Source: Podarcis erhardii
Lineage: Eukaryota
Direction: 5' to 3' (one strand)
Length of the DNA stretch: 64,000 nt
Assembly: GCA_964252035.1 (NCBI GenBank)
Contig: OZ176201.1
Shown here: piece after piece, positions 1-64,000 of the stretch
Position numbering within the stretch: position 1 is the first letter of the stretch
Layout of the letters: each line of letters begins with the position of its first letter
Notes under the pieces: model-generated
Seen by the model: the letters and a program-made list of their open reading frames with translations, nothing else
Databases searched by the model: none
Told to the model about the DNA's origin: nothing
Position numbers and translations under genes: made by a program

Positions 1-100
1 TAAAGTAACTTGATCCAATAACCTGTGGCAACATCAGTTGCATCTGGAAGGATCAGTGGGGTCTGGTGCCCATTGGGGCTGGTAGGGCAGAATTATATAT

Positions 101-406
101 AATAATAAAAATAATTTATTATTTATATCCCGCCCATCTGGCTGGGTTTCCCCAGCCACTCTGGGCGGCTTCCAACAAAATATTAAAATACAATAGTACG
201 TCAAACATTAAAAGCTTCCCTAAACAGGGCTGCCTTCAGAGATCTTCTAAAAGTCTAGTAGTTGTTTTCCTTTTTGACATCTGGTGGGAAGGCATTCCAC
301 AGGGTGGGTGCCACTACCAAGAAGGCCCTCTGCCTGGTTCCCTGTAACTTGGCTTCTCACAGTGAGGGAACCACCAGAAGGCCCTCGGCGCTGGACCTCA
401 GTGTCC
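101..406 (-). mobile_element. L2-type LINE 3' fragment
   Basis: Same family as 4709-4908 and 47321-47640, with an A/T-rich tail at about 101-125. Confidence 0.7.
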
Positions 407-1964
407 CAGCAGAAGGCAGGTAGCCCAAATAGCAGGTGGAGCCAGATAGCCAATGGCCGGCAGAGGCAACTCATTCTAGTTTTGTCCCCATCTTCCTCCC
501 AGCTGAGTTCTACAAGGGCTGCATTGAGACTAAGGAGGAGGAAGAAGCTGACAGCCAGGGCCACCTCCTGGCTAGGGGCAGACTGAGGTTGGTGGGGTGG
601 CACCCCATTTGCCCCAGTGGACCAGCCTCCATTGATCCACCAGGCATGGCAGAGACAGGGTTTGCCCTCTCCTCCAAGTGCATATCTGTGCCATGCAGAT
701 ATTACAGCGAACAGGAAGCCAAAGTATGCTTGGCATCAGTTGTAGTCAACTAAGTCCTAAATCCTACTCAGATTGACCCACTGAACTGAATGAACCTAAG
801 CTAACGATGCCCATTAATTTCAATAGGTCTACTCTGAAAAGGACTAGTGAAGCATCTCACTCCATATTCCCAACTTGTCCTTTCCACTCTGGTCAAAGGC
901 CCAAGTTGAGGAGGTGGATGGAATTGGGATATGGGAGGTGTGCATAAGCAACTCATTCACCCCTAACATTTTGGTGCGGTGTCCTTGTGTACACATGGCA
1001 GAAGGAGAGGGAACCTGCGTCTCTGTTGTGCCCTAACAGCAGGGATGGGGAACCTGTGAGCCTTCAAATATTCTTGGACAACCAGTTCCCATCATCTCAA
1101 CCAGAATGGCCAATTGTCAGGGACGATGGAGGTTGCAATCTTGTAATCCAATGGAGGCCTCTTGTAATCCAATCTCTCCCTTGAACATGGAGACATGGTA
1201 CACACGTTCAGGACATAATTCTGCATTTGCAAATCAAGATGCCAGCTTGAGCCATTTTCAAAGGGAGGTGAGAAATATATCAAACGCACAGTGGTGCCAT
1301 ATCTCACTTGAGCACAATGAAACCTGCTATGCATGTTTACAACATCATTCTCCATTTTAATTTCAAACACCAGCTTGACTCCTGCACTTGCCTTAGCGAA
1401 GCAGGGGGAGGTGGGAGGAGGAGGAAGAGAGATACAAAATGAGTAGCAATGTGACATCTGAACAGTGTGGTTTAAAGGAGACAACCCAATGGGAACATCC
1501 CCTAGGCTAGCCCTGTTTAAACGAATGGAAACTGCACTCTTGCACACTTTCCTGGGGTCTAAGTAGCAGGGAGAAGGCCCATGCATTATGCCCCAACTCA
1601 TAACAGAAGCCTGAATTATATCGCACCCATCGACTTTTAAAACTGTTCTGAGTCATATATTCTATGAGGAGTGTGTGCAAGCCAAAATATTGGATAAAAG
1701 AGTTCCCATTAGCTCTTATGGTTTCACTCCTAACTCCATCCAGCCGACTAAAATTACAGTAAAGTGAGAAATCTCTGTATTTCCTTTTTGGTGCCCTAGT
1801 CATAAGCTGAAAATTAAGATCGAGTCTGAAAAGGGGAGCAATCTGGAGTTCTCTGTATGTATTCACAGCTGGCTTCTCATTTTTGAAACAAGGTTATGAT
1901 TCTTCTTCTTCTTTTTTCTTCATTCCTCAACCTTCCCCTCGCTACCCCCTCCAAGGAAAAAAAA

Positions 1965-2400
1965 AGTTTCCTCATTACTACGGCGGATGGCCAAAATGGA
2001 GCAGTTAGCTAATACTTTTCTGTCCAAGTAATAAGTGTCCCCGGGAATAATGTATTAGCACCTCCGAGAAATTGACTCTGGGAACTATAAAGAAACTGTC
2101 AAAAGTTTCATCCACTTCCCAAATTTCACTCACATTTCATATTCATTATAGAGATGGAGCGCAAAGGGTCTCCAAACCACTTTGCAGGGAGCTATTGGGA
2201 GCCAGATTCAATAAGGCGGTGCTCAGACAGCCTCAAAGAAAATAAAATATTATTCATCCACGGAAGTCCTGAAATGGTGGTGGCACTTAGGTGCCATTGC
2301 CATAACAAATGTCTTTTCTTTCTGCTCAGGCAGCCGCTAATGCAAAAGGCAGAGTCACCTGAAAGTTGTAGAGGGCATCCAAGTTTTGGGCAAAGCTACA
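1965..2400. promoter_or_regulatory. Candidate conserved non-coding element
   Basis: Local CpG retention, TAAT/ATTA cores, CTGTCA at 2096-2101. Confidence 0.35.
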
Positions 2401-3215
2401 TGTGATGCTCAAGATGCAGTTGCTGTCCAAGGCAACATTCCCATCGCAAAGTGTTCCTCTTCGCCTGTAATGATTCTGGGCCCACAAACAAGCTAGCAGA
2501 AAGAGGATTGTCTTGAAGCAACATTATACTTCTGAGCCTCTAAAACAAACTTATTGTGTAGCAACTTCTGGGCCTTTGGAACTGCCCAGATGATCATGTG
2601 ACCTTACGGCAAGTCCTCATATTACCAGCTTCTTAATACCAGGGGAGTATTTCTAAATTACAAACTTTATCGTTACATCACCCCATAAAACCAGTCATTT
2701 CTCCACCCCCACCCTCCATATCATTTGCTGCAGCTGTCAGGAACAGAGAGAGATGTAAGGGAACCATCAAAGGCCAATCTGACCCAACATCACAGCAAAT
2801 GTGGCTAACTTGTGACCCTCTAGATGTTGTTGAACTACAGCTCCCATCCTCCCCAGCCAGTAGACCCAAGGGTCAAGGCTGAAGGAAACTGGAGGGCAAC
2901 TGATTAGCCACCCTTGCATTTTGGGGGAAGGGAGATGAACTTGACAGAGGGCTGCCATTTTTGATGGCCTCCTCATATTGATGTGTAGTTGGGTCTTCAA
3001 ATGATGCGCAGGAGGCAAAACACTCTGGCAAATGACCAGGGCTAAAGAGTTAGACTGAGGGTCAGTTTATGCATTAAGTAGAATCAAATGATATTTTCTT
3101 GAAAAGCACCATTTCAGTCTGAAGGAGCAGGGAAGGAGGCAGCATGCTAGAATATGACATCTGTGAGAAAAATTCTGCCTAGACATAGAAATTTAGTTGA
3201 AAGCCTGTGGTGTGT

Positions 3216-3732
3216 CAGACCCTCTAAGTGTCCTTATTTTCTAGGGACAGTCACGTATTTACAGAAGCTATCCTGATTTCAGATTTGATCCTGGAACGTC
3301 CTGCTTTTCCTTAGGATGTCCCTATCTTCATCAGCCCCTTCATGGATCACTGCCTTGAATAACTCCAAGAAGCAGGGCCACCCAAGACAGACAGGTCATA
3401 GCTGAGAGTTTAGACTAAATGTGATCCACCTGGAGAATCCACTGGCAATCCACTCCAGTATTTTGCCAAGAAAACTCTATGGACATAAAAAAGGAGAACC
3501 TTTGAGAAGAAAGTGAGAGTCTCCAAGGCATGCTCTGGTTCATGGGGTCACGGAGAGTCGAACACGACTAAGACGACTAAACAACAACAAAATCTTCATC
3601 AGAGAAAAGTTGGAGGACAAATGGACAAATGTTGGAGGGTATGGAATAGGACGTCCCTATTTTCACTGGACAAATGTTGGGGGATATGGAATAGGACGTC
3701 CCTATTTTCATCAGAGAAATGTTGGGGAGTAT
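3216..3732 (+). repeat. Unclassified interspersed repeat ending GGAGGGTATG, interrupted by the BovB-derived insert, with tandemly repeated 3' end; other copies at about 4443-4572, 5006-5050 and 38052-38182
   Basis: Multiple similar copies within the window. Confidence 0.65.
3335..3591 (+). mobile_element. Bipartite BovB-derived non-autonomous element (5' end joined to 3' end)
   Basis: Starts with BovB-5'-like ATGGATCACTGCC...GGGCCACCCAAGAC and ends CATGGGGTCAC...ACGACTAA(ACA)n. Flanked by the 11-bp direct repeat ATCTTCATCAG (3324-3334, 3592-3602). Confidence 0.7.
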
Positions 3733-4708
3733 GGTGTGTGTCTCAAACCTGGGCCTCCAGCACCTTAACTCCTGTGCTGCTGTCCCAAGTCAGCTCCTTC
3801 AGTCTGTTACATTTAAGACAAATGCAGAACACTTCACCCCATGATCTGGTATCTAACCTCCAGCCTGTCTGTGGCTGTTTTTCCCACCTCTGCTCTCTGG
3901 TTCTTCACTGCCTGATGTGGTGCTTGTTCTCCAGCTCATCCATGGCCACTTCTCTTGCCTCAAGTCTATCTGGCCCTCATTTACCTCCTTCTGAATTGGA
4001 CCCCAGCTAGGATGCAGACCTGATACTAATGCTTTTCTTGGATTCTTTTTACCACAGGCTACCTTAAGGGATTTGCTTCTGGGTCTCTTATGAGATCTCG
4101 CTGGAGCCCAGAACACCCAGTTGCTTTTCCTTATTTCTCCAGTGGGGGCAGGGAGCACTCACAGTGGTGCCTCTCCTTGGATTCTACTGCCTGAGGTGGC
4201 TGCCTCAGTCCACCTCATGGGTGAGATGGCCCTACTTCTTAGATCTCAAACACTCTTTCCCCTTCTGAAGTCAACTTCAGGGCTGTAGGGAAACAGGGAA
4301 ATGTGGTCTGAAAGCTGCCCTGAAAAGCCCCTCTCTAGCCAGGATCATGAGGAGAAAGGAAAGAAGGTCCCAGTGCAAAGGGCTGCTTCCTTGTCTTGGT
4401 CCTAAATGCAGCTTCTGCCTTGCTTCCTTTTCACAGACCCTCCAAATGTCCCTCTTTTCCAGGGACAGTCCTGGATTTACAGAAGCCACCATGGTTTCTG
4501 ATTTGATCTCAGAAGGCCCCACTTTTCCTTAGGACATCCACATGTTCTTCAGAGAAATGTTGGAGGGTATGGAGTTATGCAACTTCCACAGGCCAAGGAG
4601 ATAAGTGACTGTACAACCTTTAGAAAATATCTGAAGGCAGCCTATATAGGGAAGTTTTTAAGGTTGAATGTTTTATTATGTTCTATTTATTATAATTATG
4701 ATTATTTC

Positions 4709-4908
4709 TCAGTAGTGGCGCCCACCCTGTGGAACGCCCTCCCATCAGATGTCAAGGAAATAAACAACTATCTGACTTTTAGAAGACATCTGAAAGCAGC
4801 CTTGTTTAGGGAAGTTTTTAATGTTTGACCTTTTATTGTGTTTTTCATATTCTATTGGGAGCCACCCAAAGTGGCTGTGGAAACCCAGCCAGATGGGTGG
4901 GGTATAAA
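4709..4908 (+). mobile_element. L2-type LINE 3' fragment (a more decayed partial copy lies at about 4590-4690)
   Basis: Encodes FSVVAPTLWNALPSDVKEINNYLTFRRHLKAALFREVFNV, an L2 ORF2-type C-terminus. Confidence 0.75.
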
Positions 4909-5349
4909 TGTTGGAAGCTGGCCAGAGTAGGTGGGGCAAACCAGTCAGATGGGTGGGTTACAACAACAACAACAACAACGTTATTGTTGATGGTGCTGAT
5001 GTTGTTGAATAGGACGCCCGTATTTTCACCAGAGAAATGTTGGATGGTATATTTTTAGGGTCTGGAGGTCATGGTTGGCTGAGAGTAGAAAGGAGCAGGG
5101 GCAGGTTTTGAAGAAGAGACTTGGCTTTTCCTTCCCCTCCTCCCACAAACACGATATTGAGGAAGGATGGGTGGTAGAAAGGCTGCGTATGCACCATATA
5201 TTTAAAGCACCCTCCCCAAGTACCCTGTTTGTTAAGGGTGCTGCTAAGTGTAGTTCCATAGGGGTAAACTGCAGTTCCCAAGGTTCTTGAAGGGGGGGTG
5301 CTTTAAATGCACAGTGAGTATGTACCCCATTTTCTTTGATAAGCATTCA

Positions 5350-6450
5350 TGTTTATCATCCAGTTGCGGAGACTGCTCATCCACACAACAGCTTGCCTAC
5401 TTTTGGTTTTAAATTATCTAATCCCTCCTTATGGTCGCAGTAATGCTAACATGACATTATGAACGTGGTGTGGAATGACCCTTAAATCAAATCAGAAAGT
5501 TTCTCCCTCCAATGGAATGGCATCTTGCCAGATAACGCAGAACCAAAAATACATTTAGAGGAGATTGATCCGTCGTGGAAGTCAAATCTGTCCACATCTA
5601 CAAACGCACAAACAAACGGTGACTGTGAATTCGATGGCTATTTTCTTTTCTTTCTTTAAAAATGAAAACCAAAACAAACAAAAAAAAGACCCTAAAGATT
5701 ATTTATGGTTTATTTTAGACACCCGATCATTTGATGCTTGTTTCATCAATTTGTCACTGTTTTTATTGTCACCAATTGCCCATAACTGGAGTGCATTTAA
5801 AACAACATTGATCTTGATATTATGGTGTCATAATATGACAGTAATAGTTGTAGTCTGTTCAGGAAGCCCAGTTGCGAAGATTGATGGCTTTCACCGTACC
5901 AATTATATTCTGTCCATCTAAGTGATAAAGAGAGCGTTGGAGGCATTCAATAGACAAATTAGATATCTTTTCCAATTATTTCTTTTATTTTATAAGGCCA
6001 CATGTTTGATTAACAACTTTTTCCTTCTCTTATTAGCTAGCCTGCATTGCACATTTTGTTCCATGTGTTTTAATTTTACAGATTTAATGAAGGATATTGG
6101 AAAACATCTGCGGAACTGACAAAGTGGTATCCTCTTCTCTTTGTGTGTGTGATTTCTTTTTATAGATCATGGGCATTTAGTTTCTTCGCTTCAGAGTTTA
6201 AAAGAAGGACAAGGATATTTTCCTTGGCTGTGGGAGAAGTAAGAGAATAACACAGTCATCGTATAAAGAGACCAGGCCTGTTTCCTTCAGTACTTGCTTA
6301 GTTTTTATTTAGAGTAACAGCAAACAGCAAACACATCTGGGAAGAAACGATCGTAATGAAATTAATTTGCTACAGAGAAGCCCAGACAAATGATACAAAA
6401 CCAGTCATAAGAACGTAAAAATGCATCTTTCCTCTTCTTAATAGCCATTA
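5350..6450. promoter_or_regulatory. Candidate conserved non-coding element / enhancer
   Basis: Repeat-free, AT-rich, retained CpGs, many homeodomain cores, and the palindrome TGTCAT-AAT-ATGACA at 5826-5840. Confidence 0.45.
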
Positions 6451-6990
6451 AATGAACATAAAATGCAATCGTAGAATTTATACAAATAAATTAACCAGCT
6501 TGGGCTAAGGAAGGGAACTTCCAGAGAGGCCATGCACTTCTTTATTTACCAACCGCCAGTCAGAACTGGGATAAGTGCACATCTTTGCATGCTCTGAATA
6601 CAGATCTATGCGTGGCTGGGATCATTTCATAGAAAGAAGACTCCACAGAAACAAAGTGCGGCCATTTACATCTCAAAAGGAAAACACACACAAATGAAGA
6701 ATATGAGATTGAAAAGGTGACAGATGCCAAGCAGACAATTGGGATGCTCTTGTGTGTGTTAAGGTAGGAACACATGTTTCTGTATCTCTAAATGCACATG
6801 TTGTCTGGGATCATGGCCAACAAGTGGCCCATGAGCCACATATGGCCCCCAAAGTAATTTTATCTGGCCCTGGCTGCTCTACCATTGGTACCTAAGAAGC
6901 CAACTTTTGCCAGTTCAGATTTTTGTTCATCTAGTCCAGAACCATCTACCCTGGCTGGCTGTGGTTCTGCAGGCTCTGAAGAAGAGGTCT

Positions 6991-7135
6991 TAGGATCACA
7001 GAAATGGAAGGGACCTTGAGGATCATGTATTCCAACCCCCTGCAATGCAGGAATATGCAGCTGTCCCGTATGAGGATCAAACTTGCAACCTTGGTATTAT
7101 CAGCATCTTGTTCTAACCAACTGAATTATCCAGGC
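6991..7135 (-). mobile_element. tRNA-head SINE with CR1-type tail
   Basis: Minus strand TCAGTTGGTTAGAAC...GTTTGATCC head, CCCTTCCA...GATCCTA tail. Relatives at about 50788-50932 and 40900-41045. Confidence 0.6.
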
Positions 7136-7651
7136 TGAGCTTCCTGAGTCTTTTCACTAGCAGTGCTAGCTATTGAAACTGGGACTTTACATGAATCTGG
7201 ACCTTACATCTGCTGCTGTAGTTCCTTGCATAAGGCATGGTGAAAAGTGAAGTCTCAGGGTCTCCTCAGAAGGAGGAGACAAAATGTGTTTGGGTTGTAG
7301 GAGATGGTCCATATGCATTAATGTTATATTGCTCTTTTGACTTTGTAGGCAACATTCCAGATATGCTTAAGTGAGTATGCCTTGAGGACTATTAGTCTAC
7401 GAAGCAGGATGCAAACATTTCAATTGCATAAAAGAAACAGTATCTGTGATGCCTTTACTGCTGGAATGGAAAATGTTGTTGTTGTTATTATTATTATTAT
7501 TATTATTACACATGACTTTCCCCAAGAAGTCTGGAAACTGTAGCCCTTCAATTCCCAGCATCTGTAAGAGACTACAATTCCCAGAATTCTTGGCAGGGGG
7601 GAGTCATGTACTTTAAATATACGATATGGATGTGACCTAGTCCCAGAAATG

Positions 7652-8200
7652 CTTTTTTTTTGGAAAAGTTTTTATTGTTAACATAATTCAGCATTAATAC
7701 ACACATATTGTGAATATACAAGCATACAAACATACATTTCATACAATCCTTAAAAATATTCAAACATACCTATATTCAGTCCCACAGATAATTCCTTCTC
7801 CCATCACCATCCACCATCCCTCACCCCACCTTTGTGTTAGACTTCCAATCTACTCAATTGCAATTTCTTTCCACTTCTATTACTTTGTTTCACACACCTT
7901 TAACCTAATTTCGTGCTTCTTTTTCTATTACACATTGTTATCCATCTCATTTAGTATTTCAGTATTTAAAACGGAACTTGATATTCTAATAGGAGTTCTG
8001 ATTTTTCAATATGGTTTTGCAAGTATCCTTTAAACACCTTCCAATCCCTGTCTATCTTCTCTTTTGAGATCCTTCCAATTTCTCCCATTGTTTTGGATAT
8101 ATTGTAGTACTCCAATAATAAAAATGCTGTATCAAATTCTTTATCTGCATGAGCAAATTGTTGTCAGTCATACTTTCTGCATATATCTATGTCCAGCATT
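7652..8200 (-). mobile_element. L1/Tx1-like LINE 3' fragment
   Basis: Poly(T) end on the plus strand; the minus frame encodes EKIDRDWKVFKGYLQNH, like the other L1 ends here. Confidence 0.5.
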
Positions 8201-9449
8201 AACACCTCACATGTTGCTACATTGGACACACATGTATTTCTCTATGGTCTACATCTTGGGCGTTAATGATACAGTGTGGGTACAAGGAAATGTGATCTTC
8301 TGAGCTTCCTGCATTTGTGCATCTCATTAGCTCCCTAGAATCCTGTGGTTGTCAGAGATCATCCTTGGCAAATGCCGTGCCACACAGAGTTGCACATATG
8401 GCGCCTATAGACTCATATCCTGTCCCCGGCACATGTGTGGCAGTACATCTGAAGCTTGGGGGGGGCAGGGGGAGGGAGTACACAACCTTTGATGAGATCA
8501 CTTGCCCATAATGAAAGAGTAGAGATCAGGTATAGCCCTGAGGCAGGAGGTTTCACGTTCTGTCCCCTCCTCCGGTATGTGAAACTATTAGCTATTCTTG
8601 CTGCTCCACAGAGATGTCCAATCCCTCTTTGAAACTTGCTGAAACCTTTCCCTGGTTTTTGATGAATGAACTTTTAATGGAGAGGAATAGGTCGGCTTGT
8701 TTTAAGTGAAACGTTTATATGGAAGTGGATGATTTAAACAACTTTAGCTCCATTAAACAAAAAGGAAAGCTAGATCTTAAACTCTCATTTGTTTCGGAGA
8801 GTGTCTGGCATGGGATAAACATGACATTAAGTAGCCATCTGAGCATTGCTAAAACATACATTTGCCTTCATAATAAAATGTTTTTAAGAGATAGTAATGG
8901 TTACCTTGAGAGCGGTTCACATTAGAAGCATTAAAAAGAGAGAGAGAGAAAACCCTAGTCCTGAATTCTTTCAATAACTGTCCATCACCTAACAGCAATA
9001 GCATACCACAAAATAGGATGTGCTGCTGATCCGATTTATTTGGCAGGAACCTCTAAGTCTCATTTAAAGGCAACGGCACTGAATGTTTAAATGTGGAAAT
9101 CTTAAATCTTCTTGCTTGCTTCTCTCTTGCCTCAGACCTGCTGTGTCTGCAAAAGAGCATGGACAAGGGCAGAGATTAAAGGTATTGTTGATGTCATCCA
9201 CATTTAGACACTAGTTGTTGGTTCAGTTTGATACGTATTCAACTTTTTCCTTCATTTGTATCCTAAGTCCAGAAAGCGAATAATGTAAGTCATAGGATTT
9301 GATAGCATTTCACTGCCCACAAGGGCCACCCTATTTATTTCAATGTTGAAAACAAATCCCTAAACCAATGAATATCCTCCTGAAAAGGAATAAGGCAGGC
9401 TTCGTGCTGAATACCACACTGAAGAGCACATGGGCCCTTTGGGTTGAAG

Positions 9450-9486
<37 letters not shown>

Positions 9487-9604
9487 TACGTAACAATATA
9501 TAGACATTGCACAAAAAATGAAAATCACTCACATCCCCACAGTTCACTAAGAGAAATACAATCCTCTGGTATGCATGTATTGGTCCGACAAGCACACAAT
9601 AGTT

Positions 9605-9820
9605 TTATTTTATTTATTTTACTCATTACATTTATGTCCCACCTTTCTTCCAAGAAGCTCAATGGTTTTTTTTCCTCCCTTTTTATCCTTACAAGAAGCC
9701 TGCGAGGTAGGTTAGGATGAGAGACTGTGTCTGGCCCAAGGTCACCCATTGAGTTTCATGGCCGATTGGGGATTTGAACGCCTGTCTCCCAGGTATTAGT
9801 CCAAGACTCTAACCACTATA
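9605..9820 (-). mobile_element. Older MIR/CORE-like SINE
   Basis: CCCAAGGTCAC...GGATTTGAAC...CTAACCACTATAC signature. Confidence 0.6.
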
Positions 9821-10476
9821 CGGTGAACTTACAAAATAGCCCATGCAAATTTTTGTAAGTCCATATCCTATTTTGAACTTTTCAATGATGCACCCTCCCT
9901 TTTTTATTGGGAGGAAGAAAGAGGAGAGAGGAGAAATGGGATTGTTTCATTGGTTCTGCTAAGAGGCCATCTCCACTGGCCTCCTACTCTCTCTGCACTG
10001 TTTTCATTCTGGCTGGTCATGACATCTTTAAGAACTGAGTTTGCTTGTTTTCTTCTTCCTTCCTTGTCCCCTCTTCCCTTTGTTCTGATGACTTTTAGAC
10101 TGTAGGCCTGCTGGCATGGGCTGCCTTGTTTTCATTGATCTCATCACATTACCTAACATCCATGTTCTTAAATGCTTCCAAGCATAAATGTGTGTGTGCT
10201 GAGCCATTTTCAAAGGTCAGTTCTAATGGGATCAGAATATCTCACCCCGTTTTGCAGCCTTGGGCATTTCTTGAACCTGTAATTTCCACCGTTAAGTGTG
10301 CCTTTGGATGGGGAAATGTTTTATTTTGCCCTATTTAAATATGCCACTTCCATTTCTTCCCTCTCCCCATTGTCTAAATTCAGAGGACAGTAATTCCCAA
10401 TCTATCTTACTGAAACCATAGTCAATTCTCATGGGCAGAGCAAAACATGGTGGTGATGCCCATAGGGGAAAATCCT

Positions 10477-10850
10477 TTTTTTAAAAAAAAAAATTATTAA
10501 AGTTTCAAAAATTACAGAAAGAAAAAGTAAAAATACCACTTTAAACAAAAACAAAACAACACATCGCAATATATATATAAAAAGAAAAAAAAGAGAAATA
10601 AAACCCATTAAAGAAAAACAAAAACACAAAGAAAAATACATCAGATCTCCTCATTACTAATCTTTCATTAGCTTATTTCCTTGACCTCCTCACACCTCCC
10701 TTTTTTGTATTCTAGGTCAATTATCCATTTCAGCAAATCCTTTCCCTCTTTTAAAATTTTTGTCCTGTAAATTGTCTTAATATAATGTAACTTTACTTTC
10801 CCCCCTTTCACCAATTAACAGTCAGTTATTCCCAAATCCTTTATATCATA
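10477..10850 (-). mobile_element. L1-like 3' UTR fragment with target-site duplication
   Basis: Flanked by CCATAGGGG(A/G)AAATCCT (10460-10476, 10851-10867); shares sequence with 34220-34670. Confidence 0.65.
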
Positions 10851-11204
10851 CCATAGGGGGAAATCCTAATGATATTCCCTCCCATACAGTCCCCTGATGA
10901 GACCCAGGTTCATTTGCTTGCGTCAATTGCACAGCCACAAAGCACACTGGGTGATATTGGGCTTGCCACCACCTCTCAACCTAGCATGCTTCACAGAGTT
11001 GTTGTAAGGAAGTTAAAGAGGAAGACCTTTTATTCCATACTGAACTCCTTAGACAAACTGTGGAACAAAATTTTAATGAATAAAATAGACCGCCCCCCCA
11101 GTGAATTGTGAACTAAAGATCTGATCTGGCTGCCTCCCACTTTGCCACTCTTAATGGCACATCTTAAGTTGCCTGATGGCTAGACTACCTAGAATACAGA
11201 GAGG

Positions 11205-11370
11205 CAGTGGCGTAGCGTGGGGGGTGCAGGGGGGGCCGGCCACACCGGGCGCAACATCTGGGGAGGTGCGCTCGCACTCGCAGCTCTCTGCCCCCTGCTA
11301 AAATCCACGGGTTAGGGGGCGCAAATTACTTGCCTTGCCCCGGGTGCTGACAACCCACGCTACGCCACTG
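11205..11370. mobile_element. hAT MITE (166 bp)
   Basis: Perfect 17-bp TIRs CAGTGGCGTAGCGTGGG, 8-bp TSD CAGAGAGG. Confidence 0.9.
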
Positions 11371-11557
11371 CAGAGAGGTGAGAAGGGAACAAGGGGTGCA
11401 GGCTGGATGTGGGGGGCCACTGTCTACATGCAGCCCATGGGCCCTGGCTTAGACTCCCCCCCCCCTTAAATTTTCTATTTTACAATTTAAAATTCATTAT
11501 GGATCATTTCCCAATACTCTTTTACCCTGACCCTGGCCTAGACTTTTGACATGTTGC

Positions 11558-11596
<39 letters not shown>

Positions 11597-12358
11597 TAAT
11601 TTTATTTTTTATTTTTTCCAACAACAACAACATAATTTTATTTTTTATTTTTTCCAACCATAATATAATTTTATTTGTATCCTGCCCTCCCTGGCCTCTT
11701 CTAGAAAATGATCAGTCCTGGTCTACTTTGGATAATCCTTCTAGGACAGTGATCAAATCTGCCATGCTTTTGATACAGTAGCAGCAATATAATTTTTGCG
11801 TTTAGCATCCTTGTTTTGTTTCACCATTTGTCTGCTTTGTGGAGTGAGGTCAGGCCACCAGATCTGGGGAGCTGCACCTCTGGTAACATGGATGAAGGTT
11901 TCCCAGCCTGTCTCTGCCTTCTCTGGAAGGGACTAGCAAGAGGGAGAGGGAGAGAGAGCTGAGCAAGGAGCCAAGGGCTGTGCTGTTAACAGAGCAAACG
12001 TCTCCACGAGATTTATGGCAAGGGAGAGGAACTGCCTTGCCTCCTGTGATGAATTAAAGGGAGAAATGAAACTTCCATGATAGGTCTGCTGGAGGAATTT
12101 CCCTCTTGTCTGCCCAGAAGGGGGGACTCGAGGGGAAGGGGAGCTTAAGTTTGAGCCAGACTTCTCCAGCTGCAGATCATCATCATCATTCTCTCTCCCC
12201 CTCCCACTTCTGAAGATGGAGGCTGCTGCTTTGCCTATAAAGTCAATCTGGCTTGAGGAAGGGGGGGGCACGGCTTCTCTTGGCACCCATCCTGATTAGA
12301 CTCTTCAGTGGAGGCAAATCTGTTTTGCACTTGTAAGATTTCGTGCCAGAACACTGCA

Positions 12359-12360
<2 letters not shown>

Positions 12361-12402
<42 letters not shown>
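12361..12402. repeat. (TG)n microsatellite
   Basis: Direct observation. Confidence 0.98.
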
Positions 12403-12406
<4 letters not shown>

Positions 12407-12412
12407 CAGAGA

Positions 12413-12497
12413 AAGGGTAGTACATCAGTGGTAGAGCATGTGTTTTGCATGCAGAAGGTCTCAGGTGCAATCCCTGGTACCTGCAGGTAGGGCTGGG
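12413..12497 (+). mobile_element. tRNA-derived SINE head; relatives at about 15000-15135, 20668-20830 and 25187-25335
   Basis: TCAGTGGTAGAGCAT...CAGGTGCAATCCCTGG followed by AGGTAGGGCTGGG SINE body; no tRNA acceptor-stem closure. Confidence 0.6.
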
Positions 12498-12545
12498 AAC
12501 ATAAGAAGAGCCAACTGGATCAGGCCTATGGTGATCTCAGCTCCA

Positions 12546-12863
12546 GCTTGCCAATCAGAAGGTTGGCGGTTCGAATCCCCGTGACGGGGTGAGCTCCCAT
12601 TGCTCAGTCCCTGCTCCTGCCAACCTAGCAGTTCAAAAGCACGTCAAAGTGCAAGTAGATAAATAGGTACCACTCCGGCGGGAAGGTAAAAGGCGTTTCC
12701 GTGCGCTGCTCTGGTTCGCCAGAAGCGGCTTAGTCATGCTGGCCATATGACCCAGAAGCTGTACGCCAGCTCCCTCGGCCAATAAAGCGAGATGAGCGCC
12801 GCAGCCCCAGAGTCAGTCACGACTGGACCTAATGCCCAGGCGTCCCTTTACTCTTTACCTTTA
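12546..12863 (+). mobile_element. Sauria-type SINE, 5'-truncated
   Basis: Box-B-like GGTTCGAATCC, shared body, (TTTACC)n-like tail. Confidence 0.8.
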
Positions 12864-12864
12864 T

Positions 12865-13096
12865 CTTGGGTTACATACGCTTCAGGTTACAGACTCTGCT
12901 AACCCAGAAATAGTACGTCGGGTTAAGAACTTTGCTTCAGGATGAGAACAGAAATTGTGCAGCAGCGGCACCGCAGCAGCAGCAGCAGCGGGAAGCCCCA
13001 TTAGCTAAAGTGGTCTTCAGGTTAAGAACAGTATCAGGTTGAGAACAGACCTCCAGAACGAATTACGGTAAGTTCTTAACCCGAGGGACCACTGTA
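12865..13096 (+). mobile_element. Tigger/pogo-like MITE, family A (left TIR truncated)
   Basis: Matches the 23549 copy; ends CCCGAGGGACCACTG-TA. Confidence 0.75.
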
Positions 13097-14264
13097 TTTA
13101 CAGGTGACGGCCATTTCATGTGGGGGCTCCATTCCCATCCCCCCCACATGTTGGCAGAGCACGCATCAGTGCCCCCCGCTGTCCATTCCACCGACCTCCA
13201 TTCCACCCCTGTTCTGCCCCTCTTCTGGGTCCAGGAGGACCTGCACATCAGCAATCACACATCAATTGGACATGCCTAAAATGGCCGCCATCTGCATTTA
13301 TAAAATGCAGGTCTGACTCAGTATAAGGCAAGTTCCTATGCTCCCAGCAGGGTGGTTAAAGTGTAGCACAAGAACCACAGATAGTGGCTACAGAGAAATT
13401 CCCACATGGACAACCAGGTAACCCACCCACTCCCTCCATCCACATCATCATACAGCATATTTCTCATTGATGTGCCATGAAAGGAAAAGTAGTTAGATAA
13501 TGTGGAACACAAGACCATCAAAGAACAGAGTTAAGAGCCACAACCATTTTTTCTTTAACCCCCTGGTTACTGCCATGTTAACTGATGCCACTGTTTAGAT
13601 GCTTTTCTTTAAATACAAAAAACCAAAATCCCCAACATTTTCTTTTCTGAAGATGAATTCCTACAGTGTTGTCTTGTTCTTGCCCCCTTAACAGATGCTA
13701 GTGTCCCCAAACATATTGTTTCCTGTTCTTGCCCTGTTCTTTTCTCAGCTCACTAATAGTTATCACCCAGCCAGTATCTTCTTGAATTCCTTGCACACTA
13801 AGATCTGCAGACAACACCAAAATCTGACTATTTGCTAAGCTCTCCCTTCCAGCAAACAGAGCATTAACTCAGTCAGTAATTTATACCAGCAGACACAGTG
13901 CTGCCAACACACTGCTTTTTAAAATACTGTTTCTTAAAGTACTGGTAAGGATGTATCCATTCATGTGGCTGGCTGCTGAAAACACTCAGGAACAATATCT
14001 AGACTGATGGTGCAGTAAAATAAAAAGTGAGCTTCCCAGTCAAAACAGTGCAGCTGAGAGGTATTTGCATCAGACTCACCTTCCACATTGCAGTGATGCA
14101 CTGATTCATTAGTAATAGATCTTTCCACCCCATTCAGTGAGATGACAGGAAACCTGATATGTACTTCCTGCTTGTGGGCATCTTTCCTGATACTGCTGTG
14201 GGGAGGATGAGAGTATATTATGGGGAATGCAGAAAAATGCATATACTGCTGCTTAGAGTTAGAC

Positions 14265-14597
14265 CAGGGGTCAGCAAACTTTTTCAGCAGGGGGCCGGTC
14301 CACTGTCCCTCAGACCTTGTGGGGGGCCGAACTATATTTTGGAAAATAAAAATAAAAATGAATGGATTCCTATGCCCCACAAATAACCCAGAGATACATT
14401 TTAAATACTGTAAAAGCACACATTCTACTCATGTAAAAACACCAGGCAGGCCCCACAAATAACCCACAGATGCATTTTAAATAAAAGGACACATTCTACA
14501 CATGTAAAAACATGCTGATTGCCAGACCGTCTGTGGGCCAGATTTAGAAGGCGATTGGGCAGGATCCGGCCCCCGGGCCTTAGTTTGCCTACCCATG
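14265..14597 (+). mobile_element. hAT (Charlie-like) MITE
   Basis: TIRs CAGGGGTCAGCAAACT / AGTTTGCCTACCCATG, 8-bp TSD AGTTAGAC. Confidence 0.9.
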
Positions 14598-15279
14598 AGT
14601 TAGACCAACCTTCCCCAATCTGATGCCTCCTTTGGACTATAACCCCCATCAGACCCAACCAACATGGCCAGTGGTCAGGGATAATGGAAACAGTAGCACC
14701 AGACTGAGGAAGACTGGCTTAGGTAGATGAAGCATTCATGATTTCACATTAATAAGCCCATCTTCATGGAAAGAAAAACATGGTAAGTTATTCTAGAGAG
14801 CCACTTTCTCCTAAAATGTTCCAGTCTCAGACAGTGATGAAAGTACACAATGGAGAAAACCCATCCCAATCCAGAGCCCTCAGACTTAAGCTCTATTCAA
14901 AAAATATTCTCTAGCTATGTGCAATAGTGACTCTCACTTCTCCTCTACGGATGGGATGTCGGAGATGCTCCTGCAAGCTCCATAACCTCCAGCAAGAGCT
15001 TCAGCACACACTCTGTATGCAGAAAGTATTGGGTTCAAACCCTGGCATTTCTAGTAAAAAAAGATCATGTGATGGGAAAGACCTTTGCTTGAGACCCTGG
15101 AGAGCACTGGTCAATGCTAGGCTAGATAGACCTGGCATGAAGAACCTCTAAAAAGGGGTTCAGATGAGGCATTGCTGTCCCTGTGGAAATAGCCATTGTG
15201 GAACATTCTCTCCCCTCTTTGCTCACCATCTACCTGTTCAGGAGGGCAATGGAGATGAATGTATCAGCAGTACAGATTA

Positions 15280-15796
15280 CCGTATTTTTCACTCTATAGG
15301 ATGCACTTTTTCCCCTCCAAAAATTAAGTGGAAATGTGTGTGCGTCCTATGGAGCGAATGCAGGCTCCTTGGCTTCAGCGATAGCAACGTGAAGCCTCCG
15401 AAGCGCAGAGGGAGTGCTCCCTCCATGCTCCGGAGGCTACGCGTTGCTTTCGCTGAAGCCACCTGAAGCCCCCGGAGCGCAGCGGGAGTTCCCGCTGTGC
15501 TCCGGAGGCTTGCAGATAGCCACCTGAAGCCTGGAGAGTGAGAGGGGTCAGTGCACACCGATCCCTCTTGCTCTCCAGGCTTCGCTTCACTGGAGAGGCG
15601 CTGCACAGTTCTCCCTCTCTGCGCAGCGCCCCTTCAGCGAAGTGGGAGGAGAAATGGAAGGGGCTCCGTTTCTCCTGCCGCTTCGCTGAAGGGGCGCTGT
15701 GCAGAGAGGGGGAGGTTGGTTTTTCCCCCCTGTTCTCCCCCTCTAAAACAAGGTGCGTCCTATGGTCCGGTGCGTCCTATAGAGCGAAAAATATGG
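15280..15796. mobile_element. Tc1/mariner-superfamily (pogo/Tc2-like) MITE
   Basis: TA-CCGTATTTTTC...GAAAAATATGG-TA; GC-rich internal repeats. Confidence 0.8.
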
Positions 15797-17083
15797 TAAT
15801 TGCAAGCCCTCTTTATTAAGGCATTTGTTAATCTGGGAAATGGATCCTTACCGAAAGAGACAGCAGAGGAAGAGTAATAAATTGCCTCCTTGTCACTTGT
15901 AAACAGCCTTTGCCATCCTAAACAGCTGGCCTGGGGACAAAATGCAAGCATTGGGTGTGTGAAGTCCTTCCCGTCTGCCGCGTTTCCAGCAATTTGACTT
16001 GTTTGGGCCCGAACGTTTCAGTCTTTGGAAGTCACCATCACACCTCCCTTGGCTTTCCTGGATAGCTTGAGGTTGCGTCATCACCACCGAAGGCACCTTC
16101 CTTGAAGAGCCCCCTCAAGAATGCTGGCTGGTTCCTTCTCTCCTCGCCCTGCACACCCTCAGCGGAAAGAAAGAAGGGCTGATGACAGCCTGTTGAGTGA
16201 CTTGTTTGCAAGAGATGAAGTGATAGCAAGCATAGCCTCTGATGCATATGCCTCCTCTCAACGCTAGTTCCTTATGCAGAAGGAAAGAGCAAACAGATAA
16301 GAAAGTTCAGAGGAAATTGAGGGTTCGGGAAGACTTGCCTGACATCACACGTGTGCAAACAAGCTTTGGAAACCACACAACTTATCCATATAAAAATAAT
16401 GCTACTATTTGCCTTTTTTATGGAGCCATCAGTTCTTAATCTATCATGGACCTACCTCATCCAACCACCTAAATAACTCAAGTTCAGAGGGCCTTTTATC
16501 TAGCTTTATTTGCCATTTTGTTTCCTGGGGCAGGGGTGGAGATACCAGTTGGACTCAAGCTCCCATCAGCTCCAGGCAGCATAGCCAATGGTCAGGAATG
16601 ATGGGCAAGTCCCAGGATTTAAGCAGCATCTGGGGGAGGCACATTTTCTCCACCCCAGCCCTACAGATTTAGACTAGACATGAGATTGACCAGGGCATTT
16701 TTGGATTCACTAGCAGGACTGAAGCAAATGCTGAGAAAAAGATTTGAATTGTTCCATGGGAATCATGTAGGTCAAACGTTTATCAAAAAATGATAGGTAA
16801 GGTGTTGGATGACTCCCCTTTCAAAACTGTCAATCTTTCCAAGGTGCTTTAATGGGTCATCATGTCAGCCTTCCCTCAACATGGTGCCCTCCACATGCTC
16901 TGTACTACACCTCCCATCAGCCCCAGCATGGAGTTCTGTGCCCAAAGCAAAGTTGCAGCAGTCACAATGATTCTGAGTTCAAAGTCAACAGGTGTTTTTT
17001 TTTTTAAGCAGAAGGATATTCATGAACTTTCAAGATCCATGAAATGTTCCATTTCAGCACTCAGCAGCACTAACATTTCCAAA

Positions 17084-17441
17084 AGGTAAAGGTAAGGGGA
17101 CCCCTGACAATTCGGTCCAGTTGCGAACGACTCTGGGGTTGCGGTGCTCATCTCGTTTTACAGGCTGAGGGAGCCCGCATTTGTCCACTTCAGCAGACAG
17201 TTTTTCTGGGTCATGTGGCCAGCATGACTAAGCCACTTCTGGCAAAACCAGAGCAGCGCATGGAAATGCCATTTACCTTCCCACCAGAGCAGTACCTATT
17301 TATCTACTTGCACTTTGATGTGCCTTCGGAGCTGGGACCGAACAACAGGAGCTCACCCCGTCACAGGGATTCGAACCGCCGACCTTTTGATTGGCAAGCC
17401 CAAACGGCACAGTAGTTTAACCCACAGCACCACCTGCATCC
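17084..17441 (-). mobile_element. Sauria-type SINE, full length
   Basis: Same family; 10-bp TSD CATTTCCAAA (17074-17083, 17442-17451). Confidence 0.85.
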
Positions 17442-20400
17442 CATTTCCAAACCCTTCCATAAATCACAACAGAAGTTTGATTTGTTCCCATTTCCAAAAG
17501 ATCTTCTTGATTGGCTTTTTCTTACAAAGACGTGGTGATAATAGCAGTTCTGGGAGAAGCAAGTTGACTTCCAGGACCTTTTATAGGAGGAATGGGAAAT
17601 ACTTTGTGGTTTTCCACTTGTTTTTGGACTCCAACTCCCATCACCCCTTACCATTGGTTATGCTGGCTGGGGCTGAAGAGAGTTGTGAGTACATAAGCTC
17701 TAGAAGGCCACAAGTTCCCACCATTGCTATCTTACAGTGTGAGGATCATCTATGTACCTGGATCTAAAAGGAAGAGAAGGGTGGCTTGATCTGGCAAACT
17801 GGCAGCATCTGGATGTTTCCCCTAACTCTTTGTCTTCCATATCCCCTACAGGTCCTACAGTGAGAAAGTGGGATAGTAAAGATCTGAGGACCACATGTTT
17901 GATAGTGAAAACGAGTGAGGGTACAGTGGCCATTGTAGACTTGGAAATGCTTTGCTTCTCCAGCGCCTGACATTTATTGCCTTTTCTTAATTTGTTCTTA
18001 ATGTGCCGGCAGTGAACACTTGTGATATATACACAGCACACTCATGAAAAACAAAGGCTAGTATCCAATGCTGATTCTGCACAGGGTATACTTGTTAAAG
18101 TTAATAGACATGACTTGGATTTGTACTTTTCAATGGGTCGATTCTGAATGGAAGTTAGCTGGATACATACAACCCAAGAGTGGTGAGATACATGCTACAC
18201 CAGGGTATCAACATTATTTCAGTGGCTGGTTCATTTCATGTTTGTTTGCTTGCTTTATTTTTTCATCAGTATTAATTCCAAGGCCTACACTTATCTCAAG
18301 CAGTTGCAGCAGCAGCTACACGATACTAGTAGCAGCAGCTGTGGCTTTTGATAATGCTAGGAGTTCTCTCAGCTGTCTTTCTCAACCTTTCAAAACTATC
18401 TTCAAAAACTTAGCCTGGAAAATTTACAGACCACTTCATCTCTGTTTATAGGGCATGTGAATCAGCAAACAAAAACCATCAACAGATCATACCATATAGA
18501 AATGGGGTTCCCTAACTAATGAACCTCAGACAGGCACTCTAAATATGGAATCGTAGGGCAGAACTTCATTATTTTTAGCTTAGTCAGCGCATTACATTAT
18601 ATCCAAGAAACATATAATTAAAATAGCCATTTATGGTGCATTCAGAAAGAGGGGAGGGCAAATTACATCCTTGAGATTACATGGGGGCAAGCACTTAGAT
18701 CTTGCATTTTTGCAAGCCGTACATTCCCCACCCTTTGAGGGGAAAAAATGACTTAGTTGAATTAAAGCAGTGGGCTAATTTGTGTAAATCCAAGGGTATT
18801 TTCTTATATTTGGGTTGTTAATTGGATTGCTTTTCAACATCAATGAACCACAACTTACTTATCGCTTTCACAGCAACCTCGAACAAAAATGAAACCATCA
18901 GATGGCCCTCTCCAAAGAACTGAAAAGGTGCCCTTTCACATATCCTAATACTGTGGTAGAGTATGTCAATGGAGAGAGAGAGAGAGAATATCCCCACATG
19001 TTTCCACAAGCAGAGGGCTACCAAACACAGGGCTGGCTTGCCAAGCTAAAAAGTGAAAAAGGCAAGATGTTTTATTAGACACCACCCTCTGGATGAAAGA
19101 GCGTCATTACATCCGCAGCATCGGGAAAAGAATCAACTGCTAAATCCTGGAAAATTGAAAGGGAAATAAACCACAAGAAAGTAACACATCATGAAGCCTT
19201 TAAGATGCAGCAACACAGAGATACCTGCCCCCCAAATCGAATGGGCCCCCAATTGTAGTCTTAAACCAAGTCAGCTGAATGAATGATGCAAACAGATAAC
19301 GATCAGATTTGGTGCCATCCAAATCATACACAGCTTCCCCCAAGGAATCCTGTGAGCTAAAGTCTACCCCTCACAGGGCTACAATTCCCAGCACCCTTTA
19401 ACAAACTACAATTCCCAGGATTCTTTGGGGGAAAGCCACGTGCTTTAAAGGTATGGTATGGAATGAGAAGCTTCTCATACTATTCGTGTGAAACTGAATT
19501 CCACTCCCAGTGTCTACATAGAAAGAATCATGTGGTACAGCTGTTTTCCAGCCTGCAGGTGACAATTTTGTATGTTTAAATGCTCCCCCGATGGAGGGAG
19601 AACTCTTCCTTTATGCAGGGGGCGAAAGCACCCAAGGAGACGTTTGTCAGGGGAAAGGGGGGAAACCATACTCATTTTCAACATGGAGGGAGTTTTATTT
19701 TCCCATAAGGCGACATTCATCCATGCAAGTTCCCCACTTCCCCCAAAACCTAAAGAGGTATAGTTTAAAAATAGCTTTCTGCATTCTGCTAAATGTGTAA
19801 ACTGGGTCTAAGTTCAACACTGCCTCTAACAGTCTGCACTTAAGCAAAACAATTTATTTGGCTGACCACTGGCTCCAAGCTGGCGGAAATGAATGATGCA
19901 TACTGGGCAGAGGGAGAAATGATAGTTGGGATTGGCATCTTAGATTTATTCCCATCTTTCCTAACGTTTTCCTTGAATAAATAAGAGACAGATTGAAGAT
20001 AAATGGAATAAGTTATAGTGAAAGTCCAAAAAGAGACAAATGTCGACTCAGCACACACTTTGGGAATGGCAATGTTATTTTTCTCTCCGTATAAATGCTG
20101 GCTTTCTCAGAGATACACCAGTGAATGTTGTTGGCGTTTGACAGTTAGTTATCCAAAAAGCACTGCTATGTTAGGCATCACCAAGGAATATCACCAGGAT
20201 AAGCTCAGGCAGGTAGCCGTGTCGGTCTGACGTAGTCGAAATAAATAACTTTCGACCACGATAAACTGAATTGTTAACAATTGTCAACAATTTCCAGGAA
20301 AGTATGACCCAGCAATCTACGCATGAAGGACCCCACAACTCATCTTAATGCCAAAGTTCATTGGTGAACCCCTAGACAATTTCTTCAAAATGGGATTATT

Positions 20401-21888
20401 AGATGTTTTCTAGAGATTTGATTGCTTGTTTATGAGAAGCTGTTTAAATTGTTTTGACTGTTTTAAATCATAGCAGATAGGCATCAAGTGCTGTGCCCTC
20501 TGGCCCATCATTTGAAAGATCCTATAATTTTAATAATAATAATAACAACTCTATTATTTATACCCTACCCATCTGGCTGGGTTTCCTATTGGCAGGTTCC
20601 GGGGACAGCCTTCTCTACTGTGCCCCTGTGTATGTGATTTGAAGACATTGCCAAATTTGTATTGGAAAAGGTCCATAGTTCAGTGGTACAGCTGCTTTGC
20701 ATGCAGGTTCAATCCCCAACATCTCCTGTTTGATCTGGGAATATTCCCTGCCTGAAACCATGGGGAGCCCCTGACTGGGCAATGTCTGAGTGAGTTGAAC
20801 CAAGGGTCTGATTCAGTATAAGGAAGCTTCCTGTTTTCCCATATGAATCCCACCCAGCAACATAAATTTCCTGTTTTCCCATATGATTCCACCCAGCAAC
20901 ATAAATTATGCCTTGCAATAAATAAATTTAAAACAAAATCCAAAGTAAAACATAGAAGGATTAAAAGGCATTTGGACTCCTCCTAAGATGTGTTGCGTTT
21001 ATTATTTAAAGCATTTCATTGTTGTAAGCTTGTAATTCTTTTCTAAATATTGTAAACAGGGATATAAAGAATTAAAATATGATACATACATACATACATA
21101 CATACATCCATCTTCTAAATAAATAAAAATTATGGAATTCACCAGAGACTGTCAACAGTTACCTCTCCTATGAGGATGTGTTTTGCCAAAATCTTAATTG
21201 CCCCTAGCTGGAGAAAATAGAACATTCCATTGATTAGAGAATGGTTACTAAATGTGGCAGGTATGGACAAGTTAAACGATGTTGTTAAAGTTTAGGGCAA
21301 ACAGACAGTTGACAAATGTTCTAGAAGAAAAATTGAAGCCTTAATTGGAAGGCAGAGAAAATAAAGTTAACCCTATTATTCTCTCTGCAAGGATGGTATA
21401 AGGGTAAGTTGGAAGATGTTTATGATGCCCCATGTAAATAATATTTGGAGCTCCATTAAGCAACAGTACTTTCCCTTTTTCATCTTCTGTGGATATTTTA
21501 ATACAAATGGGAAACTACAAAGGCAACTTGCCGAATTGGGTCCACAGTGCTGAAAGGCTTGTCCTTGGAAATAGATACTTTCTAGAAGTGGGATCAGATC
21601 CCACTGGAAGTTGTCCTGTACAGTGTGTGTGGATTAAGTCCTCAGACCATCTGCAATCTATTGCCACCTGCATCCTTTTCCATAGGGCAAAATACATGCC
21701 TCTCATAGCCAAAGAACTGAAGTATGATGCATATATAAGCTGTAAAGCACAGTATATCCTATAGACTTATACATATTCACCCCCATTGTTGTTTTTTTGC
21801 CTTGCATTTATCCATGAGGGATCACTTTACATCCCATTTCAATCCACCTTCTTTAATCAGAAATAAGTGCAACTGATTTCCATGAGAT

Positions 21889-22137
21889 TTGCTGCCTAGT
21901 AAGCAGTTCGAAAGCACCTCCAGGTGCAAGTAGATAAATAGGGACCGCTTACCAGCGGGAAGGTAAACGGCGTTTCCGTGTGCGGCTCTGGCGAGCCAGA
22001 GCAGCGATGTCATGCTGGCCACGTGACCCGGAAGTGTCTCCGGACAGCGCTGGCCCCTGGCCTCTTAAGTGAGATGGGCCCACAACCCCAGAGTCTGTCA
22101 AGACTGGCCCGTACGGGCAGGGGTACCTTTACCTTTA
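21889..22137 (+). mobile_element. Sauria-type SINE, different subfamily, 5'-truncated
   Basis: GTGCAAGTAGATAAATAGG...CATGCTGGCCAC body, TACCTTTACCTTT tail. Confidence 0.7.
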
Positions 22138-22357
22138 AGTATGCACAGAATTGTAACATATTCCAGACTAGCCCAGACACAAAGCAAGAAAGAGTACCTA
22201 GCATGAGCAGGTGGAGTCAGCCACAAGACAATTAGTGAACAGCACAAACAGGACTCAAAATCTACCCAAAGCAGATGGCTCTGGGTCACAAAGCAAGCCA
22301 GGCCTCAGATCAAGTGAATCCATGGCAGCCAATTTAATAGATTCTGTCTTGTGATTA

Positions 22358-23128
22358 CCGTATTTTTTGCTCTATAACACGCACCTGACCATAACATGCA
22401 CGTAGTTTTTAGAGGAGGAAAACAAGAAAAAAAAGATTCTAAACGAAAGAGTGAATGTATGATTTTTGTGGTTCATGCTGTGGCCACAGACATGTGATCT
22501 GACAGTGAGTGTGGAGTAGCCCAATGCAAAAATCCTGAGGATCCATGTGGATCTGTGCTTTGTAACCACGTTTTAAGTGGGGAGGGAAGGAAAAGCACTC
22601 AAGGGACAAGGAGCACGCGTGGGGTGGGTGGAGAAGGATGCTGCTAATAATGAAGAAGAGGTGTATAAGGGGAGAAGGCTCCTCTCCTCTCCCACTTTGC
22701 TCCTTTAAAGCAAGCAGGCTCTGCTTTTCTTCCTCCTCCCCGCTCATCCCCGGCTTAGCGAGCTGAAAAACTTTGCTGCTATGTAGCAAGCTGAGTGGGG
22801 AAGAGAGAGGGACAGAGAGCCTGCTTGCTTTAAAGGAACCAACCGGACAGGAGCCGCTTACACTCGTGTAAGCAGCTCCTCTCCTGCTTTGCTCCTTTAA
22901 AGAAGCAGGCTCTCTGTCCCTCTCTCCTCCCCACTCAGCGGCTCTTCTCCCACTTTGCTGTTTCAAAGTGAGCCACGGAGGAGGGAAGGAAGGGGAACCA
23001 TGGATCCTCTGCTCACGACTGCAGCAGATCCCCCCACCACCCGTAGGCATTCCCTCCATAACACGCACAGACATTTCCCCTTACTTTCTAGGAGGAAAAA
23101 AGTGAGTGTTATGGTGCAAAAAATACGG
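22358..23128. mobile_element. Tc1/mariner-superfamily (pogo/Tc2-like) MITE
   Basis: TA-CCGTATTTTTTGC...GCAAAAAATACGG-TA. Confidence 0.8.
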
Positions 23129-23548
23129 TAATTCTTGTACCTTTATCAATTCATGAGCCCTCCCCCGCTAAAAAACAAAACAAAAACCATTTGTTACTCC
23201 TCAACCAAAAGGACCAGCCATCCACCTTCTCCTTTCCCCCCTGCTCTCCTTCCTACCATTTAGGGATGAGTGAACCTGTTGATTGTGTTTTCTCTGTTCT
23301 CATTTTTCCACAAATTTGTGTGTGTGTGTTTCAAAAGTCCTAATGAAGAGTCATCCGCATTTTAGTGTGAATTTCTTCTACTAAACTCATTTTAAATGCA
23401 ATGTTGTCTAATCCACACATTTTTTTTGCAAAGCATTTTCCTCTAATATAATATATTTTTCTATGCTATTTTCACTAATAAGTGTATGTTTTAAGCACAC
23501 TGAGCTGTTATATGCATTTGTGTACATATGCATTTTTGTACATGTGTA

Positions 23549-23777
23549 CAGTGGTACCTCAGGTTACATACGCTTCAGGTTACAGACTCGGCTAACCCAG
23601 AAATAGTGCTTCAGGTTAAGAACTTTGCTTCAGGATGAGAACAGAAATTGTGCAGCGGCGGCGCAGCAGCAGCAGCGGGAGGCCCCATTAGCTAAAGTGG
23701 TACCTCAGGTTAAGAACAGTTTCAGGTTAAGTACGGACCTCCGGAATGAATTAAGTACTTAACCCGAGGTACCACTG
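23549..23777 (+). mobile_element. Tigger/pogo-like MITE, family A
   Basis: TIRs CAGTGGTACCTC(A/G)GGTTA, TA on both sides. Confidence 0.85.
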
Positions 23778-24507
23778 TACTTGGCTGGAGAACTGCACTG
23801 CAAAATTTGGAGAATAGCAAAATTCAACAAATGCCTGCATTCAGGCAGGCAGGAAACCCTCCACCATGTGGCTCAGTTCCTTCCTTTGCCACCAGGAAGC
23901 ACAGTCCTGCTTCTCCCTGCCCTACTAACCAATTGGAAGGAAAGAGGAAGAGGCAGAGCAGCACAACCACAAATGTGGGTGGGCAGGGGGAGAGGTATGT
24001 TCAGGGCCTTCCTCACCCCCATATTGCAGCTAAGCTGCACTGAATGAAACCCATCAGTTTCTAGACTTGACTGTCTAGAGATCTGGGTGGGCAAGTGGTA
24101 TCACTTCTGTGTGGTCCCCAGCAGCTTTTCAGAACCTGATACAACAGGTTCAGGTGTATAGCACCTCTTGGAAGCCAGCTGTTTTCCCATCACTGTGTAC
24201 AATGTACGTACATCAGACATTTTAGGAGCCCTGGGTGAGACATAAAAATAGAAGCTCCTGCAGCTCAATGCTGGAGCAATTCAGTCTCTGGTCGCTTCCC
24301 AGCATCCAGGTCAGATCCCACCCAGGATACATTCACACACAGTCCCACCAGTCATCCCTTTCAGGCTGGAGTCACCAGATAGCATTCTCCCTCTGTGCTT
24401 CTCTACAGTTCCTGAGCCTGGACTCCACATCATCATAGATGATTCTGCTCTCACACACATCCCATTTCCAGCTTTGAAGCCACTCAACTCCTTCTCCCAC
24501 CTCTATG

Positions 24508-24644
24508 CAGTGCTATTTTTCTAGGAAAGGAGGTGCTGGAACTCATTGTGACTGTCTCCCTTGTTCTCTTACAATGGCAATGGTGCCCACTTGAGAGGTG
24601 CCAGAACTGAATTCCAGTGAGTTCTGGCTGGGGAGAAAACCCTG
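24508..24644. mobile_element. Short hAT-like non-autonomous element; second copy at about 52855-52975 runs into a gap
   Basis: Two clearly related copies with CAGTGCTATTTTT / AAAACCCTG ends. Confidence 0.55.
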
Positions 24645-24677
24645 TTTCTGCTGTCGATCCATTCCTTGCCTCCCTGT

Positions 24678-25186
24678 AACCTAGACAGCATCCTAAAAAG
24701 CAGAGACATCACCTTGCCAACACAGGTCCGTATAGTTAAAGCTATGGTTTTCCCAGTAGTGATGTATGGAAGTGAGAGCTGGACCATAAAGAAGGCTGAT
24801 TGCCGAAGAATTGATGCTTTTGAATTATGGTGCTGGAGGAGACTCTTGAGGGTCCCATGGACTGCAAGAAGATCAAACCTCTCCATTCTTAAGGAAATCA
24901 GCCCTGAGTGCTCACTGGAAGGACAGATCCTGAAGCTGAGGCTCCAATACTTTGGCCACCTCATGAGAAGAGAAGACTCCCTGGAAAAGACCCTGATGTT
25001 GGGAAAGATGGAGGGCACAAGGAGAAGGGGACGACAGAGGATGAAATGGTTGGACAGTGTTCTCGAAGCTACCAGCATGGGTTTGACTAAACTGCAGGAG
25101 GCAGTGGAAGACAGGAGTGCCTTGCGTGCTCTGGTCCATGGGGTCACGAAGAGTTAGACATGACTAAACGACTAAACAACAACAAC
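24678..25186 (+). mobile_element. RTE-BovB LINE, 5'-truncated 3' end
   Basis: Open frame NLDSILKSRDITLPTQVRIVKAMVFPVVMYGSESWTIKKADCRRIDAFELWCWRRLLRVPW...; (AAC)n tail. Confidence 0.93.
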
Positions 25187-25699
25187 ATCGGTAGAGTACT
25201 AGAGCATCGTTCTTGCATGCAGGAGGTCCCAGGTTCAATCCCCAGCAACACCAGGTAGGACTGGGGAAAGGTCCCTAGATGAAAACCCTGGAGAATGAGT
25301 GCCATTCAGCATAGACAACACTGGGCTAGATGGAGTCTGCATATAGACATTGTGCCTTTTCATCCCATGAATTTGTCTAACCCCCTTTTTAAAGCCATTG
25401 AAGGTGGTGCAGCTCACCAGAGAGGGAAAGCGACTACTGTAACTCATGACTCAGGAAAGCAGTGCTGCCTGCTCAGGACTGTACCCAAAAAAAAAGAGGG
25501 GTTGCCAAACATCATCTGGGAGGCTGCAGCTTATGGGGCTGCATTGACTTGTCCTAAATTGTGCAAGCTTTACCCAGATCACCCAGCGATGCGGCTAGCC
25601 CTATGGAATGAATTACTCTCTCCCCCCTGTGCTCCAATTTCCCCTCTCTCAACCCAACATGGCCTCCACCGACAGAGCCCTTCTGTCCCTCTTTATTAG

Positions 25700-26760
25700 A
25701 ATAACAGGATTATAATATTAACAAGTCTGTTTATTTCACTCAGTAATTAATAAGGAAAAGGCAGACGAACAACTTGCCAGCCTGTTGCTAATTAATGCAG
25801 TGTTACGAGGATGGCATTGACACGGTGGGGAGCCCGGGCGCCTGTGATGTTTAATGAATGTTATGCAACCCTTTGTGTTATTTAATTTAATAGGAGAATT
25901 AATATTGGGATGGAAAGAAATTGCCTGTGTTCTGCAGATGGGGAGAGGGATGCCACATTCATCTTGCTTTATTCAAAGCATCAGTCCACCGAGCGAACCT
26001 CTTAAAGGCTATTTGATTACACAGTAATGGGCATATTTGGCCTCGGTGGCAGTAGGCAGGAGCAAAGGCCTGGGCACCTTTGATAGCAGAACAAATGAAA
26101 TACACACGTAACCCTTCACCCAGTGCAATCCGCTGATAAAGTTCCCCAGTCTTAATTCGATCTGTAAAGATTAGTCCGGCAATAAAAGGTATTGCAAGGC
26201 TGATGTCCATGGAGTCTCCCAGGGCATTTGACAAATGGCTTTATGACAGTAATAGGAGAATTAGAATGCGACATTAAAAATCCACGCTGTTTAGTTGAGC
26301 TAAACTTCACCAAAAGAACAGCGGCGGCATTGCAGGACTGCTCATCCCCTTCCTCCTTGGACGTTGCAGTGAAGCTACACAGACGCTTGCCGTGGCCTCT
26401 TTTAACGGGTACGCGAGGCTGGCGTGCCAATAAATAACCAGGATTTATAAAACACTTGGCTGCCTATTTATTTATTTAGCATTGCTGTTATCGCTGTTTG
26501 CTCAGCTCCTCTGGCCTGGCACTGAGACACTGCATCTCCATGCACAAAGCCAAGAGGTTTTACGGCATGCTAAATAGGTGTTCTATTGCGCCGCATATTA
26601 TCCTAAGTGATGCTTGTTATTGGATGATTGTATCATTTCCACCGCCTCGTCATCACTCCGGAGCATTTATATAGTAATGATTTGACTACTCTCAGATGAT
26701 ATTATCTACCAAATGACTCTATTTACACCCTCGGCAGTCTGTCGCTAAACTAACTGCCCT
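25700..26760. promoter_or_regulatory. Candidate conserved non-coding element / enhancer
   Basis: About 1 kb of unique-looking sequence with retained CpGs, TAATTA clusters, CTTTGAT (26078-26084) and TGACAG (26244-26249). Conservation was not tested. Confidence 0.5.
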
Positions 26761-27046
26761 GGGATGCAGTCGGTGTTGTTGGTCTCACAGCAGAATTGGG
26801 TGGGATAGCCCATCAGTTGGGGTTTATGCACCAACGGAATTGGGACCAGGTTTTTTGGAGGAATCCATCTGCACCGCTGTGTGAGGCGGCATCAAGATGT
26901 TGAGAAGTGCAAAGAAGGGCAGGAAGGTACTACCTCTAGTGCTTATACTACATCCATTCATGGCAGTACCTCACACTGCTTAGTATCAATGGACCATACG
27001 TTCAGATGATTTCTCATGACTTGGGCACATGACTCTGAATGACTCT

Positions 27047-27566
27047 GAATGTCCAGTTCTGGGCACCACAGTTCAAGGAGGGCACTGACAAACTGGAACG
27101 TGTCCAGAGGAGGGCAACCAAAATGGTCAAAGGCCTGGAAACGATGCCTTATGAGGAACGGCTAAGGGAGCTGGGCATGTTTAGCCTGGAGAAGAGGAGG
27201 TTAAGGGGTGATACGATAGCCATCTTCAAATATATAAAAGGATGTCACATAGAGGAGGGAGAAAGGTTGTTTTCTGCTGCTCCAGAGAAGCGGACACGGA
27301 GCAATGGTTCCAAACTACAAGAAAGAAGATTCCACCTAAACATTAGGAAGAACTTCCTGACAGTAAGAGCTGTTCGACAGTGGAATTTGCTGCCAAGGAG
27401 TGTGGTGGAGTCTCCTTCTTTGGAGGTCTTTAAGCAGAGGCTTGACAACCATATGTCAGGAGTGCTCTGATGGTGTTTCCTGCTTGGCAGGGGGTTGGAC
27501 TTGATGGCCCTTGTGGTCTCTTCCAACTCTATGATTCTATGATTCTATGATTCTATGATTCTATGA
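27047..27566 (+). mobile_element. CR1 LINE, 5'-truncated 3' end
   Basis: Open frame [54 protein letters not shown]...; (ATTCTATG)n tail. Confidence 0.93.
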
Positions 27567-27843
27567 CTCAAAGCTGAATCTGTTCTAAAGGGTCCCCCAA
27601 GCCTCCAGAACAGATTTAGGGAGGGTGTGGTCCGGGAAGTCCCATTGTACAATTACAAATCCTTGCACTGACAGAATGACTTAGTTGGATACCTCCCTTA
27701 CTTTATAATCCACCTTGGGCTTCATGAGAGATGGAAGACAGAATATAAATTGTAAGGAAAATAAATAATAATCTCAAGTGCAGAAAACACAAAGTGATGT
27801 TGATGCAGTACTATCAGTTGTGAATGGTGCTCATATTCATATA

Positions 27844-28217
27844 CAGTGATACCTCAGGTTACGGTAAGTACTTAATTCATTCCGGAGGTCCGTACTTAAC
27901 CTGAAACTGTTCATAACCTGAAGCACCACTTTAGCTAATGGGGCCTCCTGCTGCCACCGCACCACCAGAGCACGATTTCTGTTCTCATCCTGAAGCAAAG
28001 TTCTTAACCTGAAGCACTATTTCTGGGTTAGCGGAGTCTGTAACCTGAAGCGTATGTAACCTGAAGCGTATGTATGTTCCGGAGGCCTGGCCGTATCTCG
28101 AAGACTTCGTAACCGGAGGACTGCTGCTGCGCACACGCGAATTGGACTTCTGGGTTTGCCGCGTTCGCAACCTGAAGATTACATTACCCGAAGGTAACAT
28201 AACCCGAGGGTCCACTG
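27844..28217 (-). mobile_element. Composite Tigger-like MITE (family A body fused to a related subfamily end)
   Basis: TA-CAGTG...CCACTG-TA. Left about 225 bp is family A reversed; right about 145 bp is a different internal sequence with the same TIR type. Confidence 0.7.
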
Positions 28218-30794
28218 TATATAAACGACTGGATTTTCCTGCATTAAGCATGGTAGGGGAGACCAAAAAGGAACAGGCTTCCATTTCCATGTTTGCTACC
28301 AGGAAAAGGGGTTGTACTTGATGATGATGCTTTTTGCATCTGAATTTATAAAATATTATTTGCACGCCACCCCAATCTTTGAGCAGTGCGAGATTCCAGG
28401 GGTTCCTGGAACTCACCCAAGGTTCATGTTTCCTTTTGGGAATGAGGCACAGTGGAGACTTTGGTGTCCTTGTGATGTGTTTATTTACACATATATACAA
28501 CCTGAAGCTATGACAGAGCAGTTCATTGCATTAACACCCCAAGAGCGGCTTGTTTCTCCCATAGTTACTGCCTTTGATTCCACAGCAAACATTGTGTTCT
28601 GCCTCTCTGGCTTTTCTGTCTGCAGTTTTTTCCTCTAGGTCACATTACACACACTTTTCAACTCTAAGCTCTGACTTTGTCCTTCTCACTACTTGCAAGC
28701 TGGAGGAGGGGCTCCACCCATTTGCCATCTGGCACAGAGCCCCTTCTCCTAATTGCTTGTCCCCTTTCCTTTGTTTTCGTAATGGCCCTTCACCCAGGCC
28801 ATTGAGATGAGCAATACCTGATGAGGAAGCTAGCCTGGCTTGTATTTTAACACTTGCTAGGATTATAGGGATTAGAAGTCTGGCAACCACAACCTCATAA
28901 AAATAATTATAAAATGACCCTGGTAGTTGATTGGGGGTTCCTTAAGGCCTACTAATAGCTAACCTGGCTAGTTGTTACCAAAGTCTAGGCTAGTAACCTG
29001 TTCCTTATTTCAGCAAACAGTTCCTTGTTTAGCGTTAATGTTTCACATTACTAAATAAGGAGCCATTTGTTGAAATAAGGAACAGGTGGAAAGCCTATCT
29101 AAACCTCACTATGGAAGGTACCTAAAGCTACAATTAACTGACAGGTGGGAGAAGGTGGTGAAACTGGTTTGCTCATTGGGAGTAAAAGAAGATATGTATC
29201 TCCCAGGAGAACTACAAAAGAAAGTGATGGGGAGAAAGCAATTCTACATTTTTTGCAGCCAAGTAGGCAAAAGAGATGTATTGCTACCGTCTTGGGAATA
29301 GCACTGTCCCTTTGTGTGTCTTCTTGCCCACTACCTATTTGAATTGTACGTTTGAAAATAAACCAATATTTCTAAGCACTATCAATAACCAACATCCTCT
29401 CCTCCAATGGAAATTCACCTTGCTTTAGGTGATTGGCATGCTTGGGCAAAGTGGCCAGGTGGGTCTAGTTACACTGTAAGGCTCACAATTCCTCACCTCC
29501 TGCTTTAGACAGTTTCTATAGTAGGCTGCTATTGGTTCCATTGTACAGACTGGGCAACTGAGGCTGAAAGCAAATGCCATGCCCACTGTTGGCTGCCTTA
29601 AAGTGGCATGCAGTTCTGGTTCTTCATAAAACACGAACCTTTCCCATTAGGACTCAGCCAAACCTACTCCCTTTTTTCCAGGAACATTTCCAGTAGTATT
29701 GGAAAACCCTTCTTTTTTGCATTTTTACCCTCAGTACCCCTTGAAAAAATATATCCAGTTACTTGTTCTAAAACATGCATAGACACACAGAGACATTTTG
29801 CCTCCCTTTAGCGTTCTGGCAGCAGATTGCTTTAGCCTATCTGTGAAACACATCTTTGAGCTTGATGACAGAAGTCAACTAGGCTCAGAGCACTGCAGAC
29901 ACTGAGTACAATACAGACAAAAATCGGATATATGGAACAGGGAGTAGCTTTACTCCTCTCAAGCACCAGTGGAGGCCTTTGTAGCAAGCCATTTGCAAGC
30001 TGTGGTTATAGCTTTGCCCATTAGTATTGGGGGGGGGGGTTAAGGGCTGCTGAAGCATTCATTACTGAAATCCTGAGCCTGCAATGGACCAAAGATCCCT
30101 CCTGACCTTTCTATCATGCTAGATACAATTGAGTTAGTGCTGAATTTTGATTTAATTCCAGGAATGGAATTATAATTCGCTTATAGCCGACATTTTCCTG
30201 AAAATACATGCATCAGAACACTGCAGGAAGGTAGGGGTGATTGCACAAGCGATACTAACTTTGAGAAAGACATTAACAAACAGCATCACTCTCCCCCCCC
30301 CCCTTTTAGAGATTCGACTCTGCAATAGTTGCGATTTGTTCCTGAATTATGCAAGACGAGGAAGAGGGTGGTTTATGGCCTCCAATTATGCCCCAGTATG
30401 CTTCAGATAGCTCACAAGCTCTCGAGTAAAACCAACAGAGAAAGAGTTGTTGGAAAGTAACACTGCATTACGTGGCACAAACCCACACGATCCTCACGTC
30501 CTACTCTCAACTCTTGACTCAAAACAGATTCCTAAGGTTCTAAGCAGCAATATAAGAAACCTGCTAAACCTGTTTGCAGAGGCAAAAGTGGGAAGAGCGT
30601 GCATGCAGGACAAGAGTTGATCCCTCTTTGGAATTGTCTCCAGCTCTCCAAGAAGAACAAGAAGCTCATCTTTGCCTGAATACTGAGAGTCCCAGCTTTA
30701 ACAGAAAGATTGCCAGACCACCAGGAAGATTTCCCATTGAAGCTGCCCAAGGAGGCCACAGGGAGCTTTCAAAATGTGATGACTCAAATGTTAA

Positions 30795-31010
30795 CTTAAG
30801 AACAGCCATCTAGTCCAGCATTCTGTTCTCACAGTGGCCATTCAGATGCCCCTTTGTGATACCATCAAACAGAACCCGAGCACAAGAGGTCTCCCTTCCT
30901 GCAGTTTCCATAAGCATTGCTGCCTCTTGGCTGTGGAGCACAGCCATCAGGGCTAGTAGCCCTTGAGAGTCTTCTCCTCCATGAATTTGTCCAATCCTCT
31001 TTTAAAGAAG
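30795..31010 (-). mobile_element. Decayed CR1-type 3' fragment interrupted by SINEs
   Basis: CATGAATTTGTCCAATCCTCTTTTAAAG, resuming as AAAGCCATCCAA near 31485. Confidence 0.5.
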
Positions 31011-31332
31011 AAGAGTTTAGATTTGATATCCCACTTTATCACTACCCTAAGGAGTCTCAAAGCGGCTCAAAGAGCCAGTGTGGTGTAGTGGTTAAGAGCA
31101 GTAGATTCGTAATCTGGGGAACCGGGTTCACTTCCCCGCTCCTCCACATGCAGCTGCTGGGTGACCTTGGGCCAGTCACACTTCTTTGAAGTCTCTCAGC
31201 CCCACTCACCTCACAGAGTGTTGGTTGTGGGGGAGGAAGGGAAAGGAGAATGTTGGCCGCTTTGAGACTCCTTAGGGTAGTGATAAAACGGGATATCAAA
31301 TCCAAAATCATCTTCTTCTTCTTCTTCTTCTT

Positions 31333-31364
<32 letters not shown>

Positions 31365-31480
31365 ATTCTCCTTTCCCTTCCTCCCCCACAACAAACACTC
31401 TGTGAGGTGAGGAGCAGAGACGTGAACCCGGTTCACCAGATTACGAGTCTACCGTTCTTAACCACTACCACACTGGCTCA
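31008..31480. mobile_element. Nested pair of MIR-like tRNA SINEs: plus copy at about 31072-31360 inside a minus copy
   Basis: The outer copy is split at GCGGCT|ACATTCTCC relative to the intact copy at 38663-38920. The inner copy has a GTGTGGTGTAGTGGTTAAGAGC head and a (TTC)n tail. Confidence 0.8.
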
Positions 31481-32089
31481 CCACAAAGCCATCCAAAAAG
31501 ATTAAAAGATGGGAAACAAGGAAGCAGGCCAAAGAAGCCCGACTTCATTAGGACTGTCAAATGTCATGCTATCTACAGCCATAAATCAAAATTTGACTAG
31601 GCAATCACTCACATGTGCCACATTTGAGAGTCAAAATGTTTTGAATGAGGATATGTGCAATTGCAATGGGGGCGAGGTCATTATGCCCATGTTAATTTAT
31701 TTATCATGTGTTTAAATCCTACCCCTTCCTTCAAGGGGAAAATGAGCTTCATCATGACAGAGGGACACAAAAAGCAAACATGGATTCCATAAGAAAAGAC
31801 AAAGTGGGGGGGAGACCTCTAATATTCCATCATTGGCAATACCTCCAATGGAAATGTCAAAAAATAGTGGGGAGCTTCAGATGTTACACAAAGCAGGAGG
31901 TGGGCAGACAAGGAGGGAATTAAGAACACAAAACCTAGGTTGGATGCTTTGGCCCCATCAACATAACATCCAGCTTAATTTTTTGTATTTTTATTTTTCC
32001 TCATTCACTGCTTCATGTTCCATCCAGCTTGATGAAGAGTTCTGGAGCACTCAAATGTTTGTCACTATTTCACAACATTTTTGTTGGTA

Positions 32090-32315
32090 CAGTGGTACCT
32101 CAGGTTACATACGCTTCATGTAACAGACTCCACTAACCCAGAAATAGTACCTCAGGTTAAGAACTTTGCTTCAGAATGAGAACAGAAATTGTGCTCCGGT
32201 GGTGCGGTGGCAGTGGGAGACCCCATTAGCTAAAGTGGTGCTTCAGGTTAAGAACAGTTTCAGGTTAAGAACGGACCTCTGGAACGAATTAAGTACTTAA
32301 CCCGAGGTACCACTG
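32090..32315 (+). mobile_element. Tigger/pogo-like MITE, family A
   Basis: Same TIRs, TA duplication. Confidence 0.85.
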
Positions 32316-32954
32316 TACCCATAAAGGTATGTGCCAACTTAGAATGGCTGTGGAAGGATTCTGAACCAATGCTCTCTTGGCTATATACCACAGTTTGCTG
32401 TGGCGTAAGAACAGTGATGAAGATCACAGACTGAACCCCAACCCGTGCAGTCAAATCTTACTTCAGCTGTGAACTCCCTAGGGTGGTCTCAGAGAAGATC
32501 TTATTCACTTAGGTCACACTCACATGGCTTTCCCAAAGAATCTTGGGAACTGTGGTTTTAAGGGTACTTGGAATTGTAGCTCTGTGAGGGGCAGACTGCA
32601 GTTCACAGGATTCATTGGGGGAAGCCATGAGCTTCAAATGTGCAGTGTAGCTGTGACCTTAACCTTGCCCCCCATATATGTCACAAGACCTACTCTACAG
32701 GGCTGTTGTAAGGATTATTACAAAGATAGCTTAAGTGAAGTAGTTTGGATGCTATAAAAAAAAAAGCACTGGAATATTAAATGTTATTCAGATGATAATT
32801 TGCCAGTGGAAATGATGTTAATGATAATGATTACGCCCACTGCCATGAAATCCACTGCCGGTACTTTTTGCTAAAGCAATCAAGAGGTAAAACATAACGG
32901 GTAAGCCTTCAAGTAGTACCTAAGTAGAAAACCTTCTTCTCCATTTTGCATCTA

Positions 32955-33196
32955 CAGTGGTACCTCGGGTTACATACACTTCAGGTTACATACGCTTCAG
33001 GTTACAGACTCTGCTAACCCAGAAATATTGCTTCAGGTTAAGAACTTTGCTTCAGGATGAGAACAGAAATCGTGCTCCGGTGGCGCAGCAGCAGCAGGAG
33101 GCGCCATTAGCTAAAGTGGTACCTCAGGTTAAGAACAGTTTCAGGTTAAGTACGGACCTCCGGAACGAATTAAGTACTTAGCCCGAGGTACCACTG
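32955..33196 (+). mobile_element. Tigger/pogo-like MITE, family A
   Basis: Same TIRs, TA duplication. Confidence 0.85.
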
Positions 33197-34219
33197 TAGT
33201 TGCATCCAGCTCCCAGAATAGGCACATAAACCACACACCTACTTTCCCTGCCAATAGTCTAAGAAGTTGTTGATCTCACTGGAACTGTTATGAGTCTGGG
33301 CCCACGTGCAAGCCATAAATTTGGTATTCTTTCTTGAAATGCAAGATGGTATATATGTACTCCTCCTCTGCTCTTGGTTTCCTGCACTGGGTTGACAGAA
33401 TATCACTGGCATCTTGAATTAATAAAAGATTTCTTATGTTAGGGAAATTCTGTTTCCCTCGGTGAAATAACCCAGAAATGTAGCCTATCATTTATAGGCT
33501 GGGCAGATGCAAAGCTGCAGACAGACTTAATGACAACATAAGCTATGCCTGCTGAAATTACTTCTTCTGCGGAATTGTTAACGGTGCCAAAGTCATGCCC
33601 TCTTCTTTTACATCTGCCCCCCCCCATGTTAGATAAGACTCTAGAAGGTGGTTAAAATGACCCCAAAATAAGCACTGGAGCACTAGAAGGAACACCTCCT
33701 CGATTAACTCACAAATGAATTTGATTAAAGGAATGCAGAATTCATTTGGTCAGTCTGCAGGTTGTTTTCTGATTTCAGATTTAATTCACTCTGGATTTTT
33801 AAGCTGCAGTTTCTTTTTTTAAGTAAGTCTGAAAGATAAGGATTGCAAAGCACACTGTGCGCCACAGGTCACTATTTTTCTTGTTGTTCCTTTTAAGTCT
33901 CTGATTAGTTAATTAATTAATTGAGTTCATAGTATCAGATTAACAAACAAAAGCCATTCCATTCTATTTTGAGACCAACACAGCCAATCCCAATAATTCA
34001 AAGGTCATAATTAAGGACCTCCATCAGATCTGTCGAAAACATATGAAGATTAAAACACGTGTTTTGAAATAAGAGATTTCATCTTTTTCTCACGGTCTGC
34101 CTACTTTGATGTACATGACTTTATTTCTTTTATTATCGTGACCATCCCCTTAGAAAGCATGTGCCTCTGCAAGGTTTTTGGCAATGATTTGCGCAAAGAT
34201 GGGGATGAAGAAACTTTTA

Positions 34220-34670
34220 AAAATATATATATATATATTTATTAAAGTTTCAAAAATGTTACAAAAATGAAAAAGAAAAAGAAAAAAAATACAAAATACA
34301 GAAAAATAAAAACAATTAAAAACATTTCAATCTTTCCATGTCTTGTCTTTCATTGACTTGTTTCCCTGACCTCCTCACACCTCCCTTTTTTGTATTCCAA
34401 TTCAATTAGCAATTTCAGCAAATCCTTTCCATTTTTGCTTTTATCTTAATAATTTATCTTAATATAGTGTAACTTTACATTCTCACCTATTCATAATCCA
34501 ATTTTACCTAATTCTATAACATTACTGCTAAAACCACATAACTTCATTCCCGCATCCTTCTAACATTCCTTAATTTTACAGTGTTTCTGTAAATAGTCTT
34601 TAAATTTCTTCCAATCTTCTTCTACCGACTCTTCTCCCTGGTCTTGGATTCTGCCAGTCATTTCTGACTG
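34220..34670 (-). mobile_element. L1-like LINE 3' end
   Basis: Minus frame GRIQDQGEESVEEDWKKFKDYLQKHC, then 3' UTR and A/T tail. Confidence 0.7.
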
Positions 34671-35008
34671 GCAGATGGGGATACAGAAACTGGTGCACAA
34701 ATGAAAATGTGTGCACACAGGTGAATTCACCATCCTACTTCAGAAACCATGCATATGCATAATATCCGGCATGTGCGCCGAACTACCATTCTGAATGGAA
34801 AATGAATGCCGCTCACACAGGAATTCCATACATGCACATCAGAGCACGTGCCAAACTCCAGATTTCCCCATGACATATCCAGGCTGCATTATCTTCTGAA
34901 CATCTTATTTCACACACTGAATTAGCAAACATGCCAATCAGGCTGGCTGGAGAGGGAAAAGGTCTCCTGAGCATGTACAGAATTTCTCAGGGTCAGCCCA
35001 ACACAGTA

Positions 35009-35250
35009 CAGTGGTACCTCAGGTTACATACACTTCAGATTACATGCGCTTCAGGTTACAGACTCTGCTAACCCAGAAATAGTACCTCGGGTTAAGAACT
35101 TTGCTTCAGGATGAGAACAGAAATCATGCTCCAGTGGCCCAGCAGCAGCGGGAGGGGCCATTAGCTAAAGTGGTGCTTCAGGTTAAGAACAGTTTCAGGT
35201 TAAGAATGGACCTCAGGAACGAATTAAGTACTTAACCCGAGGTACCACTG
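35009..35250 (+). mobile_element. Tigger/pogo-like MITE, family A
   Basis: Same TIRs, TA duplication. Confidence 0.85.
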
Positions 35251-35352
35251 TATAGACAGCTGCCAGGGCCATCAGAATTGGAGCTGTCAGATGACGCTAG
35301 GAAATCCTGAAAGGCAGGGACACAAATGCCTTTGGCTCTAGAACTTCAGAAC

Positions 35353-35702
35353 TTCAGAATCCGAGATCTGGGAGAAGAAAAGATGGAGGAAGACTGGGAG
35401 AAATTCAAGATGTATCTACAAAAACATTGTAATTTGTTTGAATGTTAAGAAGGATGCTAGATTATAAAAAATTGGCCACCACTAAACTAGATTTAAATTT
35501 GATGCTAAGTGAGATTAAAGAAAATATAAAAATTTTATTGGAAAAAGTGCTAGATTATATTTGAATGTGTGGACATGAGACTGTAAACAAGTTGATAATT
35601 TGTTTGGAAAAATTTTTTTTTGACGACGTAAATGGGAGAGGGGGACGTGAGGGAGTCCAAAGAAGCGAAGAATTTGTTGTGATAGAAGTAAAAAAAAAAA
35701 AA
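35353..35702 (+). mobile_element. L1-like LINE 3' end with TSD
   Basis: Encodes RIRDLGEEKMEEDWEKFKMYLQKHCNLFEC*, poly(A) tail, 14-bp TSD TAGAACTTCAGAAC (35339-35352, 35703-35716). Confidence 0.75.
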
Positions 35703-35802
35703 TAGAACTTCAGAACAAGGAGCCTATGCTTCACTTCCTCTGCTTTCCCAGTTCCCAGCCTGTTCTTGCACAATTCACTAACAAAACATAAGAAGGTGTA
35801 TA

Positions 35803-36044
35803 CAGGGGTACCTCTGGTTACGTGCTTAATTCGTTCCGGAGGTCCGTTCTTAACCTGAAACTGTTCTTAACCTGAAGCACCACTTTAGCTAATGGGACCT
35901 CCCGCTGCTGCTGTGCCGCCGCTGCACGATTTCTGTTCTCATCCTGAAGCAAAGTTCTTAAACCAAGGTACTATTTCTGGGTTAGCGGAGTCTGTAACCT
36001 GAAGCGTATGTAACCTGAAGCATATTTAGCCCGAGGTACCACTG
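35803..36044 (-). mobile_element. Tigger/pogo-like MITE, family A, reversed
   Basis: Same TIRs, TA duplication. Confidence 0.85.
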
Positions 36045-36050
36045 TATAAT

Positions 36051-36406
36051 TGGACGCGGGTGGCGCTGCGGGTTAAACCACAGAGCCTAGGACTTGTCAA
36101 TCAGAAGGTGGGCGGTTCGAATCCCCACGACGGGGTGAGCTCCCGTTGCTCGGTCCCTGCTCCTGCCAACCTAGCAGTTCGAAAGCACGTCAAAGTGCAA
36201 GTAGATAAATAGGTACCGCTCCAGCGGGAAGGTAAACAGCGTTTCCATGCGCTGCTCTGGTTCGCCAGAAGTGGCTTAGTCATGCTGGCCACATGACCCG
36301 GAAGCTGTACGCCGGCTCCCTCGGCCAATAAAGCGAGATGAGTGCCGCAACCCCAGAGTCGGTCACGACTGGACCTAATGGTCAGGGGCCCATTTACCTT
36401 TACCTA
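36051..36406 (+). mobile_element. Sauria-type SINE, full length
   Basis: GGACGCGGGTGGCGCTG head; 14-bp TSD TACCACTGTATAAT (36037-36050, 36407-36420). Confidence 0.88.
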
Positions 36407-37239
36407 TACCACTGTATAATCAAGGGAAACCAAAAGCCAACTAGAAGGTTCCTTTGGCAGCAACAGGGCAACAACATTTTAATCCTACTTTTCCCCAAAG
36501 ACCTCAAGACAGTGCACACGATTTTCCTGCATTATCCTCACGACAATCCTTTGAGGGAGGTTAGGCCGACTGGCACAAACCCCCTTACAATGCACTGTTC
36601 TGCATGTTGATTCAGAAAGAAACCCCATTCACTCAATAGGACTTACTCCCAGGTAAGTGAGGATAAGTGCATGTGTGGGGATTTGAGGTCAAAGTGCAAC
36701 ACTCTAAGCACTCTGACACTCTGACTCTCTAGACATAAAACCGAAATATAACTAAATTTTGCCTAAAGCAGCAATTGGGATTGGACCGCCCCTGCCTTTA
36801 TTTCACAGTAATTCATAATTACACTTCACATAGCAGAGATTGAGGGCTAGTGCTATAGGGTCCCTTTGCTTTCTGCTCCACTCTTTGCTCTTCTGTAAAT
36901 AACAATTTAACCTCAGATTCATCCTCTGTCTGTCCAAACTCCTGCTATTTTATTTCAGATTACAATCTGGAGATGTGTGCTTATGTCAGCAAATTTACCT
37001 CTCCCCCTCTTCTAATTTCTCCTTTTATATTTCCTTTGCATTCTGCTCCCTGATATATTCTTTCTGACTTATTTTGTAAATGCACTGATAGGTTCTAGCT
37101 TTCAAACCGCTAAGGGGAGGGGGAAAGAGGGGGGTGGGCAAGGAATGTTTATTTTTTATTTTATTTTGTACGTTTACCCACTTTCTAGTTTCTTGCTGGA
37201 AAGCCAAGAAAGGATAAAGTTCTTGGCCTTATTAAATAT

Positions 37240-37560
37240 TTATCAGTTAATTACAATATGTAGATTGTGCCGGTAGGCTATTCATCTTTTGAGGGGGAGA
37301 TACAATAAAATACAGTGGAAAGTTGTGTTATCGTAATTGCCTGATGCCACGGGAAAGAACCAGAGCCGCTGCAATGTGTTTTACATTTATCTGCACCGCC
37401 GCATTTTCATTTTGTGCAGCAAAGCTGCCTCCGTTGTTGTTTCACGGATACTTAATGTTTGCAACCTCGGCATTTTCTTCAGAGGTCTCCTTACAGGAAG
37501 AGAGTTGTTATCACAGCAGCCTCAGCAAAGATCTCTCTCTCTCTTTTCCCAATAAGAAGG
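37240..37560. promoter_or_regulatory. Candidate conserved non-coding element
   Basis: Non-repetitive stretch with a CpG cluster in otherwise CpG-poor DNA. Confidence 0.33.
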
Positions 37561-38272
37561 GGAAGCTGGTAGACGAGAAAATTAACTCTAACTTCTCTCC
37601 TCCTTTCGGGTTCAGAGCAGAAGCTAGCAGTCAAGTCCAGGTTACACACAACACACAACACACACACACTCTCTCTCTAAAAAAACCAACACATCCACAG
37701 GGCGGGGGCCTGATTAAGTTCTGCTTTCAGACTGAAGCATTCACACCACCATATATTTAAAGCATCTCTCACCCCCCCAAAAGAATCCTGGAATCTGTAG
37801 TTTAGCCCTCCCAGAGCAGCAAGCTCCAGCAGCCTTAACAAACTACAGTTCCCATGATTCTTTGGGAGGGGGAAATATGCTTTGAATGTGTGGTGTGTAC
37901 CATTCAGTCATGCAATTCCCCACTTACAGATAAAAGTGGTATAGGCCAGATTTATTATTATTTTACTAAAATTTTAAGAGCTGTTTGGGTAGACTTGAGA
38001 TGGATTTGGGGGGATGGAGTCATATTCCTTCAGCCTCAGGAACATATCTCACCTCCAAGTGTCCCTATTTTCCAGGGTCAGTCCCAGATTTACAGAAGCC
38101 ATCCCGGTTTCTGATTTGATCCGGAATGTCCCACTTTTCCTTAGTACATCCCTATCTTCATCAGAGAAATGTTGGAGAGTATGCCATATTCCTTAATGGA
38201 CAGCCTTTCAGTGGTCGTGTGCCACTAGGGAACAGGGCCAGAGGCAACTGACGAATACCTTTGTAGAGTATA

Positions 38273-38591
38273 CAGTGGTGCCTCGCAAGATGAAATTAAT
38301 TCGTTCCACGAGTCTCTTTGTCTTGCGGTTTCTTCGTCTTGCGAAGCATGGCTATTAGCGGCTTAGCGGCTTAGCGCTAATAGCGGCTTAGCGGCTATTA
38401 GCGGCTATTAGCAGCTTAGCGGCTTAGAAAAGGGGGGGGGAGAAAAAAACTTGCAAGAACTCGCAAGACATTTCGTCTTGCGAAGCAAGCCCATAGGGAA
38501 ATTCGTCTTGCGAAGCACCTCAAAAGACGGAAAACTCTTCATCTAGCGAGTTTTTCATCTTGCGAGGCATTCGTTTTGCGGGGCACCACTG
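38273..38591. mobile_element. Tigger/pogo-like MITE, family B, with internal (TAGCGGCT)n array
   Basis: TIRs CAGTGGTGCCTCGCAA / TTGCGGGGCACCACTG, TA flanks. Confidence 0.8.
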
Positions 38592-38662
38592 TACAATATT
38601 CCAGTCATGCAATAGTCAGAGCTCAGATTTCTACGCGCCCACACCCCTCCATCCTGACAAAC

Positions 38663-38920
38663 AAGAAGAAGAAAAGAAGAGTTTGGATTTGATATCCCGC
38701 TTTATCACTACCGGAAGGAGTCTCAAAGCGGCTAACATTCTCCTTTCCCTTCCTCCCCCACAACAAACACTCTGTGAGGTGAGTGGGGCTGAGAGACTTC
38801 AGAGAGAAGTGTGACTAGACCAAGGTCACCAAGCAGCTGCATGTGGAGGAGCAGAGATGCGAACCTGGTTCACCAGATTACGAGTCTACTGCTCTTAACC
38901 ACTACACCACACACTGGCTC
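38663..38920 (-). mobile_element. MIR-like tRNA SINE with (TTC)n tail
   Basis: Intact member of the 31 kb family. Confidence 0.8.
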
Positions 38921-41900
38921 ACCACTTGCAGTTTAAGGTAGAGGATTTCAACCTTTTTGAGTCCACAGCTCCCTTGACCAACTACATTCTTTCTACAGCT
39001 CCCCTGTGGGGCTCAGCGGCCCAGTTAAGTTACCCCTTGCCTGCAGAGCTGGCAGCCTCTCACCCTTTCTCAGACACCTTCCCTTGTGGAGTGTTCCTTC
39101 AGCCTCCTCTCCCCTCTCCAGTTGCTGACCCTGGTCTCTGAGCTGCCTCTCCCCAGACCCCAAAGAGAGGTGCCTCCTCACGCTGCCCCACAGGGACCTG
39201 GAAAGCACCTCCTGGCCAGCCCCAGAGGCACCATTCTCCTGCAGAGCTCATAGCCAGGCCTGCTGCAATAAACAGCTGTGGAAGCCTTTCGGAGGTAGAG
39301 ATGTGAGATAGCATCAGAGGAGGGAGGGAAGGAAAGAGGGACAGAGGCTAGTGTTGCCCGCAGCACCCATCATTCAAGACATCCCAGGGTGCCACAGCAC
39401 ACTGGTTGAAAACAGTTTGTTTAAGGACAAAAGGCACTTGAGAATGTGAAGCAGGACCATTGAATGGTACCACTAGGAGCAGAGTCCCAAAGTCTGGGCA
39501 GGGAGGCCTGGAGGAACAGATTTGTCCCCATGCCTGAGGTTCCCCATGTTTGCCTTTAAATTTGATGCAGTTCCATTTCAGTGAAGAAATGTCCACTGAG
39601 AATCAAAGGCAGGGCAGTTGTGTCACTGTTTCTAAACTGGTTTCACACAAGAAACTTTTGAGGCTAATCGCGACCGTCGAGAAATTTCAGGCTTGGCTTA
39701 TGTAGTCCCATCATGAGATGGGACTGAGTCCGTATCAAGAGCCAAGGGACCCCAATTTGATAGAGTCCCTACTAGATCTGTAAGGGGCTGTGTGGAAAAG
39801 TGGAGGAAGGGTGCCCAGGTGCTGTTGAGCACTTAGACTACAATTCCCATCACTCACAGTCAGTGTAATGAATGATCATGGATTATGAGGGTTATAGTCC
39901 AAACACATCTGGGGACCCAAGGTTGGAGAAGGTTGTTATCTGGAGATAAAAGGTTGTATTCAATGTAGCACTCAGCAAATTGTTCCATTGGCATACAGGA
40001 AACCCCCCATTTATGCGCATTCAATATATGTGTGACTGAGCATACGTGCATTGCACCAAACCCGGAAGTGACCCCAAAAGTCACAAAAACTTCACAAAAT
40101 GGGGCAGAACTGGGCAGGGCAGAGGCAGGGCAGGGATGGCTTTGGGGCATTTTGGGCAAACAGGGCATTTGAAGGGTTTTTCAATAATGTTTCAAATATA
40201 CATGATTTCACTGATGTCTCAGAACATAACCCCTAGGTAAGGGGGGGGGGGTTGCCTGTATTTTTTCCCCTTGCTCAATGGAACAACCTCCCCCTCACCT
40301 TCCCCCATACGTTATGGACGTTCCCCCAACCCTCTAGAGAATATTTGGGAGGTGGTGTGGGACTCATGCAGGGGAGGAAAGCATTGTGCTTGTGCAAAAA
40401 TGTAGCTGAATACCACCCAAGGCATCCCCCACCACCTCCACCCTCACCCAGTCCTCTGCAGTACTTAGTTGCAGTAGCCACTGAGACATGTGGGCCACGT
40501 TGGAAGCAGCTCAGGAGAAACCTGTGTGCTGTTTCCATCTGCTAAAGACCTTCTGGTGAAACCTGTGCTCTACTATGCCCCAGTGCTCACCTTGCCCCAT
40601 GCCAACAATCACCATCCACTAGGGCACAGCATGTGGGTTGCAATGCATTACTGGTGCATGAAAAACAGAAAGATGAGATTTCCAGATGAACATGGGCAGC
40701 TACCTTGTGTTGAATTAAACATGGAGTCTATCTAGCCCACTTCTACTCCAGGGATGGAAAACCTGGTGCCTATGCAGACTGCTGTTCCCATCAACCCCCA
40801 TCCAGCATGAACAATGATCAGGCACAATGGGAGCTGGAGTCTAACCACATACTCATCCCTTGTCTATTTCAGTAGCTCTTCACAGTGTCTGTTGGGCGAA
40901 TATCACAGAATCACAGAGTTGGAAGCATCATCTAGTCCAACCCCTAGCAATGCAGGAACCCTGATCACAGCCATCCCTGGGTGGACTCAAACCACCAACC
41001 TTCTGGTTAACAATGGGCCAGACGCACTGACCCATTGTGACACTGGGCATCTCTCCCAACTTTGCTACCCTATATCCTTTTAACTGGAGATGCTACAGAT
41101 GAAAGCATGAGAACTTCCTCTGAGCTACGACCCCTCTCAATGACCACACAAATATTTTTAGTTATTGCACCAGATTATTTGAGAATTGTGCATTACACCT
41201 TTGGGGTACTTTGCCATGCAAAATACTCTTAAAACATTCCTGTAGACTGTTGCATTCCAAGATCTGTTATTCCACACTTGATAGCAAATAGAACTGAGAA
41301 CATGCCAGGGTGATGATGGTGTTCTCAAATTCTCCTAGAGACAAATTGACTTGGAGGTGGGAATTGCATTTATATTATCGTAGTTCCCTGACTATGTATT
41401 CTGCAGGATTTATGCATTTAATAATACTTCTTAAAGGTGTAAAAATATTGACAGATTGATCTTTAACAACATTTCGCGAAAATTCATCCGCAGGTGAATT
41501 GGGACTGATCCCGCCAAAATTAAACCTTTTTTAAAAATAGTTTAAATTGGAGAGGTTTTAACATGTGGTATAGTGGAATTTTCAGACTGAAACCAAATAG
41601 GCTAGTAAGTGCTAAATATTGACTGAATTTTAAAGTGAAATCAGACAATGTTTGAAATTCACAGCATCACACTTGAATTTTTATATGTTTATTTTTGCGT
41701 CTGTATTTCAAATTTGACCAAAAAATTTCATTTCAGATTTAGCACTTTCATTCTAACAGGGGCAACTGATGCTGGGACCTCAACAACTGTGTTTTTAACA
41801 CACACATTAGAGTTTTCTAGATGTTCATACTAGTGAACCAAGGGCAACTGTTAGTCAGCAGGTAGTACAAGGGCAACTGTTTCATATGACCAAAGCCTCA

Positions 41901-43913
41901 AGCTGGGTTATCAGAAGAAACTGGTTCTTTATTTTGGCACCAAAAAAAGCACCTCCCATTACCATGAAACAATGAACGCAGCACCATGCAAGCTGGATTC
42001 TTCTGCAAACTGGACCTTGCATCTTACCACTAAACTCTCTTGACTGATACTTGCCGTAGCAGAAGCTGCTTAAAGGAGGATAGAAGGTCTCACTAACTTG
42101 TAGTCCAAGGAAATGGAAGAGGTTTAATGGAAGGCAGGGGCCAGTTTAAGAGGTGGGGGAGAGAAATGCACAAGCAGGCTAAGCTCCAAAGCTGCATACT
42201 AACTGGGAGATGAAAGAGCTAGAGGCCTTCTGAAGTACGTGCTGTCTCGATGATTAATGGGGGTGAGGGAAGGGTGAGGCCCAGCCCCTAGTAAACTACA
42301 AGATGGCAAAGTGATTCTAAGAACAACAGAGCAGTGTTCATGGAGAAAAGCTAGTCTGCCTACGCCAAGAAAATCTCCCGGTGCTGTTTTTAAAAAGCCT
42401 CTTTATTTCCAGTATCAAAACAGTACATTAAAATAGATGCCAAGAGCCAAGCAATCATTAAAAATAAACCATCGGTGACGTGTAGCGTGCAGTGAAAACA
42501 TTGCTCACTGCTGCAGCAGCGAGGTTGCGAGCTGGTTCTCCCAAGACGCATTCACCAGCCGCGCCTGATGGCAAGACAATAGCCCTCAGAGGCAGCCATT
42601 CACTTGCCCAGGAACTACAACAAGCAGGTGATTTCAATATTGGAGCTGGATCACAGGAGATTTTGTTTTGTTTTGTTTTTTAAGATGTAGGTGTGGAATT
42701 TGAAGTGTTATCTTTTATGTTAGGCATACATTGGAAGATGCTTATTGTCAAAGATTTAGTGCATTCTGGAGATATGGGCTCTCTGCGAAAGGGTTTCTTG
42801 GAGTGGATTTCCCTGATAGCTCTAGGTTCTTACCTAGGGGTGGTAACACCCTGGCAAGGGATGAAAGAGGAAGGAGGAATATGCATCTTGCCTATTCTTG
42901 CTGCATCGGCACCACAGTTCTGTCAGAAAATATTTTGATGAGGCTTAGACAATAGCAACATACGGCAATGGCTTTTCAAACTATGATCTATGGTACCTGG
43001 GGTTCATCAGTGGCTCACTGGGATTTCTCAGTCAGAAGATCAGTACTGATGGGCAAGCTTTCTTGGAGAAGCAGCTTGACTACCACTGCCAATCTTCTCC
43101 TGGGCTAGACCCCTTTCACAGGAGTTCCGAGTCTAGTCTTGGTTCACATGGGGCCATAGTGAGGACCCACCAATGCCAATGGGCACTAGCCACCAGGACT
43201 ATTATGGTTGGTAAATGGTCATCTGTGTTTGCCTGTAGAAAGATATTGGACCTTAAAAGATCCCTGCTATTAGGGCAAGGTGTCTGCTCTTCACCCTGTG
43301 AAGTGCCAAACCTTTGGAATGGAATAGGCAAAGAACTAGACTTGGGAATATCCACACTAAGGCTGCAATTCTACACCTACTCTTCTAGGAGTAAACCCAA
43401 TTGAACTCAACAAGATTTGCTTCTGAGTTGACTTGTATGGGGTGGCAAGGTTAGCTAAAGTCTTTCACTTTGTGAAATGAATGCCTGAAAACCAGAGCAA
43501 CTAGGATCAGCCTGATTTCTTTCTTTTCCGAGAGGATCATGAGGCCAATAGCTGCTGAACAACTGAGACCCACACTGCCTTCCTTTGCGATTTCATTCAC
43601 AAAACCCTCTTTACAAAACAGATATTTAAAAATCCAGTGCATAGACTGCCTTAGGTTTGGTTTGAAGACAGCATTGCATTGAGTGAATTATCAACTTTGC
43701 AGCATCCAGCTGCAGCCCCTCCCCCACCAATGAATGTCCAGTACAGTTAAATAAGTGGAAGGTAATGGGTGGGCAGATAGGAGTGGTGGGCGGTTGGAGG
43801 GGGGTTGGGGGAGAGAAATGCTGTTGGTTGCACTTAGAGGGTTTTTTCTTTTTTAATGAGATAATAGGACTGTAGCAATTTCCCCTGCTTGGTTTCCATG
43901 GCAGAGAGAGCCC

Positions 43914-44593
43914 TCACAGATGCATAAGATTTACAGGTCCCTGAGAATCTCCCTGAGGCACAGGATGTGTTGTTAAATCTGTGTAAATGGGATGTGAGTT
44001 GGACAGCCCAAGCTGGTGATGACTGGGGATTTCGGCAACACAGCTGTAGTCCAGGTTTGCAGAGGAACAGTCAGGGAAGCTGAAGAGTGAGTCAGCCTCG
44101 GGCATATTTCCCAGGTAATTTTCTTCCACTTCACTTGGACTCCCTTGCAGAACTGGAGGTCCATAATGATGACTGTCTCCTTGCAGAGAAAAGGGGCCAT
44201 ACTCCAAGGAGATGGACGTTAAGGGGCTGTCAAAGAGAGGGTCTGTATAACTATATACCCCTCCCTGGGCCTTGCTACATGAACTTGGTGTGGCCAACTC
44301 ATACTCAGCCTCCATTTGACTGAAATAGTCACTCACTTGAGGACTTTTGCTCGGGGACTTCCCAATGGTCCCCTTGACCCTGCTGTCTTTCTTATACTTC
44401 ATCCTTCTGTTCTGGAACCAGATCTTGATTTGTCTCTCAGAGAGCCTCAGAAGCCGGGCCATTTCCAGCCTGCGTGGCCGGCAGAGGTATCTATTAAAAT
44501 GGAACTCCTTCTCCAGTTCCACCAGCTGCGTTTGGGTGTAGGCTGTGCGCACTCTCTTGGATGAGGAGAGACTTGGTGGAGAGGAGCTGGGGT
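43914..44593 (-). CDS. HOXC3: Hox3 (probably HoxC3) second coding exon with homeobox
   Basis: The acceptor TTTTCTTCATTTAG|AC at 44594/44593 splices in frame (G|AC=D) to give [70 protein letters not shown]. The C-terminus [23 protein letters not shown] resembles the Hox3 tail YTDL...QGRIQEAPKLTHL. TGA at 43916-43914. Total CDS 328+680=1008 nt. Confidence 0.9.
44382..44561 (-). other. Homeobox (60-aa homeodomain)
   Basis: Translates to SKRVRTAY...[14 protein letters not shown]5, I47, Q50, N51 and M54 are intact, and LCRPRR is diagnostic of group 3. Confidence 0.97.
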
Positions 44594-44688
44594 CTAAATG
44601 AAGAAAATGAAAAAAGTCAATTCAGCTTGATCCTTAATGACTTTGCAAGGAATAGATGTATTACCTCACAAAATCTTGTACCTGGGAG

Positions 44689-44689
<1 letters not shown>

Positions 44690-44738
<49 letters not shown>

Positions 44739-44740
44739 TA
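44690..44740. repeat. (AAT)n microsatellite in the Hox3 intron
   Basis: Direct observation. Confidence 0.97.
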
Positions 44741-44755
44741 ATGTATAGTGTACAT

Positions 44756-44893
44756 CAGAGGTGGGGAACTTGTGGTCCTTCTGATGCTGCTGGACTACAG
44801 GTCCCAACATCTCTATCATTCTCCTTGCTGGCTGAGGCTGATGGGAGTTGGAGTCTGATGACATCTGGAAGGCCACAGATTCTCTACCCCAAT
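44756..44893. mobile_element. Decayed palindromic MITE in the Hox3 intron
   Basis: CAGAGGTGGGGAAC...TTCTCTACCCC with an ACTACA...GGAGTTG internal palindrome; one of many such copies in the window. Confidence 0.55.
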
Positions 44894-45605
44894 GTACAAG
44901 CATGCATGTTATGTGTGGCTCAAACTCAGAGAGATGTTAGAGCTGAACCAAAACAACTCACAGATTTTGGCAAATGTGTTCAGTTGTGTTGCCCTTTTTT
45001 GGTGGTCCCACCCTCACTTCCACAAGGCACCTGGCAAGAAATGTTTGCTTATTTTACCCTCAGTGAGTGACATCACACAACCCAATCTGATTGACTGGAT
45101 AGTATTGAATGTTGCATCATCCTGCTAATTGTGTAATCTGTGCCTGCGTTGGATCACTGATGTAATTCATACAAGATGGAAGAAAAGTCAGAGGGGTAAA
45201 GGTGCCACCCCCACCTCACCCCCCAAAAAAAAAACCTCAAGAGAAATAATGGTAACTTAATTGGAAAACGTGAGTATTTATGTTCCCCCATAATTGCTAG
45301 TTTCCACTAAAAATTGGAAAATGGAGAATATTTGGTTCAGCTCAGTAACATTCTGCATTCTTTGAAAGTCAGTTTGGAGGGTCTTGTGTTTCCATTTGCA
45401 AAGAATGGAAATGTTCTGATCCGTTTTATTCTATGCTATGCTATTATGTTTGTCTATCTCTTTGTCTCTACATCCAGTCTATATCCTTCCTATGCTAATG
45501 GATTAATCTAAATGAAAACCTAATGTTTAATAAGACATATGGCTATTCTCATAGTACCGGGAGGTTGGGGTTGGTAAAGGACCTATAAAGAATATACTAG
45601 AGCAA

Positions 45606-45606
<1 letters not shown>

Positions 45607-45640
<34 letters not shown>
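45607..45640. repeat. (AT)n microsatellite in the Hox3 intron
   Basis: Direct observation. Confidence 0.97.
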
Positions 45641-45642
<2 letters not shown>

Positions 45643-45963
45643 CTTACTGAATTCCTCAAGTGGAAGCCTAGTTGCTCCTATTATCCCAATATAAGATGGG
45701 ATATAAACATAAGCAAATAAAAAATATAGAAGTAAGTTATTGTCCAGAAAATGCTCTGAAGACACATGCTGTGGTTCAACCGGTAAAGTTAAGAGTGTCT
45801 GGTAAGCAGTCTCTGGACGGAAGACCACCAGAGAACCCTCCATAATGTGTGCTTAGTTCCTTGGAGGAAGGACATGGTATAAATTAAAGTACTGCATGGT
45901 GTAAGCTAAAGTACTGCATGTGAACACTTATTTGAAAGTGCAAGGAAAGCTATAGCCTAGATC

Positions 45964-46091
45964 CATGGTAGCCAATGATGTGCATTCCAGATGCTGGTGT
46001 TTGGCTACAACTCCCATCATCCCTGACCATTGCTGTCTGGGACTGGTGGGTGTCTATCAACCTCGTGAGGGCACCATGTTGGCTACCATTG
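45964..46091. mobile_element. Decayed palindromic MITE in the Hox3 intron, about 50 nt from the donor
   Basis: Inverted ends ATGGTAGCCAA / TTGGCTACCAT; CTACAACTCCCATCATCCCTGACC core. Confidence 0.55.
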
Positions 46092-46143
46092 GATAGATAC
46101 ACATTGGAATCAAGCATGGGAGACGATAGATAAAACAAGGTAC

Positions 46144-46471
46144 CTGAAGATGGAAGGTTGTTCTTCTGCTTGCTGCTGTGTCTTGTTTCTTTCATCCAAG
46201 GGAAGACTTGTTTTGGTAAATGGCTAACATGTGCCTTGCTAGTGCCATTGGTAACCAATGGAGACTGTTGTAATTTTGAGGTCTGATCATTGGTGTTCCC
46301 TAGAGATGCCTGTTCGGTGCCTTTTTGGCCTGTTGGAGACCTTGTGGATGTTTCTGGCTCCTGGTGTACCAGTGGAGCTGGAAATTGTTGCTGACTAAAG
46401 GAATCCCTTCTAATGGGATCCAAATTGCTTTCTGAGGAATCCTGGTCATCTTCATGATGAGCTTTTTGCAT
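46144..46471 (-). CDS. HOXC3: Hox paralogy group 3 gene, first coding exon (probably HoxC3)
   Basis: ATG at 46471 opens MQKAHHED (Hox3 proteins start MQKA). The hexapeptide QVFPWMKETR has FPWMK at 46204-46190. The donor CAG|GTACC at 46144/46143 follows SSG, a phase-1 junction as in other Hox3 genes. Assignment to the C cluster is inferred from divergence, short length and the absence of a Hox2 neighbour. Confidence 0.88.
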
Positions 46472-46488
46472 TTCCTGTTCTTGTCTGA

Positions 46489-46510
46489 CTGAAGGGGCAG
46501 GGAAGGAGAC
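46489..46510 (-). promoter_or_regulatory. Candidate splice acceptor just upstream of the Hox3 start codon
   Basis: Minus strand GTCTCCTTCCCTGCCCCTTCAG|TCAGAC, 17 nt before the ATG. Hox3 paralogues typically have upstream non-coding exons. Confidence 0.5.
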
Positions 46511-47320
46511 AGATACCTTGAAATGAATGTGAAAGGAATCCAGACAGAGCTCCAGTTATTACCACTGATGAAGGATCCTCCTCACCCATGTGTTCCAAAA
46601 GCTAAAGAGAAACATCCGAAGTAAACATGCCCACATCTCAAAGCAAAAACATTTACCGACCATTCTGGCCTCTGTCCAGAAAAAGGAACCCACCAAAAAG
46701 AGAGAGAGCAAGAATCATGAACTTTAAACAAAGACAGTCTTTTGAGTTTCAACATGTTTAGAGTTGAAACTATTTTGCTCTCAGAAATTATCCTCCGCAA
46801 ACATTGTCAAGTATACACATTTAATGTCTGTATTTGCTGGAGTTGATTTTAATATTTGACAGCATTTGACTGCTGGTACATAGTGGTTTTAGTGCTTGAC
46901 AGTATTTGATAAGTGGAACACCAAAGCAAAAATATTTAGAGAAATCTTTACCAGCGGTCGCTACCGTCAGTCATATGGATAAGATCAAATATTTATTGTT
47001 CAATATGGACATGTCTGTGATGTTTAATACAGCTAAAAGCCCCTTAACTTAAACAAGGTGATATGGCTTCCAACAAGATCTAACTTTCAGCTTTCTATGT
47101 ATGTTTTATTTATTGTATAGGCTAAGATTTATTTTTATGTATAATTTTATATATCATTTATGTTAATATGTTTCTGTTTGGTTGCCTTATTAATGAATTT
47201 GAAAACTGACACATAGTTATGTCTGATTTTATATTGTGTTTGAGAAACAGCATAATATACGTAAATAGTAGTTAGAATGATATTTAATGATTGAACAAGT
47301 GGGGCATACAACAAGATTGT

Positions 47321-47640
47321 ATACCTGAGGGAGTGTCTCCACCCCCATCATTCAGCCCAGATGCTGAGATCCAGCACCGAGGGCCTTCTGGCGGTTCCCT
47401 CATTGTGAGGTTACAGGGAGCCAGACAGAGGGCCTTCTCAGTAGTGGCACCTGCCCTGTGGAACATCCTCCCATCAGATGTCAAGGAAATAAGCAGCTAT
47501 CCTATTTTTAAAAGACATCTGAAGGCAGCCCTGTTTAGGGAAGTTTTTAATATTTAATGCTGTATTGTTTTTAACACTTGATTGGGAGCCACCCAGAGTG
47601 GCTGGGGAAACTCAGCCAGATGGGCGGGGTATAAATAAGT
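47321..47640 (+). mobile_element. L2-type LINE 3' fragment
   Basis: Encodes RAFSVVAPALWNILPSDVKEISSYPIFKRHLKAALFREVFNI, followed by the same 3' UTR. Confidence 0.75.
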
Positions 47641-48501
47641 TGTTCTTGTTGTTGTTGTTGCAGTGTATTATTGCAGTATGAAGTGCTCCACTTCAGTGTC
47701 TCGGCCAACACACCATGCATTCTCTCAGAATGCTCCATAAAATTATTTTCCCTCCTCCAGTCTTCTGGAGCCCTCCCCAACATTATGGGTCCATTGAGCA
47801 TGCTCATTCCTGAATGGGTTGTTTGGGGGCTCCTTTTCATTAGGAGTCTCCCCCCCCAAAAAAATGACCCCACTTCTGAAAACCTTGGAGTTTCCTCTGA
47901 GCATGGCATTATCGCTCTCTTGTGTATAGGCGATGCCATTATGTCTACATAAGAATAGACGCTAGGAGAATAAGTCTTAGTATTTATTATTATATATGAT
48001 AGTATTTGATAGTTGGAAGTTATGATTATATTACAGTTTAATATATGATTATATTACAGTTTACTCTCTAAGTCAAAACAAATCAAGAGATGCCACTAAA
48101 TCCACAGCTCTCATATTTGGAGATGAAGATTCCACATTCGGAGCTGAGATTCCATGAACAACATTTCACATTCTGGGGAATTTTGAATATTAATTTCAAT
48201 TCCCAAGCTTGTTCTGTCACCTTTATTAATGATGGTCAAAAGCAAGCATGCTAAAATGATGCCAATGAAGAGATCAAAAAGTATAACTGGGAGAGGGGAG
48301 GGAGGACTCTTTGGTGTTTGTTGGCTTGTGAATAAATGATAATTATTTAATAAGCAGCATTTGGGTGAGAGAGAGTATAATTGGGAGATGAGCTCCCAAA
48401 CCCTTATACTAATAATAACCTTTATCCATCACCAATCCAGTGTACATGTATGTGCATATATACACATGGATGCAGTCTTCTGCTGGGTATAAGGAGAAAT
48501 A

Positions 48502-48742
48502 CTGGGTTTTTTCACTCTATAAGACGCACCAGACCACAAGACGCACCTAGGACGAGGAGGAAAACAAGAAAAAAAAATATTCTGAATCTCAAAAGCCAGA
48601 AGAGCAGTGAAAGCAGCAATCCCTCTTGCTGTTCTGGCTTCTGGGATAGCTGCGCAGCCTGCATTCGCTCCATAAGACGCACACACATTTCCCCTTACTT
48701 TTTAGGAGGGGAAAAGTGAGTCTTACAGAGCAAAAAATACAG
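48502..48742. mobile_element. pogo/Tc2-like MITE
   Basis: Same TIR family; inverted relative to 50437-50724. Confidence 0.75.
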
Positions 48743-49527
48743 TATCTCCTCTCACGACTGTAGTAGCCACGTGTACAGATGACAACTCTATTTAAATGGG
48801 TCCTCTGTTTAAAAAGCTGTCTGGTCCAAGTGTGGTTTAAAGGTAAAGAACCATAATAAGAACACAGTGCTGCCTGATGCTGACTATAAGGACAAATATG
48901 TTCCCTTCACTTTGGGCAGATAATCTCTCCAAAGCACAGAGGAGGTGATAGATACAATGCTAAGCCTTAGGTGTGTTGGGGTGGGGTGGGAGAGTACACA
49001 GTAGCCCTACAGCAATTCTGTATCCAGAAATCGTACAACAGGGGATAAGTATCCACTACTGTAAGAGCAATGGAAATGGATGGTAAGCAGCAAAAAAATC
49101 TCAATAGCAGTAGTGCGGGGTTTCAATTATAAACATACTTACAAAGAAGCAAGTGCTATTAAATACAGTGGGACATATTTCTGAGTCAATGTTCATCACA
49201 TTGCGATGCCATTATCTTTAAATTTAAGTTACTCAGGCTGCAATCTGGTACACACTCACCTGAGAGCAAGGGCTACTGAATTCAACAGGGCTTGCTTCCA
49301 ATTAGCCATGTACATTGTCACTGTATTAAATAACCTGAGCAATTTTTTTTAAAAAAACTAATACAAGATAAGTATTGGTGCCAATTGCCCTAATGTTTGC
49401 CCACCACCCTTGTTTCGTTGCATTCATTTTCTGGATTGCTGGAGGTCAGGAAAAGGTTCACTTCTTACTGATTTTGATATAGTATTGCTTGCATGCTTTC
49501 CCTTATATCTCTGTATAAGAGCTAGAG

Positions 49528-49837
49528 CATGGGTAGGCAAACTAAGGCCCAGGGGCCGAATCCGGCCCAATTGCCTTCTAAATCCAGCCTGCAGACGGTC
49601 CGGAAATTAGAATGAGTAGAATGTCTACTTTTATTTTAAATGCATCTCTGGGTTATTTGTGGGGCCTGCCTGGTGTTTTTGCATGAGTAGAATGTGTGCT
49701 TTTATTTAAAATGCATTTCTGGGTTATTTATGGTGCATAGGAATTTGTTCATTCCCCCCCCCAATATAGTCTGCCCCCCCCACAAGATTTGAGGGACAGT
49801 GGACTGGCCCCCTGCTGAAAAAGTTTGCTGACCCCTG
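49528..49837 (-). mobile_element. hAT (Charlie-like) MITE, same family reversed
   Basis: 8-bp TSD AGCTAGAG. Confidence 0.9.
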
Positions 49838-50436
49838 AGCTAGAGCCTACTGTTCTTTTTTAATACTGAAAAGCTGGAATAATCAAGGGGGTGTATCCTA
49901 AACATTTCCTGAGCAAGTCTCTCTACGGTACTGCTCTGTGGTCTCCTTTGAAATATCAAAACTTGCGTGTTGGGGAAACCTGTCTTTGAAGTTCATGTCA
50001 CTTAAAGATGCCTTCGCTGCTCACCATACATTCCCCAGTCCTACCCAGAGATTTGTAAGCCTGGGTCTGAATCCCATTGAAATGCATCTTGTCACAGCTT
50101 GCAACATTGTCCACAATACCTTCTGCCAGCCCTTTGGTGATCCATCTTAAATAACCCTACACAGACAGAAAGAGTGCTGCTCATTGCTTCTGTTATTATG
50201 TTCCTCAGGAACCCTGGAATCAATTCCTTTACTCTTTCATTACTGAAGAAGTGCTACATCTAATTTCAGTGAATGAGGGATTCACCCGAAAGCACAGGTG
50301 GGGAACCTCTAGCCCACCATAGGTTGCTGGACTCCAACTTCCATGAACCCCTGTCTGCATGGACAGGGATGATGGGAGTTGGAGTCCAACACCATCTCAA
50401 CAAATTCTCCACCCATGCCCTAAAGACTGATAGCTA

Positions 50437-50724
50437 CTGTATTTTTTGCTCTATAAGACTCACTTTTTCCCTCCTAAAAAGTAAGGGGAAATGTGTGTGC
50501 ATCTTATGGAGTGAATGCAGGATGCACAGCTATCCCAGAAGCCAGAACAGCAAGAGGGATCGCTGCGCAGTGAAAGCAGCAAGAGGGATTGCTGCTTTCA
50601 CTGCGCAGCGATCCCTCTTGCTGTTCTGGCTTCTGAGATTCAGAATATTTTTTTTCTTGTTTTCCTCCTCCAAAAACTAGGTGTGTCTTGTAGTCTGGTG
50701 CATCTTATAGAGAGAAAAATACGG
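50437..50724. mobile_element. pogo/Tc2-like MITE
   Basis: TA-CTGTATTTTTTGCTCTATAAGAC...AAAAATACGG. Confidence 0.75.
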
Positions 50725-50787
50725 TCCTTCACATCTTACACAGGGGCACGTCCATGTTTACCAATAAGTGTACACGTGACAAAGGGA

Positions 50788-50932
50788 TATCTCATTCGGT
50801 AGAGCATGAAATTCTTCATCCCAGGGTCAATGGTTCAAGCCCTACATTGGGCAAAAGATTTCTGCATTGCAGGGAGGTGGACTAGATTACCCTCATGGTC
50901 CCTTCCAACTCTACAATTCTATGATTTTATGA
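50788..50932 (+). mobile_element. tRNA-head SINE with CR1-type tail
   Basis: CTCATTCGGTAGAGCAT...GGTTCAAGCCC head, CCCTTCCAACTCTACAATTCTATGATT tail. Confidence 0.65.
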
Positions 50933-51010
50933 AAGAACTGTAGGCCATCATGGTTCCCTGAAGAAGATGTCTGTCTGGTACATGTATTTGTCACATTCAC
51001 ATTCTTAGAT

Positions 51011-51357
51011 AAAGGTAAAGGGACCCCTGACCATTAGGTCCAGTTGCGCACGACTCTGTGGTTGCAGCGCTCATCTCGCTTTACTGGCTGAGGGAGCCGG
51101 CGTACAGCTTCCGGGTCATGTGGCCAGCATGACTAAGTCTCTTCTGGTGAACCAGAGCAGTGCACGGAAATGCCATTTACCTTCCCGCCGGAGCGGTACC
51201 TATTTATCTACTTGTACTTCATGCTTTTGAACTGCTAGGTTGGCAGGAGCAGGGACCAAGCAACGGGAGCTCACCCTGTCACAGGGATTCGAACCGCCGA
51301 CCTTCCGATCGGCAAGCCCTAGGCTCTGTGGTTTAACCCACAGCGCCACCCGCGTCC
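51011..51357 (-). mobile_element. Sauria-type SINE, full length
   Basis: Reverse complement of the 36 kb copy. Confidence 0.85.
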
Positions 51358-52975
51358 ATCTCACATTTCTAAACATATTCTCAAAACATTTTGGCGCACA
51401 TCTAAAAATATAAAAGTGAAGTGGTTTGGGGAGGCACATCATAGTACCATCGGTGACAAAAATCTGTTTAGCTTCCAATGAGGATTGGACCGTGGATTTG
51501 TGAGGAAGCAATGACTAATCAAAGGCAGGTGGTGTGTCTGTATAATCCCACTAGCATAGGAAATGCTGCATGGCAGCAGAACGGTGATTGCACTGCAGAG
51601 AGGTCTGTATTTCATAATTGCTATTGATGCCTAAGTTAGAAGTAATGGCTTGTTTCATGTAAAAAAAAAAACAGTACTGGAATTATTTGTGGAATAAATA
51701 TTTGGCTTGCCATCAATACGGTATCTATTTATATTAAATTTACCCAGTGCAAATAGATGAAAATAAGCCAGCAGCTTTTCCTAACATCTCTCCCCCCCCC
51801 CCAACTCAGTGACCTGAAGAGTAAAGGTCTATATAAGTTCCGCAGTGGGGAGTTTTTATTTAAAATGAAGCAATATTCTCCTGGAAGAGACAAGCAGAGT
51901 CTATTGGGAAAATCATTGGCCTGTAGAAATGGTGGCAGGCATACAAAAGAGCTCAGAAAGGTGTATTGGATTTAGCAAGAGCAATGGGAGCTAATGATAT
52001 TAAGTTGGCTGGTAAGCTATGTGAACAGCTGTAACCTCACTGATGGAAATGAATGGGCCATCGATACGCTGTCCTCAGACAAATTCATAGGCAGAGCAGT
52101 GTGTGCTGTGCACTGGGGGTTGGGGGTGGGGTGGTGGGGAATCTGCAGCAAAGTAACCCCAATTTTGCTCCAAGGAAAACTGTGTGCTGAAGCCTGCTTC
52201 CCTTATATTTATTTATTTTCCATAATTCATTTGATTTAAATAAAGGGGAAGGGCACAGAACTATGCAATAATACAGCCCTGATCATGATCCTATCAGCTG
52301 CCTCTCTAGCTTTCACCCAGCGTTGCTTACTCAGTTTCAGCCCTATTCACCACAGTCATGAGGGATAGAATCATGGTTTGCTTTCTAAAATGAAAACAGA
52401 GAATCCCAGCAGGTTGTGTTCTGCGCTCAATTCTGTGCTTTTGTTAACTGGCAGAATACACACAAGTCTTGCACACAAGCTGGCTGCCTGCTGAAGTCCA
52501 AGGGCATTTTTAAAACCACAGGTGGATAAATGAGTTTACATAAACTGTGTTTTGTCCATCATCATCACAAGCAGTGTGTAAGAATCCGAGCTTTTAAAAT
52601 GCCACAGGTCAACTTAATGTGTTTCGACCTATGTATATTGCATCTTAGAGGACAGGGGCTGTATTAAAGTTGTGTGTGATATCTGATTTAAGATAGCACA
52701 CTGCTTACTTATGAGGGGTGCAAAAAGTAGCTGTGACTAAGGTACCATTATAAGGACTGACAAACCTGAATCTCATTCATTACAGTTTGACTTTTGCTGG
52801 CTTGTACTAGAATAATTGCATTATGTTTACATGTGTGATATTGATATAGATAGTGCTATTTTTCTAGAAAAATAGGTGTTGGAACTCACCATGAATGCCT
52901 CCCTTGTTCTCTTATAATGGCAAAGGTGCCCACCTGAGAGGTGCTAGAACTGCCTTCCAGTGAGTTCTGACTGAA

Positions 52976-53714
52976 NNNNNNNNNNNNNNNNNNNNNNNNN
53001 NNNNNNNNNNNNNNNNNNNNNNNNNNNNNNNNNNNNNNNNNNNNNNNNNNNNNNNNNNNNNNNNNNNNNNNNNNNNNNNNNNNNNNNNNNNNNNNNNNNN
53101 NNNNNNNNNNNNNNNNNNNNNNNNNNNNNNNNNNNNNNNNNNNNNNNNNNNNNNNNNNNNNNNNNNNNNNNNNNNNNNNNNNNNNNNNNNNNNNNNNNNN
53201 NNNNNNNNNNNNNNNNNNNNNNNNNNNNNNNNNNNNNNNNNNNNNNNNNNNNNNNNNNNNNNNNNNNNNNNNNNNNNNNNNNNNNNNNNNNNNNNNNNNN
53301 NNNNNNNNNNNNNNNNNNNNNNNNNNNNNNNNNNNNNNNNNNNNNNNNNNNNNNNNNNNNNNNNNNNNNNNNNNNNNNNNNNNNNNNNNNNNNNNNNNNN
53401 NNNNNNNNNNNNNNNNNNNNNNNNNNNNNNNNNNNNNNNNNNNNNNNNNNNNNNNNNNNNNNNNNNNNNNNNNNNNNNNNNNNNNNNNNNNNNNNNNNNN
53501 NNNNNNNNNNNNNNNNNNNNNNNNNNNNNNNNNNNNNNNNNNNNNNNNNNNNNNNNNNNNNNNNNNNNNNNNNNNNNNNNNNNNNNNNNNNNNNNNNNNN
53601 NNNNNNNNNNNNNNNNNNNNNNNNNNNNNNNNNNNNNNNNNNNNNNNNNNNNNNNNNNNNNNNNNNNNNNNNNNNNNNNNNNNNNNNNNNNNNNNNNNNN
53701 NNNNNNNNNNNNNN
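52976..53714. other. Assembly gap (N run)
   Basis: Direct observation. Confidence 1.
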
Positions 53715-56214
53715 GTTGAATAATATTCTCACCACAATATATTCATTAGCTATGCACTTAGGACTGGGGAGCACGTAAAAGTTGTAATCCCCTTAGTAGA
53801 TATTTCAAAAACCCAACTAAGATGGTTATCATTCACTTAAAAAGAAACATGTTCTACCTATAGAAGCATACAGGGAAACTATGTAGGTTTTTTCTGCCCA
53901 GTATAAAGTAAACCTGCTTCCCTGTTGCAAAGTTCTGGCCAGTGAGTACAAAGTTTGTCAAGCACTTGGCACTTAAAAAAAGAAAAGAAAAGTTTTATTT
54001 AAGTGTAATACTATTTTATTCAAAACATTTATAACATCAAGGCTGCAATCCTACACACCCTTATTTAGGAGTATGGCCCCCTAAACTGAATGTGGTTTAC
54101 TTATAAGTAGACATGCATGGGGTTATACTGTAAACGGCTATTATTAAGAGATATTTTAAAATTCATTGCATTGGTGTTTTTGCTGTTCCTCACTGACTTA
54201 CAGGGCTCGCTGGCGAAGCCTCCCATTCCAAAATGTTGGGCAAGAAGGAGACAGGCCTGCCTGGGAGTCACACCGATTTCAAGAGAACTTAAATTCCAAG
54301 TATAATGTTAACAGGAAAACAGTGGTAGCCTTAAGGACTGTCCATCATAAAGCCAGCCACAGCTTTAAACTCTGTTCTCTCCTTGCTGTGCTGTGTTCTT
54401 TATTAGCCAATACAAAATTCCCCTTTTCATCACAACTTTTCTGCCTGTTGCTCCATTGTCATATTTTATGGAAAGTACCTAAGAAGGGTTGTTGTTGTTG
54501 TTTTACTACAGTAGGTGGGACTGTTGTCACTAGCTTGAGAGGGTACAGTTTTGTTTTGCTTTGTTTTTTCTTGGTTAAAAAACAGCCAAGAAAATCTGGA
54601 TCAAATCTTATTCAACCCTCCAAGCAGTAGCATGCTGATTCTGCTAAATCCTTGATGCGGAGGGGGGGGGGCCTTGCCATAGGTTACTCAAGGGTATGGG
54701 ACTCAAAAGTAGTCACCTTATTCTATTTAATATATCTCTTTGGTGGATCTAATAAGAAGTGCTGGGCATTTAAAAATAACATGATTCAAACTAAATTCTT
54801 TGACTCTTTTTCAAAAAAATCAGAATTGGATTAAAAACCAACATCCTCCCCAACCCTCACATTGTTCCTCTAAAATTAATTGTGGATGGAGCTGTTAATG
54901 ATAAATATATGTAATGGCTCTGCAGTTAATCATTCTGCTATTTCTATGTCATGTCTCTCAAGTTTCAGGACAGGGAAGCAGAACATGTAGTTCTTGAGGT
55001 CAGTAGTGCCTGGATTTGAAGCCATTAGCTATATTTATTTCTTAAAGGTCTGAGTCACATGGTCCACCCAAATCTATCTGTCCAGCAGTCTGTATTCAAT
55101 ACATAGGTAGACGTCTCTGGAAGCTCAAAGCAAGGCATGATGGCAGGTGTAGTCAACCCTTGTTGTTTGTTCCCACCTACTGATAGCCACAGACAGACTT
55201 CCTCTTGACATGGCAGCAACTTTTAGCTACAACACCTGCTCTCCATGAACTTATCTAATCTTTTCTGAAAGCCAACTGAACTAATGGCCATCACACCATC
55301 TTGTGGCAGTGAGTTCCACATGTTAATTGGAAATTGCGGGAAGAAGTAGCCCAGGACACCAAACCTCCCCTTTTCGGACCCCCTGAAACAGCTACCCCGT
55401 GGCCCTTGCCTTCAAAGAATCACCAAGCTTTTGATTTCAAGGGAACACATTTTTAATCCTCTTATCCCTGCAAGCCCCCGGTGAAATGATCGGGAAGATC
55501 CATACATCCTAATGTATGCAGCATTTTTTTCCTGCCACCCCCTTACAGAAACACACTGTTTTGAGGAAATATTTGCATTTCTGCTACTGGAAGCTGATTG
55601 GGTTTTTGATGTTGTTGTTGTTGTTTTGTTTTGTTTTTTGCAAATTAATAGAGACAGACTAATTTTTAAAAACTAGATGACTTCATTTTAGTTGCCTTTT
55701 TGAAACTATTTCGGCGGGGGAGTTCTCTTCTTGCTTATACGCGCACGGTCTACAACTTTTCTTTTTCGTATGTCGACTTTTGCGGGCATCCCGGACAGTT
55801 AGGTGAGGATTTAAAATAAGGCGTTGTAAATAGGGTATTATACCCACCTACGCGGCTCCTCTCCTCACGCACCGATCCAGGCCCCCATTCCATAGCCTTT
55901 CTTTACACGGAGGAGTTCGTTACAGAATCCAGTTCATCTCACTTCCCTATCTCAGTACTTAGCGCGCTAACAAAACTTAGTTTAATAGGAATGGGTGGGA
56001 AATACCTATTTTTTAAAAAGAAGATATATTTATATTAGGTTTTTACTTTGGTTTGGTTTTCCTGTTCTATTTGTTGATGATTTTCAGTTCTAGAACTTTG
56101 CCAGAAAACTGATAAGCATTTTTTTGGGGGGGACGGTGGTTTAACTTGCAAGGCTTCGATAGAACTACTCGGGGTCTTATGCATTCGCATAAACGCAAGA
56201 AGCTTTTGCTAAGA

Positions 56215-56218
<4 letters not shown>

Positions 56219-56256
<38 letters not shown>
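56219..56256. repeat. (TG)n microsatellite
   Basis: Direct observation. Confidence 0.97.
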
Positions 56257-56259
<3 letters not shown>

Positions 56260-57992
56260 TGTTAGCATACCCTTATCGGTATTTGGTACCGAATCACCAC
56301 AAGCATCTATCCACTCAGTCATTCCCACCCCCACCCCCCACTACAAATCTCATGGCCAACCGGGGGGGGGGGGATATATATAGGGCACAATCCAACAAAG
56401 TATTGAAGCTGGAAGGCTGGGTTTCTATGAGGCTAAGCGCGTTTAATTCTGAACTGGGCTGTGGCCGTTCTGTTTAGGAACCGAGTTAATTTTGTTGAGA
56501 TGACTGCCCCGATGCTAAACTTGGAAGTAAAAGTCCCACTGATAACTGTGCAAAAAGGGCCTTACTTCCAAGCAAATGCATGTTTTAAGGTGGTGGTGAC
56601 TGACAGCTGCCCATCATTCAAATGGATTGGATGACCCAGCTATTGAGAAGCAGGCTGGATGAAACATATATCAACGGGAATTTGCATTTGGAAGTAGAGT
56701 CCTTTGAAATCAAGGCTGCAATCAAGCCTTAGATGAGTCCCGTTGGAATCCACAGGACCGTTAGTTTCCAAGCAAACGTACGGAAGGAGCCCAGCGCTAA
56801 AGTCGCAGGTTAATTTAGCTGTGGACGAAATTAAGGAAATGCCACCGAACTGACGCGCTGAAGGTTGGGGGATTTAGTTCTGGCCTGAAATTCAGGTCCA
56901 TCTTAAACCATTTTTCCTCTAGAGAAGTTTCAACGGGACTTGCTTGCAAACGGTTTCAAACGTAGTTATATATCTGTGTTAAAACTGCCTCCTTCTATAC
57001 CCCCCAAATATGTGATTATTATAAAGGAGACTTTTTTTCTTTTCTTTTTTGGGTACTGCGGGTAATTCATGCTATTTTGAACCTTGGTTTTGAAGGGGGA
57101 TAACCCCCTGATTTCTCTGCAGCATAAACCACGCGATAAAACAAAACAGAAACAAAAAACAAAACAAAACAAAAACTTTCGCTCTCTGGGAAATTAGCAT
57201 GATATTATCAGTCCCATAATGCTTTATCTTGTAGACAAATATGGGCATCCCACAGTCCCATACAGTATGCAATGGGCTCCTCGTTTATCTATTTATTATT
57301 TAGCTATTTCGGTCCATTCATTTCTAGAGAATGCTGTAGGCTTGGGGGTACTTGGCAGGCAAGTCACGTTATGCAAATCTAGGCTTGATGATTCTGCAGT
57401 ATCCTTTAAAAAAAAAACCCAAAAAAACCACGCCACCACTATTGCTTGTATTTTTAACGATTTTTTAAGGGGGGGCGTCTCAACAGCATTTAGGGTGGAA
57501 GGGTAAGGGAGGGCAGAACCAATAATGCAATGTCTCCCCCCACCCACCCCAGCAGAAGAAAGGAGTCCTAATTTCTCTGAGATTTAACACGATGCGAGTT
57601 AGAACCGGCTCCTTCCATATTCGCCCCTCAGACCCCCGCCCCAATCCAGGTTAGCAACAAAGGAAGATCGGGTGGGGAAAGGAGGGTGATGAAAGTGGTG
57701 GGGTTGGGGTTTTTTCTGTGCTTCTAAGCCCCTCTTCTCCTTTTGTCTAAAGACCCTCGTGTGGGCGCGCTCCGTGCGTTGTTACAGATACACACACGCA
57801 CATATGAAATGCAAATATTATACATTATTATATGTGCCTGTTACGCAACCCCCACGCGCACCTACACAAATATATATTTATATATAGTATCTATAATCAA
57901 TTAGATCCCTGATTCCTGCTCATCCAAAAGCAAATCGGGGTGTTGATTATTTTTTTTTAAGGTTCAATTATAAACGATTTTGCACTAGAGAA

Positions 57993-57994
<2 letters not shown>

Positions 57995-58040
<46 letters not shown>
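57995..58040. repeat. (GA)n microsatellite next to the RARE
   Basis: Direct observation. Confidence 0.97.
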
Positions 58041-58106
58041 GCATTTGGAATAGTCACACTTGTCAAGTGAGACCATCTTTTAGCTCTCAGAAGCAGCAAA
58101 TCCATG

Positions 58107-58123
58107 TGAACTCTGGGTGAACC
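58107..58123 (-). promoter_or_regulatory. DR5 retinoic acid response element
   Basis: Minus strand GGTTCA-CCCAG-AGTTCA: two RGKTCA half-sites spaced by 5 nt, inside CpG-rich sequence between Hox3 and the expected Hox4. Confidence 0.8.
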
Positions 58124-58135
58124 AAGATTGAAGCA

Positions 58136-58143
58136 ATAAATCA
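58136..58143 (-). promoter_or_regulatory. Pbx-Hox bipartite motif
   Basis: TGATTTAT on the minus strand, 12 nt from the RARE. Confidence 0.45.
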
Positions 58144-59100
58144 TCGCTACAAAAGCCGGCTGCTGCATACGAGTTCCAGACCCCTTACCTTTAACGCTTT
58201 CACGGGCGAAGACTGAAAAGCAGAGCTACAAAAGTTCACATCTCTGCGCGTAGCCTAAACAAGGAGGGGGGGGGACTGTGCATCTAGGGGGCTAGGCGGA
58301 GAGGGAGGCTTTTTTTTTAAGGGGGGAGGGGGGTCGTTGTTGAAGAGTAGGGGTGGTATTGGCTTAATAGTAGCAGATTATGCTGCTTTGAGTGGTGGTT
58401 AGGAGCGGTGGGGTAAGGAGGGGAGGGCTCGATGCTCGGAAGGGAGACGGGGACGTAATCGAACGTCATTCAACAAAGACAAGGGATGAGAAAGAATCGG
58501 ATGGGGAATGCGGGGCGGGGGGAGGGAGGGAGGGAGAGAAGAGGCCGATTAAGGGAAAGGAAACCGGACAGCATACATGAATCTGGGGGAGGTGGGGGGG
58601 ATTGCACCATTTCCCCCCCATTTTTTATTTTTTTTATTTTTAAAAATGGAAATGCATGGATAAAATCTTGAATGATCAATGGGCCCATTCATTTGGAGAC
58701 GGTTCGCAGGGCATCAAGGCCGCCATCCTATGCGCTGGGAGCGAGCACGGCTGATTCCTGGAGGACTTCCTTCCGAGGAAACATGCCGGTGCAACACACA
58801 CACACACCCCGGAATTGTAGAACAGTTCCGTGGGGGGTTGAATCTATGTCCGGAGAAGAGCCTGGCGGTCTGCCTCAACTCACTGCCTCAACTCCCTTAT
58901 ATATCATATAGGCGATCTTGTGCATAAGTCCCCCACTCAAATAAATAAATAAATAAATCTCCCACACACCAAGTGACTCCCCCGTTTGAAACTAAAGCAC
59001 AGCTAGGAGATTTGGGGTGAGGGTGGTGTGTGGGAGAGAAAAAGTTTCACGCACATGCAGGCGAGGCGCACACACATCTCTATAGTTGACTAATCTATTA

Positions 59101-59120
59101 TGACAAACAATATGATGGAT
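59101..59120 (+). promoter_or_regulatory. Meis/Prep core plus Pbx-Hox motif
   Basis: TGACA (59101-59105) followed by TGATGGAT (59113-59120). Confidence 0.5.
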
Positions 59121-61164
59121 ATAGTTTATGTTAATCGCCATGCCCTTTCCTCTAGAATTTAACTGTAAGTTAATGGACACCGGAAACTAGAATTCTACAT
59201 GGCTTGCTAATGGGTTTAGGTATTAGCAAGTTCTAACGATGCATACAAATGCACTTGTCTCTGTAGGCTGTCTTAAGATTTATGGCTCTTTTGCCTTCTG
59301 TAGCTGTAAACAAGGGGGGGGGGGGAGAGAGAAGAGAAAGAGAGAGAAAAGGGAAAGAAATCCCAGCCCCTGTGCAATTTAGCACCTCCAAGGAGCCGTT
59401 TCTTTCACTTTCTTCCTTTATTTAAAGAAATACCCCAGGTTGTGGGAGGGAGTTTTGACTCCGTCTGCAACTTTCCTCGCCCCCCCTCCCTACTAAAATG
59501 CTCGTCTGTTGGGCTTCATTATGTTCTTACGTTCCCCTTGCCCACGCTTCCATCAAGGGGGACAAGGCACTGAAACCCACTTAGAAAGTCATAATGGCCA
59601 TAATAAAGACTCCGCTGCAAACGGGGTTTCGACTCCTACTCGACGGCGATGAAGGATGATTGTGGGTTCAGGTTCTACCGGGAGGGAGGGAAGGATGGGG
59701 TGGGGGTGAGGAGCGGTTGTTAGAGAGGAAAGTTTCGGGGAGAAAAATACCCCCCCAAAAAAACACATAACAACAACTACTGCAACAATAACAACAAGCC
59801 GACCCTGCAAACTCTAACAAAGGAACAATGAAGCTTTGCATCTCATGGTGTCTGGGGTGGGGTGGTGGAGTTAAGAATGTAACTTTGTATGATTTAAACC
59901 GCCCCCCTCCCTTCCCGATTCATTTCTGTTGGATGTCTTCCACAGGACCCGAAACCACGAAGATCTCGCTTAGTTTGGCTGGGGAAGGAAGAGGAGGAGG
60001 AGGAGGAGGAAGAGAAGAAGAAGAAGAACGCTGTGTGTGTACCCAAAGGAAAAAATATACCGGGGTGTCTCTGTCGGAAGGTAAAATGGCCTTATACATA
60101 ACGCAGTTATCTAGGTGACAGGAGAGATGCTTTGCTGAAGCTTTTTCCCGTAGCTTCAGTTTCGCGCCTGCGTCTTTTTCCAGGGTTGCAAGACGGTTGC
60201 CCAAGCCTGGTCGATCCGTTGGACAGAGGAACAAAATAAGGACGCATATATCGAAATTATTTCATTGATGAGTATATTGTTTTGTGGAATGCATTATTAT
60301 TGCTATTGTTATTGTTATTATTAGGATGGGCCCGGGGTGGGGAGAAGATCCAGGAAGGTCTAAAAGAAGAAGAAATTAGTAGGGAATTGATTGTGTTTGC
60401 TTCGAGACCGGTGGGAACCGCTTGCGAAGGTTTTCTCAGTCTTTGGGCGTGTTGTTGATAATCTAGCAACGGGGTGAAAACGTTCTCTCGGAAGCAGAAC
60501 CCAAAGTTCGCAAGTTGATAAAGAAAAAGAAGGGGAATTAACCGGCCTGCTCCCTTCCGCAGGGTTTATTAGCCTTCCGCACTCGCGCACCAACCGTCTC
60601 CAGCAAATTTATATTTAGCCAGGCCTCTAATGTATGTTTCAGCGGCGAGAAAAACAATCAAATCCTTTTCATCGATGTGTAACTTCGCTTTAACTTGGAT
60701 TTAAAACATCGTTTAGCCTCTGCTTACATTTAGAAGCGCGTGGGCGCTTTTTTTAAAAAATCGCTGTTCCATCCTATCCTCACTTCCAAATTAACTTATA
60801 GGGGTGTTTTTTGAGAGGGAGGGCAGAGTTATGAGGCATTTGATCAAAGCGATTTACATCGACCGGACCGCTTGACGGCATTGCCAGGATCTTATCTGAG
60901 ATCTGATCTTTAACAGGACCAATGCAATATTGTTTGCGTTCCCGGATTGTTTCCTTATCATAATCGCTTATTGACAAGAAACGGAATTAGTTTTCATTTA
61001 TGTTTAACACATTACTTTTTTAATTTTATTTTTTTTAAAGGGGGGAGCGTAATGATTCCTAGAGATAGTGGGATTCATGTCAGAGGAGTTCGTTTGCTAG
61101 CCAAAGTTATGTCTTTGTCACATAATGTATGTTAGATATTTGCAGGAGTGCACCACGAATACAA

Positions 61165-61294
61165 NNNNNNNNNNNNNNNNNNNNNNNNNNNNNNNNNNNN
61201 NNNNNNNNNNNNNNNNNNNNNNNNNNNNNNNNNNNNNNNNNNNNNNNNNNNNNNNNNNNNNNNNNNNNNNNNNNNNNNNNNNNNNNNNNNNNNN
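61165..61294. other. Assembly gap (N run)
   Basis: Direct observation. Confidence 1.
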
Positions 61295-62115
61295 TGCATC
61301 TTTCCTGCCAAGTTCAGTGGAGCTTACTGACTCCCAAGTAAGAGACTTTGCTGCCTTCCTAGATATTTTCTTTTTCTTTTTAAAAAAATTCTTCATCCTT
61401 CTTCCAAGCAACTAGTTACTCTATTTTTAAGTTAAACTCAGGAGCCCAGAAACCTAACACGCTGGATTTCAAATAATGGCAAAAATTAAGATGCCCTTTG
61501 CAGCATACATTTATGTTAAAGAGAGGGGGTTTCTAAAAGCTGAGGGAGATGGTCGGTGTGGTTTTTCGATGAAATGCAAGATTTTCAAAAACTGAAATGC
61601 CCTATTGGCTGATTTGCACCTGCTGATCGCAGGGATGCTGCCCGTTCTGGCGGTGCTCTGATCCAGAAAGGGACTGAAGCATAAATCGTGGAAGCAAAAG
61701 TCTCCTTTCCGAGTGTCCTAAAAGAAGGTCTAACTTTAACCTGGCACACACACACCCTTCCGCGAATCCCCGCGCCCCAACGATGTATTTAACATTTACA
61801 AACTAAGAGGGCATCTTCAAGATCACGTAAAGCAGATTAAATTATGCCTGAGTGAGTCGGACCCTACGCGCTCCCTGTGTAAAACCTTGTAAAATACCTC
61901 GCTGGGCCAGGACGATCCTAGGAAAAAAATTAAGTGGATCGTGCAAGAATGAAAGTCAGCCCACCTTAAAGAGACCACTGTGTTTTGGGAGATCCATAAA
62001 ATACACTTCGTGTTTACAGATTAACGGCGCGATCCTAGGCTTGCTTACTCCGAAGTAAGTGCTGCTGTGTTCTCCTAACTTCCTTCCAGGAAAGTGGGCG
62101 TCGGACTGCAGTTGC

Positions 62116-62116
<1 letters not shown>

Positions 62117-62177
<61 letters not shown>

Positions 62178-62185
62178 CATCCATC
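62117..62185. repeat. (TCTG)n(TCTA)n(TCCA)n compound microsatellite
   Basis: Direct observation. Confidence 0.97.
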
Positions 62186-62852
62186 CCAAAACAGAGTAAA
62201 AACAAACAATTACTGAACCAAAAATTAAAAAAAGGGAGTCTGGGGTTAGGCTGGTTATTCCAGTCACTTGAAACGAGCCTGCATTGCTTGGAACGCTCGC
62301 TTTGAGAATAATAAAATATTTAAAACTCCAAGTCAACCTTTTTCCTATTTATTGCCGTGTATAATTCAACATTACCGCGTATTAATAAGCCAATAATGAT
62401 AATCTCTATAGGAAAAGCATGCTAGCTGGGCCGCTTTTATGGCCGCCCTTATCCTTTCTAATGACCTTTGGCTCAGCAGAGTAATAACTCATTACGGAAT
62501 GAGCAATTGTCTGGAGTGCCTTAAATACCTCGCGATCTCTCTCTCTCTCTCTCTCCCTCCCCCTCTACACGCCGGACACTTCCAAGAAGAGGTACTGTGT
62601 GTGAGAGTGTATGATGGAATCGTCTTCCCTGTCTTGAGACAGCTTGGAGGGAAAGGAAGAGGAGGAAGGGCCACAAAGAGAGTCTTCTTCAGTTCCCTGT
62701 GCAGCTGTGCCATAGAAGAAGCCCCAGGACTTCTTGGTGATAAAGGTGCTGTTCACCTGGTTTTTCTGGATCTTGACATTTTATGCTCCCCTGGCTTTTT
62801 TGGCAACAGCAACTCCCAAGTAGCAGCACCCACTGTGGACAGATAAATAATT

Positions 62853-62926
62853 AAATACATAAATGACAATGGCCTATGATCAAGCCACAAAATACATAAA
62901 TGACAATGGCCTATGATCAAGCCACA
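62853..62926. repeat. Perfect 37-bp tandem duplication
   Basis: AAATACATAAATGACAATGGCCTATGATCAAGCCACA twice. Confidence 0.95.
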
Positions 62927-64000
62927 AAATGCCATCAAGAAGTGAGGCGCTATCCTGCAAACACACACACCCCTCTTCCTAGTGTATAAAATCCATATAG
63001 TAGGACAGGCCCATGTCCATGTGTGCAGAATTGTGACTCACTTCGCAATGGCGTTCTGAAGAGAGATGTGATAAAGGTCACAGGCTGTTGCGATGAAGGT
63101 AGTAGTGGTGTCGGCAGTAGAGCAGAACAACAATACTACTCCAAGCAAAATACTCTTTCTCAGTCTCACCTTCATCTTTATTATATCATATCATGTAATT
63201 CATATTTTATATAATTTAATATAATATATAATTTAAAGCAGCAATGCTGGAATTTGAACCCGAACTCAGCCAGTCCAGTTGGAAGAGGCTGAGTCAGGCA
63301 AGGTAGCTATGCAGATGAAAGGGTTGCGTGGTGGTGCATGCAGAGATGGGATTTATTGTAAAGTTATAGGATGTACTTCATTGCCTTCACCTCATTTGCA
63401 TTGGTGTAAAAAAACCTGAACTTTTAAGGAAATTAAATCCAATTGCCTTGTAAGATATGCAAAACTGAAATTTGCTTTTCTTTTCTTTTAACTCCTTGTT
63501 GAAAGATGTTAGTCTTTTTAAAGATGAAGTATTTTAAAATTGTGTCCAATTACCGTATATTAAAGACAAATTGAAAAGCAAAACATAGTCTTAGTAGTGT
63601 TCTCTTCACCCTGCCCATCCCTTTCAGGATTTCAGATCTCAATCCTATGTATACACACCCAAAACAGAAAGAGAGACCTGAGCTCAGGCCTTATAGATTT
63701 GCCTTAAACGCTTTGAATGCAGACATGGTTTTCCTAGGGAAATCAAAGTGATTTGCTTAGGTGAGGCCATGAGTCCCCCCCCCCCTTTTTTTTGAAAACA
63801 CGTATTTTGTATTAAAACAGTAAAGAAAATAGCCCACCAACAACTGTGGCTAAAGTCCTCCCCAGATAATTTTATAGGAAGTTAAATACAAGTCACCTTG
63901 CTGTGACAGAAAATCATAAACATTTTTGAATATCTGATATACATAGAAACCGATCTTGATTAGAAACCTATGTTATTCTCTCTAACCCAAATGAAAGCAA

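Follow-up and report, generated by a model that had tools for sequence, protein, structure and literature searches.

Which Hox gene is carried by the 64-kb stretch of Podarcis erhardii DNA analyzed here (the window), and has it been kept as a working gene? The question arises because an earlier note, made from this stretch, identified a HoxC3 gene in it. HoxC3 is kept in squamates and has been lost in mammals, birds, turtles, and crocodiles (PMC3038165), and the pattern of loss given in the earlier note agrees with that report. That lizards and snakes have kept HoxC3 has been in print since about 2009–2011, and a lacertid is among the published cases: the gene is present in the HoxC cluster of the lacertid Darevskia (PMC9498476), and it is expressed in the chameleon (PMC11398420). 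We therefore examined the structure of the gene, its relationship to the other members of Hox paralogue group 3, its position, and the selection acting on it.

Structure of the Gene and Its Flanks

The gene consists of two coding exons on the minus strand and encodes a product of 335 aa. Coding exon 1 (46144..46471, minus strand; 328 nt) opens with an ATG at position 46471 and comprises 109 codons and one further base, which begins a split codon. Coding exon 2 (43914..44593, minus strand; 680 nt) contains the two remaining bases of that codon (G|AC, Asp), 225 codons, and the stop codon TGA at 43916–43914, which brings the coding total to 1008 nt, i.e., 335 codons plus the stop. The exons are separated by a phase 1 GT-AG intron of 1550 nt (44594..46143, minus strand), with the donor GT at 46143–46142 and the acceptor AG at 44595–44594. 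When exons and introns were compared, six other squamates had the identical ATG, donor (CAG|GTAC), acceptor (TTTAG|AC), phase, and TGA. The complete, spliceable 335-aa ORF that had been described for this locus was thus recovered, with coordinates that agree to the base. Exons 1 and 2 were analyzed separately, and the placement in the trees given below rests on exon 2. Within the intron are (AAT)n and (TA)n runs as well as SINE-like repeats. Contigs (Logan) encoding P0007 and P0238 were considered as evidence of splicing and rejected, because they are genomic and read through the intron. Sequencing runs containing 0.24–0.29 of the words of the stretch were also noted, and their RNA nature is only guessed.

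On the 5′ side, exon 1 has an untranslated start (46472..46516, minus strand) preceded by an acceptor AG at 46518–46517, and a second acceptor-like AG occurs upstream of the ATG at 46490–46489. The arrangement TTCATTTCAAG|GTATC...CCCCTTCAG|TCAGACAAGAACAGGAA-ATG is conserved across six squamates. Public gene models use the first acceptor in Eublepharis, Anolis, Elgaria, and Tiliqua, and the second in Sceloporus; judging from these sequences, both may be in use in P. erhardii. The segment 46472..46516 is considered to be non-coding because Crotalus breaks the frame there. Transcription probably starts at upstream non-coding exons, from which the gene would be expressed. On the 3′ side, the start of the 3′ UTR (43684..43913, minus strand) is conserved across squamates, with 75–83% identity to the post-stop sequence in five of them (blastn). 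Upstream of the gene, 11.6 kb from the ATG, is a DR5 retinoic-acid-response-like element, GGTTCACCCAGAGTTCA (58107..58123, minus strand), with a Pbx-Hox type site, TGATTTAT, located 20 nt before it. The DR5-like element is identical in the window and in five other squamates, within an almost invariant block of ~170 nt. Its candidate target is HoxC3 or HoxC4, and as a conserved element of the retinoic acid type it may influence HoxC3.

Domains and Motifs of the Protein

The protein combines an Antp-class homeodomain, an (F/Y)PWM hexapeptide, and the Hox3 C-terminal domain (DUF4074), and the intron falls between the hexapeptide and the homeodomain, as in Hox paralogue group 3. Exon 1 supplies the N-terminal region and the hexapeptide FPWMKE (46187..46204, minus strand), the PBX-contact motif, in which F92, P93, W94, and M95 vary little or not at all in an alignment of C3, A3, B3, and D3 proteins. 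Exon 2 supplies the homeodomain of 60 aa, which ends in MKYKKDS (44382..44561, minus strand; Pfam PF00046, 5.5e-21), and DUF4074 (43926..44090, minus strand; Pfam PF13293, 4.2e-15), the latter with a match of 56 bits vs. a cut-off of 22.3. In the same alignment, the DNA-contact residues R3, R5, I47, Q50, N51, and M54 of the homeodomain are invariant, and A4V, N36R, and N39R are squamate-specific changes in the HoxC3 homeodomain.

An N-terminal MQK..YY..FGG motif is typical of Hox3 proteins, as an accessory feature and not a defining one. The motif MQK-x-x-YY-(D/E)-N...(F/Y)GG was not found in the P. erhardii protein, in which only MQKA is retained, and in the alignment YY..FGG is missing from all squamate HoxC3 copies; these begin with MQKALHEDDQ, and P. 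erhardii with MQKAHHEDDQ, i.e., with His for Leu at residue 5. Of the Hox3 features that the earlier note had listed, the hexapeptide was found again, as were the homeodomain and C-terminal motif (Pfam), and the Hox3 N-terminus was reduced to MQKA. This loss is derived within the HoxC3 orthology group, and it is no argument against membership.

By homology with other Hox proteins, HoxC3 would be a transcription factor acting in antero-posterior patterning. Its homeodomain would bind TAAT-type DNA, as all the base-contacting residues are retained, and the hexapeptide would recruit PBX cofactors. In a comparison at the level of sequence only, the lacertid orthologue aligns with HoxB1-Pbx1 (1b72) and Scr-Exd (2r5y/2r5z) over the hexapeptide, linker, and homeodomain, and because it aligns to the chains of these Hox-PBX/Exd complexes, we propose a PBX-partnered mode of DNA binding.

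Orthology and Position in the HoxC Cluster

The proteins nearest to exon 2 are those of lacertids (Podarcis and Zootoca, with Zootoca 97% identical), and next come all squamate families. Beyond squamates, the proteins of the coelacanth and amphibians, including Ichthyophis “HoxC3” and Xenopus “Homeobox C3,” are 50–54% identical, and true D3, B3, and A3 proteins are 43–48% identical to the P. erhardii exon 2. In maximum-likelihood trees that took in squamate, amphibian, and coelacanth sequences together with A3, B3, and D3, exon 2 is placed with near-identical lacertid proteins inside the squamate clade with a support of 100/100. The squamates fall together with Xenopus tropicalis, Ichthyophis, and the coelacanth in a C3 clade (100/100, and 100* in another tree), and the A3 (100/99), B3 (100/99), and D3 (100/100) paralogues form separate clades. 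Grouping with HoxA3, HoxB3, or HoxD3, an outcome named beforehand as one that would refute a HoxC3 identity, was not observed. A tree constrained to unite the squamate sequences with D3 was rejected by the AU test (p 1.6e-5, delta lnL 70.3).

In Zootoca vivipara (OY735903.1), HoxC6 is at 113,309,875 and the C3 orthologue at 113,406,978, both on the plus strand, so that C3 lies 97.1 kb 3′ of HoxC6 on the same strand of the same record. A HoxC5-type gene, starting MSSYVANSFYKQ, is located 3.6 kb downstream of HoxC6, again on the plus strand. Flanking genes from another cluster would have spoken against HoxC3, and none was seen beside the Zootoca orthologue. The idea that the P. erhardii gene is a divergent copy of HoxD3 (or of A3 or B3) follows the public automatic names (“homeobox protein Hox-D3-like,” “Hox-D3a-like,” and “Hox-B3-like”) and the rank of D3 as the closest non-C3 paralogue by score, but it is extremely improbable in view of the AU test, of the Zootoca neighbors, and of the separate true D3, A3, and B3 genes that squamates own in distinct clades (D3 in Pogona and Gekko; A3 in Podarcis and Eublepharis). 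With D3 affinity rejected by the AU test, the public names “Hox-D3-like” are therefore wrong; HoxC3 is mislabeled in this way in public databases across many lizards and snakes, and once as a Hox-C6 isoform.

No second homeobox, including HoxC1, was found in the 64-kb window with either a motif search or a homeodomain HMM in six frames. With a single homeobox in the window, the distance from the ATG to HoxC4 upstream must exceed 17.5 kb, and a HoxC1, if there is one, must lie >43.9 kb downstream of HoxC3; large HoxC4–C3 and C3–C1 gaps are expected (PMC4470032). Because HoxC4 is outside the window, linkage to the HoxC cluster is known only from a relative, Zootoca. In eight squamate loci, no neighboring homeobox was detected within 10 kb of the HoxC3 orthologue. 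None of the ten largest ORFs besides those of HoxC3 matched a Pfam family, and no Rfam family was found in the window at gathering scores. Based on these results, we consider that the P. erhardii gene is very probably a HoxC3 orthologue that has been kept as a functional protein-coding gene, and the identity proposed in the earlier note is upheld by the C3 clade and the failure of D3 affinity.

Comparison With Known Hox3 Genes

The HoxC3 genes of Anolis carolinensis, Naja atra, geckos, Dibamus, Darevskia valentini, and Chamaeleo calyptratus are the same gene as that of P. erhardii: exon 2 is 73–97% identical, there is no difference in the ATG, splice sites, or stop, and the derived start MQKALHEDDQ is present. 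Lacertids differ from the other squamates in two in-frame deletions, of 10 aa before the hexapeptide and of 3 aa after the homeodomain, and 2 aa more are deleted in frame in P. erhardii. The HoxC3 proteins of Xenopus tropicalis, Ichthyophis bannanicus, and Latimeria have the hexapeptide, homeodomain, DUF4074, and two-exon plan in common with it, but they are 386–394 aa long and only 50–54% identical over exon 2. They retain YY..FGG, QK(R/K)Y, and CDPHPTYTDL, whereas squamates have altered or lost all three. HoxA3, HoxB3, and HoxD3 have the same domain architecture and DNA-contact residues as HoxC3, but they belong to separate clades, are longer (406–443 aa for A3, and generally about 400–440 aa for the three paralogues), and are far more conserved. 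Between Podarcis and Eublepharis, A3 is 97% identical and C3 81%, in line with the greater length and conservation that had been claimed for these paralogues. C3 evolves faster than A3, and relative-rate tests gave 64 vs. 36 and 82 vs. 29 unique changes. Squamate HoxC3 is a fast-evolving, shortened form without the usual Hox3 N-terminal YY..FGG motif.

Selection and the Fate of the Squamate Gene

Omega was calculated by the Nei–Gojobori method between P. erhardii HoxC3 and that of other squamates. The values were 0.01–0.03 for the homeodomain (dS 0.6–1.6), 0.13–0.24 for the whole of exon 2, and 0.26–0.48 for exon 1; for DUF4074 they were 0.09–0.36, with an unusually low dS in that domain. HoxC3 is under clear purifying selection. 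In exon 1, 11 non-synonymous and 2 synonymous changes separate P. erhardii from Zootoca, numbers that are too small to call, and these counts fit a weak constraint on the N-terminal part.

A fast-evolving gene of this kind might look intact and yet be decaying, with constraint relaxed by redundancy with A3, B3, and D3, on its way to a loss such as that in other amniotes. The quicker evolution relative to A3, the missing N-terminal motif, the lacertid and P. erhardii deletions, and a Rhineura gene model with a frame-shifted C-terminus are the observations that suit decay. However, the indels are all in frame; in each of the squamate families sampled, which span roughly 200 My, the gene still has an intact frame, splice sites, and stop; and the homeodomain omega, at the dS given above, is beyond what relaxed drift would leave. 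We therefore regard decay as very improbable.

For a HoxC3 orthologue retained as a functional gene, it may then be asked how the squamate protein came to differ so much from its relatives. A very long branch leads to the squamates (0.72–0.89 changes per site in the maximum-likelihood trees), and the branches inside their clade are short and constrained. The changes common to all squamates hit otherwise invariant Hox3 positions, and A3 has no comparable acceleration. One explanation, which we hold as possible though far from secure, is that HoxC3 was turned to a new purpose at the origin of squamates, through a burst of change after which selection fixed a squamate-specific activity. An acidic, Ser-rich stretch in place of the N-terminal activation motif, the two Arg residues of the homeodomain (positions 36 and 39), and the altered C-terminal motif could tentatively be assigned to such a burst. 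A temporary relaxation of constraint followed by re-stabilization would explain the burst equally well, however, and synonymous sites, on which a branch-site test would draw, are saturated. Because the N-terminal motif is lost and the squamate stem is very long, the biochemical role of the protein may differ from that of other Hox3 proteins. Our tentative suggestion is that squamate HoxC3 is more than a relic: a single burst along the squamate stem would have remodeled the protein, and ~200 My of purifying selection would then have held it in a lineage-specific function, possibly in axial patterning.

The P. erhardii gene leaves the known Hox gene inventories unchanged, and the fast, remodeled squamate protein is the sole modestly new angle. 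The exact exon coordinates, the selection estimates, the mislabeling in public databases, and the acceleration on the stem are useful for planning expression and knock-out work in lizards. Few Hox genes set squamates apart from the rest of the living amniotes, and HoxC3 is one of them; if the suggested remodeling is true, the function of squamate HoxC3 would be hidden from every model amniote.

Structure of the HoxC3 gene

The HoxC3 gene comprises two exons on the minus strand (43914-46471). Coding exon 1 (46471-46144; 328 nt) begins with the ATG at 46471 and is followed by a donor GT at 46143-46142; coding exon 2 (44593-43914; 680 nt) follows an acceptor AG at 44595-44594 and ends with the TGA at 43916-43914. 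Together they give 328 + 680 = 1008 nt, i.e., 335 codons and a stop, with one split codon, G/AC (Asp). Pfam placed the homeodomain (5.5e-21) and DUF4074, the C-terminal Hox3 domain (4.2e-15), in exon 2, and exon 1, which encodes the hexapeptide FPWMKE, had no Pfam match. The complete, spliceable 335-aa ORF described in the earlier note was thus located correctly to the base. The same ATG, donor (CAG/GTAC), acceptor (TTTAG/AC), phase, and TGA were found in Zootoca, Eublepharis, Crotalus, Elgaria, Anolis, and Tiliqua. A motif search and a homeodomain HMM in six frames showed that this is the sole homeobox within the 64-kb window, in which the ten largest other ORFs matched no Pfam family, an Rfam scan returned nothing, and N runs occupy 52976-53714 and 61165-61294.

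Within the intron there are (AAT)n and (TA)n runs, as well as a SINE-like repeat (CTACAACTCCCATCATCCCTGACC...) some 50 nt away from the donor of exon 1. Related copies occur elsewhere in the window, and the repeat-related places are 44690-44745, 45610-45640, 46005-46028, 17629-17652, and 50361-50384. The intronic repeats fit the reported repeat invasion of squamate Hox clusters.

Orthology and public names

In a word search of public proteins with exon 2 of the window as the query, the top matches were lacertid (Podarcis raffonei, Zootoca vivipara, and P. muralis; 97%), followed by every squamate family sampled (73-90%). Coelacanth, salamanders, frogs, caecilians, and the Xenopus tropicalis "Homeobox C3" matched at 50-54%, including one caecilian protein that its authors themselves named HoxC3, and true D3, B3, and A3 proteins matched at 43-48%. 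This gradation marks the genome as that of a lacertid or a near relative. In a quick maximum-likelihood tree (LG+C20), the window exon 2 grouped with Podarcis and Zootoca (96), within a squamate clade (100) that lay within a C3 clade containing the named Xenopus and Ichthyophis genes (100); A3 (98), B3 (99), and D3 (93) were placed elsewhere. A second, careful tree of public proteins only (LG+G4; ultrafast bootstrap/SH-aLRT) recovered squamates (100/100), the C3 clade (100/100), A3 (100/99), B3 (100/99), and all D3 (100/100). Grouping squamates with D3 cost 70.3 log-likelihood units and was rejected by the AU test (p 1.6e-5). The phylogenetic check of the HoxC3 identity thus placed squamates inside the C3 clade and apart from A3, B3, and D3, and supports the interpretation of this gene as HoxC3.

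In RefSeq and UniProt, squamate HoxC3 orthologues carry automatic names such as "Hox-D3-like," "Hox-D3a-like," "Hox-B3-like," and "Hox-C6 isoform X3"; the label is "Hox-D3" in Anolis, "Hox-B3-like" in Rhineura, and "Hox-C6 isoform X3" in Pogona. Given the C3 clade in the trees and the AU rejection of D3, we consider these names to be wrong as statements of orthology. The HoxC3 proteins of coelacanth and many amphibians are likewise labeled Hox-D3(a)-like. Separately, "Hox-C6a" of the fish Kryptolebias marmoratus (P0253, 403 aa) combines a first exon and a homeodomain from HoxC6a with a Hox3-type C-terminal domain (DUF4074); either the gene model is chimeric or it records a transcript that reads through within a Hox cluster.

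Position in the HoxC cluster

Judged from the window, HoxC4 must be over 17.5 kb away on the upstream side of the ATG, and HoxC1, if present, over 43.9 kb away on the downstream side; these bounds fit the large C4-C3 and C3-C1 gaps of other animals (PMC4470032). A second homeobox within 10 kb of HoxC3 was found in none of eight squamate loci, and the cluster was therefore placed with a lacertid HoxC6 protein, from which the HoxC6 position was read in Zootoca record OY735903.1. There, HoxC6 (113,309,875-113,311,421, plus strand) is followed 3.6 kb downstream by a plus-strand gene starting MSSYVANSFYKQ, whose N-terminus and Hox5-like homeodomain lead us to regard it as HoxC5 type. The HoxC3 orthologue (113,406,978-113,409,698, plus strand) lies 97.1 kb 3' of HoxC6. 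The flank check, run on this orthologue, therefore gave the expected colinear HoxC order on one strand, with HoxC6 and the HoxC5-type gene 5' of HoxC3; HoxC4 itself was not located.

Remodeling of the squamate protein

For a Hox3 protein, HoxC3 of squamates is strongly derived. The squamate stem branch measured 0.72 (LG+G4) to 0.89 (C20) changes/site, vs. 0.03-0.23 for branches inside squamates. In Tajima-type relative-rate tests with coelacanth as the outgroup, unique changes numbered 64 in Podarcis vs. 36 in Ichthyophis (p 0.005), 55 vs. 24 in the comparison with Ambystoma (p 5e-4), and 82 vs. 29 for Crotalus (p 5e-7); the test of HoxA3 from the same species was not significant (11 vs. 14). 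Only part of the Hox3 N-terminus previously attributed to the protein stands: MQKA is kept, but the rest of the usual N-terminus is gone, squamates having MQKALHEDDQ in place of MQK..YY.N..FGG. The pre-hexapeptide region is shortened in all squamates, homeodomain position 4 is Val/Leu/Ile, position 36 Arg/Gln, and position 39 Arg, the QK(R/K)Y motif is missing, and CDPHPTYTDL is replaced. The rate burst may have been either adaptive or a spell of relaxed constraint.

Selection and expression

Pairwise Nei-Gojobori estimates of omega were 0.01-0.03 for the homeodomain (at dS 0.56-1.6 in comparisons beyond Zootoca), 0.13-0.24 for exon 2, 0.15-0.31 for the linker, 0.09-0.57 for the C-terminal core, and 0.26-0.48 for exon 1. 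Indels among squamate copies were all in frame; in lacertid HoxC3, 10 aa are missing ahead of the hexapeptide and 3 aa beyond the homeodomain, and the window copy lacks two more. Exon 1 of the window differs from that of Zootoca by 11 non-synonymous and 2 synonymous changes, numbers too small to interpret. The overall pattern is one of a protein maintained by selection rather than of a drifting relic.

In the C-terminal 64 codons (43917-44108, including DUF4074), dS was roughly half the value for the homeodomain and linker (0.14-0.37 vs. 0.43-1.1, same species pairs) when the window was compared with Elgaria, Tiliqua, Eublepharis, Anolis, and Crotalus, a small sample of about 47 synonymous sites; nucleotide-level constraint may overlap the coding sequence here. 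The model of the amphisbaenian Rhineura floridana (P0016) departs from the usual ...NLMHL ending, and its tail matches an alternative frame, that of a 75-aa ORF in the window (43973-44200, minus strand), so it reflects a frameshift, genuine or due to misassembly, through which the conserved C-terminal motif is lost.

Candidate read runs, whose RNA nature is guessed, contained 0.24-0.29 of the words of the gene stretch, approximately the share of the two exons, and two short public contigs turned out to be genomic. The veiled chameleon genome paper reports the gene as present and expressed (PMC11398420).

Upstream region and putative regulation

Coding exon 1 is internal. Public models of four squamates splice at a conserved acceptor (AG, 46518-46517) situated 45 nt before the ATG, and the Sceloporus model splices at a second, acceptor-like AG (46490-46489). 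The first exons of public squamate models lie 0.3-30 kb upstream and show no conservation as protein. Because the stretch preceding the ATG does not stay in frame in Crotalus, the methionine of MQKA is the conserved start.

Conserved collinear non-coding blocks, shared by squamates as distant as gecko and snake, lie on both sides of the gene, upstream (62249-62596, 59058-59669, 57954-58599, and 51478-52531) and downstream (41770-42668 and 36917-37549). Their identity across squamates is 72-95% (vs. Anolis, 92% at 62249-62564 and 95% at 59079-59325), none matched Pfam or Rfam, and they probably represent enhancers or non-coding exons that belong to the HoxC4-C3 region. A block of about 170 nt (58060-58260, minus strand), almost unvaried among the window genome, gecko, snake, anguid, skink, and anole, contains a DR5 element, GGTTCACCCAGAGTTCA (core 58107-58123, minus strand; 11.6 kb upstream), a Pbx-Hox-type site, TGATTTAT, and a donor-like AAAG/GTAAG unused in mappable public gene models. 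The DR5 element and the Pbx-Hox-type site are each identical in the window and the five other squamates in which the module was found. Retinoid and auto- or cross-regulatory inputs are known around Hox4/Hox3 genes, and the DR5 and Pbx-Hox-type sites suggest that such input may act here.

Probable mode of action and significance

By homology, HoxC3 would be a sequence-specific transcription factor. The homeodomain base and backbone contacts (R3, R5, I47, Q50, N51, and M54) and the FPWM hexapeptide are unchanged, and the alignment of the lacertid orthologue with the Hox chains in the HoxB1-Pbx1 and Scr-Exd complexes on DNA spans the hexapeptide, the linker, and the homeodomain. With these features kept, cooperative DNA binding with PBX would be the expected mode.

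Squamates are already documented as keeping HoxC3 (PMC3038165), and HoxC3 and HoxC1 have been reported in the HoxC cluster of the lacertid Darevskia valentini (PMC9498476). Our literature search, whose incomplete coverage makes it weak evidence of absence, found no functional study of squamate HoxC3 or analysis of its rate burst. The observation of HoxC3 in this lizard is confirmed, and this kind of finding is already known; our analysis adds, as modest extras, precise coordinates, evidence that selection acts on the gene, a correction of the widespread mislabeling, and documentation of protein remodeling at the base of squamates.
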